Sequence record: MK774614.2
Reading direction: 5' to 3' (one strand)
Length of the DNA stretch: 64,000 nt
Shown: in pieces, positions 1 through 64,000 of the stretch
Layout: each line of letters opens with the position of its first letter
How positions within the stretch are numbered: the stretch's first letter is position 1
Translations under genes and position numbers: made by a program
Notes under the pieces: generated by a model
The model's input: only the letters and a program-made list of their open reading frames with translations
Told to the model about the DNA's origin: nothing
Database searches by the model: none

Positions 1-240
1 GAAGTTATCGATTACTTGGAGCATAACAAGTTTTTGAGTGACTGGATCAAAGGAGAGAACAAACAAGATCCTGTTCCTTATCTGGAAACGGATTGGGATA
101 ACACCGATGTGAAAGTAACCGATGATGTGTTTGTTAAACAGGTAACTTACACGAAAGAAGAGGTGCTGGAGATCATCAGGTTCCTCCGACCTGATCTGGA
201 CGCTGATTCTAACATGTTGGTTAAACTGCTTCACAAGTAA
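1..240 (+). CDS. Hypothetical protein, 5'-partial
   Basis: The frame of the 16..240 ORF is open back to position 1; a terminator hairpin follows. Confidence 0.6.
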   Translation, partial: EVIDYLEHNKFLSDWIKGENKQDPVPYLETDWDNTDVKVTDDVFVKQVTYTKEEVLEIIRFLRPDLDADSNMLVKLLHK

Positions 241-246
241 TGTTCT

Positions 247-276
247 GTTCCTAGGGAGTGAAAACTCCCTAGGAAC
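247..276 (+). terminator. Intrinsic terminator hairpin
   Basis: 13-bp stem gttcctagggagt-gaaa-actccctaggaac with a T-rich tract downstream. Confidence 0.75.
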
Positions 277-383
277 TTATAAGGTTATTTTTATGTCCAC
301 AGTAAAAAAGAAGAAAAGTCTCTATCTTTCGCAACAAATTTTGTTTCGTCTTCGTAAACGATTTAAACATAAGGAAAAACAGA

Positions 384-794
384 GTGTTTAAAAACTTATG
401 GTTTTGGTTAAGGGTGCGATGGCTAATCGTCTATTTTAATCTTTGGCAATTTAAAGAGCGGGTATTAAATGCATGTTTTTGTCCTAAAAGGAACCATGTA
501 TTAACCCAAGGTCACATCATTAACTTGAGAATGGGAAATGACGTTATTCTTATTCGCCATTGTACTTGGTGGTTTGGACGACAAGGATTTAAATTAATTG
601 GTGTAAAATACCCAGTTAATTCTGGTATAAGGCTGGTTGGTCAAGATGTTTGTTTACGGCTTAAACCAAACGAAACTGCATCGCAAGCAGTGATCCGTTA
701 TAATGCAACGGTAAGAAAGGTTCACGATGCCGCAGAACAGATCAACCAAATTACAAAAGAATTAAATAGCAAGTCACCTTTCATAAAAGCATAA
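384..794 (+). CDS. Hypothetical protein
   Basis: 136-aa ORF; GTG start after AAGGA; co-oriented with neighbours. Confidence 0.65.
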   Translation: MFKNLWFWLRVRWLIVYFNLWQFKERVLNACFCPKRNHVLTQGHIINLRMGNDVILIRHCTWWFGRQGFKLIGVKYPVNSGIRLVGQDVCLRLKPNETASQAVIRYNATVRKVHDAAEQINQITKELNSKSPFIKA

Positions 795-803
795 GGAAAC
801 CCC

Positions 804-1352
804 ATGAACGTTATTAAAAATCTGAAATTCTTCCGTGTCTCCGCTGTTCAAATGAACCGCCGCAATTACGGCTTGGCTTTTTATTTGGATCGGGGGGCGC
901 TGAACGAGGAACTCAAAAACAATCCTCCTACTGAGAATGACAACGAAGTTCAAACAGTTGAAACCGAAAATGGATTTGAAGAAGTCCAATTCGTTAAAGG
1001 AACGTTTAGTCAGTCTCAATTTCCTTTTGGAAGTGAAACCGTGCTAATCGGAAACATGGTAAAGGAATTGGCTTCTCGTGAACGCACTGGGTGGAACGGT
1101 GAGAAGATCGATCTCCCTTCCCAAGCACGAACCATTTTGCAAGGTTTTGGTAAATCCACTCTGACTGTTCAAAGTCGTTTTGATCAAGACGGTTTCTTGG
1201 TTCAGATCTTTGTTGGAACAAAACGTGCCTTTATGAAGGGTGTTGTCAATCGTCACGCTTGGACACCCAGTAGTAACGAAGAGCTGGTTGTTATCCAACA
1301 ATCTTGGCCAGAACTTTTTAAACACTTCTTTATTATCCCTACTGCAATTTAA
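804..1352 (+). CDS. Hypothetical protein
   Basis: 182-aa ORF with AAGGA RBS. Confidence 0.75.
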   Translation: MNVIKNLKFFRVSAVQMNRRNYGLAFYLDRGALNEELKNNPPTENDNEVQTVETENGFEEVQFVKGTFSQSQFPFGSETVLIGNMVKELASRERTGWNGEKIDLPSQARTILQGFGKSTLTVQSRFDQDGFLVQIFVGTKRAFMKGVVNRHAWTPSSNEELVVIQQSWPELFKHFFIIPTAI

Positions 1353-1360
1353 GTTGATGT

Positions 1361-1380
1361 AACTTTCAGACCTATATTAC
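1361..1380 (+). promoter_or_regulatory. Putative phage early promoter (TATATTAC type)
   Basis: aactttcagacctatattac; intergenic member of the motif family seen 11 times in the window; resembles the phiKZ-family early promoter core TATATTAC. Confidence 0.7.
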
Positions 1381-1440
1381 CAACGTGATAGATACACAAC
1401 GTTTTATCACGTTATTTACTTTACTTAGAAGGAATAAAAC

Positions 1441-1833
1441 ATGAATACCATGCTCAACGAAATGTTTGCCCAGACATTTAAACGTAAACATTACGGTCTG
1501 AAAGCCACGTTCCGTTTTCTCAAAGATGACGAAACCATCGATCAAGCGGATCATCAATTTGCAGTTCTGGGATTTGGGATCTTTAAGTTTAAAGATCAAG
1601 ACCATTTGGAAGAGTATCTGGAACATCGCCAGCAGGAGTCTTTGGGTACCTGTTGGGAGTCCAAGGTGCTTGCACACCTCATGAAACATCCAGAAGAGTT
1701 CGCCATTGGGTATAAATTGATTTTGATTGCACGTCTTCTTGATCGTCCGAACGATGTTGCTGTTTGGCCAACTTCAGTTCCTGGCGATAAAGTGGGTGAG
1801 TATGATCAACGTGTGTTTATTCGTAAATTGTAA
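1441..1833 (+). CDS. Hypothetical protein
   Basis: 130-aa ORF, AAGGA RBS, downstream of the promoter motif. Confidence 0.75.
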   Translation: MNTMLNEMFAQTFKRKHYGLKATFRFLKDDETIDQADHQFAVLGFGIFKFKDQDHLEEYLEHRQQESLGTCWESKVLAHLMKHPEEFAIGYKLILIARLLDRPNDVAVWPTSVPGDKVGEYDQRVFIRKL

Positions 1834-1846
1834 AAAGGAGTTTACC

Positions 1847-2200
1847 ATGAACGTAATTAAATACTTCCTGATCTCGCTGTTGTTCTTGGGCTTTAGTGCT
1901 AAAGCAGAGCCTCAAGATCCCTTTCTAGTGCAGAGTGGGGAGCAAGGGAACTACTTGGTTATCCAGTTGACTTCTGTGGTAGATGAAGTGACTGTAAATA
2001 GTGTTTGGGTTAACCGAGGTGGGTGTGATAATCCTTCCTTGGGAAATCCGGGAAAAGGAACAAAGATCCGTTACGGTCAATCTAAGAACTACCGCTGGAT
2101 GATTTATAATTCCATGAATGGTAACAGCTATCCTTGTAACGTACTGGAAATCGAAGTCCGTACTACTGAAGGTAATTGGACTTACTATCCCCAGCACTAG
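1847..2200 (+). CDS. Exported protein with signal peptide and two Cys
   Basis: AAAAGGAG RBS before ATG 1847; MNVIKYFLISLLFLGFSAKA-E Sec-type signal; Cys in NRGGC and YPCNV. Confidence 0.75.
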   Translation: MNVIKYFLISLLFLGFSAKAEPQDPFLVQSGEQGNYLVIQLTSVVDEVTVNSVWVNRGGCDNPSLGNPGKGTKIRYGQSKNYRWMIYNSMNGNSYPCNVLEIEVRTTEGNWTYYPQH

Positions 2201-2203
2201 GAG

Positions 2204-2653
2204 ATGATCATGAAACAAATCAGTTTTCCTGTGAAACCCGGACGGATCAATATCTTTCGACTGGGATACACCGACCCTGGGATGAGAGACGCCAACGCGT
2301 TTATTTTGATCGCCGGGGAAGAAGAGAAAGACGAACTTCTCCAAGTCCCAGATTGGGTATCGGATCAGTGGGACATTCATGAACCCGTAGATTACGAAGC
2401 ACAAAACTTTGCTGATCTATTTGATATCATGGAAGCGGATGAAGTTGGTGAACATGATCTGCGCGAGTCCATGGAAACCCTGCTGGATGATACTGACAAC
2501 CAACCGGTTTGTTATGAAATCAACGAAGAAGGATTTCAAGCCATCCTCGTGCTACCAGAAAGGCAATTCAGCGGACGGTTCCAAGAACACTGGGATCGGG
2601 TTGATGAAGAAGATGCGTTTGAAGATTTGTCCATTATTGCACGTCACGATTAA
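2204..2653 (+). CDS. Acidic hypothetical protein
   Basis: 149-aa ORF with AGGAG RBS. Confidence 0.75.
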   Translation: MIMKQISFPVKPGRINIFRLGYTDPGMRDANAFILIAGEEEKDELLQVPDWVSDQWDIHEPVDYEAQNFADLFDIMEADEVGEHDLRESMETLLDDTDNQPVCYEINEEGFQAILVLPERQFSGRFQEHWDRVDEEDAFEDLSIIARHD

Positions 2654-2673
2654 TTAACCATTAAGGAAGTGTT

Positions 2674-3051
2674 ATGACTGTAAAAGGTATCAAAGAAAAC
2701 CAAATCATCGTAGGAACTGTGAAGTCTGGTAAAGTGGGAGTGTTGCCTAGTAAGGTGATCATCTCCTCTTCTAAAGGCAGCGTGGAAGATCTGGGGGTCC
2801 AGCTGGATTGGATCACGCCACCGGAAATCATCGAAACTGAGAGTGTTAAAACCCCAGCACAGATGGTGAAGGCGATCCAAAAACACGCTCGATCTTTGGA
2901 GAAAGAAGCAGGTACTCGACTCCAATGTCTTTTGGACTCTTTGACTACCTCTTCTCGCCAACACTTCTACGATGACGGTACCGATGACAACTGCATCTCG
3001 ATCTGGATTTCCAAGAACACTCAATTGGATCTGGGTAAGTTTTGCGTCTAA
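2674..3051 (+). CDS. Hypothetical protein
   Basis: 125-aa ORF with AAGGA RBS. Confidence 0.7.
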   Translation: MTVKGIKENQIIVGTVKSGKVGVLPSKVIISSSKGSVEDLGVQLDWITPPEIIETESVKTPAQMVKAIQKHARSLEKEAGTRLQCLLDSLTTSSRQHFYDDGTDDNCISIWISKNTQLDLGKFCV

Positions 3052-3068
3052 ACTCTGGGGTGAGTTAA

Positions 3069-3431
3069 ATGAATATTTTCGATATAGTAGAAGCGAAGAA
3101 GTCTAACATTAGCAATGAAGATTTTCAGAAGCTGTGGGACACTGTTACCAATAAACATGTCCGTGCTGTGTTGAAGGAAGTGTCCTGTAAACTGGGTGAT
3201 CGAGATCCGAACGGAAATGAATTTAGCAAAGCTAATCTTCAAAGCGCGCTAAAGAACATTTGTTGTTTCGAAAGTATCCGGTTTGAATCTTACAAGGAAA
3301 GTGCAGCTGTACTAGCTATGATCAAGGTCATCTATGAACAGGCACTGTATTTGAAAGATCCAGATGTGGTCTATAAAGAACTCGAAACTCATTTCGAGCA
3401 CTATTATAGTTTGTTGGACAAACCGTTCTAA
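3069..3431 (+). CDS. Hypothetical protein
   Basis: 120-aa ORF followed by a hairpin terminator. Confidence 0.7.
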   Translation: MNIFDIVEAKKSNISNEDFQKLWDTVTNKHVRAVLKEVSCKLGDRDPNGNEFSKANLQSALKNICCFESIRFESYKESAAVLAMIKVIYEQALYLKDPDVVYKELETHFEHYYSLLDKPF

Positions 3432-3440
3432 ATAACAACG

Positions 3441-3466
3441 ATGGATCTGGGGAAACCTGGATCCAT
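3441..3466 (+). terminator. Intrinsic terminator
   Basis: Imperfect atggatctgg/ctggatccat hairpin followed by a T-rich run. Confidence 0.6.
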
Positions 3467-3506
3467 TTTCTTTCTGTTTTATTTTAGTATAAATTAAAGA
3501 GGAACT

Positions 3507-3965
3507 ATGTTTAAATATCTATTTGGGAAAATGCGTCAAAATGATGAAACGGGTGAAGAAACGCATCGCGAAGACGCACTTGCAATTACCCGCCGTTGTG
3601 ATTCGTATCAGCATCGTGACATGGCACGTGATATTTCAATGATTCCGTTTAATGGCGGGTTTTGTGGTTCTGCATTAAATTTTGATAACGCCTATCTTCC
3701 AGGACAGTTTAACGGAGAGTCAGTTTCCTGTCGGGTTAAAACCGAAGGAGATGCAAAGAAGATTGAAGAGTTTGTTAAAGAAACAGATATCTTCGTTTGT
3801 AAGTTCGGTAAATCAGAATACCTGGTTGCGCTCTTTATTCCAAAAGGTAATACGGTTGCTGATCCCTACAATAAAGAGATCAAACCGAATGATTGGAAGA
3901 AAGTTTCTCCTGAAGAGTTTTGTGCGCTCTTTAAAGAAGTCTTTGATAATCCCTATTACATGTAA
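3507..3965 (+). CDS. Hypothetical protein
   Basis: 152-aa ORF with GAGGA RBS. Confidence 0.75.
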   Translation: MFKYLFGKMRQNDETGEETHREDALAITRRCDSYQHRDMARDISMIPFNGGFCGSALNFDNAYLPGQFNGESVSCRVKTEGDAKKIEEFVKETDIFVCKFGKSEYLVALFIPKGNTVADPYNKEIKPNDWKKVSPEEFCALFKEVFDNPYYM

Positions 3966-3968
3966 TAA

Positions 3969-3998
3969 AGCTAGAGAACCCCAAAGGGTTCTCTAGCT
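3969..3998. terminator. Terminator between convergent genes
   Basis: 13-bp stem agctagagaaccc-caaa-gggttctctagct; poly-T downstream. Confidence 0.75.
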
Positions 3999-4013
3999 CA
4001 ACATACTTTTTTT

Positions 4014-4694
4014 TTAAATTGTTGCTGGATAATAAACATCTAACGTTTGCAAAGTTAAATTAGGGGCTTTGAATTTTGCTGTTCCGATGGTTCTTGCTTG
4101 AATTGTTTTTGTTGCGAATCCTTCCACGTTAGGATTCACATCCTTGACCAATGTAGTTAATCCCACAGAGTGTTGACTATTATTGACAAGAACCTCCTCA
4201 GGGATCTCTATATCTAATTCTATCTCGTCCCAATAGATTTCCCCTAATGCTTTCCAGCAATCGTCTACAGTGTGCTTAGTGGGGTTTAATAAGAGCACAT
4301 ATTTGTTTTGATCATTGATGTGATAAAGTCCAAACGTATATGCCCCATTACCAATCCCTGCTTCAAACTCCACCAAGGTCATTGAAGGAACATCAATAAA
4401 ATGATCTTTATAAATTAATGGTAAATCGACCATCTTCAATTCTGCATCCGCGTAAAAGTATTCAGTGCGTCTTGATAGAAAACAAGCGATCAATTTTCCA
4501 TTGGGAAATAACGTCGGTGGTTCTATTTGAACATCTTCGTTTTTAAGGTCGTAATATTTGGCAATCGCTTCGTCGTATTTCTTCAGGCCTTTTTGAGCGA
4601 TCATCTTATCGGCAAGATCAGCTAAATACAGTTTTACCGATGAGAATAACGGATCTTTAATCCGCTTACTTCTAACAATCTTGTCAGTTATCAT
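4014..4694 (-). CDS. Hypothetical protein (lone minus-strand gene, possibly late/structural)
   Basis: 226-aa ORF with no competing plus-strand ORF; bounded by a hairpin and a divergent promoter. Confidence 0.7.
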   Translation of the reverse strand: MITDKIVRSKRIKDPLFSSVKLYLADLADKMIAQKGLKKYDEAIAKYYDLKNEDVQIEPPTLFPNGKLIACFLSRRTEYFYADAELKMVDLPLIYKDHFIDVPSMTLVEFEAGIGNGAYTFGLYHINDQNKYVLLLNPTKHTVDDCWKALGEIYWDEIELDIEIPEEVLVNNSQHSVGLTTLVKDVNPNVEGFATKTIQARTIGTAKFKAPNLTLQTLDVYYPATI

Positions 4695-4745
4695 GATTTA
4701 ACACCCGGTTCGCAATTATAAGGTATTTGTTCAAACAATCAATCT

Positions 4746-4770
4746 CTATAATTTTTCAAGTAGATATTAT
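4746..4770 (+). promoter_or_regulatory. Putative phage early promoter
   Basis: ctataatttttcaagtagatattat; matches the repeated motif. Confidence 0.7.
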
Positions 4771-4810
4771 CTTTATGTACGAATACCGGGATTATTCATT
4801 AGGAGGACAT

Positions 4811-5230
4811 GTGTTTACTGGACCAGAATTTGATTACTACTACGAAGGAACGGTTGATGAAAATATCAGAGCGTTCTTTGGGAGTAAACAAGCGATGCAT
4901 GAAAGTAAACTGTTTCGCCAAATGGAATCGGTGAAATTGGAAATGATAGTCTTACAAGGGGATTTGGAAATATTTCAATATAAACTAGGGTTTATTAATC
5001 AATGTCGAGTAAATAGTTTTAATCGCTCTCTAAACGCGTTTATTGATCTTTGCGATATCCACATGTGTTTTGCTACTAAGCACGGGTTGGAAGTGATTAC
5101 AGAAGCATCTAGACGCATTAGAAAACGGTTTAAACGTTTAATAGCTCAACTTTACGATTTCAGTAAAGAAATCGAATTATTGGATCAACAATTTAGTATA
5201 AGGAATAAACATGACTCTCATTGCATTTGA
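4811..5230 (+). CDS. Hypothetical protein
   Basis: GTG 4811 follows AGGAGG and lies downstream of the promoter; the longer 4727 start overlaps the promoter. Confidence 0.65.
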   Translation: MFTGPEFDYYYEGTVDENIRAFFGSKQAMHESKLFRQMESVKLEMIVLQGDLEIFQYKLGFINQCRVNSFNRSLNAFIDLCDIHMCFATKHGLEVITEASRRIRKRFKRLIAQLYDFSKEIELLDQQFSIRNKHDSHCI

Positions 5231-5915
5231 CGGTAAGCATTTAGTTGTTGATGGCGCTTCCACATTAGAAAATCCCCGCTATAAAAAGTCAGGGGATGTG
5301 TTTCATTTAATGAAAATTGTTGTCCCTAATTTTAAGTGGTATGATGAAGAGAGTAAACATGAGATCTGTGCGTTAGTCGGTACTGGAACGACATCTGATA
5401 TTAAAGATGTTATCGAAGAATTAATGGTCGCTGGAAAACTTGAGTTACCGGGTCACGATCATTTTACTCGTATACAAAAGCTATTAAGAGAACGTGTTCA
5501 CTGTCAAATTGTAACAGTTGGTTTTGATTATTCAACAGGCGAGAAACAACCTTGGGTCGGATCTCTTTTCAAAAGTATCGATTTTGAAGATAGTTATTTT
5601 CGTTACAGCAGGTTTAATCCAACCATCCCAGCGATTGCTGGTTATACAGAAGAATTCCCAAAATGGGAACTTGGTAAGGGATGGAATAATGCAGTTGAAA
5701 TCGTATCGTTGGGTGCTGTATTGTATCCAGAAAAGATCGGTGGACTGTTAACTCGGTTTAATTTGGAAACAGGTAAACTCGATCATCCTAAATTAACCGG
5801 AAATGGTCGGTTAAATAAAATGCTCTATCAGTATGAAAAGGAGCGCCTGGCGGAAATTAAAAAGAAATTCTCAAAAGCCCGCGAGTTTGTCGCTAGTCCT
5901 ATTAATACGTATTAA
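5211..5915 (+). CDS. Ntn-hydrolase (HslV/proteasome beta-like) peptidase candidate
   Basis: Starts M-T-LIAFDG; VVDGAST resembles HslV AGDGQAT; a Lys follows, then LVGTGTTSD like HslV FAGGTAD. Confidence 0.5.
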   Translation: MTLIAFDGKHLVVDGASTLENPRYKKSGDVFHLMKIVVPNFKWYDEESKHEICALVGTGTTSDIKDVIEELMVAGKLELPGHDHFTRIQKLLRERVHCQIVTVGFDYSTGEKQPWVGSLFKSIDFEDSYFRYSRFNPTIPAIAGYTEEFPKWELGKGWNNAVEIVSLGAVLYPEKIGGLLTRFNLETGKLDHPKLTGNGRLNKMLYQYEKERLAEIKKKFSKAREFVASPINTY

Positions 5916-5926
5916 CATTTTAGGAA

Positions 5927-6346
5927 ATGAATATGAGACTATTTGGTTGTCAAGAACGTGTTTGCGGAAGAGATCGCCAAGTCTTTATCTCTAAAGACAT
6001 CGTGATCAAACTTCCAGTGGTTGACAGTTGGATTGCCTTTGTAAGAGGGCTTGCGTCTAACCTAAAAGAGCATGAAACTATTTCTATGTACAAAGGAAAG
6101 TTTCCTAACCATGTTCCAGAAATTAAATGGATGGGGTTTGGTGGATTAGTTCTTGTAATGGAACGTTACCAAGAAGTCCTGGATGATCCAGCCCATCGAA
6201 GACGCTTTTATCAACATTTGGAAAGAGTAAGGGAGCGGGATCTGGCCGAATGGAATTTTGTTTGGGATGGTGATAACAAGGTATTTAACTACGCCTGGGA
6301 TAAATACGGGCGATTGGTCAAAATTGATTTAGGTATTTACTATTAA
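5927..6346 (+). CDS. Minimal protein-kinase-like protein
   Basis: Ordered motifs: GRDRQVF, VIK, N-x-x-E, LVMER, D-N-K-V-F-N catalytic loop, KIDLG. Confidence 0.6.
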   Translation: MNMRLFGCQERVCGRDRQVFISKDIVIKLPVVDSWIAFVRGLASNLKEHETISMYKGKFPNHVPEIKWMGFGGLVLVMERYQEVLDDPAHRRRFYQHLERVRERDLAEWNFVWDGDNKVFNYAWDKYGRLVKIDLGIYY

Positions 6347-6729
6347 TGGAGATTAAAATTATGGGTATTCAAGAACAGATCCTCCCAGTGTTAATTAACA
6401 CTGTTAATGATTTAATTAATGTACTTGAAAAAGTCGTTAATAAAGAAACTATCGTTGATTCTCTTCGTATTGATCCCCAGTGTTCTCGACTTACAACGTT
6501 CAATCTATCAACGGGAGAACTCGTTACAGAACAAGTTCCTGTGATTTATGAAGAATATGAAATAATCGATATCGATTTTGTTCTGTCTGAAACCCTAACG
6601 GTAGGAAAATTAATTTGGATCCTTCAGCAAGTCCCAAAAGAAACCTTTATTTACAGCATTAGACTAAAGGCCGCTTCAAATGGAGTTTATGTTGCAATCG
6701 ATACAAATGGTTTAGTTATCTGCGATTAA
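6346..6729 (+). CDS. Hypothetical protein
   Basis: 127-aa ORF, translationally coupled (TAATG). Confidence 0.7.
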   Translation: MEIKIMGIQEQILPVLINTVNDLINVLEKVVNKETIVDSLRIDPQCSRLTTFNLSTGELVTEQVPVIYEEYEIIDIDFVLSETLTVGKLIWILQQVPKETFIYSIRLKAASNGVYVAIDTNGLVICD

Positions 6730-6739
6730 GGAAAACTTT

Positions 6740-7231
6740 ATGTCTGTTGAATTTTATTTAGATCTTCTTCGTAAAGTTTATGCTATCGAGGAAACCAGAA
6801 TTCCTAATTACTCAAAAGGTAAATTTTACTCGCGTATTTTGGAGCTCTCTGGAACCCATCCTGATAATGATCATTTCATGGTCCCTGATATGTTAAAGGT
6901 CATGTTAGGGATTAACCACGGTGACTTAACCCATCTACTCAAAGATGAAATCAGTTATATGAAAACCAACATGATTTTGCAATTTGGCTTTATTGCAAAA
7001 CGTGTATCGGATACTACCAAAGGTCGAATCAAAGTTTATAACTGGGAACATTATCAAGAACGGTATATTGATGGGCTTGAAATAAAGATTACCACCGCAG
7101 AAGAAATGCGGATGCTGGTTCATGCGTTGGTTGTATTTTGGAAAGAAGAAGTTCCCTACATAAACATCAAGGGAGATTTCACGTCACCTGATCCTAAGAA
7201 GTTTGATCTTCAATCATTAAAGGGATGGTAA
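6740..7231 (+). CDS. Hypothetical protein
   Basis: 163-aa ORF with AAGGA RBS. Confidence 0.7.
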   Translation: MSVEFYLDLLRKVYAIEETRIPNYSKGKFYSRILELSGTHPDNDHFMVPDMLKVMLGINHGDLTHLLKDEISYMKTNMILQFGFIAKRVSDTTKGRIKVYNWEHYQERYIDGLEIKITTAEEMRMLVHALVVFWKEEVPYINIKGDFTSPDPKKFDLQSLKGW

Positions 7232-7232
7232 A

Positions 7233-7751
7233 ATGAATGACAGTCAATATATCAAAGGACTTTGGGAAGAGTCCCCTGAAATTGTCGAACAGGCTAAAAA
7301 ATCATTGAGTGAATTTATCGAGAGACTGGGTCCGCCAGTTGATCAAGATGAACTCTTTGGAAACTTCATTGATCCGGCTAAACGAAAATCTGGTCCAATT
7401 GTCTTTCAGGGAGTAAAACCTGATTTGGTTCGCAGCGTTGCCATGGAGTGTCATCATTCCGTGGACCCTGCATTTAATAATCTTGGTGCGCAACACTTGG
7501 GGATTGAAGCACCTATCGTAGTAACAGGCGGCAGTCAATTCCGGGGAAGGGGTCTTTTGTTCTCGGTGGTTGATAACACTTGTAATAAAGATGTGTTATT
7601 TACGCTACGCAAAGAGGGCCATAAACCGCTAGTCAACGTACAGCGTCACATAGATGAACAAAAATATTGGAACCCTGTAGAAAAACAGATCTCAAAAGCC
7701 CCATCCTGTTTTATCGATGACAAATACATTTACCGTAAAGGACGAAAGTAA
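7233..7751 (+). CDS. Hypothetical protein
   Basis: 172-aa ORF coupled to thyA. Confidence 0.7.
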   Translation: MNDSQYIKGLWEESPEIVEQAKKSLSEFIERLGPPVDQDELFGNFIDPAKRKSGPIVFQGVKPDLVRSVAMECHHSVDPAFNNLGAQHLGIEAPIVVTGGSQFRGRGLLFSVVDNTCNKDVLFTLRKEGHKPLVNVQRHIDEQKYWNPVEKQISKAPSCFIDDKYIYRKGRK

Positions 7752-8767
7752 TGGAACAACCTATTCGTAACACATTTGAAAACTGGTACATCGAGGCTCT
7801 CAAGAGTCTATTGGGCGGTGTGAATAAAGACGATCGAACAGGAACCGGAACAATCTCCACCACGTTCATGTCGCATAAGTATGACTTGCGAGATGGTTAC
7901 CCAACGATGTACAGCCGTTTTCTAAAGCCAGAAAACCCTGCTAAGGAAATGATCTGGATGTTGTCTGGATCTAAAAATGTAAAAGATCTGCAAGCACTAG
8001 GGGTTCCATTTTGGAATGCGTTTGCAGATGAGAGCGGTGACCTTGGTCCGATCTATGGATACCTGTGGCGTAACTGGCCTAATCCGGATGGGAGTGTAAC
8101 TGACCAGATTAAATACGTTCAGGAAGCACTTAAATCCAATCCTAGTTCGCGCCGGATGGTAGTTAGTTGCTGGAATCCATCCTTTATCCCCGATCCTAAG
8201 CGTCCTCCTAAGGAAAACTACAAGTTTGGACATTCTAGTCTGACAGCCTGTCATTATGCCTGGCAAGTGGTTTGTCAGCCAATGACGATTATGGAGCGTG
8301 TTCAACATGCGGTGACAAGTTTCTCTCTTCCGGATGAATTTGTCGATAACCCGATCAAATTGATCACCCATCCTAACGGGGATGTGATACTGGACCAAGC
8401 AAATATCCCACGTTATTTCTTGGATCTGAAATTTGATATGCGTAGCAATGATTTTGTTCTGGGCAATCCAGCTAACTGGGGAATGTACGCATTCCTAGCA
8501 GAGCTGCTTGCTTTTGAAAATAACATGGTGGCACGGTATCTGTGTTATGGCGGCATGGATGTCCATGTGTATCAAAATCATCTGCTGGGAGTACAACAAC
8601 AGCTTAATTACTTTGAAGCTAATAAAGAACATGTCTTAGCGCAGCGAACAGACATTATCTTTAATAAGGGGACGACGCTCGATAACGTTACTCCGGAGAG
8701 CTTTAAATTCATCGGATACGCAAGAGAAGTGGCGGGTCCTGCTATCAAATTCCCCATTGCAGTTTAA
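7751..8767 (+). CDS. thyA: Thymidylate synthase
   Basis: DRTGTGT, KEMIWMLSG, DLGPIYG, SRRMVVS, catalytic LTACH, MRSNDFVLGNPAN, DVHVYQNH. Confidence 0.95.
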   Translation: MEQPIRNTFENWYIEALKSLLGGVNKDDRTGTGTISTTFMSHKYDLRDGYPTMYSRFLKPENPAKEMIWMLSGSKNVKDLQALGVPFWNAFADESGDLGPIYGYLWRNWPNPDGSVTDQIKYVQEALKSNPSSRRMVVSCWNPSFIPDPKRPPKENYKFGHSSLTACHYAWQVVCQPMTIMERVQHAVTSFSLPDEFVDNPIKLITHPNGDVILDQANIPRYFLDLKFDMRSNDFVLGNPANWGMYAFLAELLAFENNMVARYLCYGGMDVHVYQNHLLGVQQQLNYFEANKEHVLAQRTDIIFNKGTTLDNVTPESFKFIGYAREVAGPAIKFPIAV

Positions 8768-8777
8768 GGTCTCTTAA

Positions 8778-9314
8778 ATGAAAGACACAAAATCATTGGA
8801 AATAGAACGCAAATGGATGGTCACGTGTTTCCCAAAATTTGACACTGTGTTTTATCCAGTTTCTGTTCTTCAAATTACACAATTTTATAATGAGAAAAAC
8901 GAACGTTTCAGAGAAACTATTAGTCCTGATGATAAAGTTGTTTATAAAAGAACCGTCAAGCAAGGTGAAGGACTGGTCCGGGAAGAGGTAGAAGAAACCA
9001 TTTCCCTTGAAAAATATCTGGATGCGTTTAATAAACTTGGTAACAATACACCGATTCTTAAAACAAGATATAAAATACCCTTTGGAGATTTTGTTATAGA
9101 ACTGGATGAGTTTGATACAGGAGAGTTATACGCCGAGATAGAATTTAGTTCCGAGGAACAGGCAAGAAGTTTGGTTGTTCTCCCAGATTGGTTTGGGGAG
9201 GAAGTCACGGAACAAAAGGGACATGACAATTTTTCTATTTTTAAACAAAAGCAACTCCAGCGAATATCGGGGAAGTGTCAATGTTATTCTTGCAAACAGG
9301 CTGGTAAAACATGA
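8778..9314 (+). CDS. CYTH-domain (triphosphate tunnel) protein
   Basis: N-terminal EIERKW (ExExK); KTRY; ELDEF; AEIEF. Confidence 0.85.
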   Translation: MKDTKSLEIERKWMVTCFPKFDTVFYPVSVLQITQFYNEKNERFRETISPDDKVVYKRTVKQGEGLVREEVEETISLEKYLDAFNKLGNNTPILKTRYKIPFGDFVIELDEFDTGELYAEIEFSSEEQARSLVVLPDWFGEEVTEQKGHDNFSIFKQKQLQRISGKCQCYSCKQAGKT

Positions 9315-9388
9315 AGTGGTTGATTCTCCTTTATTTGGCTTTTAATCTGGTTATGGGATTTTGGTTTTACTCTATTTTCAAGAGTAAA
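9311..9388 (+). CDS. Small membrane peptide (25 aa)
   Basis: MKWLILLYLAFNLVMGFLVLLYFQE; ATGA overlap with the CYTH stop; not in the ORF track. Confidence 0.45.
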
Positions 9389-9441
9389 GATACTAAGGTC
9401 CCTAAACGTAGAACCTTTAAAGAAGGCTAATAATTACAATA

Positions 9442-9460
9442 AGGGGAGGGACTCTCCCCT
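9442..9460 (+). terminator. Intrinsic terminator
   Basis: aggggag/ctcccct stem followed by atttt. Confidence 0.6.
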
Positions 9461-9483
9461 ATTTTATTTATGGGATAAATGGA

Positions 9484-9873
9484 ATGACTAAAATACCAGA
9501 TGCGCTGTTCTTTGGAACCAACAGTGTTTTTGATTTTGTTTATTTAACCAGCCTGGTGAATGCCAGTGCTATTGAAAACTGTTTTCATCAAACAACTATT
9601 TTAGGGAAGAAAATTAAGTTTCAAGTAACCAAGATCCAGAACACTGTTTTAATCGGTGGATCTATTGGAACACGAACAGTTCTGATCACCAATATGAATG
9701 GACTGTGGTTGATCTATTACAACGATCACTATAACTTTGAAGGATGTGATATTGCGTTCATGAGACGTTTTATTTCATCTCCGGAAACTGTTGTAAAACA
9801 ATTTGATATCAAACGACGCGATCTTTTTGATCAAGTCTGCGAGACACTTGTCCGCACTGCTGGACGTCAATAA
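9484..9873 (+). CDS. Hypothetical protein
   Basis: 129-aa ORF. Confidence 0.65.
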   Translation: MTKIPDALFFGTNSVFDFVYLTSLVNASAIENCFHQTTILGKKIKFQVTKIQNTVLIGGSIGTRTVLITNMNGLWLIYYNDHYNFEGCDIAFMRRFISSPETVVKQFDIKRRDLFDQVCETLVRTAGRQ

Positions 9874-9889
9874 CTTAGGAGCAACCAAC

Positions 9890-10177
9890 ATGGACTATTT
9901 CTTGGAACAACTTTATCTCTTCTTCATTGTCAATTGGGATACTCCCGTTCTTTTTGCTGTACTTTACCTGATTGTTTGTTATGTCCATTATGTCTATGAA
10001 GTCAGGGCAGAAGCAAAACTGATTTACCATACCTGGAATAAAACAGCACTTAAGGCAATGATCCCGACTCATTGGGAGTGTATCAAGCGTTCTGTTCCTC
10101 GTATCTTGCTTGAACTCCCATTTGGAATAATGGGTGTGTTTTTCATGTACTTGGCATTTGATTATTTCTTTAAATGA
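9890..10177 (+). CDS. Membrane protein (about 2 TM segments)
   Basis: AGGAG RBS before ATG 9890; two hydrophobic stretches. Confidence 0.65.
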   Translation: MDYFLEQLYLFFIVNWDTPVLFAVLYLIVCYVHYVYEVRAEAKLIYHTWNKTALKAMIPTHWECIKRSVPRILLELPFGIMGVFFMYLAFDYFFK

Positions 10178-10377
10178 ACGTCACTTTTATCCCATTGTGT
10201 TTGGTCATCATCACAGTTGTTGTTTTTGCTATATGGACTTACCGATCTCGGTTAAAAACAGAACAATGCAAGATTAGTGATCATTTTCTAATCATGATCT
10301 TAGTCAGTGCTGTGCTAGGAAGTGGTTGGATGGGGGCATTGATTGTGGTGTTTATTAAACAAATGAAATTCACTTAA
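10174..10377 (+). CDS. Small membrane protein (2 TM segments)
   Basis: 67 aa, two hydrophobic stretches, ATGA overlap. Confidence 0.65.
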   Translation: MNVTFIPLCLVIITVVVFAIWTYRSRLKTEQCKISDHFLIMILVSAVLGSGWMGALIVVFIKQMKFT

Positions 10378-10443
10378 CTATCACTGATGGGAGAATACTG
10401 CGTTGGCAGTATTCTCTCTTTGTTATTTATAAGGAAAGACCCC

Positions 10444-11076
10444 ATGACGGAATTTGAAGAAATTGATCCAATTGCATCTTTAACAATGATAAAGGTTTTT
10501 TACGAAGAAGTATTTGGGTTTAAAAACGATTTAAAGAAATCCCTTTCTCGTAATTTCGTAAAGGATCTAAATAATCGTATTAACTCATTACAATGTAATA
10601 TTCAGCCGCTTGCTTTTGAAATCGATCCCGAGAGTCAATTGATCTGTATTGGACAATTCCATCATCGTGCAAGTTTGAAATTAGAGAAGATTACCGGATG
10701 CACCATCCCTGGTTCTATTTGCGATTACATCATTAACAATCCGGTCAAATACTTTCCTCCTTTATTTGCCGCAATTAAAGCAGCTGAAAAGCTGGTTCCC
10801 CAATTTGTCCAAGCAACGCGCGAAGAGGAAGTCGGGATTAGTTCTATTAGAGGGAGTTTAGAATTTCTTCCATCTGAATGGGAGGGATCCGTTTATTTTA
10901 TCAATTTCCCAGATACGTCCCCTGAGATGGTCGGTGGATATCTTATCCACAATAAAACTTTGAATGGCTTTACGTTGGAATGGAAAATTGTAGACAGTCA
11001 TAAAGACACCGAAGTTTCTCACAACTGTATTAATAAATTTGTTGAAACCCTAAATAGTCAAAAGAAAGGTATTTAA
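10444..11076 (+). CDS. Hypothetical protein
   Basis: AAGGA RBS before ATG 10444. Confidence 0.7.
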   Translation: MTEFEEIDPIASLTMIKVFYEEVFGFKNDLKKSLSRNFVKDLNNRINSLQCNIQPLAFEIDPESQLICIGQFHHRASLKLEKITGCTIPGSICDYIINNPVKYFPPLFAAIKAAEKLVPQFVQATREEEVGISSIRGSLEFLPSEWEGSVYFINFPDTSPEMVGGYLIHNKTLNGFTLEWKIVDSHKDTEVSHNCINKFVETLNSQKKGI

Positions 11077-11078
11077 TA

Positions 11079-11720
11079 ATGTCCCATGTTATTTTAGCGC
11101 TAGATTATGATGACACCCTGTGCAAAACAGGCGCCTATATTAATGAACAGATCAAATACTTCTTCTGGCAACAGGGGATGGAAAAAGAACATCAGTTTAT
11201 TTTGGATAATGAAGACAAAATGTCCACTATGCATTATCCGGAGTTTATTAAGAAACACGTCAATGAACAGGTCATTGGTCCGGGACTTTATATGCTCCAG
11301 GCTAAACCAACACCCTTGGCGACACGTGGGATCATGCGGGTATTGCAAGATTTCAAACAACGTTATCCCACACACCTCAAAATTGTAGGTTGTACTCACC
11401 GAGGCTTTCATAAAGACGGAGAACGTTTTACACGAGCTTGGTTGAAGACAATGATGATCGACCACATGTTTGACGATCTTCATATGCTCGACAGTAAAAA
11501 CGATCCAAATAAAGTTGAGTTCCTTAAACAAACTTATCCGGATGCCCAAATTGTGCTTGTTGATGATAACCCGCTTCATGATCATGATAAAATCCATCCC
11601 AAAATGGATGAGTTGGTTATTTATGACCGTGAAAATAAATACGAGGGTTATAAACATCAACAAACCTACGACAGTATCCATGGGTTGATCCGAATCTTGG
11701 AATCCAAGCTGGTTTACTAA
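11079..11720 (+). CDS. HAD-superfamily hydrolase (possible 5'-nucleotidase)
   Basis: Motif I LDYDDTL, motif II CTHR, Lys in NKVE, motif IV LVDDNP. Confidence 0.75.
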   Translation: MSHVILALDYDDTLCKTGAYINEQIKYFFWQQGMEKEHQFILDNEDKMSTMHYPEFIKKHVNEQVIGPGLYMLQAKPTPLATRGIMRVLQDFKQRYPTHLKIVGCTHRGFHKDGERFTRAWLKTMMIDHMFDDLHMLDSKNDPNKVEFLKQTYPDAQIVLVDDNPLHDHDKIHPKMDELVIYDRENKYEGYKHQQTYDSIHGLIRILESKLVY

Positions 11721-11734
11721 AAAAGGATTAAGTA

Positions 11735-12358
11735 ATGAGCACAACAGAGTGTAGGAAGTTAAATCACTCAACTTTTATTACTGGGGTTTGGTTTAACTAT
11801 AACGGATGGCGTTTTAAGACCAATTATGATGTTAAGTTAAAGACCGGTGAAATCATTAAAAATATGTACCCGAATGGGAACAGTTGGAGTGGATCTGGCC
11901 GGCACGTTAATGATGATGAGGTTGAGCAAATTCGCTCTATCCCGGATAATGAAGTTCACCAATATCATTATACCGGTAAATCTCGCATGGAAAGAGATCT
12001 TCGTTACTTTGGTTACGATATTCCTTGCTGGCTAGAAGGTGAACAGCGGTTTGTCAGACCGGAGATGTTACCAGAAGGGACGTACATTAAACCAACGCAA
12101 CGCGCAATTTGGTTTGCATGTAAGACCAAGGAAGGGGATGGAAAAGAAACCTTTGAACCCGTTGTTTTATTGGTTGCTGGAGTGTTAACTCAAGAAAAAC
12201 CGATTAATACAGATTCGTTTTTGCTTTCCTTGTTAAAGGAAGGGAAAGAAAAGGATCGCCTCATCACCCATGAGGAACTTCAAGAACGAATTCGTGCTTA
12301 TGGGATTTGCCCAACCGGTCATGAACAATGGTATAAAGATTTAGCAAAAGGGAATTAA
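11735..12358 (+). CDS. Hypothetical protein
   Basis: 207-aa ORF with AAGGA RBS. Confidence 0.7.
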   Translation: MSTTECRKLNHSTFITGVWFNYNGWRFKTNYDVKLKTGEIIKNMYPNGNSWSGSGRHVNDDEVEQIRSIPDNEVHQYHYTGKSRMERDLRYFGYDIPCWLEGEQRFVRPEMLPEGTYIKPTQRAIWFACKTKEGDGKETFEPVVLLVAGVLTQEKPINTDSFLLSLLKEGKEKDRLITHEELQERIRAYGICPTGHEQWYKDLAKGN

Positions 12359-12360
12359 TA

Positions 12361-12867
12361 ATGAACGATTACAGTTTCTTTTGGATGGATTATAACAGCG
12401 CTATTGAAAATCTAACTCCCGAAGAAGGAAACAAGATCATTGAGTGGTGTAATGCGCTGATCACTCATGAATGTCAATTCCGGACATTTCCCTATGAACA
12501 AGAGGGAAATAAAAATCCCCGGTTTATTACCGGCCCTCAAGATCTCTTTACTGTAGGGTGGGAAAATGCCGGTGTCTATTTGGCAGTCCTTAAATACAAA
12601 GGGGAAATTGTCAGTGTGGCGCGCTTGACCTACGGGGTGAATGACTACGCAACCGAATTGATCTTGACGTTTGTGATGACTAATCCGGATTACCGTAAAC
12701 AAGGTCATGCTAAAGAGTTGATGGAACGGATCAAGGAAGGAGCTAAGGTGCGTAACTTCACATTCCTTTCTCTGTGCTATGATGGCCGTAATCACGATGC
12801 GGTAGAGTTTTATCGTAAAACAGGCTGGATCACAGGACAAGTTAACGCAGGGAAATTCATTCAATGA
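12361..12867 (+). CDS. GNAT-family acetyltransferase
   Basis: Motif A VMTNPDYRKQGHAKELM; motif B NHDAVEFYRKTGW. Confidence 0.85.
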   Translation: MNDYSFFWMDYNSAIENLTPEEGNKIIEWCNALITHECQFRTFPYEQEGNKNPRFITGPQDLFTVGWENAGVYLAVLKYKGEIVSVARLTYGVNDYATELILTFVMTNPDYRKQGHAKELMERIKEGAKVRNFTFLSLCYDGRNHDAVEFYRKTGWITGQVNAGKFIQ

Positions 12868-13421
12868 CACAACCCATTATCAGTGCCATTTTTGCCATTG
12901 ATTGTTATGGCGGAATGGGATATGAAAACAAACTTCCATGGTCACCGATAAAAGAAGACTTTGCTTGGTTTAAACAACACACCATGAACAAAGTGGTGGT
13001 GATGGGATATAAAACGTGGGATTCTCTTCCAGTAAGACCGCTCATGAATAGAACTAATGTCGTATTGAGTAATCGGATAGATACGATTGAAGGCGCGGTA
13101 GTTTGTAAGAGTTTTGCAGATGTGATTGCGAAGTACCCCAATGAAAAAGAGATCGTGATCATTGGGGGTGCTGAAACGATCAGGACACTTCGTGACCACA
13201 TTAGTCGTGTCTATGTCACTACGGTTAATACGGTCAACTTAGCTGATCTACTAGTAGAAGGAAACTGGGAGGAATGGGATCTTCGTTATCATGATGAGTT
13301 CACCTCTGAACGGTGTACGTTTGACATCTGGGAAATGATAGACGATTCCCCCAGTTTAGCCTTTTACACGAAAGGCGGACTAAAGCCTGAACGTAAAGAG
13401 CTGATGGCAAAACAAGATTAA
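12864..13421 (+). CDS. folA: Dihydrofolate reductase
   Basis: GMGYENKLPW, EDFAWFK, VVMGYKTWDSLP-RPLMNRTNVVLS, IIGGA. Confidence 0.93.
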   Translation: MTQPIISAIFAIDCYGGMGYENKLPWSPIKEDFAWFKQHTMNKVVVMGYKTWDSLPVRPLMNRTNVVLSNRIDTIEGAVVCKSFADVIAKYPNEKEIVIIGGAETIRTLRDHISRVYVTTVNTVNLADLLVEGNWEEWDLRYHDEFTSERCTFDIWEMIDDSPSLAFYTKGGLKPERKELMAKQD

Positions 13422-13428
13422 TGCATCT

Positions 13429-13452
13429 ATCCTAGCTGGAAACGGCTAGGAT
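13429..13452 (+). terminator. Intrinsic terminator
   Basis: atcctagc/gctaggat stem plus T-run. Confidence 0.7.
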
Positions 13453-13464
13453 TTTTATTTGTTT

Positions 13465-13489
13465 CTATAATTTTTGAAACAGATATTAT
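13465..13489 (+). promoter_or_regulatory. Putative phage early promoter
   Basis: ctataatttttgaaacagatattat; upstream of the membrane protein-ClpP-GroEL unit. Confidence 0.7.
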
Positions 13490-13530
13490 TGATGTGTAAG
13501 ATTAGAAATAATATAAAGGAATAAACCATT

Positions 13531-13797
13531 ATGCCTGAATATGTTTATTGGATAATTGCGGCGCTAGTTGTATTACTCTATCTCTTCATTGGGTTAGTTT
13601 GTTTCGGTAGTTTTGGTTGGGTTATCGGAAGACCTCATCGCTATTCTAAACGGGATAAACTGATTGGGGGACTTTGGGACTGGTCTGTTATTCTACTTTG
13701 GCCACTTTGGTTAATTACAATAATCGGGTGGACTGTATGGTTAATCGCTGAACACTGCTGGGTTGTATTTAAACGTAAATGGGGAAAGAACAAATGA
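13531..13797 (+). CDS. Membrane protein (2 TM segments)
   Basis: AAAGGA RBS; two hydrophobic helices; W-P-L-W motif. Confidence 0.7.
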   Translation: MPEYVYWIIAALVVLLYLFIGLVCFGSFGWVIGRPHRYSKRDKLIGGLWDWSVILLWPLWLITIIGWTVWLIAEHCWVVFKRKWGKNK

Positions 13798-14561
13798 GCG
13801 AGCAAGAACAACAAGCGCCGGAAACACCTAAAGGCCAAATCAATAGTCTCCATCTTTCTGGACTTCTAAATGATGATAATGTTATTGGTTGGTTGCAGTT
13901 AGTTCATAGCTGTAGTGCGAAAGATGCTTGTCGAATCTTTATTGGTTCATACGGGGGAAATATTGATAGCGCGTTTACGTTCAAAGACGCGTTTGAAAGT
14001 AAACTGTTCCCGATCGCACTGATCGCAGAAGGAACTATTGCGTCTGCAGCATGGTATCTGTTTAGCTCAAGAAAGTATCTGCGTTTGACCTATGCTAATG
14101 TACTTTGGCTTCAGCACGCCCCAAGTTACCAACCGGCCATGACACATGACGAGCTAATGGGGGCTCTTCCAGGTTTAATTGAAACCAGTCAGAGAGGACA
14201 CCAAGTACTTGCTGAAGGCGTCGGACTCAGTCATAAAGAAGTGGATGAACTCTTCCATTTTAAAGGTACCAGGGTTCTTGGGCTTGATACCATTTGGTTA
14301 GGAGAGTATGGACTTACTGATGGTGTGATTTTTAGAGATACCAGTAAAATCTCCTGGATCGTGTTAACTCGAGAAGGGTTTAAAGAAGCCACGGTTCACG
14401 ACAACCATGACACGCTCAAAGCAAAAGAATTGTTAACCGATGAATTCCTGGAACCATTTGGATTAAAACAATATGTTCCAACTCCTCGACCACTTCCTAC
14501 GTTGAAGACAGCTATTGCCGGTTTGAGCCACCTGACAAAACAAGCTGAACAACGTAAGTAA
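13794..14561 (+). CDS. ClpP-like serine protease (crotonase fold)
   Basis: IGSYGG (cf. INSPGG), GTIASAA with Ser, LQHAP with His, EYGLTD; the catalytic Asp is not obvious. Confidence 0.65.
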   Translation: MSEQEQQAPETPKGQINSLHLSGLLNDDNVIGWLQLVHSCSAKDACRIFIGSYGGNIDSAFTFKDAFESKLFPIALIAEGTIASAAWYLFSSRKYLRLTYANVLWLQHAPSYQPAMTHDELMGALPGLIETSQRGHQVLAEGVGLSHKEVDELFHFKGTRVLGLDTIWLGEYGLTDGVIFRDTSKISWIVLTREGFKEATVHDNHDTLKAKELLTDEFLEPFGLKQYVPTPRPLPTLKTAIAGLSHLTKQAEQRK

Positions 14562-14595
14562 TTGTAAACTCTTTTAGCAACAAAGGAAAACAACA

Positions 14596-16215
14596 ATGTC
14601 CATTTTGAACGAAGTGACTTTCACTAATAAAGCTGATACCCGCAACCTGGTGGATGAAGTGGTCCAAGATGCATTTGATGCCGTTACCAGCACCATGGGA
14701 CCCAATGGTCAGTTTGCTTTGATCATTGAAATGAATCTCCCTAAGGTGACCAAGGATGGTGTCAGTGTTGCAAAGGCATTGGATTTTAACGAAGCCCGAC
14801 GCAACGCCATTGCTAAGGTGATCACAGAACCTTCCATTAAAACGGATATGGAAGTCGGTGACGGCACCACCACGACTGTCTTTATGTTGGGTAAGTTCTA
14901 CCAGATGTTTAAAGATCGGATGACCTTTAACAACATTCGCCTGATCGATAGCTGGGTGGAACGGACTCGTCAGATTCTCAATGAGATGGTTATTCCGGGA
15001 GATGTGAACAGTGACGTGTTTCGTAACATGTTGATGACAACATCTAACTACGAAACCGAAATTGTAGATCGGATCTTGGATATTTATCGTACCTATAAAA
15101 ATCCAAACGTCGTCCTTCAGAAAGTCCCTTCTTTGGGTCATGACGTAGTTGAAACCAATAACCTGGTTTACTTTCATGGTCAATATGGGAGTGATGAATT
15201 TGTCCCACGTGGCAATGAGCAAGGTCAAAAGGTCTGTGGTCATCCGGATGTGAATACTCGGGTGGTGCTAATTGATGGGCACGTAAATCGGGTTGACATT
15301 CCGGTACTCACTCAACTGGTGAGCGACATTGTCAAAGAACCAGGTATTGAGCCACAGTCGATGACCTTTGATGGCGAGACAGTGATCATTGCCCGTAACT
15401 TTGATCCATCCGTGATCACCACGTTTAAGCAAGCCAACGCTAAGTTCGGTTGCCGGATTACACCGTATCAACTGAATGTGGGTGGTTCATTGGGCTCTAA
15501 CGTTTTCCGGGATCTGTCTGAACTCCTTAAAGTCAATCTGGTTACCGAGTTCTCCGAACTGCTGGATCAAGATCACGACTATACAGGAAGCCCGTTCATT
15601 TTGGCGCCCAAGGCCATTTACATTGAGCAAGACGAAAACGGTCACATTCAAACAACCTGTGATAACTTGGTTGCTGAATTGTCTAAACGCTATGACATGA
15701 TGACTGTGATTGATCGTCAAACTCCCGTAGGTAAAAACCTGTTTGATCGGATTTCTCGTCTGTCCGGTAACAACGTGGTTATCAAAGTAACCGGCACTGT
15801 ACCCAGTGAAGCCACTGAGCGCTATTATCGTTATGAAGATGCGATGAAAGCTGCAAAGACTGGGATCACCTTTGGGATTCTCCCGGGGATTGGGTATGGG
15901 TATCTGACAGCAGCACGTCGATTGGTCGATGAGATCGCTAACAACCCAATGGAACCTGAAGAGTTCAAACTCTTCCAGGACTTTATTGAAGTATTGTTGG
16001 CACAATACAAACACCTAACAGAGGACAGTGAGTACGAGTTGTTTAATGAACCCTCCTTCTTGGATTTGGTAACAGGAGAGCGAGAAGTCATTCCAACTAA
16101 GGTATTTGATAATGCCGCTGCAACCATGACTGCACTAAGTGGCGGATGGTCGACAGCTAAGACACTGGGTAAACTGTCCAATGTGATGGGACGGTCTCAC
16201 CAGACATATCAATAA
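14596..16215 (+). CDS. groEL: Phage GroEL-like chaperonin
   Basis: 539 aa; TMGPNG, TKDGVSVAK, GDGTTT, EDAMKAAK, GILPGIG. Confidence 0.9.
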   Translation: MSILNEVTFTNKADTRNLVDEVVQDAFDAVTSTMGPNGQFALIIEMNLPKVTKDGVSVAKALDFNEARRNAIAKVITEPSIKTDMEVGDGTTTTVFMLGKFYQMFKDRMTFNNIRLIDSWVERTRQILNEMVIPGDVNSDVFRNMLMTTSNYETEIVDRILDIYRTYKNPNVVLQKVPSLGHDVVETNNLVYFHGQYGSDEFVPRGNEQGQKVCGHPDVNTRVVLIDGHVNRVDIPVLTQLVSDIVKEPGIEPQSMTFDGETVIIARNFDPSVITTFKQANAKFGCRITPYQLNVGGSLGSNVFRDLSELLKVNLVTEFSELLDQDHDYTGSPFILAPKAIYIEQDENGHIQTTCDNLVAELSKRYDMMTVIDRQTPVGKNLFDRISRLSGNNVVIKVTGTVPSEATERYYRYEDAMKAAKTGITFGILPGIGYGYLTAARRLVDEIANNPMEPEEFKLFQDFIEVLLAQYKHLTEDSEYELFNEPSFLDLVTGEREVIPTKVFDNAAATMTALSGGWSTAKTLGKLSNVMGRSHQTYQ

Positions 16216-16220
16216 GGTCA

Positions 16221-16246
16221 AGGTCCAGTACAATTGTACTGGACCT
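16221..16246 (+). terminator. Terminator-like palindrome after groEL
   Basis: Perfect inverted repeat aggtccagtacaattgtactggacct. Confidence 0.6.
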
Positions 16247-16312
16247 CTTATTATGGAAGTTTTATTTTGTGCTTGAAATCCTGTGGTATACTGAGATTTT
16301 TGAGAGCATCAA

Positions 16313-16603
16313 ATGAAACGTCCAACTAATAAAGAGTTGGGATTAAACGGGAGACGAGTACTATTTGCTCCTATTAATTTAATGATGTTCATTTTGCTAT
16401 TTCCCTTGGCATGTATCTCAAGGCCATTGGGATTTGGGCATATTGGAGAATTCATTGTTTATTTCCTTCTTCTTCGTATCGGGGTAGTCTTGTTTGAAAA
16501 GGACGTCTTTATTATTCATCCTCGTCAAGTTCTTCCTTTTAGTTTATTAATTTTACTTATCTTTGGGTATTACGGATATGAGACTTTTGCTTGGATTTGG
16601 TAA
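16313..16603 (+). CDS. Multi-pass membrane protein
   Basis: 96 aa, about 3 hydrophobic segments. Confidence 0.65.
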   Translation: MKRPTNKELGLNGRRVLFAPINLMMFILLFPLACISRPLGFGHIGEFIVYFLLLRIGVVLFEKDVFIIHPRQVLPFSLLILLIFGYYGYETFAWIW

Positions 16604-16604
16604 C

Positions 16605-16928
16605 ATGTTGTATTGTGCATTGCAGTGCGGTTTGTTTTGGTCTACTCTTTTTGACATTATCAGCTGGTATGGTGAGTCGTTTAAAGCGTGGTGCAAAGAT
16701 CATACGCAAATGAAATGCTTGGCACTGGTGCTAGCTTTATTGGGGAGTTATTTTGGATACAGTCAACTCTCCGGGTTTGGGACACTGGCTTATCCGGTAG
16801 CTATCTGGTTTCTCATGTCTCTTTACTGGAAAGAGAATAAAGTGTTTACCATACCCCAGATTGTCATTTACTCGATTGCGTTGAGTATTGATTGCGCTGT
16901 TGTTCTTCATCATTTTGCAGGAGCTTAA
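16605..16928 (+). CDS. Multi-pass membrane protein
   Basis: ATG 1 nt after the previous stop; about 4 hydrophobic segments. Confidence 0.6.
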   Translation: MLYCALQCGLFWSTLFDIISWYGESFKAWCKDHTQMKCLALVLALLGSYFGYSQLSGFGTLAYPVAIWFLMSLYWKENKVFTIPQIVIYSIALSIDCAVVLHHFAGA

Positions 16929-16930
16929 TA

Positions 16931-17623
16931 ATGCCAAAGAAGGTCTATTTCCATTTTGGTCCAATGAACTCATCTAAAACCGCCACCTTGATCATGAATC
17001 ATTTTAACTACCGTGAACAAGGCCAAAACCCCGTTATTTTAAAACCTTCCATTGATAATCGGGAAGGGGAAGATCCGCTGGTGAAATGCCGCGCTGGACT
17101 TTCTGCTCATGCGGTGTTGTTTGATAGTCAAGAAAACTTGTTTATTCTGGCGGCTAAACTGGCAGGTGTCAATGAACGACAACTGGGCTTTTTCAACATT
17201 GCAATGGGCTCGTTAGAAGAAACAGAAACGGGACGATCTAAACACGATCTGATGGTGGAGTTTGGTGAGAGCATTGATAAACGTGTTGATTGCTTCTTAG
17301 TGGACGAGATCCAGTTCTTGACCATTGAGCAAGTTAAGCAACTCACTGACATCGCGGACTATTTGAATATCCCTGTGCTGGCATTTGGACTTCGTAATGA
17401 TTTCCAAAGCAACCCCTTCCCAGCCAGTGGGTATCTGATGGCCAATGCAGAAGAACTCAAAGAGTCTAAGGGCATTTGCTTTTGTAAAAAGAAAGCCACC
17501 CACGTTCTTCGTGTTGATGATGAAGGAAATGTAATCAAAGAAGGGGAACAGATCTGTGTAGGGAACAACGATAGGTACCATTCGGTGTGCCGTTTTCACT
17601 GGAAAGCCGGTCTTTATCGTTAA
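16931..17623 (+). CDS. tdk: Thymidine kinase
   Basis: GPMNSSKT P-loop, LVDEIQF, FGLRNDFQSNPF, C-x-C Zn ligands, YHSVCRFHW. Confidence 0.93.
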   Translation: MPKKVYFHFGPMNSSKTATLIMNHFNYREQGQNPVILKPSIDNREGEDPLVKCRAGLSAHAVLFDSQENLFILAAKLAGVNERQLGFFNIAMGSLEETETGRSKHDLMVEFGESIDKRVDCFLVDEIQFLTIEQVKQLTDIADYLNIPVLAFGLRNDFQSNPFPASGYLMANAEELKESKGICFCKKKATHVLRVDDEGNVIKEGEQICVGNNDRYHSVCRFHWKAGLYR

Positions 17624-17638
17624 CATTTAATATGATGG

Positions 17639-17658
17639 AAATTTCAAACCTATATTAC
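17639..17658 (+). promoter_or_regulatory. Putative phage early promoter
   Basis: aaatttcaaacctatattac, with exact TATATTAC core. Confidence 0.75.
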
Positions 17659-17721
17659 TAAAGTGATAAACATACACAATGTTTAACCCCAAACACTTTA
17701 ATGACTATAGGGAATACCATC

Positions 17722-18144
17722 ATGGAAAACGTAAGCCTGCAAGACCAAGCCTCTGAACTGATCATCAACAAAACTGTTGAAGATCTGGTGAAGAAAGCCA
17801 ACGCAATGCAACAAGAACTCAATGGCGAACAACCGAGTGCTGAAGATGATCAACTGCTGATCTCCAAACCGAACTTCATCGGTGCGGTCATCGGTGTTGG
17901 CGCTGCTGTTGCTCTGGAAGCGTTCTCTCCCACCGGGAGCAAGGCGTCTGCCATTGCTGCTGCCGCTGCTGGCGGTGCACTGATCGGTGTTGCCCGCAAA
18001 GCGCTGGACACCCCGTTCCAGAACAAGTTTACCGGTACCGTCTGTGGTCTGGTTGCTTTCAAATGCGCCAAAGTAGTTGGTCGTAACGTGGCTGAATACT
18101 TCCCGAACGTTAAGGAAGTTGAAGCTATCGATACCATGCTGTGA
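17722..18144 (+). CDS. Monocistronic Gly/Ala-rich putative membrane protein
   Basis: Own promoter and terminator; GAVIGVGAAVA and AAAAAGGALIG hydrophobic segments. Confidence 0.75.
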   Translation: MENVSLQDQASELIINKTVEDLVKKANAMQQELNGEQPSAEDDQLLISKPNFIGAVIGVGAAVALEAFSPTGSKASAIAAAAAGGALIGVARKALDTPFQNKFTGTVCGLVAFKCAKVVGRNVAEYFPNVKEVEAIDTML

Positions 18145-18154
18145 TCGCTGAAGT

Positions 18155-18181
18155 AGACCCTGACCCATTGGGTCAGGGTCT
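18155..18181 (+). terminator. Intrinsic terminator
   Basis: 12-bp stem agaccctgaccc/gggtcagggtct plus T-rich run. Confidence 0.8.
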
Positions 18182-18266
18182 TTCTTCTCTTATTTCTTTT
18201 TTGATTTTATGATGAACTCAACTGTCTTGGGTTTTCATTAATAACCCTATGTAAGGAATATAAACT

Positions 18267-19022
18267 ATGTTTAGTGCTCCCTCTCCTTGGCAATGGTTCC
18301 TGGATCTGGTTGCTGAAAAACGTTTAGCAGAAGTGGCTAAAACTGGCACCGCTGAACTGATCGAACAGGCTGAGAAATACTACAAAGATCTGAAAGAAGA
18401 CGAAGTGGTGTTTACTGATCCAGTCTTTGTTGAAAAGAAACTCAACCCGGAGAAGTCTTATTGGAAAGTCAGTTATGATTGCGCAGGACGCGGGTATACC
18501 CGTCCAGACATTACTTTCCGTACTTACCCATTGGGTGCTATGATCGAACGCAATGCAACGCCTTTGGCAGGTCCTGTGCAAGAGGTCACTACTCCCGGTT
18601 TCTACATTGATAAAGAAACCAAACAGTTCCATCTGGTACATGCTGATGACGGGATCGAGTATCCGACATTGCTTAATGCCACTGGTTATGCTTTTGGCGT
18701 AGCTAAAGTTGATATTGAAGAGTTCTCTGAATATAACGACACTCTTCATGCCGATGGCGTAGTAGAAATCAGTTATCCATTTGTTGCCGGTAAGATCTAT
18801 CTGAATAAGATCAAACTGGCTGAGAAAGAAGAAATCGTTCCAACCGAGGAGATCCAATCTGAAGAAGTTGTTCAGGAAACTGTCTCGCCGACAGTTGAAA
18901 AGGATCAAGAGCGTGAAACGGTAGTAGAAGAGCAAGCTGTTGTTCAAGAGGAAGTTGTTCAAGAACAAAAGCTTGCTGAACCAAAGCAAACTCCTTACTA
19001 CGGTAAGAAAAATCGTAAGTAA
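18267..19022 (+). CDS. Hypothetical protein with acidic low-complexity tail
   Basis: 251-aa ORF, AAGGA RBS, E/Q/V-rich C-terminus ending in a basic tip. Confidence 0.75.
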   Translation: MFSAPSPWQWFLDLVAEKRLAEVAKTGTAELIEQAEKYYKDLKEDEVVFTDPVFVEKKLNPEKSYWKVSYDCAGRGYTRPDITFRTYPLGAMIERNATPLAGPVQEVTTPGFYIDKETKQFHLVHADDGIEYPTLLNATGYAFGVAKVDIEEFSEYNDTLHADGVVEISYPFVAGKIYLNKIKLAEKEEIVPTEEIQSEEVVQETVSPTVEKDQERETVVEEQAVVQEEVVQEQKLAEPKQTPYYGKKNRK

Positions 19023-19034
19023 GTGATGTGATCA

Positions 19035-19064
19035 GAGAGATATTCCCGCAAGGGAATATCTCTC
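19035..19064 (+). terminator. Terminator hairpin
   Basis: 13-bp stem with GCAA tetraloop. Confidence 0.7.
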
Positions 19065-19077
19065 AATTATTACTGTT

Positions 19078-19102
19078 CTATAATTTCTGAAGTCGATATT
19101 AT
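19078..19102 (+). promoter_or_regulatory. Putative phage early promoter
   Basis: ctataatttctgaagtcgatattat. Confidence 0.65.
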
Positions 19103-19135
19103 CTAAGTAGAAGAGATAGAATAGGATAATTTATC

Positions 19136-19642
19136 ATGACAATCTGTATCGCTAATCGCATCCCTAATGTTGTTTCTGAATTTAACTATGATGATAAACT
19201 GATTGTCAAAAAGATCCTTAATCAGATCGGGACGTTAGTTCGTTATAAAACTAAAGGACAACAGGGTTATCAAGAAATGGTTGTGCATAATCTACCCTTT
19301 GATGATTGTGTACGTAATCCAAGCAATGCAAAAGAAAGAATGCTCATTGCGCTCTTTGGACGGTTGTTTACATTTGATAATGGGAGACTGACACATCGAG
19401 AAAGGAATACGATTCGTTTAGTCCGGTCTTTTCTACCAGAGGAATTTGGTGGGGAATTTAAGACCGATAAAGGAAGTTTTGAATATCGCGTTATTGATGA
19501 CAAGATTTCCATTTACCATAAAGGAGTTAGAGTACTGCGCACTCCTTACTACCAATTTAGTAAAAACATGAAAGAGACACTCCATGATCGACGAACTGAT
19601 GATAGCCAAAGCAATCAAACTTTGTATTTCACAACTTCCTAA
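19136..19642 (+). CDS. Hypothetical basic protein
   Basis: 168-aa ORF with AGGA RBS, downstream of the promoter. Confidence 0.65.
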   Translation: MTICIANRIPNVVSEFNYDDKLIVKKILNQIGTLVRYKTKGQQGYQEMVVHNLPFDDCVRNPSNAKERMLIALFGRLFTFDNGRLTHRERNTIRLVRSFLPEEFGGEFKTDKGSFEYRVIDDKISIYHKGVRVLRTPYYQFSKNMKETLHDRRTDDSQSNQTLYFTTS

Positions 19643-20267
19643 GATCACTGATCCGATTGAATATTTGTACGAAGTCAATCAGATCCTGAATCGCTTTAAA
19701 ACCAATTTGTACAAAATGATGGACGAACGCCACAGCGATCACGATCCTGCATCATTGTTAACTATCAGTATCCGCTCCGGTGGGGTTATAGAAAATGCCG
19801 GTGGGGTGAATGTCGCCGAGGTTTCAAAAGCCTTTTTAAAGGTATATGGGATGCGCGGTTACGGACATGTTGATGGGAATCCGGATGACTTTTGTGTCAC
19901 GCTAGATATTAGCGATGTGTTTGATGCAAAGATGTTCTGTTTGGCCAGACCCGATTATTATGTTGTTAGAAATCAGGGATTAGTTAGAGCACGGGGACGT
20001 TACTGGATAACGAACCACCCGAAAGTGAATCCCGATCGTCACGGGATCCACATCAGCTCCGATGCAGGACTTGGACGCACGTATAACATCACCGGGCTGA
20101 TTTCTGCGATCATCTATCCAGAAGTCTTGGAAGAGGGGAGAACAAAGATCTGTAAAACACTCCCGTCCGGTAAAGCCCAATTAAAGCACAGTGAAGAAAC
20201 ACGTGCAATTATGCGTCAAGCTGCGATCAATCGACATCAAAAATTACGTGAACAAAAACGCGCATAA
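19584..20267 (+). CDS. Putative DNA-binding protein with NUMOD4-like and NUMOD3-like segments
   Basis: YVVRNQGLVRA...RTYNITGLISAI resembles NUMOD4; KHSEETRAIMRQAA resembles NUMOD3; no HNH or GIY-YIG motif seen. Confidence 0.45.
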   Translation: MIDELMIAKAIKLCISQLPKITDPIEYLYEVNQILNRFKTNLYKMMDERHSDHDPASLLTISIRSGGVIENAGGVNVAEVSKAFLKVYGMRGYGHVDGNPDDFCVTLDISDVFDAKMFCLARPDYYVVRNQGLVRARGRYWITNHPKVNPDRHGIHISSDAGLGRTYNITGLISAIIYPEVLEEGRTKICKTLPSGKAQLKHSEETRAIMRQAAINRHQKLREQKRA

Positions 20268-20273
20268 ATAAGA

Positions 20274-20305
20274 TCTCTCACTTCCCTTAATTGGGAAGTG
20301 AGAGA
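20274..20305. terminator. Bidirectional terminator
   Basis: 13-bp stem between convergent genes. Confidence 0.75.
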
Positions 20306-20326
20306 GTCTTTATTCTTTTATTTGTT

Positions 20327-20959
20327 TTAAGGTTGAGCAGTAACCAATGCCTCCAACTGTGCGATATACGTTTTAAGCTCAATATTCTCTTTTTCGATTT
20401 GAGCTAACCGCACTGCATCAGAAGGTTCTTCTGTAATCGCCAGCTGTCTGGATTTCTCCCACGCAACTGCATCTTCACGACTCACGTATCCTCGTGTAGG
20501 GATTGTACCAATCGTTGTATTGGGGTTATCAATCCCAAAACTTGCTTTGATGTAATTGTTAATGTGGTCAATGGCGTTGTTCACTTTGTCTTTCATGGAA
20601 GGAGGACAAGCACCCAAACTGGTGATTAAAGCAAGGTGCTCATAAACCACCCCATCGACCATGGGGAAGGATTTCAAGAACGTGGACAACACATAAACTG
20701 GACCGCGTCCACGACTGGTCAATGAGATCACCGCCGCTTGATCAGCAATTGCTTTATCTAGCTGGGTTTGATAATCTGCTTCAACATAACCAACCGGTGC
20801 AAAAACCAGTGTGAACAAATCTAATTTCAGTGCCTGCATTTCCGGAATAGTTCGGATTGCTTCTACTGTGAAAAAGATTGTTTCATCAACTACTTTATCA
20901 AAAGGGGCATTGGCAACAAATTTACCTGCTGATCGTAACCCTGGAATCATATTAGCCAT
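20327..20959 (-). CDS. Probable virion structural protein
   Basis: 210-aa ORF coupled to the upstream 444-aa gene on the minus strand; function inferred from context. Confidence 0.55.
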   Translation of the reverse strand: MANMIPGLRSAGKFVANAPFDKVVDETIFFTVEAIRTIPEMQALKLDLFTLVFAPVGYVEADYQTQLDKAIADQAAVISLTSRGRGPVYVLSTFLKSFPMVDGVVYEHLALITSLGACPPSMKDKVNNAIDHINNYIKASFGIDNPNTTIGTIPTRGYVSREDAVAWEKSRQLAITEEPSDAVRLAQIEKENIELKTYIAQLEALVTAQP

Positions 20960-22286
20960 CGATCAATCCATCCTCGATAAATTGGTAACGCGTGATCATG
21001 GTGAGTTTTACATTACCGGTACGTTTAGAGATGTAAAGACGCCCTGCTTTGATCACACGCTGCATTCCCTTGGGAGGAAGTCCGTCTGGGGTAGTGACTT
21101 CGCCCGCCGCCAACATCTCTTCCAGATCTTTGATAAACTCGGCGGTTTCTTTGCTCATCATCCCGGCTTGACTATCCGTACTGGGGATAAGTTGATAATC
21201 AGGATAAATACCAGAAATCAGAATCCGCGCTGCGTTATTTTGCGGTTTCCCAACAAAACTCATTTTTGCAGATTTATACAGATCAGGTACGATTTGGAGG
21301 GATTTTATGATATCTTCTTGCGAATAGAAGTCAGCGTACTTCTTCGCAAGAACGTCACCACCTTGATAGGTAAAAATCGGACTGTACGTAGAACCAAGCG
21401 CAGTTTCGTTTACCAGTCCCAATTCGTTCCAGTGTGGGATGACGATAAATTCTAATGGGTTAAACAGATCAGGGATGACTTGTTCCCATTTGACTTCGTC
21501 ATACTTGGAATGAGCTAGGATGTTGTTACGAATGGCTTCGTACACTTCCTCTTCAGCATCATTCGGGTTGCCGTAATAAATGATCGTCCAGTATCCAGTG
21601 TTTTTCTGTGGTTGGTTAACCAGATCGTAAATATCAAAGGGAATAATCTCCCGGCGTGTATACGGATCAGTGGTCCCGACCAACAGGTCTTCACGTTGCT
21701 GACGTTTATTCGGTGTTTCTTCATTTAACCGATTTCGCACTTCTTTGTAGTTGTGTTCTGCGAAGAAGTCGATATCAGCAATATCAATGGGGTCTATCAC
21801 ATAAATTTCACGGTAAGGGAATTCTACTGCAAAAGCAGCATTTGCAAACCAGATTTTAAATTCATGCACGACCCCACCAACTTCATGTGTAAAGTCGATA
21901 CTGGAAGGTAACCAGATGGCGTTGTTTGTGACCATCTTACCCACTGCCTTCCAAACCCAACCAAGCGTGTAATTGGTCTGTAAAGCTTGCAAGGTAACTT
22001 GGCTACTGTCGTTTAAGTTTCCAGCGTCAGCTTGTTCATAAAGCCAGTTGAGCATTCCCATAACGGGAGCTACGTGACTTTGCGGGATCTTTTCATACCG
22101 GCTTGAAGTATTACTTTGGTTAATCCCTCTAAACCCGACGAGCTCGCAGGGTTGATTTTCCACGTAATAATAGTCAGGTGCTTTCGCATAAGTCTGAGTT
22201 TCATTGGTCAGTTCTCCAAGTGGAGAAGTAGAACCATTGACCTTCAGTTCTGAGATGTTTACGAAACAACTAAAAAGAATTGACAT
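20952..22286 (-). CDS. Probable virion structural protein
   Basis: 444-aa ORF with AAGGA RBS; structural role inferred from context. Confidence 0.55.
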   Translation of the reverse strand: MSILFSCFVNISELKVNGSTSPLGELTNETQTYAKAPDYYYVENQPCELVGFRGINQSNTSSRYEKIPQSHVAPVMGMLNWLYEQADAGNLNDSSQVTLQALQTNYTLGWVWKAVGKMVTNNAIWLPSSIDFTHEVGGVVHEFKIWFANAAFAVEFPYREIYVIDPIDIADIDFFAEHNYKEVRNRLNEETPNKRQQREDLLVGTTDPYTRREIIPFDIYDLVNQPQKNTGYWTIIYYGNPNDAEEEVYEAIRNNILAHSKYDEVKWEQVIPDLFNPLEFIVIPHWNELGLVNETALGSTYSPIFTYQGGDVLAKKYADFYSQEDIIKSLQIVPDLYKSAKMSFVGKPQNNAARILISGIYPDYQLIPSTDSQAGMMSKETAEFIKDLEEMLAAGEVTTPDGLPPKGMQRVIKAGRLYISKRTGNVKLTMITRYQFIEDGLIDG

Positions 22287-22337
22287 CTTGTTAATCCTTG
22301 GCTAATGTGTGTAATAACTGAAAGTGTGGGTGGTGGT

Positions 22338-22760
22338 ATGTTTGCGATAATAAGAGAACTCATCGGGAGAAAAGTTGTCCGGTATGTTTACGGGTCTGAT
22401 AAAGACCCAGAACAGCAGTATATTCGGTTGATCACCCGGGTTGCGTCATACGCAACCATTGTCACCATTTTTGCCATTGGTATCACAGGGCGGTTTGTCA
22501 GCTTACAAATGGAAGCGCGTGTCATCAATACCTCATTTCGAACCATTGATGAACATATCTTTCAACAACAAGAAAATATCAACCACTTATTCAACATCAA
22601 TAAAGATCAACAAAAATTGGTCTTTCGGTTGAATGCAGAAAATGAATTACTCAAAAAAGACATGGTCATTATTGTCTCTGACAACGAGCGATTATCTAAA
22701 GAGAATAAGGTATTGACCATCGAGCTGGATAAAAATTGTCGTCGGGAGGAACTTGATTAA
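22338..22760 (+). CDS. Single-TM plus coiled-coil protein
   Basis: TM segment VASYATIVTIFAIGITG, then a heptad-like region and a C-terminal Cys. Confidence 0.6.
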   Translation: MFAIIRELIGRKVVRYVYGSDKDPEQQYIRLITRVASYATIVTIFAIGITGRFVSLQMEARVINTSFRTIDEHIFQQQENINHLFNINKDQQKLVFRLNAENELLKKDMVIIVSDNERLSKENKVLTIELDKNCRREELD

Positions 22761-22813
22761 GTACTCACAACGGCATCTGATGTCCAAAAGCAAAAAGACC
22801 TAAAGGAACGACA

Positions 22814-24235
22814 ATGAATATCGTTTATTATCTTAATAGCACCATGCTAAAAGATAGAGGAGTGGCGATCGCTGGGGGGCATGGTTATACTTACGATGCG
22901 AGCAAAGAAAGCAAACGTAAACTCATTAAAGATACCCCCTCCGGGTATGGGTATTTCGTGGGTGGAAGCTTACAAAGTATCGCAGTTGATCAGGTTAATA
23001 TTCTCTCTGGCAGAACACTGAACGAACCGACCGAGCACGAGGTAAGTTTGGTGGCCATTATTGAACTTCTGGAATACGCTAAACGAGAAGCCATTGATAA
23101 AATCTTGATCATTGGCAATTGTACAAATGCCTTTAAACTGCTTCAAACCCCTAAACTCACTGAAAAGTTTGCTGGGAACGAAACAGTACTAAAGGCACGT
23201 AGCTTGTTCAAAGAGTTTGAATCCAATATCTTTTTGGAAGATGAGCTGTGGGCAAAAGGTGGCGAAGGATGTAAACAAGCCGCTAAGCAAATGGATTTTG
23301 CAAAGGCACTGCTTGAACTCCCAGCAGCTCCCAAGTCTGTTCTTGAAGAAGAAAGTGTAAAGGATTTCAAGAACCCGGATAATGATTTTAATAAACTGGT
23401 TACTGCTTCGCGTTGGTTCTTTAATACAGGTGATCGTTCCACCTTTTACCAACAAGATGAACACGGGTTTCGTCAATATTGTTTTGGTCGTATTGACCCG
23501 GCTAAAAACTATTATGGCAAAGCCACACCCGATGTTTATTACTCGGCGCTTTTTACCAAGCAACCCATTGCGGTACTTGATAAACTCTATGACTTTTGTA
23601 AGGAAAATAAATCCAATCCCTATAACCTGCTCGCCGCAGCGAATATCGATATGGTAAAGTCCAAGGAAGTCAGTCGGGTGATTGATATCATGCCGGGGAA
23701 AATCGAAAAGAACGAGCTCATTGCGAGCATGAGTATTGGGATACAAGATAATCCGGTATTAGTAGATTTTATTGATCCACCGGGACTCAGTTACCGCATT
23801 CGTGATTTTCAACACCACCTTGCGGGTTATCACGCAGTGTTTCGTAAGAAAGATGAGAACAATGAATTCCGCCACCATCGTTTTGTTGATATCACGGATA
23901 AGTTGTTTGAAAAAGATGCTAAGGGAAAATGGAAGATTCATTCTGAATTTACCATGAACACCTTGACGATTCCGGTTGCAATTAAAGCACCTGGCTGCGT
24001 TAAAGACGTGGTGATTAACTTAGCTGTTAAATACGACATGCCTGATCGCAGTCCGTTGAACTCATTGATTGTAACAAAGATCCCTGAGTTCAAAGTCTAT
24101 TTGGGATTGGATTTTAGTGACCCTGCGGGTGTTGCGTATTACACGGTTGTGGAAACGCCGGAATACACCTATCTTCATGCGAACAGTTGTGCTAACCTTC
24201 GGGTATACTCGTTAAAAGAATTAGGTCGTAAGTAA
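22814..24235 (+). CDS. RNase H-fold protein (phiKZ-family), apparently lacking catalytic acids
   Basis: G-x-H-G-Y strand and size/position near UvsX as in phiKZ-like RNase H; the DEDD positions read N/S/N/A. Confidence 0.5.
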   Translation: MNIVYYLNSTMLKDRGVAIAGGHGYTYDASKESKRKLIKDTPSGYGYFVGGSLQSIAVDQVNILSGRTLNEPTEHEVSLVAIIELLEYAKREAIDKILIIGNCTNAFKLLQTPKLTEKFAGNETVLKARSLFKEFESNIFLEDELWAKGGEGCKQAAKQMDFAKALLELPAAPKSVLEEESVKDFKNPDNDFNKLVTASRWFFNTGDRSTFYQQDEHGFRQYCFGRIDPAKNYYGKATPDVYYSALFTKQPIAVLDKLYDFCKENKSNPYNLLAAANIDMVKSKEVSRVIDIMPGKIEKNELIASMSIGIQDNPVLVDFIDPPGLSYRIRDFQHHLAGYHAVFRKKDENNEFRHHRFVDITDKLFEKDAKGKWKIHSEFTMNTLTIPVAIKAPGCVKDVVINLAVKYDMPDRSPLNSLIVTKIPEFKVYLGLDFSDPAGVAYYTVVETPEYTYLHANSCANLRVYSLKELGRK

Positions 24236-24246
24236 TACCCTTTATT

Positions 24247-24280
24247 AACTTCTACTCTCCTTCACAGGAGAGTAGAAGTT
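24247..24280. terminator. Bidirectional terminator
   Basis: 15-bp stem between convergent genes. Confidence 0.75.
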
Positions 24281-24294
24281 GTTTTACTATTGGG

Positions 24295-25266
24295 TTAATC
24301 AATCCCTTCCATTGCTTCATGAACACCCGTGAGATGTTCTTGGGCTGGAGAGTGGTAGTTCAACTTAATCAACATGCTATCGAATTTCTCAGCAATACGA
24401 TCCACGTTCTTAGTACAGCCATCGATTGAACGTTGAAGGGTCTGAGTATAGTCGGCTAAGAACACAGTGACTTTACGCCCCTGACGATACAGCTTATCGT
24501 TATCAGGACTTTCATTACGGTGCTTTTCAGCTCGTTCTGTGTATTCGTTAGCTTGCTTGGTCAGGTCAAGCAGAGCGTCTAGGATTTTCTTATACTCGTC
24601 TCTAAGACCTTTATAGAGCCCACCCAGGTAAGCAGCTTGACTGATAGTAGAGATCGTCCCCATCATCCCACCGGAGTTTTTAGCAATTTTAATGTTGTCG
24701 ATGTTCTTGACCAGATTATCGTAAAGCTCTGTCACCCGTGCAATTTCCCGCTCAAAGAGAGGAATGTCCACACCGATTCCCACACCCGCTTTGCGAGCGT
24801 CTGTTACAATCCCATCTTTATTATTAAAGAACTTGTCGTGACCCCGTGAGATATTAAATGGAACACTGATCTCATTGACCATTTGTTCTGCTTTAATTGC
24901 AATGGCTTCTTGAACTTCGGGTGTTGCCTTCTTAATCTCTTCAGGAAGTTTACGGCTTGTCACATCAATTGCTGCAACTGCTTGTTGAACTTTCTTGTCA
25001 TCACGACTTCCGCGAGATCCAAACAAGAAATCTCGGACCGCTTTGATCATTCGCTTAATGAACTCGTAGAATCTGCGACCGACTTCTTTAATCTCGCTTA
25101 CAAAGCCCTCAGAACCTTCTACGGCGTTAAACGACATTCCATGCAGGGAAAGTGTTGTCTTAAGGTAGGTCGAGCTTGTAGAGCTTTCGGTGGGGTTTTC
25201 GAGATAACTTTCAAACCCATAAATCAGATCCAAGTTATGTTTATCGTGGTTATATGAATAATCCAT
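24295..25266 (-). CDS. Probable internal head protein with cleaved propeptide
   Basis: N-terminal GFE/GSE sites followed by GFVSEIKEVGRRFYEFIKRMIK amphipathic helix, as in phiKZ-family head proteins. Confidence 0.6.
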   Translation of the reverse strand: MDYSYNHDKHNLDLIYGFESYLENPTESSTSSTYLKTTLSLHGMSFNAVEGSEGFVSEIKEVGRRFYEFIKRMIKAVRDFLFGSRGSRDDKKVQQAVAAIDVTSRKLPEEIKKATPEVQEAIAIKAEQMVNEISVPFNISRGHDKFFNNKDGIVTDARKAGVGIGVDIPLFEREIARVTELYDNLVKNIDNIKIAKNSGGMMGTISTISQAAYLGGLYKGLRDEYKKILDALLDLTKQANEYTERAEKHRNESPDNDKLYRQGRKVTVFLADYTQTLQRSIDGCTKNVDRIAEKFDSMLIKLNYHSPAQEHLTGVHEAMEGID

Positions 25267-25276
25267 ATCAATGCCT

Positions 25277-28200
25277 TTAGAAAATGTCACCTAACGTGGT
25301 GCGTTGTTGACAAGTTAATGAAACCGGTTCGACGTCATCAAGGTCGATATCCAAATGGTGTTCTAAACCAGCAATGTCCCAGACGTATTCAGCTGATTCA
25401 AATCCACCCACCGCGCGAGTTGTAAACCCACGTAAATTTTGTCCTGGGAATTTACCGCCACCCAAAAGTTGATCTACTTGTTCGGCAGACCATTGCATGA
25501 TATCAATAGAGCGAGACGTGATGTTTTCTTCAGAACCGGTGTCTAGATCGATCAAATACACAAAGCACTCTTCATCTTGTCCACGACGATAAATGCGCGC
25601 AATGGTTTGTTTTAGTTCAAACGATCTGAACGGGGAATTCATCAAAATGATCTGGTTTGCCATGAGCATCGGTTTCCCTTCTCTCAATGTGGCAAAGGTG
25701 GTGATCAGCGGGTTCACGGTTTTGTCTTTAGTGAACGTGTCCACAACCTGGTCGATCTCTTTGGAGTTTTCACCAAAGACACTGATGGAATTCATCCCTT
25801 CGGTTTCAAAGTAATCCTCAAGCTCTTTGATCACTTCCACATAGGAAGTATAGATCATGGTTTTCTTTTTAACCGCATTAATCAGCTTGGGAAGCTCGGC
25901 GTGGACAATCGTATCACGGACAGCCGCCATTCTGGCTTTCCCTAATACACGACCAAGTGCTTCTCCCCGGATCTTCAATCCGACGTATTTAACGGCCGAT
26001 TTGATATGACGGAAATATTTAAGCTCTTCCCCTTTGAGATTGCGTTCGATCTCCTTTTCAACTTGTCCTGCAAATTTACTTTTATCTGCATCTTGGAAGT
26101 TATTGTATCCATATGTTCTAAAGTAATTCACAATAGAGATGTACTTGTTTAACTCTTCAAGGGCGACTTTATCTTTCCAAATCAGTTCTTTGTAACTTTT
26201 AACGACACGTTCCCAATCGTCAATATACGTGGGCATGTTCTGGCGATAAAAGTTAATACGTTCAGTGATAAAGTCGAGCATGTCTGTTCTAATGTTGTTC
26301 AAGGTATACTTTTCAGCACCCGGAAAACTCACCTTTACCACCACAGGTTCCGGTGGGGTATTCATTTCCGTGATCGTGGAAATGGTGAACTTGATTCGAC
26401 CTAACCGGTGCGCAAGCATCTCATTAAGGTAACGGTTATCTCGACCGTACATCTTAACGAAACTTCCCCTGACTTTATCATCAAAGAAATCATCGATGAT
26501 TGCAAATAAGGTATAGGTTTCTTTCCCTTGTGCTTTAATCGGTGTTCCTGACATTAAGAGAACATCAGAGATATTTGGGTTACGACCAAATGAGATCAAC
26601 CCAGATGACTGCTGACTATTGGGTTCATTGTAGTTATGCGATTCATCGACAATGAGTTTAGCAGGTTCTTTACCATTTTTAGTAATGGCTCGAATAGCAA
26701 CATCCCAATTAGTATCTCTTAGTTGCTCTTTATGGATGATAAAGATATCAGCATCGGTGTGATTTAAGATATCAGTACCATCAATAGAGGTCCAGACTTT
26801 CTTAGGGGTTTTGAACGCTTTATCGATCTCGAGTAACCACGGAGTTGTGATTAAGTTTCGAGGACAGATGATAAATGTCTTGAATTTACTGATCATCGCC
26901 GACCAGATCAAACTCGTGGGGGAGTTGTGTGTCACCATGTAATCATCGGTAACGTACAACTCTGATTCATTATCTACTTTAATGCACTGCGCGGGTTCAC
27001 TCCCTACAAGTTCTATTTTATCAATTTTAATTTTTAACGTTTTGGAATACTGAGTTTCTTCAGGGACGCGCTCCATTTGTCTTGGTAGGGAGAAACAACG
27101 TTTAGGAGAACGTATTCTAATCCAGACTCTATATGCACGCTCACCCAGTTTACTTTCTCCTTTGTAAGTAAATTTAGGAATTCTAGACGTAACACTGGCA
27201 TAACCACCCAAACTCCATACTAGTTCTTGAACTTGTTTTGCAAGTTTTTCGGAACTTGTATTAAAAGTCGGTGAACCGTTATTAACACCATTCAACTTAC
27301 TTTTTCCGGAAATTTCGGCCGATCCATCCGTATCCATCAACCCGCGCAACAATTCCCAACGTTGTTCTATGGAACCGTTCATGTACTCTTCTGGGATAGA
27401 TTTTTCAACGGAAAGTTTCCCCATTAAATCTAGTTCTCGCAAAATAGACTGCATCGATCTTGATTTGGGATTAGAAATGATCCGGTAGTTATAAGGGTTT
27501 GTGGAACCTGGTTTTTTCCTTACTAAAAACTGGTCACCTAAACGCTCTGCTAACTTATTTAGTACAAACTCGTCCCCAGAAGTAAACGTTATGTCTCGTT
27601 GCGACAAACCGCCGTCTCCCAATAAAGCTCCCATTGCCCATGGATCAACAGGCAATGGACGATCTTCCGAGTCTTCTGGTTCAAACATAGGAATAAAAGT
27701 TTGTTTTAGAAATCTGCTAGAAACGGCCCTTCTATTGATAATCTCCTGGGTGGTCATCTGGACCCATTTTCCGCCTTTATTAAACTCTTTCCAGACGTTC
27801 CAGACGTGGTCGAGTGTGGCTCTGCATTTACGACCATCCGCAGATGTCAGTTCGTAAATATCCTTAGTCCCTTGAGGAAAGATCGCGACTACATTGGTTG
27901 GCTTCCCATCACCGCCTGTTATCACGTCTCCAACTTGGATTTCTCCCATAGTAGTCCAGCCACCTGGAACTTTAATTTTGCTGCTTAACGGTTGGGCTTT
28001 CCCACTACCAACAGTGGCGTCTAGCAGACACCCTTTTAACCGATAGCCATACTTGATTCTAGAGTAGTCTTCCAAAAACTCTCTCTGATCTGTGTAGGGG
28101 GTTATTTTAAAATCCTTTAACGCTTTGTCAATATCGTAAGTGGGATATTGTTCATAGGTGGATTTAATCCAGGTCTTTTCTTTTACTTCATCAAATAGTT

Positions 28201-28471
28201 GTTTGTATTTCAGCATCCCGACGCGATAACGATCAACTGTCCGTTTGTTACGCTGAGATGTTAAGTGTTCAAGGATCCATGCAAACTCCACCATGAAGAA
28301 CCGGTGGATCCGAAATGACCTTGCACTAAGCCTGGTAATAATCCGGCTAAAGATAACACTTGTTCCGAAGTTGGACTTTAGGTCACTTTCAATAGCTTGA
28401 ACATTAATACCAGCAACAACATAATAAGAACCAACTTCTTCAACTTGGGGTGAAAAATGGAAAAAACTCAT
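25277..28471 (-). CDS. SNF2/DEAD-like (SF2) helicase precursor with intein
   Basis: Walker A DATVGSGK/S split by the intein; LIVDESH; LMSGTP; QTIARIYRRGQ; 706 aa after splicing. Confidence 0.9.
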   Translation of the reverse strand: MSFFHFSPQVEEVGSYYVVAGINVQAIESDLKSNFGTSVIFSRIITRLSARSFRIHRFFMVEFAWILEHLTSQRNKRTVDRYRVGMLKYKQLFDEVKEKTWIKSTYEQYPTYDIDKALKDFKITPYTDQREFLEDYSRIKYGYRLKGCLLDATVGSGKAQPLSSKIKVPGGWTTMGEIQVGDVITGGDGKPTNVVAIFPQGTKDIYELTSADGRKCRATLDHVWNVWKEFNKGGKWVQMTTQEIINRRAVSSRFLKQTFIPMFEPEDSEDRPLPVDPWAMGALLGDGGLSQRDITFTSGDEFVLNKLAERLGDQFLVRKKPGSTNPYNYRIISNPKSRSMQSILRELDLMGKLSVEKSIPEEYMNGSIEQRWELLRGLMDTDGSAEISGKSKLNGVNNGSPTFNTSSEKLAKQVQELVWSLGGYASVTSRIPKFTYKGESKLGERAYRVWIRIRSPKRCFSLPRQMERVPEETQYSKTLKIKIDKIELVGSEPAQCIKVDNESELYVTDDYMVTHNSPTSLIWSAMISKFKTFIICPRNLITTPWLLEIDKAFKTPKKVWTSIDGTDILNHTDADIFIIHKEQLRDTNWDVAIRAITKNGKEPAKLIVDESHNYNEPNSQQSSGLISFGRNPNISDVLLMSGTPIKAQGKETYTLFAIIDDFFDDKVRGSFVKMYGRDNRYLNEMLAHRLGRIKFTISTITEMNTPPEPVVVKVSFPGAEKYTLNNIRTDMLDFITERINFYRQNMPTYIDDWERVVKSYKELIWKDKVALEELNKYISIVNYFRTYGYNNFQDADKSKFAGQVEKEIERNLKGEELKYFRHIKSAVKYVGLKIRGEALGRVLGKARMAAVRDTIVHAELPKLINAVKKKTMIYTSYVEVIKELEDYFETEGMNSISVFGENSKEIDQVVDTFTKDKTVNPLITTFATLREGKPMLMANQIILMNSPFRSFELKQTIARIYRRGQDEECFVYLIDLDTGSEENITSRSIDIMQWSAEQVDQLLGGGKFPGQNLRGFTTRAVGGFESAEYVWDIAGLEHHLDIDLDDVEPVSLTCQQRTTLGDIF
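26924..27997 (-). mobile_element. Intein (358 aa, Ala1, class-3 W-C-T signature) with LAGLIDADG endonuclease
   Basis: Begins AQPLSS; block B ATLDHVW; GALLGDG and RGLMDTDG; block F AQCIKV; ends VTHN followed by Ser. Confidence 0.9.
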
Positions 28472-28559
28472 AAGGCGACCTTTTTATATCAAGGTGTTAA
28501 TTAGATCAATACCAGCGAAACAATAATACGTACCGTCAATTAATTTGTGGAGAATCATT

Positions 28560-29672
28560 GTGGCTATATTAGATGAATTGAAATTTGTTGATGTCCTAAT
28601 GGCATTGGGAATGGTCTTACCAAAAACCATTACGGTTGAAACGAAAACATTGGAATCTGGAGACGTCATAGCATCTGCTGGCGCGCATGGGTTTCAAGTA
28701 AAACCGGATGCGTGGACTAAGTTTTGCAATAACGTGAACAATGACAAAGTCGATGCCATTGCTGGGATGATGGAGTCGATGTACTCCGGTGTTAAATACA
28801 TTGCTGTAGAAGTCCCTGAAACGCAGCAGGAAGAGATTCTTCCTTCGGTAGTAGAGAACCTTACCGAACTTCCTGATAACATCACAGATGCAATTACACA
28901 GCGTGTTTCGACAATTATCTCCATCGCTGGTGTCAATATGCGCAAGATCGCGACATTGATTAACCACCAGATTGTACGTGTGGCTGAAGATGGCAACATT
29001 GTCAAGGACTTCGATGCCATTTTGTCATTTGATTTTGAAGAGGACGAAAGTAAACCGTTTAAACTCTTCGTGTGTTTTGACAAAATTCCTGCAACGTATG
29101 AGAAGGAAACGGTAGTAGAAGTTGTCAGAACACCCATGAGCAAAGAAGATAAAACGCTGTATCTGGGTGAACACCTTGGTGCTATTGAACAAGGCTTAAC
29201 TGAAATCTGTGACGCGGTAAATAACCTGTATCAAAGTAAGTTGGTGAGCTTTTCTAATCTGGCGATTGAATTTGCTAAGGGTCTTATCAAAGGTGCATTG
29301 ATTGTTCCCTTCCTTGATCAAACCCCGAAGTTCGTAAGCTTTGGTGGGGTAGATAACTGGCGTTTATTTGGTGACCTTACGCCCAACTCTGAAGCGTGTC
29401 ATAAACTACTGGATCAAGAAGTAGAGTATCTGGTAACCTATCTGAAAGAATACACTGTCCCTGATAGTGTTGAACTTCACGGACACCCAAATATTCTCTC
29501 TATCGATCTTCAACACTTAGGTGTTTATGCACGAGATGAGCATAACAAAGTCCTCTCTGGTAACTTGGAAGAAGCGTCTGCGCACTTACAAGGACGATGG
29601 TCAGAAGGGTTTGCAGAATTGTTAAAACTTCGCCTGGCTCAAAATGACAGTCGTCATTGTTTCTATCTATAA
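28560..29672 (+). CDS. Hypothetical protein
   Basis: Long ORF; GTG 28560 after GGAGA; start uncertain. Confidence 0.7.
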   Translation: MAILDELKFVDVLMALGMVLPKTITVETKTLESGDVIASAGAHGFQVKPDAWTKFCNNVNNDKVDAIAGMMESMYSGVKYIAVEVPETQQEEILPSVVENLTELPDNITDAITQRVSTIISIAGVNMRKIATLINHQIVRVAEDGNIVKDFDAILSFDFEEDESKPFKLFVCFDKIPATYEKETVVEVVRTPMSKEDKTLYLGEHLGAIEQGLTEICDAVNNLYQSKLVSFSNLAIEFAKGLIKGALIVPFLDQTPKFVSFGGVDNWRLFGDLTPNSEACHKLLDQEVEYLVTYLKEYTVPDSVELHGHPNILSIDLQHLGVYARDEHNKVLSGNLEEASAHLQGRWSEGFAELLKLRLAQNDSRHCFYL

Positions 29673-29680
29673 CTAAACAA

Positions 29681-29714
29681 ATTCCTAGGAGAACCAAACG
29701 GCTCTCCTAGGAAT
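29681..29714. terminator. Bidirectional terminator
   Basis: attcctaggaga/tctcctaggaat stem between convergent genes. Confidence 0.7.
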
Positions 29715-29726
29715 AGATGATGTGTG

Positions 29727-30509
29727 TTAACTTAACTTTTTAAGTTGTTCAACTTGCTGCCCAAAAACAGACGTGAGCTCAGTAATATAAGTCAACATTT
29801 CACCGACGAACTTAGCGTTTTCATGCATCAGCTTAATGGCTTCATTCAGGTTAGAACGCTCCAAGTCGTTAAGGATAATTTCAGAGTCATCGACTTTGCG
29901 TTTGATCAGTTTTAGGATATCGAGCACCATGTCCATGTTCTTGCTCAAAACTTCCGCATCTCGAGATTTAAGGGTCGAGACTTCCTGATTAAACCGTTGG
30001 GTAATTGAATTTAACTCGCCCCAGTTCACATAGAGTTCACTGACTGGTCGAGTATAAACTTTAGAGTCGACGATCTTATTGATAACCTCTTGACGAAGTT
30101 CATTAATGGCAACAATGTGATGACCGGTTCGAAGAGAGTGGACCACCTGACCTTTTGCTGCGGTTTGCTTTAATCCACGATACAGATCTTCAGCTTGCGT
30201 GTTGACTAATTTGAGTGCACCAATTCCTTGGAGGACCAATTCCACGTAGTCTTTAAAAGACAAACGCTTGGCGTCAAAAAACACTGGGGAAGCGATGTGT
30301 TTGAAAGAAACATTAAAGTAATTATTACGGGTCGTAAGGAGCTTGACCACATCGTCTACTTTAACAGTGTGAATAGATTTATTGAAAGCTTTTGCATTAA
30401 AACGATCAACACTGACGGACAACTCCGTCATGAACAATTTTAAGCGCTCGCCGACACTCAGGTCTTCTGAACCTTGAATATTATCCAGATCAAAAACATT
30501 AATGGTCAT
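29727..30509 (-). CDS. Hypothetical helical protein (possibly virion)
   Basis: Long ORF; start set at ATG 30509 (uncertain). Confidence 0.6.
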   Translation of the reverse strand: MTINVFDLDNIQGSEDLSVGERLKLFMTELSVSVDRFNAKAFNKSIHTVKVDDVVKLLTTRNNYFNVSFKHIASPVFFDAKRLSFKDYVELVLQGIGALKLVNTQAEDLYRGLKQTAAKGQVVHSLRTGHHIVAINELRQEVINKIVDSKVYTRPVSELYVNWGELNSITQRFNQEVSTLKSRDAEVLSKNMDMVLDILKLIKRKVDDSEIILNDLERSNLNEAIKLMHENAKFVGEMLTYITELTSVFGQQVEQLKKLS

Positions 30510-30563
30510 GGCGGGTAATCCCATATATTGGTTAATAATACATAACATTTGAACGAGGATAAC

Positions 30564-32030
30564 ATGCTTCCTGCATTGAGTTTCATGAAAGAGTACGGAG
30601 CAGAATCAAATCTGCAAATCGGTCTGCAAGTTTCTCCTATTTTTGATTTGTTAACTACCAGCATGATCAAAGGTCACGATGACGTCTGGTACATGAATGG
30701 CGGACTGATGCCTATCAACGCCTTGGCAGGCGGGAATAACACCCAAAAGACCGGCCGAACCGTTAAAGACGTCGCAGCACTGTTGTTTCGTTTTGCTAAA
30801 TCTATTGTGCTTTATGGCGACACGGAATCCACTTTAGACATTTCTCGACTCGCTGATGAGGTAGATCGCCTGTTTGGTATTGAAGGGTATTTTGAAGATA
30901 ACATCGAAGATAAACGTTTCTTCTATATGCCTAACTCTGCAGGCATTGATGGCACTGAACAACACAACCGGGTTCTTGAGATCTACAAGAACATCATGGC
31001 GCTCAGTGAATCCAAAGATAAAGCAGAACAAGAAGCCTATCAAGCACTCTTTTTGGACACTCCATTCCAAAGTAGAAAAACTGGTAAACGTATTCAAACC
31101 CATCACCCCATTTTGTTTATCTGTGATTCCATCTCAGAAGTGATGTTTGACAAGTTGATGTTCAAGCAGTTTGATGAAGGAGAAATGGATGAAGGCGGTA
31201 AGAAGCGGACCCGGGATATGGAGATCGGAAACCTGCGTCGTATTCTGATGAATGACGTTTGTATTCTGGGCCCTCGAGTTGGTCTTCGTTCTTATTGGAT
31301 TGCCCAGTCTGCTGACGTGATCAATATGGACGGGAAGCCCAAAGAGAAAGATTCCACGTTCCTTCGTCATAATAAGAAACTGGCGGCTCCTAAAGCCATG
31401 CTGAAATTGCCACACATCGGGATTGAAATTATTAAAGGGACAGTGCTCAAGCAACCTGATCACTCTGTGTTCTACCCCCGTGGTAAAGAGTCACAGATTT
31501 GTGCAAACGCTAAGAGCAACCCAGAGTTGGTTGAATACTTCACCACCACCTTTAGAAACAAGTCTGGTAAATCTGGTGGAGATATTTCCTTTATAGGTTC
31601 TCAGGAACAGGGGATCCTTGAACCACTTTCTATGTATCATGCATTGAAAGAGAACAAGTATTTCGGATTGAATGGTTCAGCAGTTCGCCATCAGTGTGCA
31701 CTAATGCCTGATGAAACCATGATGCGGACCACAGTGCGTGATATGCTGGAAGGTCCGGATGCAAATAAGAAACTGTGCCGCGCTATTGAAATCTGTTATC
31801 AGCTTTGGTACATGCAGACCTTTTGGGATGATTTTCCTAGCGAGTGGCGTATTACCCCAACCGAAGTGTACGAAAAGCTCAAAGAGCAAGGTGTGGATAT
31901 CGACGACATTCTCGAGAACACTGTGTACTTCTGGCATGATAACCCAGAGTTTATCAAAGCACACACCTTGACCATTTACGAGTTGATGGAAATTGCTGTC
32001 AACAAGAAAAAACCTTATTGGAAAAAATAA
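30564..32030 (+). CDS. uvsX: UvsX/RecA-like ATPase (phiKZ family)
   Basis: GAGG RBS; variant P-loop GGNNTQKT, YGDTE, Walker B FICDS; synteny with the vRNAP beta C-terminal subunit. Confidence 0.6.
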   Translation: MLPALSFMKEYGAESNLQIGLQVSPIFDLLTTSMIKGHDDVWYMNGGLMPINALAGGNNTQKTGRTVKDVAALLFRFAKSIVLYGDTESTLDISRLADEVDRLFGIEGYFEDNIEDKRFFYMPNSAGIDGTEQHNRVLEIYKNIMALSESKDKAEQEAYQALFLDTPFQSRKTGKRIQTHHPILFICDSISEVMFDKLMFKQFDEGEMDEGGKKRTRDMEIGNLRRILMNDVCILGPRVGLRSYWIAQSADVINMDGKPKEKDSTFLRHNKKLAAPKAMLKLPHIGIEIIKGTVLKQPDHSVFYPRGKESQICANAKSNPELVEYFTTTFRNKSGKSGGDISFIGSQEQGILEPLSMYHALKENKYFGLNGSAVRHQCALMPDETMMRTTVRDMLEGPDANKKLCRAIEICYQLWYMQTFWDDFPSEWRITPTEVYEKLKEQGVDIDDILENTVYFWHDNPEFIKAHTLTIYELMEIAVNKKKPYWKK

Positions 32031-32032
32031 CA

Positions 32033-32386
32033 ATGTACTACGACTATTCTGTATTGGTGATCGCTGAACCTGATTTTGTTCATAAAGTAAAGGATGCGCA
32101 AGAGTATCTTAATCGGCTTACTGTTTTTCTCAGTAAACGTGCGGGGGAAACTCCGCTTCGCATGGTAACAGTGGCGGGTAAATACGCGTTCCCGGGACTG
32201 GATCAACAACCCACTGATGATCGCAATAAAACCGCGTTCGTTAAATCGATCGATGATTATTTGACCCAGCTTAATGAGATCGTGTTTGTTGCGAACTTTC
32301 AGGCTGATCCTTTCATTGATGCCGTCTCTACTCGCGCGACCGAAGCGCAAAAGAGCACGACAATGTACGGGTATGAGAAAAAGTGA
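32033..32386 (+). CDS. Hypothetical protein
   Basis: ORF coupled between the UvsX-like and RNAP genes. Confidence 0.65.
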   Translation: MYYDYSVLVIAEPDFVHKVKDAQEYLNRLTVFLSKRAGETPLRMVTVAGKYAFPGLDQQPTDDRNKTAFVKSIDDYLTQLNEIVFVANFQADPFIDAVSTRATEAQKSTTMYGYEKK

Positions 32387-33057
32387 TGAAACACAGAAAA
32401 GAGATCGAACATGATATTCTTTTCTTAGCAAGTAAATTTACTCCCGGTGGTGAAGGTCACCGGATTTACACAGATCTGTTTAAAGCCATGAGCGATGAAC
32501 AGTTTAAAGTGTTCTGGAATTCAGTGGTAGACAATAACTTTATTCCCATGTTTGTGGATAACTACGAGAATAAAGAAGCCATTAATTACGACCACATGTG
32601 TAAACTTGCTAAGAGCTTGGACATTCCGCTAGAACAGCAACTGGTAATCGTTGATCCAGACAGTGGTCTGGAATTCGTGACGCCTGAAACGGCAATTGTA
32701 GGATATGCTGAATCGCGTAAACAACGTCAGTTACTGGCTAAAAAGTTTGGCGCAAGTAAACATGACCACGAAATAGAGGACCTTACCGGACAACCAACAG
32801 GCGACTCTAAGGCAGGTGGTATTTCTAACCCAGAGATTCAAGTACTGCTATCGCTTGGGTTAAAGACCATGGCCAAAGAGCTAGCTGATGTGCGTGGTGG
32901 TGACACCGGTGCGTATCGCGCTTATAAAGGTGACTTGCTTCAAACAGGCAGTACCACTACTCAAGCAAGTCTTACTCGCGGAACGGGGGTCAAGTCATTG
33001 AAGACGGCACATTTCCTATTGCGTGCACAGTTGCTTGACAACAACTTAGGGAGCTAA
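32383..33057 (+). CDS. Virion RNA polymerase beta subunit, C-terminal part (phiKZ gp149-like)
   Basis: QLLAKKFGAS...LTGQPTGDSKAGGISNPE parallels beta DKIHARS...TQQP-GG--GG---GEME. Confidence 0.75.
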   Translation: MMKHRKEIEHDILFLASKFTPGGEGHRIYTDLFKAMSDEQFKVFWNSVVDNNFIPMFVDNYENKEAINYDHMCKLAKSLDIPLEQQLVIVDPDSGLEFVTPETAIVGYAESRKQRQLLAKKFGASKHDHEIEDLTGQPTGDSKAGGISNPEIQVLLSLGLKTMAKELADVRGGDTGAYRAYKGDLLQTGSTTTQASLTRGTGVKSLKTAHFLLRAQLLDNNLGS

Positions 33058-33058
33058 C

Positions 33059-33556
33059 ATGTTTGGACGTCGTATGCCTTTTGGGGCGGTCGCTGACGAA
33101 GATCTGGAACAACCGCAAGAAACCCGTCCCGTTTTCTTTGATCCTGTAGAACAACTTGTTAACGACATTGCGCTTGAAATGAAATTAGAAAGTGCAAACA
33201 ACTCGGGAGGTGTCCAGTTCTGGGCACAGCTTAATGGTCGGTTATTTGAAACCAGTATCGGGTCGTTTAGCGAAGAGGTGGTTGGCTTTAGAGATTACCT
33301 TGCCAGCAATAAAGACACCTACGACTATGCAGTTCGTTTCATGATTCGTATACACTCTAAAGTGTATGCAGAAGAAGCGATTAACACCATTGGGAAAAGC
33401 TTTGAAGCGTTGAGTATTCCATTGGGGATTGGGGATGTCACAGGAATCTCTTTTTCAACTCTGGATGCGTTTTCAAAGATCTTGATGTTTATTGCGGTGA
33501 ATAAGCCGATCTTAGGAGCACTGGTATTGACAGGTCCGCTTAAGCGAGGTGAGTGA
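33059..33556 (+). CDS. Hypothetical protein
   Basis: 165-aa ORF with GGAG RBS. Confidence 0.7.
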   Translation: MFGRRMPFGAVADEDLEQPQETRPVFFDPVEQLVNDIALEMKLESANNSGGVQFWAQLNGRLFETSIGSFSEEVVGFRDYLASNKDTYDYAVRFMIRIHSKVYAEEAINTIGKSFEALSIPLGIGDVTGISFSTLDAFSKILMFIAVNKPILGALVLTGPLKRGE

Positions 33557-34287
33557 TGGCTATTAAGATCTACACGGAACTTGACTCTCTGTGGGATACA
33601 CGCAGAATGATTTTGCGTAAACTCGCCATTGAAACAGGACACCCGCATTTTGATTGGGATCGTCACTTTGCTGAGATTTATAAACGTCGTAAATATGACA
33701 TTTTTGATTACCCAGAATTTGGGTTTTCTGAACAAGCGTTTATTGATCGTTATGCAAAACGCAGCAAAGAAGATTGGGTTGATGAAGTTGATGTCTATGC
33801 TTTGCCCAGTAAGTTGATCAAACACTTATTTGGAATTGTACGGGAGTTAGAATTTGGTGTAGGAAAGATGCTTCAGACAGACTCGTTCTATCTGACGATT
33901 AACACCTTCCCCTACCAGCTCACCGCTGCTGAACAAGATGAGTTGGAACGTGTTATACGTGGTGCAATCAAGTTTCACGTATATCTGGATTTTGTTTACC
34001 TTGAACAGGAAAAACAAATTCCAGAAACACTTCACACTTATCATTATCTTTTCAAGTACAACTTCCTTGTCTCAGAAGACATGAAAGAATACTGGAAACG
34101 ATACGGACCTTCAGGCATGACTGAAGTGAAATTCATCGTACCCGAGCTACTGGCTCGTAAAGAAGATCTCCCAATAGGTATGGAAGAGGAAACTCCGAAA
34201 TCGCTTATTAGTAAAATCAATGCTTGGCAAGGTGGTAAAATCACCATTGTAGGTATTCCTGTCTCAATATTCGACTATGCCGAATAG
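33556..34287 (+). CDS. Hypothetical protein
   Basis: GAGG RBS; coupled to the upstream gene. Confidence 0.7.
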   Translation: MAIKIYTELDSLWDTRRMILRKLAIETGHPHFDWDRHFAEIYKRRKYDIFDYPEFGFSEQAFIDRYAKRSKEDWVDEVDVYALPSKLIKHLFGIVRELEFGVGKMLQTDSFYLTINTFPYQLTAAEQDELERVIRGAIKFHVYLDFVYLEQEKQIPETLHTYHYLFKYNFLVSEDMKEYWKRYGPSGMTEVKFIVPELLARKEDLPIGMEEETPKSLISKINAWQGGKITIVGIPVSIFDYAE

Positions 34288-34292
34288 AGTAA

Positions 34293-34321
34293 CCTCCAGA
34301 GAGCCAAAAGCTCTCTGGAGG
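34293..34321. terminator. Bidirectional terminator
   Basis: 12-bp stem between convergent genes. Confidence 0.7.
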
Positions 34322-34339
34322 GTTTAAGTGTTTTGTTGT

Positions 34340-34879
34340 TTAATCAAAGGTCGCTTCAATTTCCGCAATATCAATTTCTGTTCGTCCCTGGTCCAATTCC
34401 CCTTCATTGATTTGTTCATCAATAGAGAGTTCAGTCAACGGTTTTAACGGATCCAAGACTAGTGCCATCCCAGCGTAAGTTGGGAGTTTGAGTTTCCCGC
34501 TGGTCACTTCATTGAGCGCATTGATGAAAGTTCCAAAGTTTGCTTTGTTATCTTCAAGCTCCCGATCCTTCAATTTCTCTTTTCTGTTTTCGCGAATTGT
34601 CTTTTCCATCCCAGCTAATAAAGTGTTGATAGAATCAAGCAATTTGGAGTTACTAGGCTTCTTGATGAAGGTCGCCGTGGCCACATCTAACATCAATCGA
34701 CGATTACGTTGAACACAATCAATGAGTTCAGATTCTGCTTCTTTTGTATTGCCTTTGTCCAGAATCGTTTGGAGCTGGGCCATCAATTCGTCTTTGGTTT
34801 TTAATTGCAAATCAGCTGGGGTATTTTCAATTGGCTGAGGGAGGATGCCGCTGTCCTCCATGTCATCATCACTGTACAT
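34340..34879 (-). CDS. Hypothetical protein
   Basis: AGGA RBS before ATG 34879. Confidence 0.7.
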   Translation of the reverse strand: MYSDDDMEDSGILPQPIENTPADLQLKTKDELMAQLQTILDKGNTKEAESELIDCVQRNRRLMLDVATATFIKKPSNSKLLDSINTLLAGMEKTIRENRKEKLKDRELEDNKANFGTFINALNEVTSGKLKLPTYAGMALVLDPLKPLTELSIDEQINEGELDQGRTEIDIAEIEATFD

Positions 34880-34889
34880 TATTTCAGTC

Positions 34890-34914
34890 CTATAATAATT
34901 CAAGTAGATATTAT
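34890..34914 (+). promoter_or_regulatory. Putative phage early promoter
   Basis: ctataataattcaagtagatattat in a divergent intergenic gap. Confidence 0.65.
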
Positions 34915-34971
34915 CACTGTGTATGAACCACAGTGGAGTTTTCAAATTTAGATCAAAAAGGTAAAGCCACT

Positions 34972-35529
34972 ATGCTCAAGAAATTTTTAATGCTGTTCAG
35001 CTTCTTTAGAAAACGAGAAATCAAGAAACTACGGGAACAACTGGCTGCTATTAAGCAAGATTTTACAGGAGGGTATTTCAATAACGTCTACATAGTCGCT
35101 TTGCACAGTATCCTCAAAAGCCCTGTGGTGTCGTTTAAAGAAGAGTTAGTACATGGGTCATTGGATCATATTGCTGTGCATTCAAAGACTTCTATGGAGG
35201 CTCTGAAGAGCTTAAATAAGTTAGATCATCGCTTGAGTGATTTAACTACTAGTCCGTCGGTGTCGCCCAATCAAAAGAGTAAACACTTTGGTGATTGGTA
35301 TGCGAGTGAACAGACAGTGACAGAGTTCGTGTTAGGAATGAACTATTTCCTCACTAAACAAGTCGCAACGTTTGATTCCCCGTTAACACCTTTGGGAGAA
35401 CAAGTCATTATCGTCAGCATGGACGAAAAAGAAGAACACTTCTTAGAAGGTCTATTATATAGACTTTTGTTAGTCGATGTTGCCTTCATATTAGACTTCT
35501 ACTTAGAGAGCGCTTATGAAAAAGAATAG
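34972..35529 (+). CDS. Hypothetical protein
   Basis: AAAGG RBS before ATG 34972. Confidence 0.65.
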   Translation: MLKKFLMLFSFFRKREIKKLREQLAAIKQDFTGGYFNNVYIVALHSILKSPVVSFKEELVHGSLDHIAVHSKTSMEALKSLNKLDHRLSDLTTSPSVSPNQKSKHFGDWYASEQTVTEFVLGMNYFLTKQVATFDSPLTPLGEQVIIVSMDEKEEHFLEGLLYRLLLVDVAFILDFYLESAYEKE

Positions 35530-35944
35530 CAAAGAAAGGGGCACCGCGAATTTCGGTACAAATAAAAACTATATACCTACCGAACAGTTAACAGATACAC
35601 CGGCACGGCTTTACAGAAAGATCTTGGATAAGTTGGGGATGAACATGGCCATGTGGAAGTCGTACATGACTGACCACTTGCGATTCATACACCCCGACGA
35701 TTCCGGCACACCTATGGAAGTGAAGAAGGCAAGGGGAACGTCTCTTGGAAACGCTAATAGTGCATACTTCTTCTCTAAGACTCTGAGTTTTAACAAGCTC
35801 ATTGAAGGGCTTAAAATCATCAAGGTCAAACGGGTGACTGTCAAGATCGAGTATGAATTGGAAACAGGTGATGTGTACGAAGTCAGTGAAACGTCTTACT
35901 TGCGTCCTAGCCGTGGTCCGATATTAGAAGACAAGGACGAGTAG
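35516..35944 (+). CDS. Hypothetical basic protein
   Basis: 142-aa ORF followed by a terminator. Confidence 0.7.
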   Translation: MKKNSKERGTANFGTNKNYIPTEQLTDTPARLYRKILDKLGMNMAMWKSYMTDHLRFIHPDDSGTPMEVKKARGTSLGNANSAYFFSKTLSFNKLIEGLKIIKVKRVTVKIEYELETGDVYEVSETSYLRPSRGPILEDKDE

Positions 35945-35952
35945 TTCGTCTG

Positions 35953-35982
35953 CTGTTACCCCAACTTAAGTTGGGGTAACAG
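35953..35982 (+). terminator. Terminator-like palindrome
   Basis: ctgttaccccaact/agttggggtaacag followed by a T-rich tract. Confidence 0.7.
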
Positions 35983-36018
35983 TTCTCTCTATCTCTTTTA
36001 TTTTTGTAAGGATAAAAA

Positions 36019-37131
36019 ATGACGTTACTGCAAAAGAATAACACCTTTTTAGGGGTGGATGCGGAAAACCCAATTAACGCACTCAGTAAAAGCATCGGGG
36101 ACTCTATTTCAGGGTTAACCTCCCAGCTAACCAACCCGTTAAAATCAGTAGGGGAAGCGACCAACTCTGGAGTGGCGTTGGTTAGTGAAAGTGACAGCAA
36201 ATTGACTAATGCGCTGACCACGTTTAAATCCATCAACATTGATAAGATTATTCAGGGTGCAAGTGACTTAGTTGGAGGGATTTTAAACAATCCCCAATTA
36301 GGAAACGTGCTAAGCTACGAAGATGGATTTAAAGTCAATAGTAGTGAGTTGCTTCGTATTGCTTCCCAAGGATTAGGATTTAACGTTGGGTCTTCTTCTG
36401 ATATTAAACAGCTCATGGGGGACGAGTTCTTAAAAGAGCTGGATTCCATGACCGGTGGGTTAAGTAACGGATTGTTCTTTGCCGACGGAACCAAGGTTGG
36501 GATTCGGGATGGTTGGGAGATGAGTGTTGGAGAATCGCTCATCAGTTTTATTGGACGTGAGAACAGTGCCTTTGCGGGGATTGTTAACATCGCGGGTGTA
36601 AACGCTGTATTGAACACGATGATACGTCAGGCTGCTGAAAACGCCATGTATCAAAGTTATGACTCCTTTGGTGAACAATACCTTTTCCAATCAGATTACC
36701 ATGATGCGATTATCAACTCCATGGAATACTGTATTGCTCGAGGTGATCTGCAATCCATTAATAAAATGTTGGAGATTATTGGAACAGAAGGATTAAATAA
36801 GGTCAGAGCCCAATATCCTGATTTGATTGAACGTACTCTTGCTGGATTTTACTTTACCAGTAATACTTATCCCGAGGATTATCCACAATTAGCGACATTA
36901 TTAAACCAATTGCTGGTTACTGTAGGAGGTCCCAGTTGGTATCAAACGTCAACAGAGTTTGGAATGGTCACTAATTTAGCCACAATCAACTCAATTAGTA
37001 CAGATGCAAAACTGTTACTGGGAACATTTCCGCAATACCACCCTTTATTATGCGCAGCAGGAATCTATGGCGAGCAAAGCGCTATAGATGTATTTTTGAA
37101 AGACTTTCCAAAAGCAGTTGCGTGGCAATAA
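36019..37131 (+). CDS. Probable virion structural protein
   Basis: 370-aa ORF with AAGGA RBS, next to the tail module; role inferred. Confidence 0.55.
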   Translation: MTLLQKNNTFLGVDAENPINALSKSIGDSISGLTSQLTNPLKSVGEATNSGVALVSESDSKLTNALTTFKSINIDKIIQGASDLVGGILNNPQLGNVLSYEDGFKVNSSELLRIASQGLGFNVGSSSDIKQLMGDEFLKELDSMTGGLSNGLFFADGTKVGIRDGWEMSVGESLISFIGRENSAFAGIVNIAGVNAVLNTMIRQAAENAMYQSYDSFGEQYLFQSDYHDAIINSMEYCIARGDLQSINKMLEIIGTEGLNKVRAQYPDLIERTLAGFYFTSNTYPEDYPQLATLLNQLLVTVGGPSWYQTSTEFGMVTNLATINSISTDAKLLLGTFPQYHPLLCAAGIYGEQSAIDVFLKDFPKAVAWQ

Positions 37132-37141
37132 TACAAAAGAA

Positions 37142-37176
37142 ATTCTCTCTGACTCCCAAAAGGAGTCAGAGAGAAT
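37142..37176. terminator. Bidirectional terminator
   Basis: 15-bp stem between convergent genes. Confidence 0.75.
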
Positions 37177-37189
37177 CAACTGTTTTATT

Positions 37190-39385
37190 TTATCTATTAA
37201 GACTTCTTGGTGTAAAGATCCTGGCTATATCACCTATCAGTGAATCCCCTACAACAGAACTTATGGTTGCTGGTTTAAACAGGTTCTTAGCGTCTGTACT
37301 AAAACGTGTCAGTCTTCTGTTCAAATCGTTATAACGAAGTACGGTGTCTAAGTAATCCACACCAGCGGTTCGGTTTACCCAGTCGTTATATTTACCAAGA
37401 TCACCTAAATACCGAGATGACTGTTTGGCCATGTTCAACATATCAAGCGGATTGGTTAAACGACTAATGGGCGCTGCCATTACCTGTTCCAGATCAGCTA
37501 CCTCTAAACTGACTCGGCAATTTCGAGGTTTCATGTCTGTAGTCCAACCTAATGGACCTTCACCAAACGTAATAGATGCGTTTCTCACAATTCCTAAACG
37601 AATGATAGACTTACCACGTTGGAAAGCACGGACAATGAATGGAGAACCGTAGGTGGATCCTCCTGTACTAAATGGAACCACATAAGGAAGAATCAAACTC
37701 AATGGTAAAAAGACATTGGTAGCGATTGAGTACGGGTGTCCGTAAGGGGCTTCAAAATAGAAGTTAAAACTTTCGGTGTGAAGGTTAGTGGTTGAATCTG
37801 ACCAGTGTTCTGGAATATCAACCCGAGAATTACCAAGTAATGCTAACGGAACATTACCAATAACCGATCCCGCTGCAACACCCGCTACTGCTTCTTTAAT
37901 AGTTCCCATGAAACTATCGATGATCCCAACACCTGTTACGCCGCCACCAATATTAAACTTAAAATCAGAGACAGCTTGGACTGTGTTGTTAAAGGTACTA
38001 GCAATAGCCGATTGAGTGGTTTGGTTAGAAAACGAATCAGAAACAGAACCTGTTCCTTCTGTTCTAAATGTAACCCCGTCCATACCACCATAGAACTGGT
38101 CCATGAGCAGTTGACCGACTTCGGTTAACCATCCCTCTTCAGAGAGCTCGGCGCCGTCCCCAAATGACTCAGGGACGTTCCCTGTTAAGTCAGGGGTGGT
38201 TGACGTTTGATCCGCACCATTGTTACTTAACCCAAAACTTTCATTATCGTACTCACCGAGCTTCTTGCGAATGTCGTTCATGGGGTCTGCCCCCAATCCC
38301 GTGTTGGTACTAAATGCTGGGTTGTCAGGCTGAACCTTTGCGTAGACTTCCGGGTTGGTGTAAGCTGAAGAAAGTTCTGGAAATGAAATCTCATCTTCCC
38401 CACGTTGCGCACCGACTGTTTTTAGTTCGGCCATGAGGTAGTCTTGTGTTCCTTTGTTTTCAACCCCACCTACTTTGCCGTTCACAAAGTTCCCATCTTT
38501 AATTAAATTATTTAAGATGTTTTCAATGGCTTTGTCTTTTTCTTCAACACTTCGGATCCCCGTTTCTTTATCCAGATCCTTTACTTTCTTCATGAAGTAG
38601 CGATACTTGCGTACTCCACGAAGAGTGACCTTCATGATGTCGATTGTCCCATCTTCATTAATGGCATCTGGAAACATCGAATTCAAATAACTGAAGTTAG
38701 ATTGCGCAGCTTGTGACCTAGTGCTATAACCTTTATGTCCGTTTTCGGCGTTTTGGCTTGCGGAAACACCCAACACATCACCTTGTTTGGGGAGTACCGT
38801 TAAGGTGTAACCAGCGGCAACCATCAGGTCATTAAAGATCCCTTGAGCGGCGGTAAAATACATCCCCATGGCAGGTTTGTGATAATACCATTTATTTTTA
38901 GGTGTTCCTGCCAAGAACTCAAAAAAGTTAAACGACGTGGCAACAATCTGTGCTGGGAAGAACGCGATAGAACTGGCAGCTTGGCTAATATAAAATGCCC
39001 AGCCAGGCGCACGTCCTTTATTTACCATTGTTGCTGATGAGTAATCAAACATATTTAACAAAAACTGCAACATTCCTGTGAACTCTGGAACGCCTGCTGT
39101 TAATGTTACCATTTGTGCATTATCGTGAAAGATTCGTTTGTAATACCGGCCCATGTTTCCCATGCTGTTTTGCATTAGCGGTTTGGGGTAAGGATCGGTA
39201 TTCAGACCGAACCCTGGCAGTGGGTTAACATATTTATTATCCCCAATTGCGGTGGAGAAATAGGACGTATACAAATCGTAATCAGAACGAATCAATGCTT
39301 CTTCGGGATTACTGATCCCGTCACTCATCAGTCGAAATGATCGCGTGATGAGGTTATCATCCTTAAAAGGAAGTTTAATGCTCAT
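37190..39385 (-). CDS. Virion tail/baseplate structural protein (phiKZ gp182-like by synteny)
   Basis: 731-aa ORF from ATG 39385 (GAGG RBS), directly downstream of the giant tail protein. Confidence 0.65.
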   Translation of the reverse strand: MSIKLPFKDDNLITRSFRLMSDGISNPEEALIRSDYDLYTSYFSTAIGDNKYVNPLPGFGLNTDPYPKPLMQNSMGNMGRYYKRIFHDNAQMVTLTAGVPEFTGMLQFLLNMFDYSSATMVNKGRAPGWAFYISQAASSIAFFPAQIVATSFNFFEFLAGTPKNKWYYHKPAMGMYFTAAQGIFNDLMVAAGYTLTVLPKQGDVLGVSASQNAENGHKGYSTRSQAAQSNFSYLNSMFPDAINEDGTIDIMKVTLRGVRKYRYFMKKVKDLDKETGIRSVEEKDKAIENILNNLIKDGNFVNGKVGGVENKGTQDYLMAELKTVGAQRGEDEISFPELSSAYTNPEVYAKVQPDNPAFSTNTGLGADPMNDIRKKLGEYDNESFGLSNNGADQTSTTPDLTGNVPESFGDGAELSEEGWLTEVGQLLMDQFYGGMDGVTFRTEGTGSVSDSFSNQTTQSAIASTFNNTVQAVSDFKFNIGGGVTGVGIIDSFMGTIKEAVAGVAAGSVIGNVPLALLGNSRVDIPEHWSDSTTNLHTESFNFYFEAPYGHPYSIATNVFLPLSLILPYVVPFSTGGSTYGSPFIVRAFQRGKSIIRLGIVRNASITFGEGPLGWTTDMKPRNCRVSLEVADLEQVMAAPISRLTNPLDMLNMAKQSSRYLGDLGKYNDWVNRTAGVDYLDTVLRYNDLNRRLTRFSTDAKNLFKPATISSVVGDSLIGDIARIFTPRSLNR

Positions 39386-39454
39386 TGAAACCTCTGGGGT
39401 TGAAGGCACAACAGAAAACAGGAGAAGGGCTTTGAACCCTTCTCCCATTTATGA

Positions 39455-42400
39455 TTACAGGGTTACCCCTGAATTACCGCGTTGCTGTTGAGAGACAGAC
39501 TTGTTCAAATTATCCAGAGACTGGGTCAAGGCCGCCATGACATTCGCCAATTGTTCGTCTTGAACTTTGAGCGGACCGTCTGGGAGTTTAACTTCAGTAA
39601 CTGGAGCAGGTTTAGCAATACTCGCCGGAGGAGTTAGAGTAGACTTCGATGAACCTGAACTTGCAACGGTTCCAGGTGAACTTGGAGCGCTTGCTGGAGC
39701 AGGTGTCTGAACCACGCTTGGCGCTGCTGCGCTTTGAGTACCAGATTGTTTTGGCGTTGCAGTGGCTGTCGAGACATTACGAGTAGTATCTCCTGCATTT
39801 AACTGTTCATCCAATCGATCTTTACTCTTAGCGTTAGCGCCACCCAGGGTTCCACCATTGGCAGTCGTATCAGCAGCCGAAGCTGTTTCTTGTTCCAAAT
39901 CCCCTTGTGTCTCCACGGTCATTGGAACAGAGAGTTCTCCGTTGTTTAACTTTTGGAGATACTCCTGATAATACTTGCGTCGTTCATCGGTACCTGGGAC
40001 TGCGTTACCACCGTTGATCCCTCTGACTGCTGTTTCGAAGTTTCCTGTTTTGCCAATGTCCATCATGGCTTTGCTGTTCTTTAAGAACCGCACTGCGGAC
40101 TCTGCCATCACTTGTGGGTCTTCTGAAACCAATCTTGGATTATCAACAACAGGCGCACCTGTTTCCTCTTGAAACTTCTTGTAGTTTGCTTTGCCTGTTA
40201 ACTGGAACAGTCCACGTCCTCTATACAACCAACCGTCTTCTGGTTTTTCATTACCGAGTGTGGGACCTTTTGGTGCACGTCCATAAACATACATGGCGCG
40301 TTGCATAGGACTAAGGCCAGCAACCTTTTGGGCGGTGGCGGCATCAGGAATGTTTCTAAACAACTTCTGAAGTGTCTGTGCACTCCAGTTAGTGTTTTCA
40401 ACTGTCGAGGAGTAGTTCCCCGTTTCCTTTTTCGCCATGGCCAATCCAAGAGCGATCTGTTTCTTGTCAGTGATCCCATGTTTGAGCATGGTATTTAACA
40501 TTAACCGTTCACCCTCTTCTGGATTAAACCTAATCCCTCGGTCATCCCCAGCTTGTTTTTCAAACTCTGGGTTAAAGCCCTCAGCAAAGTTTCCATCATA
40601 ACGCCCGCCTTGAGCGGCATCATTAGCGATGTTAGCCCAACCTGATCCACCCGACACACTTGGACGCCCATTAACGCCATATGCCATTCCAGAACCACCA
40701 CCATTGATTCCCACGTTTCCGCTGGCCATTTGGCGGTTTTTCCCGTAAACCTGATCAAATACTCGGTTGGTATTATTACGAACAGTATCACGGTCTGGTT
40801 TTGTATTCGCTGCGCGTTCCTGAGCGGTCTTGGATTTCTCCTCTTCGAGTTCAGGTTCTTTGAGTCTTGCTTGAGTTGCCTTGATGTCCAACATCTTCAA
40901 GAACTTTTCAGCCCGAGTATTTGCAGACCCAGAAACAGAGTTCGGGAACGGACCTACAGTCACTTCCCAAATCCCCACCTCTTTATCTTGGTAGAAAACA
41001 CGAATCTCAGCTAACTCTCTTGCAATTACCACTTTATTCGTTGCAGAAAGTTGTTGCCATACTCGTTGTGGTTTTCCGCTCCGATACAGTTGACACCGTT
41101 TGATGTACGTTGACAATACCGGGAGGAAACGGTTTTCATACCAATCTAACCAGCGAGATTCACTGAGTGGATCTTCAATACGGAACATTGGTTTAAAGAG
41201 TTGCAATACCTTTGCCGGAACACCAATAAACTTAATCTCTTCACCAATTACATTAAAGAGGTTTTCAGTATAGCGTTCAAGTTTCAATACTGCATCAACA
41301 CGCCATGGCATGTTGTCCACATTACCATAGACCGCTAATCTGGCCCAGGTGAAAGGATCCATGTCGCTAGAACCTGCCGCATGTAAATCAGAGATATCAA
41401 TCTCTTGGACTTCAGCAGGACTCTTAAACCGTTCATCCATCTTGCGCTGCTGATCAGCAGCTGCAGTGCGACCAAAGAAATCTTGGGCTGCACCTATAAT
41501 GGGATTACTGGAGCGTTCCTCTACCTCCAAGTTCTTTTTACGGATTTCATCAGCGGTAGCGAGTTTGAGATTTTGCTTTTCTTCAGGGAATTGTTTTTGC
41601 AATTCAACCATCAGATCTTGAACACGCTCATTGGTCGCGTACTCATGCATAATCCCCACTTCTGGATCAATCTGAACAGCGATTTTAAGTGGATACGGTT
41701 CAACAGTGGTAATGGATGTTTTCAACCGTTCAACGGTCGCTCTGACATCAGGAGAGGTGCTTAGATCAAACTCATTGATATCGCCCAATCGAGCAACAGA
41801 GATCCCCACGTTATAAATTAAGAAGATCGGCTTAAAGCGAGCCATAAACCAGGTTTTGGCTTGATCAAAAGGAATGTTTCCACCCCCAGCTGCAAATTGT
41901 TTCACAATCTTATCAATCGGAACATCATCTCGCAACCCACCCCGGTTAGCAATGATGGTGACATACGGCGTCAGGTTTTGTTCCAATTGATCGATTCGAA
42001 GGGCTAAGTTATTGTCCACATGACGAAGGCCGTACTGTGCGTAACGAATGCGTTTTTGGATGGTGAACGTCTTTGCAACATCGCGAGTTAGGGAAGAGGG
42101 AGCAATCACACCGTCACGTTGGTCCTCATAAGCGTCTCGTTCAGCCTTTGATAAAAAGAGCTTCCCGTCATCACTGAAGATTTTCCCGTCACGTTGTTTA
42201 TCAACATCCATCCCCATGAACCCAAGGATCCCTTTAGCTGCCCAGTTCTGGGGAACAAAGTCAGCCAGTTGATCCATGAAACCACTTGAACCATTTTGCT
42301 TATCCCGGGCAGCGCGTGCTTCTTGCCGAGCTAAATAGTCCAGTTCAGATTTAGTACGGGGTTGTTCGTAAATGGGTTCTACCGGGTTTCCAAACTCATC

Positions 42401-45400
42401 TACATTAGGAACTTCCGGATCTTCTCCAAATAGATTTGTTCCAGCGTAAAGCGACCCACCAGCAATAGCTGCGGCACCTGCCGCTTTTGCCCACCCAGGC
42501 ATCCTCATTAACCCACGACCAATCCCTGCTAATGTCCCACCACGGCGACCCGCTCCCCCTAAGAGGGAACCAAGTCCACCCAAGGCACCGCCACCAAGCA
42601 TCTTTCCAAGCCCTGTGAACCCCCACTTAAGCAATTTATAAATAGGAGACGCAACACCCATGACCCCAGAGAAGAGCAAGGAACCGATCTTACCCAACCG
42701 GCTTGCAGAAGCCCCTAACGAACCTAAGATAGCCCCGCCGATGGTACCGATAGGATTACGAATTAAATTCATCCCAAAGGTGCCCAGTCCACCCATCATC
42801 TCTAAGAGACGTCCAAAGAGTCCTTTCTTTTCAGTCGGTTTATCTTCTTTCGTTCCTCCAGACAACGAGCTGGCAATATCCTGAATGGCTTCGTTGGTTT
42901 TTTCTTGGGACGCTTCTTTGGCTTTCTTCTCTTTATCGGCTAACGAGTTCAACCGCTCCTCAGTAGAACCTCCAAGAATATCACCGAGTTCAGCATCGTC
43001 CACACCAATACCAAATTGCTTTGATAAAAGCGCATAGATGCGATCCAGACGACGTTCTACACCAGACCCTGATACTCGCCCACCTTTCCCACCGGATTGC
43101 TCTGACGCTCTCTGAAAGCCAAAACGACCCATGAGATTATCAAAGCCAGTGCGAGCAAGTCCTAAACCAGATCCAACAACATTACTGGTAAAGGCACCAA
43201 CACCCCTAACTGCTTGCCCAGTTGCTGTAACAAGTCCGGCTGCGTATTCTTCTTCAGAAATTAACTGGTTAGCGTCAGAGTCATAAACGGCACCTTTGAT
43301 TTCGTTCCACCCAGCGATTGGGTGATAATTCCCGTTATCATCAATGAAATATTCACGAGACTTAAATCCAGCTGCTCTGAGTCTGGGATTCTTTTCACCT
43401 TTGACATAAACATCTTGCTGATAGATCAACTCCTTGCCCATTTGAGCGATCGCTTTAATCCGCCCAATGGGATCGACAAACTGGTATCCAGAGATAATGG
43501 CGTTTTTGGCTGTTTCAATTCCGGAAAGAACAACCGCCCTTCCATCTGGTCCAAAGATCTTAGCACCCAACTCTTTGATCCCAATGACAACCTTTTCAGC
43601 GGTATCAAAAATAGGACCACGAATATCTTGCCACGTTTTAATGACACGTTTGGTAATTGCGTCAATATAAATCCCAGCATTGAGCTTGGCAGACGAAAGG
43701 AGTGTCTCCCCTTTATCATCAAGGATGTCTTCCGTATCAGCTGGTTTATCCCCAGCAGCTTTCTGATCTTCTTTACCCCAGCGTTGAACAACTCCACCCA
43801 GTAATGCGCCACCTGCAATCATGGAACCTGCCAATAGGGGATTTTGAACAAAACTCGCCCCCACTGTTCCAAGCAGTGACCCAAACACGATGGGGGAGTT
43901 CGCCATCAACATGTCCATTCCCCGCCCAAAGATATTAGAGGGGAAAAGATCTTTGACTTTGTCCATGAAGTTGCGTTTAGTTTGCGCTTCTTGCCGTTCT
44001 TCGCTACTGGTTTGTTTACGACTAAAGAGTTTTCCATCCCTGACGGTTTGCATAAACTCTTCCATCATGGTTTCTATCTTCCCGGTGTGAGAAGAGATCG
44101 ACCCCAGATGGTCAGTAACAGTAGACCCAAACTTATCACTGATAGAACCCTGCTCGGGAGAACCTTGAAGCGGTTTGTCAAACTGCGCTAGTACGTCAGT
44201 GAGTTTGGACACATTACTATTGAGTTCTCCAAACACGCCGCCCAGTTCATTATTGCCAGACCCGCCAGAACTTGACTGTTTCGGGATGGTAAATCCAGGC
44301 TTTGTTGCACTTGGACCACTGGACTTCCCGGACATTCCGCGCAAGGTCGGGTCATTGGGATTATCCATGAACTGTCCGATGCGGCTATGGAAGATCTCCA
44401 TGTTGACTTTGTCAATGCCGTTTTCAGTGTAAATCACACCTAAGTCACGCAGCATCTGTTCATTGCCAGTGGAACGCAGTAAGTCAATGCGCTCTGCCAC
44501 GTTCGGGAAAATTTCTTTTAAGTTCTGGGCGGCTGCACCTGCTTTATTTAAACGCTCTTGGGCTTTGTCGTTTTTCATGGTAGACATGAAATTCACCCGC
44601 TCTAATCCACTGGTGGATTTAAACAGATCGACATCTCCTGCATCTAAATCAAAGTGACGTTTAACAACCGCATGGATTTCCTTTTGAACAGAACTAGACA
44701 CACCCGGAATATCACCAAGATAATAGAAGGGATTAAATCCTTTCTCCTTATCCACATCCCGCGCTATTTGCTGAGCAAACGCTTTACGAGCACTACTAGA
44801 AAGTTGTTTGCCGGGATCGATGGAATCAACAAACTCCAGGGCCGCAGAGGAGTAGCGAGAGAACTCGGAATACGGCATCAAGTCAGCTGCAACAGAACTC
44901 TTACGATCTCCGGCGTCCATGAACTGACCGCGCATGTGAGAGTAAGAGATCATCTCTTTCATCTCACCGGTGCGTAACCCTTCCACGCTTTGATGAATTC
45001 GACCCAGTAATCCAGGGAGGACTTCATTCAGCGTAATGTTGTTCATCTCCTTCCAGATACCTGGCTGGTTCAGATCCTTTACATTACGCCGAGCTAGTGT
45101 GTATTGCGTTCCCCGTGCCTTTGTCATTTCTGACATCATGGAGTTGATCGCTGCTTTACCGCGGTTACTGGCAGCGTTTTGGATTTCCCAACGTGCGCGC
45201 CCCATGGGCTTTTGGCCTGCTGGAAGACTGTCTACGTAATCTTGGTAATCAAGAAAAGGCATCTCATCTAAGTTTTGCCAATCTTCGGCCATATAGTTAA
45301 TGAGTCCTGTGGCGTTGTTTGCCATGTAGGAACCTTTATGACCGACCTTGGACAGCTTAGCGTATTGCTCTTGAAATTGCTTGGCACGTTCTGGATTTTT

Positions 45401-46519
45401 CGCAGCCAGTTTATTAATCCAATCCCGCCCCTTACCGCGTTCAAAGAAATAGGGTGCGTTGTTGATCAGGGATTCAGCTAGGCGCTTACCGACCATGCTC
45501 CCAACCATGCCTTTGGACATGGGCATGTCAGAAGACATCTCAAGGATTTCAGCAAAACCCCCCAAGATGTTATTCATGTCGCTATAAACTTCGTTACGGG
45601 CATTTTTCCCGAACTTATCTCGCATCAATCCTGAAAGACCCCCGACACGATTTCCAACCGTATTAAAGAGTCGATTACGCATGTACGCTTTAGACGCAGT
45701 AAAGTTAGAGGTTTTCTCGTAATCAGATTTCCCCGAGTTAAGCACAATCTTCTTTAACTCAGCAATTTCAGTATGGAGTCCCTTCTCCATGAATTTGTAA
45801 TATTTAATATCAGCGGTGTAGCTTTTGGCCATCAGGTTAATTTTAGCCTGATCCATTTTATATTGTACATTGCGCTGATAGTCCAGCAATTGACGAACAC
45901 CACTGTCGATGCTAATCAATTGTTTATTCCCAGACATGATTGCGCCATTGAGCATCCCGCCCACGTGTGCTGACATCTGGTTTAAGCTCTCACCTAGCGA
46001 GGCGAACATTCCTTCTTGCCGATTCATGGACTCTTCGATGGAACGACTGACGTCATATTCGTCTGGAGTTTCCATTGTAGGGACACCACTACCGGAACTG
46101 TAATCATACTTTTCCCAGCTGGAGAAATCCTTTTGAGAGAAGTTTTCCATTCCACTTGCCAGTCGTCCAAAGCCTTTACTAGCCGCCTTTTGTGAGAGCT
46201 GACCGGCAATGCTTTGTAACGATTTTGTGGACTCGTAGTTCTGTTCTTTAAAGTCTGTGGTCAGTTCATTTAATCGAGAACTCGCCCAACTGACGCGGTC
46301 GAGTGCATTACTAAATGACGGGGGAAGAATCGTACGCAGCGTACGCATCCGTGCTTCACCAGACCCCACAGTTTCATCCACCACACCTGACAGGAACCCG
46401 GATGTGACACCGCCGACAAACCCACGCTTGGCATACGGATCCATATCAAAATCCATGTCCAGGTCAAATTCCCCACCAAAGGGGTCATCCCAGTCCATGT
46501 TAAAATCATCTTTAGCCAT
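39455..46519 (-). CDS. Giant tail (tape-measure-like) protein with C-terminal GH19 lysozyme domain
   Basis: 2354 aa; Gly-rich TM-like region; AKKETG, YRGRGLFQLTGKANY, INGG; divergent from the vRNAP beta-prime gene like phiKZ gp181. Confidence 0.85.
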   Translation of the reverse strand: MAKDDFNMDWDDPFGGEFDLDMDFDMDPYAKRGFVGGVTSGFLSGVVDETVGSGEARMRTLRTILPPSFSNALDRVSWASSRLNELTTDFKEQNYESTKSLQSIAGQLSQKAASKGFGRLASGMENFSQKDFSSWEKYDYSSGSGVPTMETPDEYDVSRSIEESMNRQEGMFASLGESLNQMSAHVGGMLNGAIMSGNKQLISIDSGVRQLLDYQRNVQYKMDQAKINLMAKSYTADIKYYKFMEKGLHTEIAELKKIVLNSGKSDYEKTSNFTASKAYMRNRLFNTVGNRVGGLSGLMRDKFGKNARNEVYSDMNNILGGFAEILEMSSDMPMSKGMVGSMVGKRLAESLINNAPYFFERGKGRDWINKLAAKNPERAKQFQEQYAKLSKVGHKGSYMANNATGLINYMAEDWQNLDEMPFLDYQDYVDSLPAGQKPMGRARWEIQNAASNRGKAAINSMMSEMTKARGTQYTLARRNVKDLNQPGIWKEMNNITLNEVLPGLLGRIHQSVEGLRTGEMKEMISYSHMRGQFMDAGDRKSSVAADLMPYSEFSRYSSAALEFVDSIDPGKQLSSSARKAFAQQIARDVDKEKGFNPFYYLGDIPGVSSSVQKEIHAVVKRHFDLDAGDVDLFKSTSGLERVNFMSTMKNDKAQERLNKAGAAAQNLKEIFPNVAERIDLLRSTGNEQMLRDLGVIYTENGIDKVNMEIFHSRIGQFMDNPNDPTLRGMSGKSSGPSATKPGFTIPKQSSSGGSGNNELGGVFGELNSNVSKLTDVLAQFDKPLQGSPEQGSISDKFGSTVTDHLGSISSHTGKIETMMEEFMQTVRDGKLFSRKQTSSEERQEAQTKRNFMDKVKDLFPSNIFGRGMDMLMANSPIVFGSLLGTVGASFVQNPLLAGSMIAGGALLGGVVQRWGKEDQKAAGDKPADTEDILDDKGETLLSSAKLNAGIYIDAITKRVIKTWQDIRGPIFDTAEKVVIGIKELGAKIFGPDGRAVVLSGIETAKNAIISGYQFVDPIGRIKAIAQMGKELIYQQDVYVKGEKNPRLRAAGFKSREYFIDDNGNYHPIAGWNEIKGAVYDSDANQLISEEEYAAGLVTATGQAVRGVGAFTSNVVGSGLGLARTGFDNLMGRFGFQRASEQSGGKGGRVSGSGVERRLDRIYALLSKQFGIGVDDAELGDILGGSTEERLNSLADKEKKAKEASQEKTNEAIQDIASSLSGGTKEDKPTEKKGLFGRLLEMMGGLGTFGMNLIRNPIGTIGGAILGSLGASASRLGKIGSLLFSGVMGVASPIYKLLKWGFTGLGKMLGGGALGGLGSLLGGAGRRGGTLAGIGRGLMRMPGWAKAAGAAAIAGGSLYAGTNLFGEDPEVPNVDEFGNPVEPIYEQPRTKSELDYLARQEARAARDKQNGSSGFMDQLADFVPQNWAAKGILGFMGMDVDKQRDGKIFSDDGKLFLSKAERDAYEDQRDGVIAPSSLTRDVAKTFTIQKRIRYAQYGLRHVDNNLALRIDQLEQNLTPYVTIIANRGGLRDDVPIDKIVKQFAAGGGNIPFDQAKTWFMARFKPIFLIYNVGISVARLGDINEFDLSTSPDVRATVERLKTSITTVEPYPLKIAVQIDPEVGIMHEYATNERVQDLMVELQKQFPEEKQNLKLATADEIRKKNLEVEERSSNPIIGAAQDFFGRTAAADQQRKMDERFKSPAEVQEIDISDLHAAGSSDMDPFTWARLAVYGNVDNMPWRVDAVLKLERYTENLFNVIGEEIKFIGVPAKVLQLFKPMFRIEDPLSESRWLDWYENRFLPVLSTYIKRCQLYRSGKPQRVWQQLSATNKVVIARELAEIRVFYQDKEVGIWEVTVGPFPNSVSGSANTRAEKFLKMLDIKATQARLKEPELEEEKSKTAQERAANTKPDRDTVRNNTNRVFDQVYGKNRQMASGNVGINGGGSGMAYGVNGRPSVSGGSGWANIANDAAQGGRYDGNFAEGFNPEFEKQAGDDRGIRFNPEEGERLMLNTMLKHGITDKKQIALGLAMAKKETGNYSSTVENTNWSAQTLQKLFRNIPDAATAQKVAGLSPMQRAMYVYGRAPKGPTLGNEKPEDGWLYRGRGLFQLTGKANYKKFQEETGAPVVDNPRLVSEDPQVMAESAVRFLKNSKAMMDIGKTGNFETAVRGINGGNAVPGTDERRKYYQEYLQKLNNGELSVPMTVETQGDLEQETASAADTTANGGTLGGANAKSKDRLDEQLNAGDTTRNVSTATATPKQSGTQSAAAPSVVQTPAPASAPSSPGTVASSGSSKSTLTPPASIAKPAPVTEVKLPDGPLKVQDEQLANVMAALTQSLDNLNKSVSQQQRGNSGVTL

Positions 46520-46547
46520 GTTATCCTCTCTTTAGGAATATCAAGCG

Positions 46548-48427
46548 ATGAGTAGCCGTAAACCAACTAACTTCACCTTGCTTGACCCAAATACATTTCC
46601 CTACCGGACGATGATCCCGGTAACGAGCGGGGATGCGTTCGAAGGTCAAACAACCAACCTCCATGAGGAAGGCCTCTATTCTACTAAGATCTTTGGTCGA
46701 GTAGGGACAGAAGAACGTGACAATACTGAATCTTACATTGACACCGTCCTTCCTATTTTTAACCCCACTTATTTTAAAGCCCTTGTTTCATTAAAAAGCA
46801 TGTATGCTGAAATTATCAAGGGCAAAGTTTATGCGGTATGGGACCCAACTGAACGGGATTTCATAAAATCCAATGTACTCGAAGGTGACACGGGATTCGC
46901 GTTCTTTATGTCTCATTTTGGGGAATTGGATCCCAAAGAAAATGAGTCCTTTAAACGCAGTCAGAAAATCTCGGTGGTAAAGAAGTTCTTTGACCGAGCA
47001 CTTCATACTCGTATTCCCGTTTACCCCGCAGGTCTTCGTGACATTGAGATCGGTCCAACTGGTCTAGTAACTGAATCTGAAGTGAACGATTTGTATCGTA
47101 AGCTTTTTTACCGCACTCGCTCACTGAACATCAAGCACCCCGATCCCAGTGATCCTGTTTATGACAATATCCGCTGGGGTGAACAAGAAGCGCTGAATAA
47201 CATTGCTGACTACTTCTTTGGTATCCAAGAAGGCAAGCGCGGCATGATGCAGCGTAAAGTCGCCAGACGTTCTATCCACTCTGCAACACGAAACGTCATT
47301 GTCTCGCGTAAAGTTTCTGTGGAGAACATGGATGATAACGTGACGGGTGATCCTAACTCGACCATCATTGGTTTATACCAAGCGTTGTTGGGTTTTTCAT
47401 TAATTGCCCAACATGAGTTACTAAACGGGTACTTATCAGAAGTCTTTACACAAGGGATTACCTCAGCGAGGTTGGTCGATCCTAAGACATTGGAAAGTGT
47501 CTATGTAGAAGTCGATGCCTATACCGTAGACAAATACACGTCAGCCGATGGTATAGTTTCCCTGTGCAATGGGTTCAGTAACCCTAACTTGAGAAACAAA
47601 GAAATTCGAATTGCTGGCCATTACCTGGGATTGGTGTATGATGACGGTGAGAAAGTAGCACTGGTTCATGATATCAATGACCTTGGGGATAACCTGAATA
47701 AAAAGTTTGTAAAGCCGGTCACGTACATGCAGTTCTTTTATATGCAAACAGCACGGGCCATTGAGAAGAAGATGCTCCAAGTAACTCGTTATCCGATTAC
47801 CGGCATCGGGTCGATCTTTCCTTCTCGGGTATTCATTCGTCCAACTAACGCCACCTCCAGTCATCGGATTTTGGTGGACTTGGATGGGAGTGAAATTGGA
47901 CAGTTCCATTTCTTCCCGGAGTACTCAAAAGAGGTCAGTTACTTTGATGGCATGTCCATTGCCAACATTAGACTGGGATTAGCTGGTGGTGATTTTGACG
48001 GTAAAAACGGTTGCCGCTTTAGGCAGTAATGTCTATTGAAACTGTGCGGAATAAAGCAAGGAGTCTCTCCATTTAGAGATAACTTGAACCGAAGGCTAAG
48101 AGTAATATCTTGGTCAGGGGCAGAGCGTAGATGGTGATCCCTTTCATTAAAGGACTATAATCCATCCAAGAGGCCGCACCATCCTACTGGGATGAAAACG
48201 TACGCCGATACCCGGAGTGATCTGGGCGTGAAGATAAAAAACTTCACTTTAACACATTGGACCAACTATCAGCAAACAGCATCATGGCAGATGACTCTAT
48301 CTATGAGATCTCTGAACTCTTTGGTAAACGAATCTTTTATATTTCAGGTGCAGGTGATTTTCTTTATGATCCTGTTCAAGAGCCTCACGAATTCCTTCTG
48401 CGTTCACTCACAAACGGATTATCATAA
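46548..48427 (+). CDS. Virion RNA polymerase beta-prime subunit (phiKZ gp180-like); exons 46548-48002 and 48260-48427
   Basis: Splicing restores GGDFDG/DQLS (catalytic DFDGD) and gives 540 aa ending at TAA 48425-48427; also EGLYSTKIFG, QVTRYPI. Confidence 0.9.
48003..48259 (+). mobile_element. Group I intron (ORF-less, 257 nt) in vRNAP beta-prime
   Basis: Exon-terminal U, terminal G; P1 CGGU/GCCG; P10 GGUU/GACC; P3 GUGCGG/CCGCAC; P7 GAGCGUA/UACGCC; P8 CAUCC/GGAUG. Confidence 0.88.
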
Positions 48428-51400
48428 TGCTCTCTAAAGCACAACTTGAACTGTTCGGTATCTCAGGTACCGAAGCACTCCCCTATTCTCAGTTTCTGCG
48501 AGTATGGGGAACACGAGAACGGATTAATGATATTATTAATCCCAAGTATACACCCATTGGTGATGTGATGTTGCCGCGTAACGCGGTCTTCCATTATCAA
48601 CAACAACTTCCTAATGAAACGGGTCCGAGTAATCAGGCTTCCTTTATCAGTAATTTTGATAAACGGATCAACATGTATTTTTGGCCTGACTTTGATGTGG
48701 TATTGGGGACTTATAAGAAAGTCCCTTATAACTTTAATGCCAAGATCCGGGAATATGAAGCAGGACACTTTAATTACTATCGTGCGCGTAATTACCAAAC
48801 GGTGATTAACAAAGACTATGAGTTGCTTGTAAACAACATGGCAATGAGTCAAGTCCCGGTTGTTTATCGTCAGTTAACTGTCTTTACACCATTTCAAAAG
48901 CAATACAACATTTTGCATAACTTGATCTTGGCAGTAAACCAGTTCGCGCAACACGACATTCATCAGTTTGTCGAATTCAAGCTTCCCCGGTCTTTCCCAA
49001 GTTACCGAATGCTGTTTGAGTCCTTTAAACGGTATCGGAAGTTCTTTAAAGACGGTGAAGTGTCTCGGTATGAAAAAGAAGCGTTGAAAGTGTTTCAAGC
49101 AGATGGCAGCTTCTGGCTACTGGATTTGTTTGGAATCTTGATCGGCTATGATTTTGCAGAGTTTTCGCAATTTAACAAATTGACGGATAAAGCAAAGGGT
49201 CAGTTAGAACTGGTCTTTACTTATGAAGGAAAGTGCTGGATTGTTAATCTTCAAACGTTGATTAATTTGATCAGTTACTCTGATAAGGAAACCGACACTG
49301 AACCGAGCAATGCTAAGTTCATCTATTTTAAACGTTTCTACCTCGCTCTCATAGGACTTGTGACGCCACTGGTAGAGGAAGTAACACATGAATCCAGTAC
49401 CCAAGAAGAAGTTGTTTCAAATCAAGGAAACGAAAATCCCAAGGACCGGGATGATCAATCGCAGTCAAGCAAAAAAGGATCTGGAGGAAAGTCTGAAGAA
49501 GCTTCCCAGCTGGATGCTAATTCTCGTGATCGTAGTCTGGCTGACCTTTACACCAGTGGTAAAGGATCTGGTCATGTGGATAATCCACCCGCCGAAAGTG
49601 AGGGAGGAGGAGTTGTTGAGGAAACTTCGGATTCCGTTACCGACGAAGAGTCTCCCGAGCAACTATTCTCAACAGACGTCGACGACAGTGTATTTGAGCA
49701 AGCCAGTATTGAAAACGCGTCTGTAAGTGTCGGTAAGAATGTCTACAGCCCAACAGTGACCATTGAACGTCTGATGGAACAACGGGCACGCAAAGGGATG
49801 TTGACAACCAAAGAGCAAGAGTTCTTTACCAAGGCTGCCGAGAGTTATAAGGATATTGTTATTGGTGGGAGGACACTCGAAGAAATCGTCTCCATCTCCC
49901 ATAAAGACCTGGTGATGGCCCCGGAAAAGATTGCTCCAGACTCCCCGGTTATTTATGACAAATCTGTGCTTCAATCCCGTACGCAACAACTGGGGACTGA
50001 ATACAATCAGAAGTTCCTAGAACGTGACATCATGAGTGCGATATTGAACGCCGCCCAATTAGGCGGTGTTGCCTTGTTGGATCTGGATCGGGAAAGTATC
50101 GTCACCGCTGATTCGGCGTATGATGTTTACACAATGAAGTTCCAACCCGTGGGTGAAGGGAATCAATCCACCAGACGTTTTCGTATCCCTAAGGTAGCTG
50201 AAGACAATACCTTTACTATCAATGGCGTAAAGAACTATGCGCAATTGGTTCGAGTAGAAGCCCCAGTGAGGAAGATTGGGAAACGTAAAGTCAATATCAC
50301 GTCTTATTACGATAAGCGCTTGATGATTGAACGTTCTCCTTATCGTGCTGATGACTTTGGTGCTTGGTTGAAAACAAACATTCTTCAACGCAGTTATGTA
50401 GACAAATCCATCACTGTCCAGTTAGGTAGTTTTGCTCCCTTTAAGAAAGAAGCGTGTTGGTATTACTCTGTTTTGGCAGAGCGGTTTAAGTCCATCACTA
50501 TTCGTGATATGGTCCTTAACTTTGACACCTCTATTTATTTGACTGAACATAAAGAGTGGAAAAAACTCTGCAATGATGAAAGTTGGGTAATTGGGGAGGA
50601 ACACGGTAAACCGATTCTGATCGATAACGCCGGTTTGATTACGGTGGATGGGGTTGAGAAAGGCTATCTGGAAGAGCTCATTGGACTGAATGTGGAAAAG
50701 GCACCTGTTCCCAATTCCACTATTTATGTCAATGGATTTAAATTCCAAAGTGTGGTTGTGCTTTCTTATTGGATTGGTTTCACTGAGCTGATGCGTCGAT
50801 TAAAACCGATCTATCGGACGGTAGAACCCGGAACACGCCCTAACTTGACCAGTAACGAATACCTGATCCAGTTTGCCGATGAACGTCTTGTGTTGGATAG
50901 ACGAGACACGTTAGCCACGCTGGTGTTTTCTGGGCTGGCTAAATTACCGGGACTTCGAAACTTCTCACGCGCGCAGCTTGATGATCCGAATGTCTGGTTC
51001 TCTATTGTAAGTGACCCGCGGGTGAAACCGTCTCATTTTAAAGAGATGGAACAGATGTTTGATCAGTTTATCGATCCTATCACTGCCCGGGAGTTGACCA
51101 GACGCAAGTTCCCCTTGGAATTAGACAAGTTGGTTATTCGGGCTATTGAGATGCTCCTTAATAATGAAGCATCCCATGAAGTCGAAATCTCTGAACAGCG
51201 TTTGATCGGCTATGAACGTTTTGCGGGTCATGTTTATCGTGAGATGGTTAAGAGCACTCGTCAATTTAGGAACAAGCCAGGCGGAAATAAAAAGACGTTT
51301 GACTTGAACCCTGAAGCGATCATGATGAACATTTTGACGGATGCGTCTTGTCAACCAACTGAAGAAGTGAACCCCATTCACCAGATCAAACAAACTGAGG

Positions 51401-53179
51401 AAGTGACCTTTGGTGGGACTTTTGGTCGAAGTGATCGTGCGATGGTGAGACGGACACGGGGCCAACTTCCTAACTACGAAGGGATTATTTCTGAAGCAGG
51501 GAAAGACTCTGGTAAAGTTGGCTTTATTTCCTATCTGACTTCTGATGCAAAGATTGTTGACTTAGGTGGAAACGTAGACACGTCTCTTCCAACCACTGAT
51601 GCAGGTCGACTTTCTGTTACATCAAACCTTCTTTATGGCTCAACACGGGATGACAGTAAACGGTAAGATGCCCTCTATATACATTGATGTCTATAGAGAA
51701 CTAATTGCCCATTCACTGGGAAACAAGTGAATGCATTAATCCTTAATTGCTGGGAAGTGCTCTGTGATGCTTACGCTAAAACGGAATAGGAAACTATAGA
51801 CGGAACAGTGTGAAAATGTAAGCGGAGAGACAGTCAGCAGCGGAGCACCTACGTACATTTGCGATAAATGGATAGGGTGAGCGTTCAACGACTAGGGGTG
51901 AAACTCCCCGTAGCTGGGACATGGAATGTTCCTACCAAACAGGATTACCTTACTGTGTTGCTGAAGAAGCAACAATACAGTTGGTTGAAATATAGTCTGC
52001 TCCTTATGGCGACATAAGGCGGGTGCCAGGTATCGCACCGGGTCTTAGGATAAGACTGGACAGAAGGCGTTGTTCTCGACCGTGCAGCTAAGTCAATGGA
52101 TGGCAACAGACTCCTATCAGGTTTCTCCACTTCGTACTTCTTATGACAGTGCAGTGGGATATCGTAACTTTGAACTTTATACCTCTGTTGCAAAACAAGA
52201 CGGAGTGGTGAAAGAAGTTACAGCAGATGGGATTATTGTTGAATACGTTGATGGAACAGAAGGGAAGTTTTTCTTAGGATATGAAATTGGAAAAGGTGCG
52301 GGTGAATATCACAAACACTTAAAAGTCACTGATGTAAAAGTAGGACAGAAAGTTCCCCAGGGGATGATTGTTGCGTGGGATAGTTGTTTCTATACCCGTG
52401 ATAGTTTAGATCCTACCCGTGTTCTGCTTAAGACTGGGACACTTTCTCGGATTGCCTTGATCGAAGACCAGTTTACCTTTGAAGACTCCATTGGGATTAC
52501 GCAGGAATATGCCAATAAGAACAGCACACCGTTCTTAAAGCAGAACCATTTCAGAGTTGAATACGCGCAAGTTGTAAAGATGTATTGTAAAGTAGGTGAT
52601 GAGGTAGAATACGACCAAGTCCTTGCTGATATCAAAGATCAAAGTGCTGCAATGTTCGATGATGAATTTAGCCCAATGGCAGGATTGGATCGACTGGGAA
52701 TCAAGCAGGTCAAAGCAAAACAAGCAGGTCGGATTGCCAAGATTGAAGTGTTGTATAATGGCGATTACGATGATGCGGAAGAGTCTGTGAAACAGTTGAT
52801 TAAACAGGCCGATGGTGTTCGCAGTAAAGCGGCTAAATACCGTAACCTGTATGCACCAGATGGGAACGTAGGTGGGAACACCTCCATCGGTAAATCCAAG
52901 GTCTATCCGAATACCTGTACTGTTAATATCTACATCGAATCAAGTTTGGTGACCACCGTAGCGGATAAGTTCGTGGTGGGGAACCAGATGAAAGGGACAG
53001 TTGGCTTTATTTATCCCAGCCAAATCACGACACCGGATGGTCGCAAAGTAGACATTACTTTCTCATTGAAGTCGCTCCTTAACCGAATGGTATTGAGTCT
53101 TCGTGATAAATTGGTGGCTAACGAAACTAACCACGTGTATACGTCCAGAATGATTTCGAAATATGGGAGATATGAGTAA
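48427..53179 (+). CDS. Virion RNA polymerase beta subunit (phiKZ gp178-like); exons 48427-51664 and 52068-53179
   Basis: Splicing gives 1449 aa with junction DDSKR-S-LFSTVQLSQ, in register with E. coli beta DDANRALMGANMQRQ; DKFVVGNQMKG, FEDSI, DSGKVG. Confidence 0.88.
51665..52067 (+). mobile_element. Group I intron (IA2-like, ORF-less, 403 nt) in vRNAP beta
   Basis: P AAUUGCUGGGAA (51745), Q GUCAGCAG (51833), R GUUCAACGACUA (51883), S GAAAUAUAGUC (51987); P3 UAAUCCU/AGGAUUA; U before and G at the splice sites. Confidence 0.9.
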
Positions 53180-54132
53180 TGGCTAATAGCGAGAAGGATG
53201 TTTCTGTTATCAATGGGATTCAGACCACCCTCTCGCAACTTTCTCTGTACAAAGGCCGTGTAGACGGCCTTTTCGGAAAAGGTTGTCGAGATGCTGTGAT
53301 CCACATGGTAAATGTGGTTTATCCCGGCAAGGTGATGAAGTACCCTGAAAATAATTATGAAGCAAAAAGCGTTTACACGTTTCTTCAAACTGTATTGGCA
53401 CAAGTGGGTCTGTACACCATTGCGATTGATGGGAAATGGGGAAACGGAAGTGCAACTGCATTTAATGGGCTAGTGGATCAGTACCGCACTGCATCAACAA
53501 CCCAGGGTGGAGACCAACCAGTTCACTTAACGGAAGCGCAGTTTAAAGCGATGTTGCCATCTGCTAACTGGGATAAGGTCCCGGTTTATCTTTCGGCTAT
53601 TAACGAAGCAATGGAAGTGTTTGATATCACCACCCCGCTTCGTAAAGCTCACTTTATGGCACAAGTTCTTCACGAAACTGCGAATCTGAAATACAGTGAA
53701 GAGATTGCGAGTGGGAAAGCATATGAGGGTCGTGCTGATTTAGGTAATACTAAACCAGGTGATGGCCCCCTCTTTAAAGGTCGTGGTTTGCTTCAGTTGA
53801 CGGGTCGGGATAATTATCTGAAATGCCAAACTTATCTGCGTCAACGTTTAAACGATCCCCGTTTTGACATTACCTCTGATGTAACCAAAGCCAGTCAGTT
53901 GTCAACCAATCCGCTTTATGCGGCCCTTGCCTCTGGGTATTTTTGGCATTCCATTAAGCCAAAACTCAATGCCACAGCAGACAAGGACGACATTTACTGG
54001 TGTTCTGTTTATGTCAATGGCTATGCTAAACAAACTCATCCCTATTACCCTGATAGAGATAAAGAACCGAATCACATGAAAGAACGTGTTCAAATGCTCT
54101 CTGTCACAAAGAAAGCGTTTGGTCTGATTTAA
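53179..54132 (+). CDS. Modular endolysin: peptidoglycan-binding repeats plus GH19 catalytic domain
   Basis: Two PG-binding-like repeats (VDGLFGKG, IDGKWGNG); HFMAQVLHET; YEGRADLGN; FKGRGLLQLTGRDNY. Confidence 0.88.
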   Translation: MANSEKDVSVINGIQTTLSQLSLYKGRVDGLFGKGCRDAVIHMVNVVYPGKVMKYPENNYEAKSVYTFLQTVLAQVGLYTIAIDGKWGNGSATAFNGLVDQYRTASTTQGGDQPVHLTEAQFKAMLPSANWDKVPVYLSAINEAMEVFDITTPLRKAHFMAQVLHETANLKYSEEIASGKAYEGRADLGNTKPGDGPLFKGRGLLQLTGRDNYLKCQTYLRQRLNDPRFDITSDVTKASQLSTNPLYAALASGYFWHSIKPKLNATADKDDIYWCSVYVNGYAKQTHPYYPDRDKEPNHMKERVQMLSVTKKAFGLI

Positions 54133-54153
54133 CAGCGAAAGGTAACCCTCGAT

Positions 54154-54318
54154 ATGGAACGTGCCGTTAACAACATTATTTCCATTTCCAACATCTATGA
54201 ATTGGTATCTGCTACCATGAAGAAAGTTGGTTATGAATACCAAGCCCCACTGACTGATGCTGAAGAGCAAGAGATCACCAGTCGCGAAATTAAAACCATT
54301 CTGGAGCAGAAACAATGA
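54154..54318 (+). CDS. Small hypothetical protein (54 aa)
   Basis: MERAVNNII...EQKQ; AAAGG RBS; ATGA overlap with the next gene; not in the ORF track. Confidence 0.55.
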   Translation: MERAVNNIISISNIYELVSATMKKVGYEYQAPLTDAEEQEITSREIKTILEQKQ

Positions 54319-55832
54319 TCCAGCAAAGTACTGTACTTGTTTGTACCCCTCTGGCACTTGAACTTGATCGTGACGGGATTGATATTAGCGAACGGGTTTC
54401 TGATATTGTCACCGGCCTTAATGACACCACTGCAAATATCTCTGGTTTCACACTAGACAATATTGCTGTGGATCTCCCTGATTACACCAAGAATGTACCC
54501 GAGCACACCGATGTGTTGGATGTCGTCAGTACTAAACTGGCTGAGATTATTCGTGGTAGTTTGTATACCATCAGTAAGTACACCAAGCCGGTATTGGTGA
54601 AAGCCGATGAGATCATCCGTCAACGGATGCAAGCTGAAGGTGCTGCTGATCTGGCATTCAGTTATCTGAAAACCAATCAGATCGATCTGGAACCCGAGTT
54701 CTTGGCATCTGCATTTGTTCCAACCGAATATCCTGTTTCCTTGCAAGGAACCACTAAGGTCAATGTGGACAAGCTCCTGCTAGGTAATTGGCCAGTGGCT
54801 GAAAGCGATGATCAGATTTTTGATATGATCTACGTTGACAGTGATCTACTCCGACCTTTCTTTGAAGATCGCAGTGAAATTCGTAAAGTGTACGAATCGG
54901 TGTTTGTTCATAAGAACTGGTGGAGTATCTTTGACTCCCGCTTCCGTGAAGGTGGGGTTGTGGATGTTCAGCTTGATGAGCATTACATGAACTTTAGCAA
55001 ATACCGTTCTCTGGTAATTGCTAACTTGATCATTAACCGGTTGGTTGCTGATGACAGTCCAATGCCGGGTGTGACTGGTGTGTCGCTTAATGATTATCGC
55101 CTCTCCTTGGGGATGGTCAAAGATGTACTGGCGGCTGGCCTTTATCGCTTCAAAATGATCTGGGCTGAGAAAGCAGCGGCAGGCATTGTGATCCTGGATG
55201 ACAACGTTAAATACAAAGTCGCAGACTGGGGTCCAATGGAAGGTAAGATGGTATTGGAAGGCGTCATGAACGTCGGCTACAACCGTCGGGTCTTGGAACT
55301 CTTTGCAGAGAGTGAAAGCGGATCTGTGATGGAAGCCGGTCTGGGCTATGTTTACGCTAAGCAGCGTGGTTATAAAGTCAAAGATGTGATCACTGATGCC
55401 GAGGCGGTTAACAATGCGGTGCGTGAATATTACACCGACTTGGAACTGGCTCTTCGGGACAACTTGCTCACAGTGGCCAAAGATGCACTGGCAACTGCGT
55501 GTCGCGAAGTATGCTGCGGTGAGAACTGGGAACCGATTCTGGGTACCATTCAAGAAGAAGGAAAAGGTGGCGCTAAGGTATTTGCTGCACTTTGTCATAA
55601 CTTGGATGTCGACAGTCTGTTCTATGGTCCGTTGGTAAACCGTGTTTCTCGTGGGGAAGATTCCCTGATGAACAGTAGCCTTGCGGTAGAACTGTGCAAG
55701 ATCTTTGGCTCTGAACTGGGTGCTGAAATTCTTCAAGAGAACTTGACCGCAGAACCTGGTCCGAAAGAACATCAACGTAAAGTGTTGGCTGGCGCCATGC
55801 GTCACGCACTCATCAAACGGTTGGTTAAATAG
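54315..55832 (+). CDS. Conserved jumbo-phage protein (phiKZ gp177-like by synteny)
   Basis: 505-aa ORF between the RNAP/endolysin genes and the head protease. Confidence 0.6.
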   Translation: MIQQSTVLVCTPLALELDRDGIDISERVSDIVTGLNDTTANISGFTLDNIAVDLPDYTKNVPEHTDVLDVVSTKLAEIIRGSLYTISKYTKPVLVKADEIIRQRMQAEGAADLAFSYLKTNQIDLEPEFLASAFVPTEYPVSLQGTTKVNVDKLLLGNWPVAESDDQIFDMIYVDSDLLRPFFEDRSEIRKVYESVFVHKNWWSIFDSRFREGGVVDVQLDEHYMNFSKYRSLVIANLIINRLVADDSPMPGVTGVSLNDYRLSLGMVKDVLAAGLYRFKMIWAEKAAAGIVILDDNVKYKVADWGPMEGKMVLEGVMNVGYNRRVLELFAESESGSVMEAGLGYVYAKQRGYKVKDVITDAEAVNNAVREYYTDLELALRDNLLTVAKDALATACREVCCGENWEPILGTIQEEGKGGAKVFAALCHNLDVDSLFYGPLVNRVSRGEDSLMNSSLAVELCKIFGSELGAEILQENLTAEPGPKEHQRKVLAGAMRHALIKRLVK

Positions 55833-56584
55833 TGATTGACACTAATAAACTCAGTAAGAACGTAGGGCTGGCAAAAGCCGCCCTACGCAAAATGCCGGAT
55901 AATTCTGTCATTGCGCTAAAGAAAGTCAAAGTGTGCTTTCCTAAGCGATTCGAACAAAGTGGCTTAGCAGATATTGCAGATTCAGTAGAAACTATTTTAA
56001 TGGTCGGTCTGATCCATGAGAATAGTTATTGTACCTTGGCAGGGATGTGTCGGGTGGTGATGAAGCCCGGTGATATTTATGAAGAAAATATCAAAGGGGA
56101 TCGTTACTATGTATTGGAGTTTGAACCGGGGGACGTGGTCATCGAAAACTTGACCATTCCTCAAGACTCCAACATCGGCTATTCTTATTACTTGGAACTG
56201 GTTAAGTTCGCTCGTATTCCTTGGTACGCTACTGCTGAAACAATTCTCAGTGTCTTTGACGAATCTGGGTTTTATACCGGTAAATCAACGGGGATGAGTA
56301 ATCAGGCAATCCGTGTTCTTTACGCCTTAACAGGCCGTGATCCAAAGAACATTGATATTCCGTTTAGATACTCTCCTGATCTTAACAATCCAAACGTCCA
56401 TGCTCGTATTATCGGGATTAATAACCCGGGTCAACTTCTTAACAGCACCTTCTCTCGCCTGACCTCTGGGTATATGTCTGATAACATCATTTCAGGTCTA
56501 CTCAATCCTGATCAGAAAGTCACTGTGTTGGAAGAAGTTATCCGTGGTCTTCCGAGTGAAGTGGGAGATAACAGTAATGTCTGA
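55832..56584 (+). CDS. Conserved jumbo-phage protein (phiKZ gp176-like by synteny)
   Basis: 250-aa coupled ORF upstream of the protease. Confidence 0.6.
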   Translation: MIDTNKLSKNVGLAKAALRKMPDNSVIALKKVKVCFPKRFEQSGLADIADSVETILMVGLIHENSYCTLAGMCRVVMKPGDIYEENIKGDRYYVLEFEPGDVVIENLTIPQDSNIGYSYYLELVKFARIPWYATAETILSVFDESGFYTGKSTGMSNQAIRVLYALTGRDPKNIDIPFRYSPDLNNPNVHARIIGINNPGQLLNSTFSRLTSGYMSDNIISGLLNPDQKVTVLEEVIRGLPSEVGDNSNV

Positions 56585-57431
56585 ACTCAGTTTTGGTAAT
56601 ATCATTTTGGCACACAGTGGCAAGAAGGGGGTGTTAAAACCCAATGAAGCTGGCGTGTACCATCTGAATGCGGGGGGTTTTAATATCCCCAATGCGGGCG
56701 GGATCCAATATCCGTTTAACGATTACCTGCGTGAACAAATGGAAGCCACCAGCGATTTGAATCGCCGGGTTTCCATGGGGTATTGTAAAATGGAAGTGGA
56801 ACACCCGCAACCCTTTGTCTATGTGGAAGAAAACGGGGTTCGGTATCGTAAACAAATGTCGACCTTGTTGGAGTGGATTAACCGTTTGCGCAGTTATGAT
56901 CCCGCTAACATTTGCGGTCTGATCAGCAAGATCTATTTTACGCCTGAGAATCCTCGTGATCTGACTAAGCCGGTTTACAACTATATTGATTGTGAACCGT
57001 TTGGTCCTCGTGGGGCTGAATTTAAAGAGTCTTTGGATAATCCCCGTCATAATACAGCGGTGAGTATCCGGACTCAAATCAGCCCTTATGTGGATGGCAG
57101 CAATCGCAAAAATGTGGAGTATTGGACTGGGTATGACTGGGTTGGTGAACCTGGGATGATCCATGCTAATAAACACATGACGGCAGGGTGTGAATCCATG
57201 TTGGATGAATACTCTCTTCGTGGTGACAATACTCAGAAGTTCAAAGCAGCTGATGTCATTGAACAACTCGGTAACTGCTTGGCTAATGCCGCCAATGACA
57301 CTGAAGCACTTCAACGTGTGGGTGGAATGGAAGCATTGAATGACATGCGTCAACTCCACGATCGAATTAAAGCCAATTACGTAAAAGGCTCGACTGTGAA
57401 ACTGGGCGTGCAATTTAGTTCCATTTTCTAA
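56577..57431 (+). CDS. Prohead maturation protease (phiKZ gp175 / T4 gp21-like)
   Basis: EVEHP (His), AVSIRT (Ser), YDWVGEPG (Asp). Confidence 0.75.
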   Translation: MSELSFGNIILAHSGKKGVLKPNEAGVYHLNAGGFNIPNAGGIQYPFNDYLREQMEATSDLNRRVSMGYCKMEVEHPQPFVYVEENGVRYRKQMSTLLEWINRLRSYDPANICGLISKIYFTPENPRDLTKPVYNYIDCEPFGPRGAEFKESLDNPRHNTAVSIRTQISPYVDGSNRKNVEYWTGYDWVGEPGMIHANKHMTAGCESMLDEYSLRGDNTQKFKAADVIEQLGNCLANAANDTEALQRVGGMEALNDMRQLHDRIKANYVKGSTVKLGVQFSSIF

Positions 57432-57440
57432 TTGTATTTT

Positions 57441-57471
57441 GAGTACCTCTGGCGAATAGCTGGAGGTACTC
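57441..57471 (+). terminator. Intrinsic terminator
   Basis: gagtacctc/gaggtactc stem plus T-rich run. Confidence 0.7.
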
Positions 57472-57551
57472 TTTACTTTATGTTTTATTACTGGTGTGGC
57501 AATTTAACGTAGACCAATGATCTTTTATCATCAACCTAAGGGTAAATACGA

Positions 57552-58070
57552 ATGAACGAAAAAACCATGAAGCTCAATCAGATTGTTAAAGCCATTGGGT
57601 TTATTGAGCACGCGCACACTGTGAAGAATACATTTAAGGAAATGGAACCCGTGTGGGATAGCTTGAAAGTCGATGGGGTTGAGGTGATCGTTAAGCAACA
57701 CATGACGCGTGTGAAAGCACAGTGCGTTCAACTCTATGCACGTAAGCTGATGCAGTACGTTATGTCGATCATGAACTTTGATATGTTCCCGATTGCGATT
57801 GAAGATATTCGGATTGGGAACTGGCGTGTTGATTCGATCATCATCCAGATTGCAAGCAATGAAGTAAAGAGTCACGAACACCTTTATCAGTTGCTGATGA
57901 CCAATATCTTTGGTATCCCCACTGTCATGTTTGATTTTATTCAAAGTGAGTTTGGGATGGAGAAGCTCGAAGAGTATCTGTCTAAAACCTATTCTCCTGT
58001 GCTGATCAGTTTGCCTGATTCTCAAAAGGCAGAACTTACTGAATTTGAAAGCCTGCTGGACGTGTTGTAA
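57552..58070 (+). CDS. Hypothetical protein
   Basis: 172-aa ORF with AAGGG RBS. Confidence 0.7.
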   Translation: MNEKTMKLNQIVKAIGFIEHAHTVKNTFKEMEPVWDSLKVDGVEVIVKQHMTRVKAQCVQLYARKLMQYVMSIMNFDMFPIAIEDIRIGNWRVDSIIIQIASNEVKSHEHLYQLLMTNIFGIPTVMFDFIQSEFGMEKLEEYLSKTYSPVLISLPDSQKAELTEFESLLDVL

Positions 58071-58080
58071 AAATAGCGCT

Positions 58081-58105
58081 CTATAAATTTTCAGACAGAT
58101 ATAAT
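58081..58105 (+). promoter_or_regulatory. Putative phage early promoter (variant)
   Basis: ctataaattttcagacagatataat. Confidence 0.55.
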
Positions 58106-58178
58106 TAAAGAGAGAACAGCAACAGCTGAAGGAGACCACTAGGTACTCTTTATTTATTCTCTCTTTATTTTATCTTCT

Positions 58179-58203
58179 CTATAATTTTTCAGGTAGATAT
58201 TAC
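58179..58203 (+). promoter_or_regulatory. Putative phage early promoter
   Basis: ctataatttttcaggtagatattac. Confidence 0.72.
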
Positions 58204-58259
58204 CAAAGTGTATAAGTACACATAAGTTTTAATCAACAACACTAAAAGGGAAATAAGAA

Positions 58260-58685
58260 ATGTCCGATCTGAATAAAATGCTGCGCGCTTCTGTTAAAAC
58301 CGCTGTTGAAACTGCCGAAGTTCACAAGGAAACGGGTGCAGTTGTTTTCAAAGCTCCTGAGTTCCCCAAAGGCATCACTCCGGCTTCGTTGAAAGATCAC
58401 GTTGACTTTATCAATCAAACCAGTGTTGTCACTGGCGCTGCGTTGAGCGAAATCGCACTGGACAATTATCCTGAGTCCAAAATGGAAAAATGGACAGGTG
58501 AGCTGGATCTTGTAGATGGACTGACCATCTCCTCTGGTTACCAAGTACGGGAAGTTGTCGGTGACGATACCGCGTACGGTGTATCAGAAGTCTTTGTAGA
58601 CTATGACTACGGTCAAGCACTGTCTGACTGGCACACCGAATTTGCACAGGTCAATGCTGATCGCGCAGCCGATCTGTTTAAATAA
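58260..58685 (+). CDS. Monocistronic early hypothetical protein
   Basis: 141 aa; promoter upstream and terminator downstream. Confidence 0.78.
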   Translation: MSDLNKMLRASVKTAVETAEVHKETGAVVFKAPEFPKGITPASLKDHVDFINQTSVVTGAALSEIALDNYPESKMEKWTGELDLVDGLTISSGYQVREVVGDDTAYGVSEVFVDYDYGQALSDWHTEFAQVNADRAADLFK

Positions 58686-58699
58686 AGCCTGATCAGGTT

Positions 58700-58728
58700 G
58701 GTTACTCCTGGGTTGTCCAGGAGTAACC
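58700..58728 (+). terminator. Intrinsic terminator
   Basis: 12-bp stem ggttactcctgg/ccaggagtaacc plus T-run. Confidence 0.75.
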
Positions 58729-58760
58729 TTTCCATTTATTTTTATCTTTTAGGTTTTGTT

Positions 58761-59357
58761 ATGGCAAGTAATCGGCGGTTAGTCAACATCACTAGAAGAA
58801 CATTTTTAAAAGGAGAGTATGACTTATCTGCTATCTCGTTTCAATTTCTATTAAACGAATTTGACAGTATAAGGCGCAACGAAGAAGATCAATGTATTAA
58901 ACGAGTTTGGATACGAGCAAAGATCACTATCTTCTTAGGAGGTGCCATTATCATTATCCATGAAAATGATCTGGTTTGTCCTAAGTTATCCATAGAAGAC
59001 TTTGAACGTAAGTTAACAGTGATCTCAGAGGTCGTAGGAAACGCTATAACAGCGTTGGAGAGTTCTGATAAGGAAACACCAAGGTTTGTTGACAAACGCT
59101 TTCTAAACGCATCTGAGGGCATTTCTGATCTATACACATCCACGATTGCGATTACCATGACTGAAACCCACGGTGTCAGTTTTGAAATTAGCTCGTGTGA
59201 TGTTAAGAGCAGGATTGCGCTTTACGGTAAAACTGCTCAACTAAAGTTCTTTCGTAAATTTAAGGGCTTTATTGATACCTGTATTGAGGACGTGAGTAAA
59301 GCACGAGTCGCCTTTGCTGATGAACTTCAATTAGATAAAGAAAGCAGATTACAATAA
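58761..59357 (+). CDS. Hypothetical protein
   Basis: ATG 58761 after AGG; the longer 58698 start overlaps the terminator. Confidence 0.6.
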   Translation: MASNRRLVNITRRTFLKGEYDLSAISFQFLLNEFDSIRRNEEDQCIKRVWIRAKITIFLGGAIIIIHENDLVCPKLSIEDFERKLTVISEVVGNAITALESSDKETPRFVDKRFLNASEGISDLYTSTIAITMTETHGVSFEISSCDVKSRIALYGKTAQLKFFRKFKGFIDTCIEDVSKARVAFADELQLDKESRLQ

Positions 59358-59363
59358 CCATTA

Positions 59364-59395
59364 GGTTAGGTCGGGACTTCGGTCTTGATCTAACC
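59364..59395 (+). terminator. Terminator with cUUCGg tetraloop
   Basis: ggttaggtcgggac-ttcg-gtcttgatctaacc. Confidence 0.7.
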
Positions 59396-59435
59396 ATTTA
59401 ACAACACTCATAATAATTTTGTTTTAACATGATGG

Positions 59436-59455
59436 GGTTTTCAAACCTATATTAC
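59436..59455 (+). promoter_or_regulatory. Putative phage early promoter
   Basis: gttttcaaacctatattac with exact TATATTAC core. Confidence 0.75.
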
Positions 59456-59536
59456 CAAAGTGTAATCTACTTTAAGGTATTAGCGGACTTTGAGTTAGAA
59501 CCCTATTAATTAACAAATGAACAAAGGACTTTCTGT

Positions 59537-60070
59537 ATGAAAACATTACTTCTGGCTTTTCTGATGATGCTGGTCACTGGTGCGGTAAAGGCAACCACCT
59601 TGGACAACATTGGCTGGGTCCCGACAAAACAAGCTGAAAATGGCAAGGTGATGAAAATCACCAACATGGGTCTGCGGGGCGGAATGATCAGTGTGGGGTG
59701 TGAGAAAGAAGGAGATCCGTTGAAGATCGCCTTTACTCGGGCCAACAACTCTCCCTCTGATATGTTCATTGTTGAACTGATGAACAAGGAGGGGAATGAT
59801 AAAGGTAACTATGTCCGGGCCTATGGGCTTAAAAGCATGTCTCCTATCGCAACACTGAAACAGATCGAACTGAGCACTCAAGGTTTTGTAGTAAGTTTCT
59901 ATGAAGAAGGGGCGCTTGATCAGTTTTATCAATACCGTGCTAAAAAGGAAGGGGTCAAAATTCCTGTTCCTATTGGTGCTGAAAAGTTTGCAGGTCACGA
60001 AGAAGTAAAAGCCTATACTGATCAGATTCGTGAAGTCTGTACTGATCACTTGGGTGCACCTAACCTGTAA
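59537..60070 (+). CDS. Exported two-Cys protein, copy 1
   Basis: Signal peptide ...GAVKA; Cys in VGCEK and EVCTD. Confidence 0.8.
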   Translation: MKTLLLAFLMMLVTGAVKATTLDNIGWVPTKQAENGKVMKITNMGLRGGMISVGCEKEGDPLKIAFTRANNSPSDMFIVELMNKEGNDKGNYVRAYGLKSMSPIATLKQIELSTQGFVVSFYEEGALDQFYQYRAKKEGVKIPVPIGAEKFAGHEEVKAYTDQIREVCTDHLGAPNL

Positions 60071-60078
60071 ATCCTGAT

Positions 60079-60110
60079 CCTAACACCGTCCCGGGAGTGG
60101 CGGTGTTAGG
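60079..60110 (+). terminator. Intrinsic terminator
   Basis: cctaacaccg/cggtgttagg stem plus gtttt. Confidence 0.7.
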
Positions 60111-60138
60111 GTTTTATTTAGTAGTAGAAATTTAAGTT

Positions 60139-60163
60139 CCATAATTTTTCAGTCTAATATAAC
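60139..60163 (+). promoter_or_regulatory. Putative phage early promoter (variant)
   Basis: ccataatttttcagtctaatataac. Confidence 0.55.
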
Positions 60164-60227
60164 CGTATTGACTGAATAGGCCTTGCGGCGTTTGTGTTTT
60201 TAACCCTGTTGAAAATTGGAGTTTACT

Positions 60228-60866
60228 ATGAAAACCATTAAACACTGTATCGAAATGTTCATCACGTTCTTTCTGGGTTGGTTGTTTTGCTTCTCGGCGC
60301 AAGCAGCCAGCTATGACATGGAACCTGCGCTGGATTACACGCTAAAATCTGCTGTAAGCTATCAGGTTAACACCAGTCAAACCCCAACCGGGCATCATAA
60401 GTTTGAAGTGGTGTTGGAAGACGTGGATGGCGAAAAACAGTCTTTTGCATTTTATTGTGTGAAAGGCAGTCGAACTTTGGTGGCGCGTTATAACGCTAAA
60501 GATGTCCATGGCGAGTACAGTAACTGGGCCAGCGACATTGCTATTCAATGGTATCCTGACAGTGCGCTCAAAGCACGTGAGCTGTTCATGGAACAAGACA
60601 AGGACATCCTGATCGTAGGACGAACCAATACCAACTTGCGTCAAACCTTTGCGGATTTGCGTAATCACGGTGTGGGTCGTTTTGCTTTTGTTGCTTATAA
60701 CAATGGCATGAATGGTCAGATCACAACCAACGTGATCTCCTTTACCATGTCGCCCAAAATGGCCGATGAGATGTCTAAGAAGATGATGGCATTGGATTAC
60801 GGTCAAGCGTGTGATGAAGCCACTGGTCCTAATGCAGTGACCAGTGACGTTGGTCAGGTTCATTAA
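60228..60866 (+). CDS. Exported two-Cys protein, copy 2
   Basis: GGAG RBS; signal peptide ...FSAQA; Cys in FYCVK and QACDE. Confidence 0.8.
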   Translation: MKTIKHCIEMFITFFLGWLFCFSAQAASYDMEPALDYTLKSAVSYQVNTSQTPTGHHKFEVVLEDVDGEKQSFAFYCVKGSRTLVARYNAKDVHGEYSNWASDIAIQWYPDSALKARELFMEQDKDILIVGRTNTNLRQTFADLRNHGVGRFAFVAYNNGMNGQITTNVISFTMSPKMADEMSKKMMALDYGQACDEATGPNAVTSDVGQVH

Positions 60867-60874
60867 ACCCGTCT

Positions 60875-60904
60875 GTTCCTTACTCCTAAGCAGGAGTAAG
60901 GAAC
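60875..60904 (+). terminator. Intrinsic terminator
   Basis: 13-bp stem gttccttactcct/aggagtaaggaac. Confidence 0.7.
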
Positions 60905-60923
60905 GTTATTTTAGGAGTACATC

Positions 60924-61472
60924 ATGAAACTGTTTTTATTTGTTTTGGCAATGTTTTCAATCGGAATGGTGAAAGCCTCTGATACTGCTTTGGTTGAAAT
61001 CCAAGTAGATAAGCTTCAAGGCGGAACGTCCCTGATGATCGGGATGGAAGCGGAAGATCGTTCTATCCAAGCGCTGGGCTTTAGTTGCATCAAAGCGACT
61101 GAGCTTTATGACAATCAGTATGCGCTGACGTATGTCCTGAAAGATCTGAACAATCAACCGGTGAAAGCAGGGATCGACAGCTTTAAAGTCTATCGGGTTG
61201 ATACTGGTGAAAAGACCTTTGGATTGACCCCCGAGAAAAAGGTGTTGTTGTTTGACAGTAAAGTCGATACCAGTCTTCGCAACTTTACTCAGCGACTGAC
61301 CTATCAACCCAAAGAGAGTTTTATCTATTTTGAACTTCACAATTCAACAACAGATGAAACTATCTATACCAAACGACTCTCCAGCAAATCCATTGCGATG
61401 CAATCGCTGAAATACGATCTGTCAGATTGCGCTGATGTTCTGCCCAGTGTATCCGATTGGGGTCCACATTAA
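60924..61472 (+). CDS. Exported two-Cys protein, copy 3
   Basis: AGGAG RBS; signal peptide ...GMVKA; Cys in FSCIK and SDCAD. Confidence 0.8.
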   Translation: MKLFLFVLAMFSIGMVKASDTALVEIQVDKLQGGTSLMIGMEAEDRSIQALGFSCIKATELYDNQYALTYVLKDLNNQPVKAGIDSFKVYRVDTGEKTFGLTPEKKVLLFDSKVDTSLRNFTQRLTYQPKESFIYFELHNSTTDETIYTKRLSSKSIAMQSLKYDLSDCADVLPSVSDWGPH

Positions 61473-61535
61473 GAAATCCACTAGGAGATATGGGCTGTTC
61501 TCCTAATTTATTGTTATCTGTTAGGAGTAACTACC

Positions 61536-61697
61536 ATGAGTTCACATGTTAAAGTCGCCCTTGTTTGGGTGGGGATTATTTACATTTGCTTGGCTATTCG
61601 TCTGGTTCCGGATTCAACTCACTGGGTAAACGATCAACTGGTGCTTCCACATTGGACATCTGCACCGATTGTTCAATACGTGATCGAACACTTGTAG
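61536..61697 (+). CDS. Small membrane protein (53 aa)
   Basis: AGGAG RBS; MSSHVKVALVWVGIIYICLAIRL...; not in the ORF track. Confidence 0.6.
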   Translation: MSSHVKVALVWVGIIYICLAIRLVPDSTHWVNDQLVLPHWTSAPIVQYVIEHL

Positions 61698-61706
61698 GAG
61701 AATACA

Positions 61707-61931
61707 GTGCGTGTTGATCGTCGTACAAGGCGGTATTTGATTTTGATTGTCAAGTACCGTCTTGGATTAATATCCAAGCAAAGAAAACTGGTTGAGACAC
61801 TTCGTTTAACAATTGTACCAACTAAGGTAACGCCTATTTGGTATTACCTGGTTCGAGAGATTGTTGATGGACATCGGGATAAGTTAAATTATTATAACGC
61901 TGTTAAGTATAGTTCTGTTACTCACTTTTAG
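61707..61931 (+). CDS. Small basic hypothetical protein
   Basis: AGGAG RBS, GTG start, 74 aa. Confidence 0.55.
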   Translation: MRVDRRTRRYLILIVKYRLGLISKQRKLVETLRLTIVPTKVTPIWYYLVREIVDGHRDKLNYYNAVKYSSVTHF

Positions 61932-61949
61932 ATAAAGAAGGATTTTGTT

Positions 61950-62612
61950 ATGAAGAAAGTAATCGCAGCCTGGGTTGTTGTTATCTCTTTGTTGGGCGGT
62001 GTTGTTTATGCCACCAATGCACATCGTCAAGAAACGGTAGACACACTGGTTACAAAAGTGGATCTTTCCGAGCAAGCAAAAATGCAATGGGAAGAATCTC
62101 GAACTCAACTGCTCGGTGCACCGATTACGGGATTGGACATTGACTCCCCTGTCGTTCGGTTTAACTATCCAGATCAAATGGGGTTGATCCTGAACATCCA
62201 AAATAAGCATTCGGATATTCGGGGGGCACTGAGCTGCGATGCACGAACGGGGACGTACGATTATGGTTATGAACACGGGACATTGGAAGGAAGTGATGTT
62301 CCCACTGATTTTGCCATTATCGTTTATAAAGAAGGGACGGATATCATTTATGAAAATGACCTCAGACGTCTCCCAATCTTCTCCAGTTCGCGCGGAGATA
62401 CCAATCTTAAGGAAGCCCTGGATTCTATTAAGAAATTGCCTGACGGCGATCTGGTGAGCTTTGTGGTAGAACACACAGGTAGCGATTACCTGACAAGTAC
62501 AGTTGGATGGGGACCGACATTTACTGTTAAAGAGTTTAAACAGGTGTTAAAGAAAGTCAACTTCGCTCCTTGCGAAGAAGTCGAACTTGTTTCTCCTCCT
62601 ACTGTGCTTTGA
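61950..62612 (+). CDS. Exported two-Cys protein, copy 4
   Basis: Signal peptide ...GVVYA; Cys in LSCDA and APCEE. Confidence 0.8.
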   Translation: MKKVIAAWVVVISLLGGVVYATNAHRQETVDTLVTKVDLSEQAKMQWEESRTQLLGAPITGLDIDSPVVRFNYPDQMGLILNIQNKHSDIRGALSCDARTGTYDYGYEHGTLEGSDVPTDFAIIVYKEGTDIIYENDLRRLPIFSSSRGDTNLKEALDSIKKLPDGDLVSFVVEHTGSDYLTSTVGWGPTFTVKEFKQVLKKVNFAPCEEVELVSPPTVL

Positions 62613-62618
62613 TCACGG

Positions 62619-62645
62619 GTTACCCTAGGTTATTCCTAGGGTAAC
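62619..62645 (+). terminator. Terminator hairpin
   Basis: gttaccctagg/cctagggtaac. Confidence 0.65.
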
Positions 62646-62674
62646 TTCATCCTATATTTTGTTTTGTTTAAGCT

Positions 62675-62699
62675 CTATAAATTTTGAGTCTAATATAAT
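62675..62699 (+). promoter_or_regulatory. Putative phage early promoter (variant)
   Basis: ctataaattttgagtctaatataat. Confidence 0.6.
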
Positions 62700-62729
62700 T
62701 ATTGTGTAATCTCACACAAGGATATTGTT

Positions 62730-63458
62730 ATGCAACACTTCAATTCTGAAATCAGCTTAGTAAACACTTATATTAATAAGTTTGATAAGTTGTTTGAAGG
62801 TCTGGTTAAGCGGGACTTGTTGGTTTACTGTACCGAAAGTATTTCCATGAACGATCCTGCGCATCACTTAGGGCATGTGTACGATGTTTGCCAACAAGGT
62901 AAAGCCATTGCGCACTCGTTGGATTTTCATGAAAGTGACATGAAGCTGGTTTATCTGGCCTGCCTATTTCATGATCTGGGGTGTCGATTTGAGCGTGAAT
63001 TCCATCATCTGATAGGGTATGGATTGACCTATGATCTCTTGCACCGTTTTTGCCGTGGTGAGTTTTCTGAACAAGAAACATTGATCATTGCAACTGCGGT
63101 CCTTGAGCATCGTTCTTCTAATAAGAAGAAACCGTCCAACCGTATTTCTGAAGTGGTCAGTGTAGCGGATTCCGGTCGTCCTGAAATCAGCACTTACATC
63201 AAACGGTGTATTCAATTTCGTTTGCATCGTGGGGATTATCGAGACGGTGAAGATACATCCAAGTTCTTTGGTGATGTCAAGAATCACTTGCGTGAGAAAT
63301 TTGGATCAACAGGCTACCACTGGAATAGTTACCCTGATTTGGGTATGACGTTCTTTTACGAAGAGTGGAAGAACTTCAGTTATTTCCTACAAGAAGAGAA
63401 CGAGAGCGAACTTGACGCGCTGGTCGTAGCACAGTTTAATAAAGTGCTGAGGGGTTAA
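62730..63458 (+). CDS. HD-domain phosphohydrolase
   Basis: HHLGHV, ACLFHDLG, HH--G, EHR, VADS metal-ligand pattern. Confidence 0.85.
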   Translation: MQHFNSEISLVNTYINKFDKLFEGLVKRDLLVYCTESISMNDPAHHLGHVYDVCQQGKAIAHSLDFHESDMKLVYLACLFHDLGCRFEREFHHLIGYGLTYDLLHRFCRGEFSEQETLIIATAVLEHRSSNKKKPSNRISEVVSVADSGRPEISTYIKRCIQFRLHRGDYRDGEDTSKFFGDVKNHLREKFGSTGYHWNSYPDLGMTFFYEEWKNFSYFLQEENESELDALVVAQFNKVLRG

Positions 63459-63459
63459 C

Positions 63460-63915
63460 ATGCTCCCGACAATCATTAGCTATCTTTGGGTCTTGGCAAT
63501 CCTGTTTGTGGGATTGCTTATTTTTGTTGGACTGTGGAAGTTCCTGTGGTTTAATCTGAAAGAGTGCGATTATGCATTCCGTTGGCATGGACTGTGGCGA
63601 AACAGTTTTTACGTAGCAGTGGGGAAGGAAAATACCAATAACTGTTACGGGATTAACATTCGTTATCACTCTAATGCTCGCGTATTAAAGATCAGACGCA
63701 TCTTGGATAAAAGTTTTGCATTGGACATTCCTATTGGGATTGACTTCATTACTTTTGCCCAGTACGTTAAAACACTGGATGTCAACAAATACCCCTCTAA
63801 TCGAATCCTGTTAGGGATTGTTGATGAAAGTCAATTGATCCCATTGGGTTTGAACGAGAAAGAGATGAGTTCATTTCATCAATTTAAAGAACAATTGCTA
63901 AAGGTCGCTTTTTAA
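63460..63915 (+). CDS. N-terminally membrane-anchored protein
   Basis: N-terminal TM helix; GAGG RBS. Confidence 0.7.
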   Translation: MLPTIISYLWVLAILFVGLLIFVGLWKFLWFNLKECDYAFRWHGLWRNSFYVAVGKENTNNCYGINIRYHSNARVLKIRRILDKSFALDIPIGIDFITFAQYVKTLDVNKYPSNRILLGIVDESQLIPLGLNEKEMSSFHQFKEQLLKVAF

Positions 63916-63947
63916 TAAGCCGTGTGTTTTGTTCACAGAACAAATAA

Positions 63948-63981
63948 AGAGAGTAGCATCCCAATTGGGATGCTACTCTCT
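63948..63981. terminator. Terminator hairpin
   Basis: 16-bp perfect stem agagagtagcatccca/tgggatgctactctct. Confidence 0.75.
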
Positions 63982-64000
63982 ACTTGTTATTTACTTTTGT

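Follow-up and report, generated by a model that had tools for sequence, protein, structure and literature searches.

The gene for the putative N-terminal beta-prime-like subunit of the virion RNA polymerase (vRNAP) of Aeromonas phage CF8 is interrupted within its catalytic motif by an insert that is very probably a compact, IA2-like group I intron encoding no open reading frame (ORF). The insert lies at positions 48003-48259 of a 64,000 nt stretch of sequence record MK774614.2 (the window), in which base 46548 corresponds to base 220698 of the record. Its anatomy is that of a group I intron, its helices covary between phages, its removal restores the reading frame of the host gene and it is related to introns of proven activity; on the analogy of these, the CF8 RNA would be expected to be catalytic and to splice.

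The interrupted gene

CF8 belongs to the genus Chaoshanvirus and is a phiKZ-like jumbo phage; such phages of Aeromonas encode two multisubunit RNA polymerases together with chimallin (PMC10673249). The ORF at 46548-48029 reads ...LAGGDFDG and then runs through KNGCRFRQ to a stop codon at 48027-48029 (Table 1), exactly as described in an earlier, sequence-only reading of this DNA. That reading also proposed that removal of 48003-48259 restores a DFDGD motif and adds a second exon of 55 codons, a proposal which is borne out by the alignment of homologues and by a single phage family profile, phrog_2986, which the two exons cover end to end: exon 1 matches positions 5-487 of 539 (E 9e-177) and exon 2 positions 488-539. 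Together they encode 540 residues, collinear with intron-less proteins of 539-542 residues, and the TAA of exon 2 does overlap the ATG of the following beta gene at 48427.

Searches of Pfam gave no match for either exon. Those of the PDB gave weak matches to beta-prime and gamma chains (E 0.03-0.2), which suffice for placing motifs and not for modelling the protein, and a profile of five intron-less homologues aligned weakly but collinearly with beta-prime and cyanobacterial gamma chains of known structure. The motifs matched in these chains are GLF..RIFG, LPV.P..LR...IN.LYR and NADFDGDQ, the last aligned to GGDFDGDQ. The aspartate triad of DFDGD binds the catalytic Mg ion, and with the beta-prime N-terminal gene split at DFDG/D the intron therefore leaves the first two of these aspartates in exon 1 and the third in exon 2. 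Some 55 residues follow the motif before the gene ends, in keeping with what is known of jumbo-phage beta-prime, which is divided behind the double-psi beta-barrel just where the cyanobacterial protein is (PMC7598289). In Pseudomonas phage OBP the gene order is identical, and there the pair of polymerase genes carries the annotation of virion-associated beta-prime and beta subunits. The order is presumably also that of phiKZ gp181-gp180-gp178. Because the homologues carry this annotation and the genes are syntenic, we label the CF8 gene as that of a virion polymerase, and the interrupted gene probably encodes its N-terminal beta-prime-like subunit.

Boundaries and annotation of the insert

Intron-less homologues were found in AerS_266, AVP1, pAEv1810, D6 and OBP, where DFDGDQLSANSI is unbroken and all five proteins read continuously through DFDGD(Q/A)LSANSI, the continuation DFDGD-x-L-S on which the sequence-only reading had staked its case. 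Protein comparison alone leaves the boundary uncertain by one base. Alignment of the DNA locates the gap at GGU|...G|GAC, and the boundaries 48003-48259 were chosen because group I introns follow a U and end in a G, here U48002 and G48259; both bases had been pointed out beforehand and recur in the relatives. Inserts of 255-258 nt occupy the identical point in ZPAH34, ACP1, PS1, PS2 and AhC3_1. No ORF of more than 36 aa overlaps 48003-48259 on either strand, so the insert contains no endonuclease ORF and was rightly called ORF-less.

The suspicion that routine annotation would render the subunit truncated also proved correct. GenBank gives CF8 two entries here, CF8_0225, hypothetical and truncated, and CF8_0226, small and separate; the PS1 and ACP1 records follow the same pattern, and those of ZPAH34 and AhC3_1 leave exon 2 without annotation. 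Six deposited Aeromonas jumbo-phage genomes thus list beta-prime, an essential subunit, as truncated, and in four of the six a small hypothetical CDS is given in addition.

Table 1. Features of the interrupted locus and its surroundings (positions in the window)
Feature	Position	Strand	Remarks
Tail/lysozyme protein, 2354 aa	39455-46519	minus	Neighbour of the interrupted gene
Interrupted beta-prime gene	46548-48427	+	Between tail/lysozyme gene and beta-like gene
Exon 1, putative vRNAP beta-prime N-terminal (gamma-like) subunit	46548-48002	+	485 codons, ending GGDFDG
Very probable group I intron, ORF-less, IA2-like	48003-48259	+	257 nt; absent from intron-less relatives at exactly that point
P1	47999-48016	+	Exon CGGU and A48003 with UGCCG (48012-48016)
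P2 hairpin, GUAA tetraloop	48020-48035	+	Compensatory changes in 5 of 6 pairs (five phages)
P3, 5' strand GUGCGG	48044-48049	+	Pairs with 48174-48179; invariant in five phages
P4	48057-60 with 48083-86	+	RNAalifold and family pairing
P5	48063-68 with 48075-80	+	RNAalifold and family pairing
P6	48089-90 with 48118-19	+	RNAalifold and family pairing
P6a	48094-101 with 48108-115	+	Compensatory changes
P7, 5' strand GAGCGUA	48123-48129	+	A48124 bulged; pairs with 48201-48206
P7.1	48130-34 with 48162-66	+	Peripheral extension between P7 and P3'
P7.1a	48140-44 with 48149-53	+	Nested within P7.1 arm
P3, 3' strand CCGCAC	48174-48179	+	RNAalifold and family pairing count
P8 hairpin	48180-48194	+	RNAalifold and family pairing
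P7, 3' strand UACGCC	48201-48206	+	Directly after J8/7 AAAACG
P9, GNRA loop	48211-16 with 48221-26	+	Entire stem compensatorily replaced in AhC3_1
P9.1	48228-33 with 48242-47	+	Compensatorily replaced in ZPAH34
Terminal G (omega-G)	48259	+	Also in ZPAH34, ACP1, PS1 and AhC3_1 introns and inspected family members
Exon 2	48260-48427	+	55 codons (DQLSANSIM...LTNGLS) and stop
Large beta-like gene	start 48427	+	ATG overlapped by exon 2 TAA
Second ORF-less group I intron, beta gene	51665-52067		403 nt; no ORF

Fold of the RNA in five Aeromonas phages

When the inserts of CF8, ZPAH34, ACP1, PS1 and AhC3_1 (PS2 was left out) were aligned and folded with RNAalifold, helices P1, P2, P3, P4, P5, P6, P6a, P7.1, P7.1a, P8, P9 and P9.1 were recovered, with compensatory changes in 20 of the 72 predicted pairs. 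P7, which forms a pseudoknot with P3, was placed by hand and pairs G48123 and 48125-48129 with 48201-48206. The order P3-P4-P5-P6-P7-P3'-P8-P7' with its P3/P7 pseudoknot is that of a group I core, and the joining regions J4/5 (GA) and J5/4 (AA), the 6-nt J8/7 and the GNRA loops on P2 and P9 are compatible with group I introns. The plus strand has a minimum free energy of -75.1 kcal/mol (z = -2.8 against shuffles; z = -0.6 for the minus strand).

The P1 helix is formed by only four exon pairs and one or two intron pairs, with a U48002.G48013 wobble at the 5' splice site, and the pairs predicted for it by RNAalifold are invariant in the five phages. P7.1 varies in a compensatory manner (GAUGG/CCAUC, GACGG/CCGUC, GAUAG/CUAUC). 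Between P7 and P3', P7.1 and P7.1a form one nested covarying arm as opposed to two clear hairpins; an extension at this place is typical of subgroup IA and would point to that assignment. A P10 pairing had also been proposed, and four base pairs (GACC with GGUU) can indeed form in CF8, but the other four phages allow only 2-3 bp, so that P10 stands as a possible helix of CF8 and not as a conserved one.

A wider family of related RNAs

A 17-mer from P4'-P6 occurs in 46 viral loci of IMG/VR, nearly all of which have 130-225 nt of similarity to the insert. A covariance model, R1, was built from the five Aeromonas inserts only, its structure being taken automatically from RNAalifold on an intron-only alignment; in this structure the guide is mispaired with a P3 strand, and P3 and P7 are missing. 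Pairing in P3 and P7 was therefore counted separately, outside R1, and since the structure of the model holds neither helix these counts are a fair test of both. R1 finds 58 places in viral contigs, most of them full length at 80-146 bits.

Across 43 distinct relatives, 93% of cells pair and 60 of the 66 pairs vary at both partners; none of 500 shuffles reached any of the pairing measures, and slid controls (43 rows) pair in 34-41%. P3 is paired in 88% of cells with up to five pair types and P7 in 99% with several, against 14-50% for slid partners. The remaining helices behave alike: P2 is 100% paired, P6/P6a 97-99%, P7.1/P7.1a 98%, P8 93% with multiple pair types and P9/P9.1 98-100%. The G48125-C48205 pair, next to the bulged A48124, is G-C in 34/34 family rows. 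By comparison, 48127/48203, G-C in CF8, is A-U in AhC3_1 and in 30 other members, most members having A-U where CF8 has G-C. The sequence-only reading had taken P7 (GAGCGUA/UACGCC) to deviate from the usual form by covariation while retaining the guanosine-binding pair, and it was correct, because P7 covaries across the family with an invariant G-C after the bulge; the P3 and P8 that it had traced are likewise upheld, the former by complementarity and both by their pairing in the family.

The guide sequence tracks the exon in the members inspected (UUCGGU/GCCGAA, GUCGGU/GCCGAC; CGGU/GCCG in CF8), which sustains the P1 proposed earlier for CF8, wobble included, and these members are preceded by U and end in G. 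An automatic scan for open frames across the flanks allows many offsets and over-calls boundaries, and only cases inspected by eye were used. Unrelated genes, among them one for a minor tail protein, host members of the family within long open frames, and other members directly adjoin GIY-YIG or HNH endonuclease ORFs. This lineage, to which the CF8 intron belongs, numbers 40 or more elements from phages and prophages, and its P7 differs from the usual form.

Relationship to known group I introns

The scan with a general group I model that had been suggested as a check did not turn out as expected. Rfam Intron_gpI (RF00028) gave no match to the CF8 insert at its gathering score, at E<=0.01 over the whole window or at E<=10 on a 501-nt slice (47900-48400). 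The sole local match on that slice, to a CRISPR repeat (E 1.6), was put down to chance. The miss is a real negative for this one criterion of group I membership. According to a recent survey, phage variants can escape the Rfam and GISSD models, and subgroup IA2 is heterogeneous (PMC11878797).

R1 also matches, at lower scores, places called Intron_gpI by Rfam in three viral loci (L011, L052 and L042). Against the whole 130.7-kb genome of Staphylococcus phage Twort its only matches are the three orf142 introns (E 5e-6, 1e-4 and 8e-3), places at which Rfam Intron_gpI scores 64-101 bits. The Twort introns self-splice in vitro. The low R1 scores for them (15-26 bits) mean that the kinship is distant.

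Distribution among Aeromonas phages

In a tree of the spliced coding sequences the intron is patchily distributed. ZPAH34, which has it, is sister to the intron-less AerS_266; PS1 and ACP1, which also have it, group with the intron-less AVP1 and pAEv1810; and AhC3_1, a further carrier, lies apart from these. PS1 and ACP1 share 94-96% identity with AVP1, yet within +-30 nt of the insertion site they differ from it by 15 and 14 mismatches respectively, against a background of 0-3 per 30 nt. Most of the flank differences read in the alignment are synonymous, and they include bases that fit the exon to the guide: the exon at the site is GACGGU in all intron-containing alleles, and GAUGGA or GAUGGU in intron-less ones. 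Where exon identity between phages is 69-74%, that of the intron is 88-91%.

The patchy spread and the short divergent exon tract suggest that the intron is mobile, a pattern such as would be expected from recombinational transfer or loss with a short co-converted tract. Because the intron has no ORF, a trans-acting endonuclease or plain recombination during co-infection would be its likely route. Collaborative homing, in which ORF-less introns are moved by free-standing endonucleases, has been reviewed (PMC3984707).

Other introns in polymerase genes

A search with R1 of 34 beta-prime loci from the viral contigs, all more distant, turned up no intron of the CF8 type. In four of these 34 the motif is broken by other introns, which Rfam recognizes, three at 51-79 bits, above gathering, and one (L081) at 38.7 bits, below it. 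The intron of L082 is inserted at GGD|YDGD and encodes a 421-aa HNH_3 protein, that of L086 at GAD|FDGD with a 213-aa ORF, and that of L091 at DYDGD|Q, about 500 nt long and without an ORF; all three follow a U and have a terminal G. The fourth, in L081, combines the 5' part of the L082 type with the 3' end of the L091 type, and codons for YDGD are found nowhere in that locus. Together with the CF8 site (DFDG|D) the introns of L082, L086 and L091 define three adjacent insertion points, and the introns of other jumbo phages at this motif, which lie one to three codons from the CF8 site, are unrelated to that of CF8.

The beta gene of CF8 is interrupted as well, by a second group I intron that lacks an ORF. 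The two pieces of this gene match phrog_3148 at positions 2-1053 (48427-51664) and 1056-1422 (52068-53179), and joining CGGU|CG at 51664/52068 restores the ...DDSKRSLFS of the intron-less beta subunit of AerS_266. This intron scores 41.6 bits with Rfam Intron_gpI (E 3e-7 for the window), below the 50-bit gathering score; it follows a U, has a terminal G and lies 3 codons and 1 nt past a conserved DD.

It is well established that group I introns interrupt essential phage genes at their active sites, and one is known in a virion polymerase gene of a chimallivirus (PMC12908238, PMC11620839). Our literature search found no paper joining 'group I intron' with 'DFDGD', and the word intron is absent from the papers on ZPAH34 and AerS_266.

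Discussion

The group I splicing mechanism is established and provides the basis for the action proposed here. In the folded pre-mRNA the exon CGGU would pair with the internal guide GCCG, the 5' splice site being marked by the U.G wobble; free guanosine would bind at the G-C pair of P7 and attack after U48002. The terminal G48259 would next occupy the guanosine site and the freed exon 1 would attack behind it, so that ligation would yield GGU|GAC, joining the glycine to the third aspartate of DFDGD in a 540-residue subunit with the junction peptide GGDFDGDQLSANS. On unspliced RNA, translation would halt 9 codons into the intron. Recombination between co-infecting phages is the best account of the patchy spread, and an endonuclease whose gene lies elsewhere may have set it off, by trans or collaborative homing.

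Since RNA polymerase genes of jumbo phages are naturally split (PMC7598289) and long-read transcriptomes have revealed no splicing at the predicted introns around phiKZ gp56, gp72 and gp179 (PMC10914365), the CF8 gene might be thought truly to encode two polypeptides, the insert being an unspliced intron relic or a spacer and exon 2 being translated from a TTG at 48257. The separate CDSs annotated in GenBank agree with this, as does the in-frame TTG or ATG that forms the last three intron bases, ahead of exon 2, in all five aligned Aeromonas phages. However, the UG before exon 2 is accounted for by the conserved 3' end of the intron, common to members that sit in unrelated genes, and no Shine-Dalgarno-like run is present in the sequence near upstream of the TTG. 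A gene so divided would part the third catalytic aspartate from the first two and would give its first product a tail after DFDG that differs in every phage, the stops falling 1-8 codons into the intron at positions that vary between them. All helices of the catalytic core are, moreover, maintained by compensatory changes, for which a relic would have no need, and a truly split gene is in our view very unlikely.

A group I intron might instead depend on a phage or host protein cofactor, or splice conditionally, and so gate the production of the virion polymerase. Many group I introns do depend on protein help in vivo; in CF8, P1 and P10 are short, P7 is unlike the usual GACUA/UAGUC and Rfam misses the intron. 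Set against these points are a core that is complete, compact and akin to that of the Twort introns, and a sequence in which nothing indicates a cofactor, and we give little credence to such a dependence. Ribosomal bypass, an intein and an assembly artefact can be rejected with near certainty: a glycine codon GGU does precede the gap and GGA spans its end, but the gap is 257 nt where the hop in T4 gene 60 is 50 nt, and no stop follows the take-off codon; an intein is ruled out because the insert has in-frame stops and a length that is not a multiple of 3, and an artefact because the same insert is common to six independently sequenced phages.

Read as a group I intron, the CF8 insert is a previously unannotated example of a well-known type of element, from a lineage that the standard model misses. 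The true product of the six genes annotated as truncated would be a 540-residue subunit with an intact DFDGD site, and surveys based on the Rfam group I model would undercount phage introns because that model is blind to this lineage. With the neighbouring introns, the catalytic motif appears as a repeated insertion target. We tentatively raise the further idea, itself rather doubtful, that the DFDGD motif of jumbo-phage vRNAP beta-prime is a recurrent battleground, where at least three unrelated group I lineages have inserted at three neighbouring points, D|(F/Y)DGD, DFDG|D and DYDGD|Q, with the CF8 type moved in trans during co-infection by an endonuclease from another locus, so as to protect the site or serve in competition among Aeromonas jumbo phages. 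Invasions of this sort may be a living version of the process proposed to have split the RNA polymerase genes of jumbo phages. Phages of this kind are under development against Aeromonas in aquaculture, where co-infection and recombination between the members of a cocktail are relevant.

Among known systems, the closest in structure are the IA2 introns of Twort orf142, for which self-splicing is complemented by a crystal structure of the I2 ribozyme, as cited in PMC3984707. These and the CF8 intron are small and ORF-less and are laid out alike as P1-UUU-P2(GUAA loop)-AUYGAAA-P3; in both, P7 is followed by an extension before P3', P9 bears a GNRA cap, a P9.1 is present and the 3' tail is of the UAACA type with a final G. 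The R1 alignment of the two likewise shows a shared P1-3'/P2/J2-3 layout and 3' tail. They differ in host gene and phage lineage, in P7, which is G(A)GCGUA/UACGCC in CF8 and of the GACUA/UAGUC type in Twort, and in the single nested P7.1/P7.1a hairpin of CF8, in place of the clearly separate P7.1 and P7.2 of Twort.

In its way of life the CF8 intron resembles those moved by collaborative or trans homing: it is ORF-less, occupies a conserved codon of the active site, has a patchy distribution in close relatives and is flanked by a short divergent exon tract. It differs from them in that its mobility is deduced from distribution only and an endonuclease for the DFDGD site is hypothetical. In its host gene the nearest counterpart is the group I intron in PhiPA3's vRNAP beta gene (gp211/209), which carries the HNH endonuclease gp210 (PMC11620839) and is the sole studied polymerase intron of a nucleus-forming phage; beside it CF8 provides a second virion-polymerase gene and an ORF-less case. 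The PhiPA3 intron is hosted by the beta gene and comes with a homing endonuclease, whereas that at 48003-48259 lies in beta-prime and has no ORF, but both cut a phiKZ-like virion polymerase gene beside conserved catalytic acidic residues and both are missing from close relatives.

Introns in the vRNAP genes of jumbo phages

The vRNAP beta gene of Aeromonas phage CF8, which adjoins the beta-prime gene, contains a second group I intron. With the Rfam Intron_gpI model it reaches 41.6 bits and so falls short of that model's gathering score, 50. Joining 51664 to 52068 regains the sequence ...DDSKR-S-LFS and matches the intron-less phage AerS_266. In the GenBank annotation the gene is given as a truncated CF8_0227; the beta gene of PS1, an intron-plus Aeromonas phage, is likewise short (3255 nt). 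Elsewhere in the window is a protein of 2354 aa whose N-terminal part hits a tail-fibre profile and whose C-terminal part hits profiles of endolysin/chitinase-like type (GH19). A second endolysin-like protein, of 317 aa, directly follows the beta gene.

In more distant jumbo phages the metal-binding motif of beta-prime is broken by other, unrelated group I introns that Rfam recognizes (loci L082, L086 and L091), and this motif looks like an insertion hotspot.

A further distant beta-prime locus, L081, is mixed: its 5' splice region and HNH ORF are those of an L082-type intron, but the 3' end is of the L091 type. YDGD codons are found nowhere in the L081 locus, so that the spliced product would be without most of the catalytic motif.

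Coordinates of introns, a possible helix and neighbouring genes
Feature	Sequence	Position	Strand	Site	Content
Second group I intron, 403 nt	Window	51665-52067	+	vRNAP beta gene	ORF-less
Intron	L082	3929-5645 (approximate)		Between D and (F/Y)DGD	HNH_3 ORF
Intron	L086	3943-5074 (approximate)		Between D and (F/Y)DGD	213-aa ORF
Intron	L091	3941-4437 (approximate)		Between DYDGD and Q	
Region of the mixed intron	L081	3900-5760			HNH ORF
Possible helix, segment 5' of guide with 3'-tail UAAC	Window	about 48010-48013 with 48250-48253		A4 columns 8-12 with 532-536	
2354-aa protein	Window	39455-46519	-		
Endolysin-like protein	Window	53179-54132	+		

The CF8-type RNA and its relatives

At the insertion site of the CF8-type RNA, the ORF-less intron of the beta-prime gene, comparison of the intron-plus alleles of PS1 and ACP1 with the intron-less allele of AVP1 (94-96% identical) reveals 14-15 differences clustered in 60 nt, no more than 30 nt from the junction and mostly synonymous among those read. 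This flanking tract looks like the product of co-conversion.

In the automatic model structure (alignment A4), a short stretch immediately 5' of the guide pairs with the conserved UAAC of the 3' tail. The helix is 82% paired and all four of its pairs change on both sides; it could be a real helix aligning the 3' splice site, or an artefact.

The CF8-type family extends to at least 40 phage and prophage elements, mostly of 180-360 nt, at loci from IMG/VR (L009-L054), Klebsiella phage phiKp_32 (L055) and Listeria phage LIS04 (L056). An Rfam scan of 15 family loci called none of the CF8-type elements. Some elements lie directly 3' of GIY-YIG or other endonuclease ORFs, and others form tandem arrays with group I introns that are Rfam-positive, as in L011, where three are consecutive (7043-8188).

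Follow-up and report, generated by a model that had tools for sequence, protein, structure and literature searches.

A probable group I intron without an endonuclease gene in the virion RNA polymerase beta-like gene of Aeromonas phage CF8

Introduction

Group I introns have already been described in the gene considered here. In phage PhiPA3, an intron in the virion RNA polymerase (vRNAP) beta gene, together with its HNH endonuclease gp210, has been studied experimentally, and the insertion lies after a conserved DD corresponding to E. coli beta D675 (PMC11620839). For the homologue in 201phi2-1, proteomic evidence has been cited and two long RNA reads are spliced at this place (PMC11512511); the 201phi2-1 record gives gp273/274 as a joined protein identified by mass spectrometry, and notes interruption by a mobile element. 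The published family already covers this gene in 201phi2-1, in EL (as split genes) and in PhiPA3.

The DNA that we analysed, a window of 64,000 nt, shows 100% identity with Aeromonas phage CF8 (MK774614.2), a phiKZ-like jumbo phage of the genus Chaoshanvirus. We put the probability at roughly 0.92 that the vRNAP beta-like mRNA of CF8 contains a group I ribozyme intron (IA-type) at positions 51665-52067. The element is a new, unannotated, endonuclease-less member of the published family, sharing its host gene at a site 10 nt away. The GenBank record of CF8 gives CF8_0227 and CF8_0228 as two separate hypothetical proteins with no intron annotated, and introns are not mentioned in a paper that discusses CF8 (PMC10673249).

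Comparison with known systems

Two insertion sites have to be distinguished. Site A immediately follows the DD codons and is the site given for PhiPA3 (PMC11620839); site B, where the CF8 intron is found, lies after DDxKR plus one base, 10 nt downstream of A. The PhiPA3 intron (gp210, in gp211/gp209) resembles that of CF8 in its host gene, a homologue of phiKZ gp178, in the DD..KR motif, and in a layout of 5' splice site, P1 loop and a guide directly before P2. The two ribozymes are homologous (nhmmer with the CF8-family profile, E 2.1e-16, profile positions 4-195), although the PhiPA3 core is only about 49% identical to that of CF8. They differ in the insertion point, right after DD in PhiPA3 (GAU/GUC) and 10 nt downstream in CF8 (GGU/GCC), and in the P1 loop, which holds a 330-aa HNH endonuclease gene in PhiPA3 but a 32-nt hairpin in CF8. 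Without an endonuclease, the CF8 intron is related to the PhiPA3 gp210 type but is not a full mobile unit of that kind. It adds an endonuclease-free member to a family whose role in interference competition between PhiPA3 and phiKZ has been shown.

The introns of 201phi2-1 (gp273/274) and EL (gp186/gp187) share gene and intron family with CF8 and are likewise short and ORF-less, but they occupy site A and their cores are only 50% and 57% identical, respectively, to that of CF8. Closer to CF8 is an unannotated intron in Klebsiella phage phiKp_32 and Raoultella phage VB_ZK_P1, which has site B, the GCC guide and the Ser junction in common with CF8 and a core 73-74% identical. Unlike that of CF8, this intron is 1434 nt long and carries in its P1 loop a 350-aa ORF with HNH_3 and NUMOD1 domains, homologous to PhiPA3 gp210 over its full length (29% identity, E 2e-36). 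The ORF is recorded as a "hypothetical protein" in both phages (3955-5007 in the phiKp_32 sequence, our L004, and 3955-5007 in the VB_ZK_P1 sequence, our L005), and would be better described as an intron-encoded HNH_3 and NUMOD1 endonuclease.

More distantly, the T4 td and nrdB introns (IA2) are, like that of CF8, phage protein-gene introns with P7.1/P7.2, P9.1/P9.2 and similar Rfam scores. Their cores are detected weakly by the intron-family profile (E 6e-7 for nrdB and 2e-6 for td), but there is no blastn similarity, they sit in different genes, and their ORFs lie further inside the intron rather than in the P1 loop (annotated I-TevI and I-TevIII positions).

The host gene and its junction

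Both CF8 ORFs flanking the gap match the PHROG 3148 "RNA polymerase beta subunit" profile (1424 positions), in agreement with the record annotations of the homologues, and the identification as vRNAP beta, the phiKZ gp178 homologue, made in a preliminary description of this DNA is borne out. Direct checking of the sequence also confirmed the two ORFs reported there: the first (48427..51666, 1079 aa) has the C-terminus ...YGSTRDDSKR*, and the second (52070..53179, 369 aa) begins about 400 nt past it. Exon 1 (48427..51664, plus strand) matches profile positions 2-1053 (E 2.7e-272) and is colinear with the gene of AerS_266 (L003 2448-6794), a member of the same genus in which the gene is uninterrupted and encodes 1448 aa. 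Exon 2 (52068..53179, plus strand), also aligned to AerS_266, matches profile positions 1056-1422 (E 3.8e-122).

Exon 1 ends with ...DDSKR followed by U, the first base of a Ser codon, and exon 2 starts with CG, finishing that codon, and then reads LFSTVQLSQWM... through to the stop codon. The 5' boundary reads U51664 / AAGAUG... and the 3' boundary ...GAAGG52067 / CG-UUG. When U51664 is joined to C52068, the result is TCG (Ser) and an open frame of 1449 codons with no internal stops, just as had been proposed from the U/G junction. The predicted spliced junction reads ...AAACGGT followed by CGTTGTTC..., and the tryptic peptide SLFSTVQLSQWMATDSYQVSPLR would span it. The DNA alignment to AerS_266 puts the CF8 insertion exactly between ...GAC AGT AAA CGG T and CG TTG TTC..., and the intron-less alleles of AerS_266 and ZPAH34 (same genus) read DDSKR-S-LFSG at this point. 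At the protein level, the predicted spliced product and the AerS_266 protein share 74% identity; their alignment of 1449 columns has a single gap, and the junction itself is ungapped.

The preliminary description had also aligned the junction in register with E. coli beta. A BLASTP comparison between AerS_266 and E. coli RpoB returns this register weakly (E 0.12), with DDSKRSLF set against DDANRALM at D674/D675, and it agrees with the published alignment (DDANRALMG; PMC11620839). A phmmer search of PDB chains with the C-terminal part of the AerS_266 protein gave no match, so the register depends on the weak BLASTP alignment and the literature.

It might be argued that the gene is truly split, such that the RNA of the gap is a dead intron remnant and two polypeptides assemble into the polymerase. 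RNA polymerase subunits of jumbo phages are naturally split elsewhere (PMC7598289), GenBank gives two separate CDSs in CF8, PS1 and EL, and an in-frame TTG at 52070 and an ATG at 52100 are present. We regard a split gene as very improbable nonetheless, as the break falls in codon phase 1 within the conserved DDxKR-S-LF, the catalytic core of the intron is intact and kept by compensatory changes across diverged phages, and reading the sequence by eye disclosed no Shine-Dalgarno sequence usably spaced before 52070 or 52100. Moreover, the homologous interruption in 201phi2-1 corresponds to a single joined protein by mass spectrometry (PMC11512511). With a spliced gene as the preferred reading, the annotation of CF8, PS1, PS2, phiKp_32 and VB_ZK_P1 would be corrected, the two "hypothetical proteins" being one subunit (1449 aa).

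Two observations on the annotation of this region may be added here. The GenBank start of CF8_0228 is the ATG at 52100, 10 codons into exon 2, which begins at 52068. The next gene (53179-54132) encodes a protein that matches the endolysin family (PHROG 181, E 1.4e-53) and contains a PG_binding_1 domain.

Identification of the intron

The insertion (51665..52067, plus strand, 403 nt) is absent from AerS_266 and was recognized both by Rfam and by nhmmer. With default gathering thresholds over the whole 64,000-nt window, the Rfam group I model RF00028 (Intron_gpI) gave no match. In a 901-nt search, it matched 51671..52019 over the whole model (1-253) with 41.6 bits and E 4.8e-9. The gathering score of RF00028 is 50 bits, which explains why the default scan missed the CF8 intron and why it is recovered in E-value mode only. 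Under this same test, T4 td and nrdB, whose status as introns is proven by experiment, come to 40.3 and 35.7 bits, so the gathering threshold misses real phage introns, while homologues of the CF8 intron exceed it in PhiPA3 (67.8 bits), in metagenomic contig L011 (55.9 and 52.2 bits for its two copies) and in phiKp_32 (51.9 bits). Family-wide searches were done with nhmmer profiles, and the intron-family profile matches the CF8 intron with E about 1e-103.

No ORF above 50 aa lies within the intron, the largest being 50 aa, and the element was therefore correctly called ORF-less and lacking an endonuclease gene in the preliminary description. The exact boundaries given there likewise hold, on the full-model RF00028 match, the AerS_266 alignment and covariation. 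Within the gap, we found no promoter- or terminator-like sites on the coding strand; the minus strand has the sole promoter-like match, in keeping with chance expectation.

The idea that the gap is some other mobile element (an insertion sequence, a MITE or a group II intron) or an artefact of assembly can be given hardly any weight. The group I model is matched over its full length, the same insertion recurs at this site in isolates of independent origin and in metagenomes (PS1, PS2, L010, L013, L009), and the gap holds no transposase or reverse-transcriptase ORF.

Structure and covariation

A group I intron is also what the predicted fold of the CF8 RNA suggests. In the covariance-model alignment and the RNAalifold consensus, the core helices P3-P9 and the P, Q, R and S elements appear in canonical order, P3/P7 pseudoknot included. 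All positions below are on the plus strand. The 5' strand of P1 (51662..51666) consists of the exon bases GGU and the intron bases AA and pairs with the internal guide sequence UUGCC (51705..51709). The splice-site base U51664 forms a wobble pair with G51707, and two A-U pairs extend the helix on the intron side. The P1 guide is thereby corrected to the GCC at 51707-09 beside P2. The GCC at 51670-72, the first after the splice site, was rejected as the guide, being absent from PS1 and L010, whereas the P2-adjacent GCC is universal. Between the two strands of P1 lies a variable hairpin, L1 (51670..51701, from RNAfold), in the position where relatives have the HNH gene; the small L1 hairpins of CF8, PS1 and L010 are three different ones.

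P2 (51710..51733) is a hairpin of CAUUCACU and AGUGAAUG, its register in CF8 taken from RNAfold of CF8 alone, with compensatory changes in 8 of 8 consensus pairs across nine introns. The 5' strand of P3 (51738..51743) pairs with its 3' strand (51941..51946, from RNAalifold); 53 of 54 cells are canonical and three pairs show double changes. The P4-P5-P6 domain (51747..51885) is present in the Rfam alignment and, with compensatory pairs, in RNAalifold. P4 is at about 51748-53/51834-39, in a register that differs by one step between two rounds of the consensus-structure analysis, P5 is extended, and the stems of P6 are 51840-42/51883-85, 51846-49/51876-79 and 51856-60/51866-70. In P7, the 5' strand ACGACUA (51888..51894, the R element) pairs with the 3' strand UAGUCU (51993..51998, the S element), and all 54 cells are canonical; the outer pair is A-U in eight introns and G-C in FishSpeaker. 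P7.1 (51895-98/51906-09) and P7.2 (51916-22/51926-32), together spanning 51895..51932, come from RNAalifold and show covariation, with double changes in 6 of the 7 pairs of P7.2. P7.1/P7.2 peripheral hairpins are typical of subgroup IA. The long hairpin P8 (51947..51985) is also from RNAalifold. The last region (52000..52057) contains P9 (52002-08/52013-19, with a GCGA loop), P9.1 (52022-26/52035-39) and P9.2 (52041-45/52053-57).

Every element that the preliminary description lists, P3, P7, P7.1/P7.2 and P8 among them, can be located in the CF8 intron. Its label "IA2-like", with a comparison to T4 td, is plausible given P7.1/P7.2, P9.1/P9.2 and the weak detection of the nrdB and td cores.

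The terminal intron base, omega-G, is at 52067..52067 and closes a conserved 3' tail, GGACAnAAGG. All seven site-B introns end in ...GG, after which C and one more base (CG, CT or CA) finish the Ser codon, the codons at the seven junctions being UCG, UCG, UCA, UCA, UCU, UCA and UCA. P10 pairing is weak and inconsistent among relatives, and since it is not conserved we have left it out of the evidence.

Covariation was assessed in an alignment (A4) of nine homologous introns, with the RNAalifold consensus and a hand-added P7 as the structure (97 pairs). Canonical pairs fill 93.4% of the cells, and 55 of the 97 pairs show changes on both sides. Sliding the 3' partners by one to three columns lowered these values to 37-46% canonical and 9-24 double-change pairs, and none of 500 column shuffles equalled the observed values. 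These counts are favoured by the structure having come out of the same alignment, although that structure coincides with the independent Rfam architecture. Compensatory changes from the eight homologous introns occur in all of the CF8 helices.

Proposed splicing and mobility

From these pairings, we propose that the GGU at the end of the 5' exon would pair with the guide UUGCC (51705-09) to form P1 with its U51664-G51707 wobble, and that a free guanosine bound in P7 would attack after U51664. The terminal G52067 would then take the place of the guanosine in P7, and the exons would be joined, giving the UCG Ser codon and a single 1449-aa protein. We infer that CF8 RNA would splice in this way without a protein helper.

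A need for a phage or host cofactor, such as a maturase or chaperone, or inefficient splicing that regulates the amount of vRNAP, seems unlikely to us, though with better prospects than a split gene. In favour of such a reading, P1 is short, with an exon part of 3 bp, and P10 is weak. In nucleus-forming phages, transcription takes place apart from ribosomes (PMC12908238), and this may have some bearing on folding. Against a cofactor, the core and the stabilising hairpins (P2, the P5 extension, P7.1/7.2, P9.1/9.2 and the P9 GNRA loop) are present and conserved in the CF8 intron. The T4 td and nrdB introns, which are related phage IA introns, self-splice in vitro.

The HNH homing-endonuclease gene found in the P1 loop of its relatives was either lost from the CF8 intron or never part of it, and the intron is therefore presumably no longer mobile by itself. 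It presumably persists because the gene stays functional only through exact excision.

Relatives and the two insertion sites

Homologous introns in the same gene were found by blastn and a pattern scan in Aeromonas phages PS1 and PS2, in phiKp_32 and VB_ZK_P1, in Shewanella phage FishSpeaker, and in Pseudomonas phage EL and its relatives. Four metagenomic contigs (L009, L010, L011 and L013) also have homologous introns in the vRNAP beta gene. Another metagenomic pattern match, L012, was rejected as a family member on a marginal nhmmer score (E 0.043), and a pattern scan of IMG/VR for the R...S elements returned phage EL itself and nothing else. Within the homologue pool of roughly 240-290 jumbo phages, we took allele states from the matches listed; among these, the gene is uninterrupted in most close relatives, including AerS_266, ZPAH34, ACP1, AVP1, OBP and N1M2. 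In AerS_266, the intron-less motif carries a U at site A and at site B alike. Such a patchy presence is the pattern typical of mobile introns.

In every family member, the three bases directly 5' of P2 serve as the guide and are complementary to the last three exon bases, with a U-G wobble at the splice site. Site B is occupied in CF8, PS1, PS2, L010, L013, phiKp_32, VB_ZK_P1 and one of the two L011 copies; in 7 of 7 introns the exon ends in GGU and the guide is GCC, and the junctions all encode Ser (UCG, UCU or UCA). Site A is occupied in EL, FishSpeaker, 201phi2-1, PhiPA3 and the other L011 copy, in all of which the exon ends in GAU and the guide is GUC. P1 thus covaries with the insertion site, GCC/GGU against GUC/GAU, over 12 introns.

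Metagenomic contig L011 (JACCDR011225896.1) has tandem introns at 3288-3667 and 3678-4061 (380 and 384 nt), flanking a 10-nt mini-exon, CCAAAAAGGT. The predicted double-spliced product reads ...STIDD-PKR-S-LFSGVQ..., and the ORFs on either side (1060 and 376 aa) are intact. The P9-P9.1 regions of the two introns are identical, hinting at gene conversion or a recent duplication. The site-A copy is 70-78% identical to site-B introns and 49-60% identical to other site-A introns, which suggests that a change of site took place recently. PhiPA3, 201phi2-1, EL and FishSpeaker, the distant relatives, all have the intron at site A, but the intron tree is poorly resolved (support 35-42), so the direction of any switch is inferred.

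These patterns allow us to suggest, tentatively and at somewhat less than even odds, that the site-B introns derive from a site-A intron of the PhiPA3/EL family that moved 10 nt downstream. Such a move would take essentially one change in the guide, from GUC to GCC, retargeting the intron from GAU to GGU, and might have occurred by reverse splicing, for example. Both lineages could then occupy a single gene in tandem, on either side of a 10-nt mini-exon, as in L011. If this is so, a site-B intron, even one without an endonuclease, might change the site targeted by gp210-like nucleases of co-infecting phages, and a resident site-B intron might give passive immunity in phage-phage competition. 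With two sites 10 nt apart and matching guides, the family is a natural test case for a change of site by a group I intron, and equally for the shielding of a gene by a resident intron against a competitor's homing endonuclease.

Some further matches lie outside this gene. The PS1 (MN032614.2) and PS2 records each match the CF8 intron by blastn in two places, one of which is the vRNAP beta gene. Short matches of 78-80% to the CF8 P4-P6 are found in unannotated stretches of the Vibrio phages JA-1, VCO139 and JSF3 (about 69 kb) and of Aeromonas phage D3 (37104-37167). They may represent more group I introns, as yet unannotated, that lie in unrelated genes.

The upstream beta-prime-like gene

The gene upstream, the counterpart of phiKZ gp180, bears the PHROG 2986 label "RNA polymerase beta subunit", yet has the DFDGD motif of the beta-prime catalytic site. 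A 257-nt insertion at 48003-48259 of the window splits this motif between DFDG and D; the 5' exon ends in GGU and the last base of the insertion is G. Without the insertion the product reads ...GGDFDG-DQLSANSIMADDS..., which keeps the register of AerS_266 (542 aa). The annotated CF8_0225 and CF8_0226 also belong together as parts of a single gene. A nearly identical insertion is present in PS1. Rfam gave no group I match to the 257 nt, although by eye a fold resembling P3/P7/P8/P9 can be sketched. The insertion is probably the "first" intron of the preliminary description, in which the vRNAP beta element was the second.

In the corresponding gap of the beta-prime-like gene, Rfam does find a group I intron in EL (L007 21-393, 51.1 bits), FishSpeaker (L006 114-478, 53.9 bits) and phiKp_32 (L004 208-538, 37.5 bits). 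This intron is immediately preceded by an annotated HNH endonuclease ORF in EL and FishSpeaker. The mini-exon downstream of the EL, FishSpeaker and phiKp_32 introns starts ...DQLS or ...EQLN, as it does in CF8.

Follow-up and report, generated by a model that had tools for sequence, protein, structure and literature searches.

The window, i.e. the whole analysed stretch, comprises the last 64 kb of the genome of Aeromonas phage CF8, a jumbo phage. Four open reading frames had been described in a first-pass annotation as starting at positions 59537, 60228, 60924, and 61950. All four lie on the + strand, and the GenBank calls have identical boundaries (CF8_0237, CF8_0238, CF8_0239, and CF8_0242), each with the label "hypothetical protein". 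The four genes, here denoted A to D, and their neighbours are the following:

59537..60070, + strand: gene A (CF8_0237), 177 aa; leader of about residues 1-19 (VKA↓TT); mature Cys55 and Cys168
60228..60866, + strand: gene B (CF8_0238), 212 aa; leader of about residues 1-26 (AQA↓AS); mature Cys77 and Cys195
60924..61472, + strand: gene C (CF8_0239), 182 aa; leader of about residues 1-18 (VKA↓SD); mature Cys55 and Cys169
61536..61697, + strand: CF8_0240, a small ORF of 53 aa immediately upstream of D, with a single hydrophobic segment
61707..61931, + strand: CF8_0241, an annotated ORF of 74 aa with a GTG start, very basic, doubtful as a coding sequence
61950..62612, + strand: gene D (CF8_0242), 220 aa; N-terminal hydrophobic helix of about residues 2-24; mature Cys96 and Cys208
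62730..63458, + strand: CF8_0243, HD-domain phosphohydrolase (Pfam HD, E 5e-6), a conserved neighbour and synteny anchor
63460..63915, + strand: CF8_0244, 151 aa, with an N-terminal transmembrane segment

No equivalent of CF8_0241 was recognised in the other array loci. The position of CF8_0240 is taken by small single-pass ORFs in other Aeromonas phages, and a VLPHW(T/S)xAPI motif is common to CF8_0240 and ORF83 of AhC3_1. The HD hydrolase is kept across chimallin-encoding jumbo phages. CF8_0244 is likewise conserved near the array in 11 of the 12 phages compared, with no equivalent listed at the AhC3_1 locus.

The leaders of A to D and of their homologues were called with a hand-made rule. 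A Sec-type signal peptide had been proposed for all four CF8 proteins. This is safe for A, B, and C, which have classical n-h-c leaders with -3/-1 sites, but D may be cleaved, anchored, or lipidated. Its leader is an uncharged segment of 22 residues with a possible VYA↓TN site, or else an anchor. The ambiguity arises because the D orthologues in other Aeromonas phages resemble uncleaved anchors, and because the last array member (D) carries a lipobox in 6 of the 12 phages. The lipobox-bearing D proteins belong to enterobacterial, Pseudomonas, and Shewanella phages, whereas those of Aeromonas phages are devoid of it, and inspection with the leader rule found no lipobox in any of the CF8 proteins A to D. 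Classical SPase-I sites are present in A, B, and the proteins encoded at the position of C (the "mid-slot", see below). An export leader of one of the three types (SPase-I site, lipobox, or anchor) was found in all four CF8 proteins as well as in all 43 locus proteins. A crude leader test was passed by 6 of the 70 annotated proteins of the window, and four of these six are encoded by the array. In structural models, the leader regions have a low confidence, as is expected for signal peptides.

Exactly two mature cysteines per protein had been reported, and the count holds for A to D and for all 87 of the 87 collected homologues. The cysteines are separated by 113 (A), 118 (B), 114 (C), and 112 (D) residues, and the leader of B contains two further ones. 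Family-wide, the spacing is 99-129 residues, and the second cysteine lies 2-32 residues from the C-terminus. The peptides that had been quoted for the first (ISVGC, FAFYC, LGFSC, and GALSC) and the second site (EVC, QAC, SDC, and APC) are all present. The AlphaFold models agree with the proposed positions after a beta-strand and near the C-terminus, respectively, i.e. Cys1 is at a strand end and Cys2 is just past the C-terminal helix. Most likely, the pair forms a disulfide that staples this helix to the sheet. The invariance of the pair points to an oxidising compartment. Together with the leaders and the lipobox variants, it leads us to infer strongly that A to D are periplasmic, as the first-pass annotation had suggested.

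The four genes had also been regarded as highly diverged paralogues. A comparison of sequence profiles strongly supports this view for B, C, and D. The alignment of B and D with hhalign had a probability of 99.2% (E 2.2e-19, 155 columns), and that of C with the merged B+D profile a probability of 95.8% (E 7.4e-9, 145 columns, both cysteines aligned). For comparison, the probabilities of the negative controls were never above 3%, and their E values were never below 0.015. In the alignments of B, C, and D, both cysteines and an NL(R/K) motif are in register. The recurrent motifs noted earlier between the cysteines (IATLKQ, NTNLRQ, DTSLRN, and DTNLKE) are present in all four proteins, and their correspondence was reproduced by the profile-profile alignments. 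In D, the motif is conserved as FSSxRGD-TNLKE. Judged from these alignments, B, C, and D are clearly homologous and firm members of one family.

The support for A is moderate. Its profile scores were sub-threshold across the comparisons (50-78%, E 2e-5 to 2e-4). The best value was obtained with the B+D profile (78%, E 2e-5), and the alignment was collinear over 81-86 columns. AF2 models were available for A (pLDDT 74.6, pTM 0.68) and D (pLDDT 91.0, pTM 0.78), and both are beta-rich two-layer globular domains of about 150 residues. The two independent models have a one-to-one order of predicted secondary-structure elements with a near-constant offset of about 40 residues. On the basis of the profile scores and this element order, A probably belongs to the B/C/D family as a distant member. 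In a Foldseek search of BFVD, the D model matched proteins whose length is typical of B (E 3e-7 to 6e-6) and also A0A514TWM5, a confirmed D6 mid-slot orthologue (E 5e-4).

The family had not been recognised in the first-pass annotation, and the searches for known relatives gave the same picture. No family match for the array proteins was found in Pfam, NCBIfam, PHROGs, or PADLOC. In a sequence-profile search of the PDB, the B and D profiles had no match at E<=10 and the A profile had only noise. The Foldseek comparison with the PDB gave no significant match (best E 0.02-0.15, TM 0.14-0.33). One member of the A3 group had a weak match to the Pfam entry "Phage_lipoprotein" (E 0.099), which we take to be a match of the signal region. 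The family comprised only 24 representative clusters among the 1.84 billion proteins searched. No bacterial homologue was among these clusters, and each cluster of identified source belongs to a jumbo phage. The proteins with a leader and two cysteines are a real, clade-restricted, and previously undescribed family. It is confined to one clade of chimallin-encoding jumbo phages, comprising the OBP-like and the Aeromonas jumbo phages. ZPAH34, a close relative of CF8, encodes chimallin and multisubunit RNA polymerases (PMC10321303).

An array of three to five genes is present at the same locus in 12 of the 12 related jumbo phages examined, between a conserved upstream gene for a protein of about 200 aa and the HD hydrolase gene. 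The locus and the gene order are the same in these phages, which represent at least six genera, and in metagenomic contigs. A forms an orthologous group with one member per genome in all 12 phages, and D orthologues are likewise found in all of them. The A, B, and D groups are each kept in nearly every phage, in a fixed order. C is the fast-evolving mid-slot member; the content of the mid-slot differs between phages, and BLAST searches with C revealed no orthologue in other phage records. CF8 and ZPAH34 share 43-45% identity in B and D, compared with about 65% in the HD protein and in further neighbours, so that B and D evolve faster than the neighbouring genes. By these sequence criteria, the paralogues are ancient orthologous groups, each conserved in its own right in at least six genera, and not a recent expansion in CF8. 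The retention of A, B, and D in a fixed order looks more like a conserved multi-component machine than like a set of interchangeable exclusion factors.

The first-pass annotation had proposed that the array is punctuated by promoters and terminators. The following elements were identified:

59438..59467, + strand: promoter-like motif (variant 2) upstream of A, one of 10 instances
60076..60113, + strand: intrinsic terminator after A, a hairpin with a T-run behind it (-24.1 kcal/mol, z -4.3)
60139..60162, + strand: promoter-like motif (variant 1) upstream of B, motif at 60146, conserved in relatives
60181..60188, + strand: invariant CCTTGCGG core within a leader block that is conserved between gene B and the promoter, from a nine-phage alignment
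60874..60905, + strand: intrinsic terminator hairpin after B (-21.6 kcal/mol, z -6.3), 18 nt before the start of C
61482..61505, + strand: weak hairpin after C (-8.8 kcal/mol, z -1.1), not convincing as a terminator
62617..62647, + strand: terminator-like hairpin after D (-20.6 kcal/mol, z -5.4)
62675..62698, + strand: promoter-like motif upstream of the HD gene, motif at 62682, 3' boundary of the array

The motif is AT-rich and phage-specific. Its 10 instances in the window are all intergenic and on the + strand, and the strict pattern had seven matches, compared with 0.28 expected. The proposed punctuation is borne out by the motifs at A and B and by the terminators after A, B, and D, but the hairpin after C is not significant, and a scan of the window found no motif upstream of C or D. 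The hairpin after D had been missed by a consensus scan because its T-run is not adjacent to the stem. In the relatives, the motif is kept upstream of A, of the second array gene, and of the HD gene, and nearly all of the 12 phages have an equivalent AT-rich element upstream of the A orthologue. The CCTTGCGG leader block showed no significant RNA structure (z 0.33) and had no Rfam match.

In jumbo phages that encode RNA polymerases, detectable AT-rich motifs were early promoters of the virion RNA polymerase wherever they were tested, and the early class is characterised by a conserved AT-rich motif that is centred near -10 upstream of the operon (PMC7598289). A and B have such a motif, and C and D do not. 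The motif of A and B also heads the operons for thymidylate synthase, DHFR, thymidine kinase, and GroEL, and was not found at structural genes in the window. The earlier designation of the whole array as early is thus retained for A and B, which are probably early genes read by the virion RNA polymerase, as judged from the shared operon motif, but it does not extend to C and D. A literature search for CF8 and its relatives found no transcriptome.

The most plausible reading of these results, which we hold tentatively, is that the array encodes exported, non-enzymatic proteins that bind to the host envelope early in infection and serve exclusion or envelope protection. A to D would be made with an N-terminal export leader and cross the inner membrane. 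In the periplasm, they would fold into a compact domain of a beta-meander plus helices, with a disulfide formed by the invariant cysteine pair. A, B, and the proteins of the variable mid-slot (C in CF8) would be released as soluble periplasmic proteins, and D would remain tethered to a membrane, with a lipid as the tether in phages of enterobacteria, Pseudomonas, and Shewanella and probably an uncleaved leader in most Aeromonas phages. A and B would each be transcribed by the virion RNA polymerase from their own copies of the AT-rich promoter, presumably early, and C and D could be expressed via read-through or from an unrecognised promoter. Shortly after infection, the proteins would bind to components of the host envelope on its periplasmic side, so that the infected cell would be closed to further phage entry (superinfection exclusion, or blocking of the receptor or entry site), or its envelope would be protected. 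Of the roles listed in the first-pass annotation, exclusion, receptor masking, and the control of envelope stress are all still candidates. The inference of non-enzymatic binding is based on the fast evolution of B and D, the variable mid-slot, the lack of a match in Pfam, NCBIfam, PHROGs, or PADLOC, and the alignments of the subfamilies, none of which contains invariant residues of a catalytic type (His, Asp, or Ser). The family is apparently retained throughout a clade of nucleus-forming jumbo phages for an early action on the host envelope.

Like the lipobox-bearing D orthologues of 6 of the 12 phages, Llp of phage T5 is a lipoprotein, and it also has a disulfide. Llp is one small protein with about 60 residues, in contrast to three to five paralogues of 160-245 residues in the array. 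It is lipid-anchored, whereas most array members are predicted to be soluble and D of CF8 has no lipobox. No relationship of sequence or fold between Llp and the array proteins was detected, and no library that was searched yielded a match to Llp or Cor. According to published accounts, Llp and the Cor-type proteins are encoded by phages, made shortly after infection, exported, and lipid-anchored toward the periplasm, and they bind a host envelope protein to exclude further infection. In the same accounts, Llp is made early and, as a lipoprotein facing the periplasm, blocks from there the receptor used by T5 itself, which serves as a precedent for the reading given above.

A less probable alternative, which nevertheless deserves serious consideration, is that the array is a module for host takeover or counter-defence instead of exclusion. 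It would neutralise periplasmic or membrane proteins of the host, such as proteases, peptidoglycan hydrolases, envelope-stress sensors, or envelope-located components of abortive infection or defence. Alternatively, a heteromeric complex anchored by D would stabilise the envelope of the swelling infected cell. The same anatomy, i.e. export, a disulfide, and early-type promoters, fits this explanation equally. Cooperating components would be in accordance with the fixed order A-B-(mid)-D and the presence of A and D in all 12 phages, and an arms race with host proteins would fit the fast divergence. Known proteins with a comparable design are the bacterial periplasmic lysozyme inhibitors Ivy, PliC/MliC, and PliG, small exported or lipid-anchored, beta-rich proteins with disulfides that occur as soluble and lipoprotein paralogues. 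However, none of the matches obtained with Foldseek or with profiles was to such an inhibitor, the search for array homologues yielded none from bacteria, similarity to inhibitors of the Ivy, MliC, or PliC type or to other PDB entries is lacking, and PADLOC gave no match.

It is unlikely that the proteins have a function in the timing or execution of lysis, as periplasmic antiholin-like sensors or as unusual relatives of spanins in which D would be the lipoprotein of the pair. Beside the CF8 endolysin gene, no holin or spanin gene can be recognised, D is flanked by membrane proteins and has a lipobox in half of the 12 phages, and a possible lysis-inhibition phenomenon has been reported for phiKZ (PMC12894885). 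The likeness to spanins of the Rz/Rz1 type (gp141/gp141.1 of phiKZ) consists in periplasmic, cysteine-containing proteins of which one partner is anchored as a lipoprotein and the other in the membrane. An i-spanin has an N-terminal transmembrane domain and a periplasmic coiled coil, the o-spanin gene is embedded or immediately downstream, and the pair is usually beside the endolysin gene; in phiKZ, the spanins adjoin the endolysin, the i-spanin is an alpha-helical coiled coil, and the o-spanin is a lipoprotein of 120 codons (PMC12894885). The array proteins, at 177-235 aa, are much larger, and their models are beta-rich globular domains without a coiled coil. The genes are separate, neither adjacent to nor embedded in one another, and located about 5.4 kb downstream of the endolysin gene, and we rejected their identification as a two-component spanin. 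In addition, D of Aeromonas phages has no lipobox, and the early-type promoters of the array would be unexpected for lysis effectors.

Slightly less probable still is the proposal that the array proteins inhibit the phage's own lysins in the manner of Spackle (Sp, gp61.3) of phage T4, which carries a signal peptide, contains a disulfide, and acts as an inhibitor of the tail lysozyme. The targets would be GH19-type domains, in the virion lysin CF8_0224, the endolysin CF8_0229, or both, and the array proteins would block puncture by superinfecting sibling phages and prevent lysis from without. Two CF8 proteins are indeed annotated with chitinase-like (GH19) domains, and the array proteins are predicted to be periplasmic and of the disulfide type, as is Spackle. 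Spackle and Imm are early phage proteins in the envelope or periplasm that stop superinfection, and the array proteins may resemble them in this respect. A slower lysis of phiKZ at high multiplicity (PMC12894885) would also be compatible. However, AerS_266 and pEt-SU, close relatives of CF8, keep the array with endolysins that share only the N-terminal peptidoglycan-binding part with CF8_0229, and the endolysin of AerS_266 has the annotation of a lytic transglycosylase. The presence of the array does not follow the catalytic type of the endolysin, which weakens the earlier suggestion that the GH19 domains are the targets. Spackle is, moreover, a small helical protein, in contrast to the beta-rich two-layer domains of about 150 residues in the array models. 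Neither Spackle nor Llp was among the PDB matches listed by profile or fold, Spackle had no counterpart in the Pfam or PHROG searches, and no solved structure was matched significantly by the array proteins, in sequence or in fold.

It is highly improbable that the proteins are not exported at all and that the hydrophobic N-termini are internal elements of cytoplasmic or virion proteins, e.g. neck components: the D model has its three best PDB fold matches among chains of the phiKZ neck (9xps) of similar length, but they are non-significant (E 0.02-0.15, TM 0.13-0.14, Foldseek probability 0.08-0.16), no PDB sequence was matched by profile, the low model confidence of the leader regions is typical of signal peptides, and the lipoboxes, the -3/-1 sites, and the invariant cysteine pair would be hard to explain for cytoplasmic proteins.

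The four ORFs that the first-pass annotation described as exported two-cysteine paralogues are genuine. GenBank has identical annotations for them, as hypothetical proteins of Aeromonas phage CF8 (MK774614.2; 238,150 bp, genus Chaoshanvirus), and every peptide quoted from them was found. The window is 100% identical to CF8 and covers the final 64 kb of the record (window positions are record positions minus 174,150). Genes for chimallin and for multisubunit RNA polymerases are present in ZPAH34, a close relative of CF8 (PMC10321303), which places CF8 among the nucleus-forming jumbo phages that use a virion RNA polymerase for early genes. The features of the tandem gene set, here called the array, are:

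59537-60070, + strand: A (CF8_0237), first array gene
60139-60200: conserved non-coding block 5′ of the second array gene (L001 6735-6828); matching sites in L002, L003, and L006-L011
60228-60866, + strand: B (CF8_0238), second array gene
60924-61472, + strand: C (CF8_0239), occupying the variable "mid-slot" between B and D
61950-62612, + strand: D (CF8_0242), last array gene
62730-63458, + strand: CF8_0243, HD phosphohydrolase gene (HD gene)

Direct BLAST comparisons among A to D gave B and C as the best pair (E 0.02), the only one at that level, and profiles were required to relate the proteins. With hhalign, B matched D with a probability of 99.2% (E 2.2e-19, 155 columns), and C matched the merged B+D profile with 95.8% (E 7.4e-9, 145 columns). 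The values for A are 56% against D (E 1.1e-4, 28 columns), 50% against B (E 1.6e-4, 86 columns), and 78% against B+D (E 1.8e-5, 81 columns). The controls, i.e. non-family neighbours, never rose above 3% probability or E 0.015. The B-D alignment brings both cysteines and the NL(R/K) motif into register, and both cysteines and DTSLRN of C fall within family columns. The alignments of A are always collinear, with Cys1 on Cys1 and IATLKQ on NTNLRQ, which is the motif correspondence proposed earlier. The proposed paralogy therefore stands for B, C, and D, and is weaker for A. Single-linkage clustering by BLAST joined the B-type and D-type proteins and left the A-type proteins as a separate group with one member per phage, while the mid-slot proteins, including C of CF8, are fast-evolving singletons.

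The structural model of D is confident (pLDDT 91, pTM 0.78), and that of A is usable (pLDDT 74.6, pTM 0.68). Obtained from independent alignments, the two models have an identical order of elements. Five beta-strands, the third of which ends with Cys1, are followed by a helix and two more strands, which in A are separated by an additional helix; the C-terminal helix and Cys2 come last. Corresponding elements of A and D are offset by 35-53 residues, about 40 for most. A Foldseek search of BFVD with the D model returned D orthologues at the top, followed by proteins that are B-type-like by length and source (E 3e-7 to 6e-6). Further matches were A0A514TWM5, a mid-slot protein of phage D6 (E 5e-4; identity confirmed by cluster look-up), V9LZ94 (E 9e-4), and A0A4Y5TM53 (182 aa, E 3e-3), a length-compatible candidate for C of CF8. 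No significant match was obtained in the PDB fold search with the A and D models; phiKZ neck chains (9xps), NlpE, MotY, and minor pseudopilins appeared only at E 0.02-0.2 and TM 0.1-0.33 and were regarded as noise. The sequence-profile search of the PDB with three profiles (A2, A3, A4) also gave no meaningful match to solved sequences.

Each protein has exactly two mature cysteines, as had been noted, at positions 55/168 (A), 77/195 (B), 55/169 (C), and 96/208 (D), i.e. with spacings of 113, 118, 114, and 112 residues, respectively. Leaders were called with a crude hand-made rule, which was passed by six of the 70 annotated window proteins, four of them array members. Sec-type leaders had been claimed for all four; A (VKA-TT), B (AQA-AS), and C (VKA-SD) indeed have classical −3/−1 sites, but D is ambiguous, with an uncharged N-terminal segment of 22 residues and a possible VYA-TN site. 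In the loci of the 12 array-bearing phages compared, all array ORFs have a hydrophobic leader and two mature cysteines, spaced by 99-129 residues, and exactly two were counted in all 87 homologues (44 database homologues plus the array proteins of the loci). A lipobox (LVGC, LTAC, or LVAC) lies right behind the leader in the D orthologues of six of the 12 phages and in most metagenomic D-type members. In most Aeromonas phages D has neither a lipobox nor a good cleavage site, suggesting that it is held by a signal anchor. By either route, D would be the membrane-tethered member of the array; for A, B, and the mid-slot members, a soluble periplasmic protein is predicted.

Word-seeded protein searches with A or D alone found close relatives only, and an alignment query together with an exhaustive HMMER scan was needed. 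Orthologues of A, B, and D were found with tblastn in 19 Aeromonas jumbo phage records. Matches to D extended to OBP (Pseudomonas), AH04 (Erwinia), Kc263 (Kosakonia), Survivor (Pantoea), pEt-SU (Edwardsiella), N1M2 (Klebsiella), Serratia phages, and SXP01 (Shewanella). The HMMER scan of 1.84 billion representatives yielded only 24 clusters for D; the array family is small and confined to this jumbo-phage clade. The gene order is the same in 12 of 12 loci, i.e. a conserved gene of about 200 aa, three to five ORFs of 160-245 aa, and the HD gene. A small protein with an N-terminal transmembrane segment follows in 11 loci, and the tail tube and sheath genes come next on the opposite strand in all seven loci whose DNA extends that far. 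The same context surrounds a divergent metagenomic D-type protein. A and D are kept in all 12 phages and B in 10, in fixed order. SPN3US, RAY, and Goslar retain the HD gene and have no array upstream of it. The array is real and well delimited.

Single proteins with a leader and two cysteines lie near the HD gene in two phages without the array, i.e. gp154 of Goslar (L013 7587-8108) and a 151-aa protein of Vibrio phage VP4B (L016 3919-4374); neither gave a profile signal to the array family. The VP4B protein agrees in length and source with the fold match V9LZ94. In CF8, the gene 3′ of the HD gene is CF8_0244 (63460-63915; about 150 aa), whose counterparts often have two cysteines and for which no equivalent is listed at the AhC3_1 locus; it could functionally belong to the array.

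Searches of Pfam, PHROGs, NCBIfam, and PADLOC with A to D gave nothing above noise; a SodC match of A, attributed to its leader region, reached 15 bits where the cut-off is 250. When the 25 members of the D alignment were all scanned, matches were confined to single members and were mostly to lipoprotein-signal models. The first-pass annotation had not recognised the family, and in fact no relative of it could be detected in Pfam, PHROGs, NCBIfam, PADLOC, or the PDB, nor are the array proteins described in the family libraries, structure libraries, or literature searched. In Kc263, the A-type member (L007 2407-3021) is annotated as "adhesin" and the B-type member (L007 3115-3738) as "putative exopolygalacturonase"; no search supported these misleading names, which the family definition corrects. 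We group the array with the known kind of exported phage protein that acts on the envelope. New are its fold, the tandem organisation of multiple paralogues, and the restriction to one jumbo-phage clade.

An AT-rich motif in two variants, with the common core TTT(C/G)A-N5-ATAT(A/T)A, has 10 instances in the window, all intergenic and on the + strand. The strict pattern has 7 matches compared with 0.28 expected, and 7 was never reached in shuffles. The motif lies upstream of A, B, the HD gene, and CF8_0235, and at the heads of the thymidylate synthase, DHFR, thymidine kinase, and GroEL operons; none of the 10 instances heads structural genes. Nearly all of the 12 phages have related AT-rich elements 5′ of three genes, namely the A orthologue, the second gene of the array, and the HD gene. 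Bioinformatically detectable motifs of this type are early virion-RNAP promoters wherever tested (PMC7598289), so that A and B can reasonably be inferred to be expressed early. The early promoters proposed for the whole array are thus retained for A and B but not for C and D, which have no motif upstream. Of the proposed terminators, strong hairpins follow A, B, and D, but the one after C is not significant. The motif is present in tandem (58083-58102 and 58181-58200, 98 bp apart) 5′ of CF8_0235, which encodes a conserved 141-aa protein, 67% identical in ZPAH34. Another instance, at 1363, heads the separate operon of CF8_0174 (1847-2200), a small exported-looking protein of 117 aa with two cysteines and the leader end AKA-EP.

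Nucleotide-level conservation of the block at 60139-60200 extends over nine phages belonging to different genera. The block consists of an AT-rich promoter-like element, a gap of about 10 nt, and the invariant CCTTGCGG. Identity among the proteins encoded behind it is only about 20%, and Survivor and pEt-SU have a gene of another paralogue type at this place. An RNA structure in the B leader was rejected, as the fold was no better than shuffles (z 0.33), and no Rfam family was found for the block. This promoter-leader element could help to map the early regulon of the clade.

No catalytic-type invariant residues were found in any subfamily alignment. Between CF8 and ZPAH34, B and D are 43-45% identical, compared with about 65% for their neighbours, and thus diverge faster; the content of the mid-slot differs between phages. 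Together with the predicted export, the invariant cysteine pair, and the early-type promoters, these features point to a binding role, and from the sequences we infer that A to D are non-enzymatic periplasmic binding proteins that probably act on the envelope soon after infection. By analogy, the most plausible purpose would be superinfection exclusion or blocking of the receptor or entry site. T4 Sp and Imm are analogous exclusion systems. A further analogy is T5 Llp, an early lipoprotein that binds FhuA.

The retention of A, D, and mostly B in fixed order argues against plain exclusion and suggests cooperating, non-redundant components. Instead of redundant exclusion factors, the array might then encode a conserved periplasmic machine of several components and of a new fold that re-seals or re-models the entry site and the envelope, a proposal that we consider rather unlikely. 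D, tethered to the membrane, would seed a hetero-oligomer in which soluble A and B take part, variable mid-slot subunits would adapt it to the host, and the phages would place the complex in the envelope within minutes of infection. We know of no such envelope-takeover machine described in any phage. Nucleus-forming jumbo phages have been studied intensively for cytoplasmic events, i.e. the early vesicle, the chimallin shell, and selective import; to our knowledge, almost nothing is known about their effects on the envelope.

Inhibition of GH19 domains, also raised in the first-pass annotation, is weakened by a comparison of endolysins. The CF8 endolysin CF8_0229 (53179-54132) combines a peptidoglycan-binding domain at the N-terminus with a GH19-type catalytic part that is widespread; a coverage of at least 80% is reached in just 6 of 996 matching records. 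The array-bearing phages AerS_266 and pEt-SU match its N-terminal part only, and the AerS_266 enzyme is annotated as a lytic transglycosylase. The catalytic domain thus appears to have been swapped within the clade, with the GH19-type C-terminal part replaced in AerS_266. The array does not track the endolysin catalytic type, which weakens the case for a GH19-specific inhibitor. A role of the array proteins in lysis, as spanins or holins, is considered improbable. No holin or spanin genes are recognisable beside the CF8 endolysin gene, and the array proteins show none of the features of the phiKZ spanins, of which one is a helical coiled coil and the other a small lipoprotein, encoded by overlapping genes beside the endolysin gene (PMC12894885).

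The clade-wide family of three to five exported, disulfide-type proteins, for which early synthesis is probable, supplies specific candidate proteins for excluding superinfecting phages or protecting the envelope, in phages under consideration for use against Aeromonas, Klebsiella, Erwinia, Edwardsiella, and Pseudomonas.

Several smaller observations concern neighbouring genes. CF8_0240 (61536-61697), immediately 5′ of D, is a single-pass membrane ORF of 53 aa that shares the motif VLPHW(T/S)xAPI with ORF83 of AhC3_1, and transmembrane ORFs of 44-85 aa occupy its position in other Aeromonas phages. CF8_0241 (61707-61931; 74 aa, GTG start) is strongly basic, has no recognised counterpart, and may be non-coding. 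CF8_0233 (56577-57431), annotated as a hypothetical protein, is a clear member of Peptidase_S80, the jumbo-phage prohead protease (Pfam E 1.6e-65). At the extreme end of the CF8 record, a perfect 15-bp palindromic hairpin (63948-63981), terminator-like on both strands, lies between the + strand array/HD operon and the position at which the relatives have tail tube and sheath genes in the opposite orientation.
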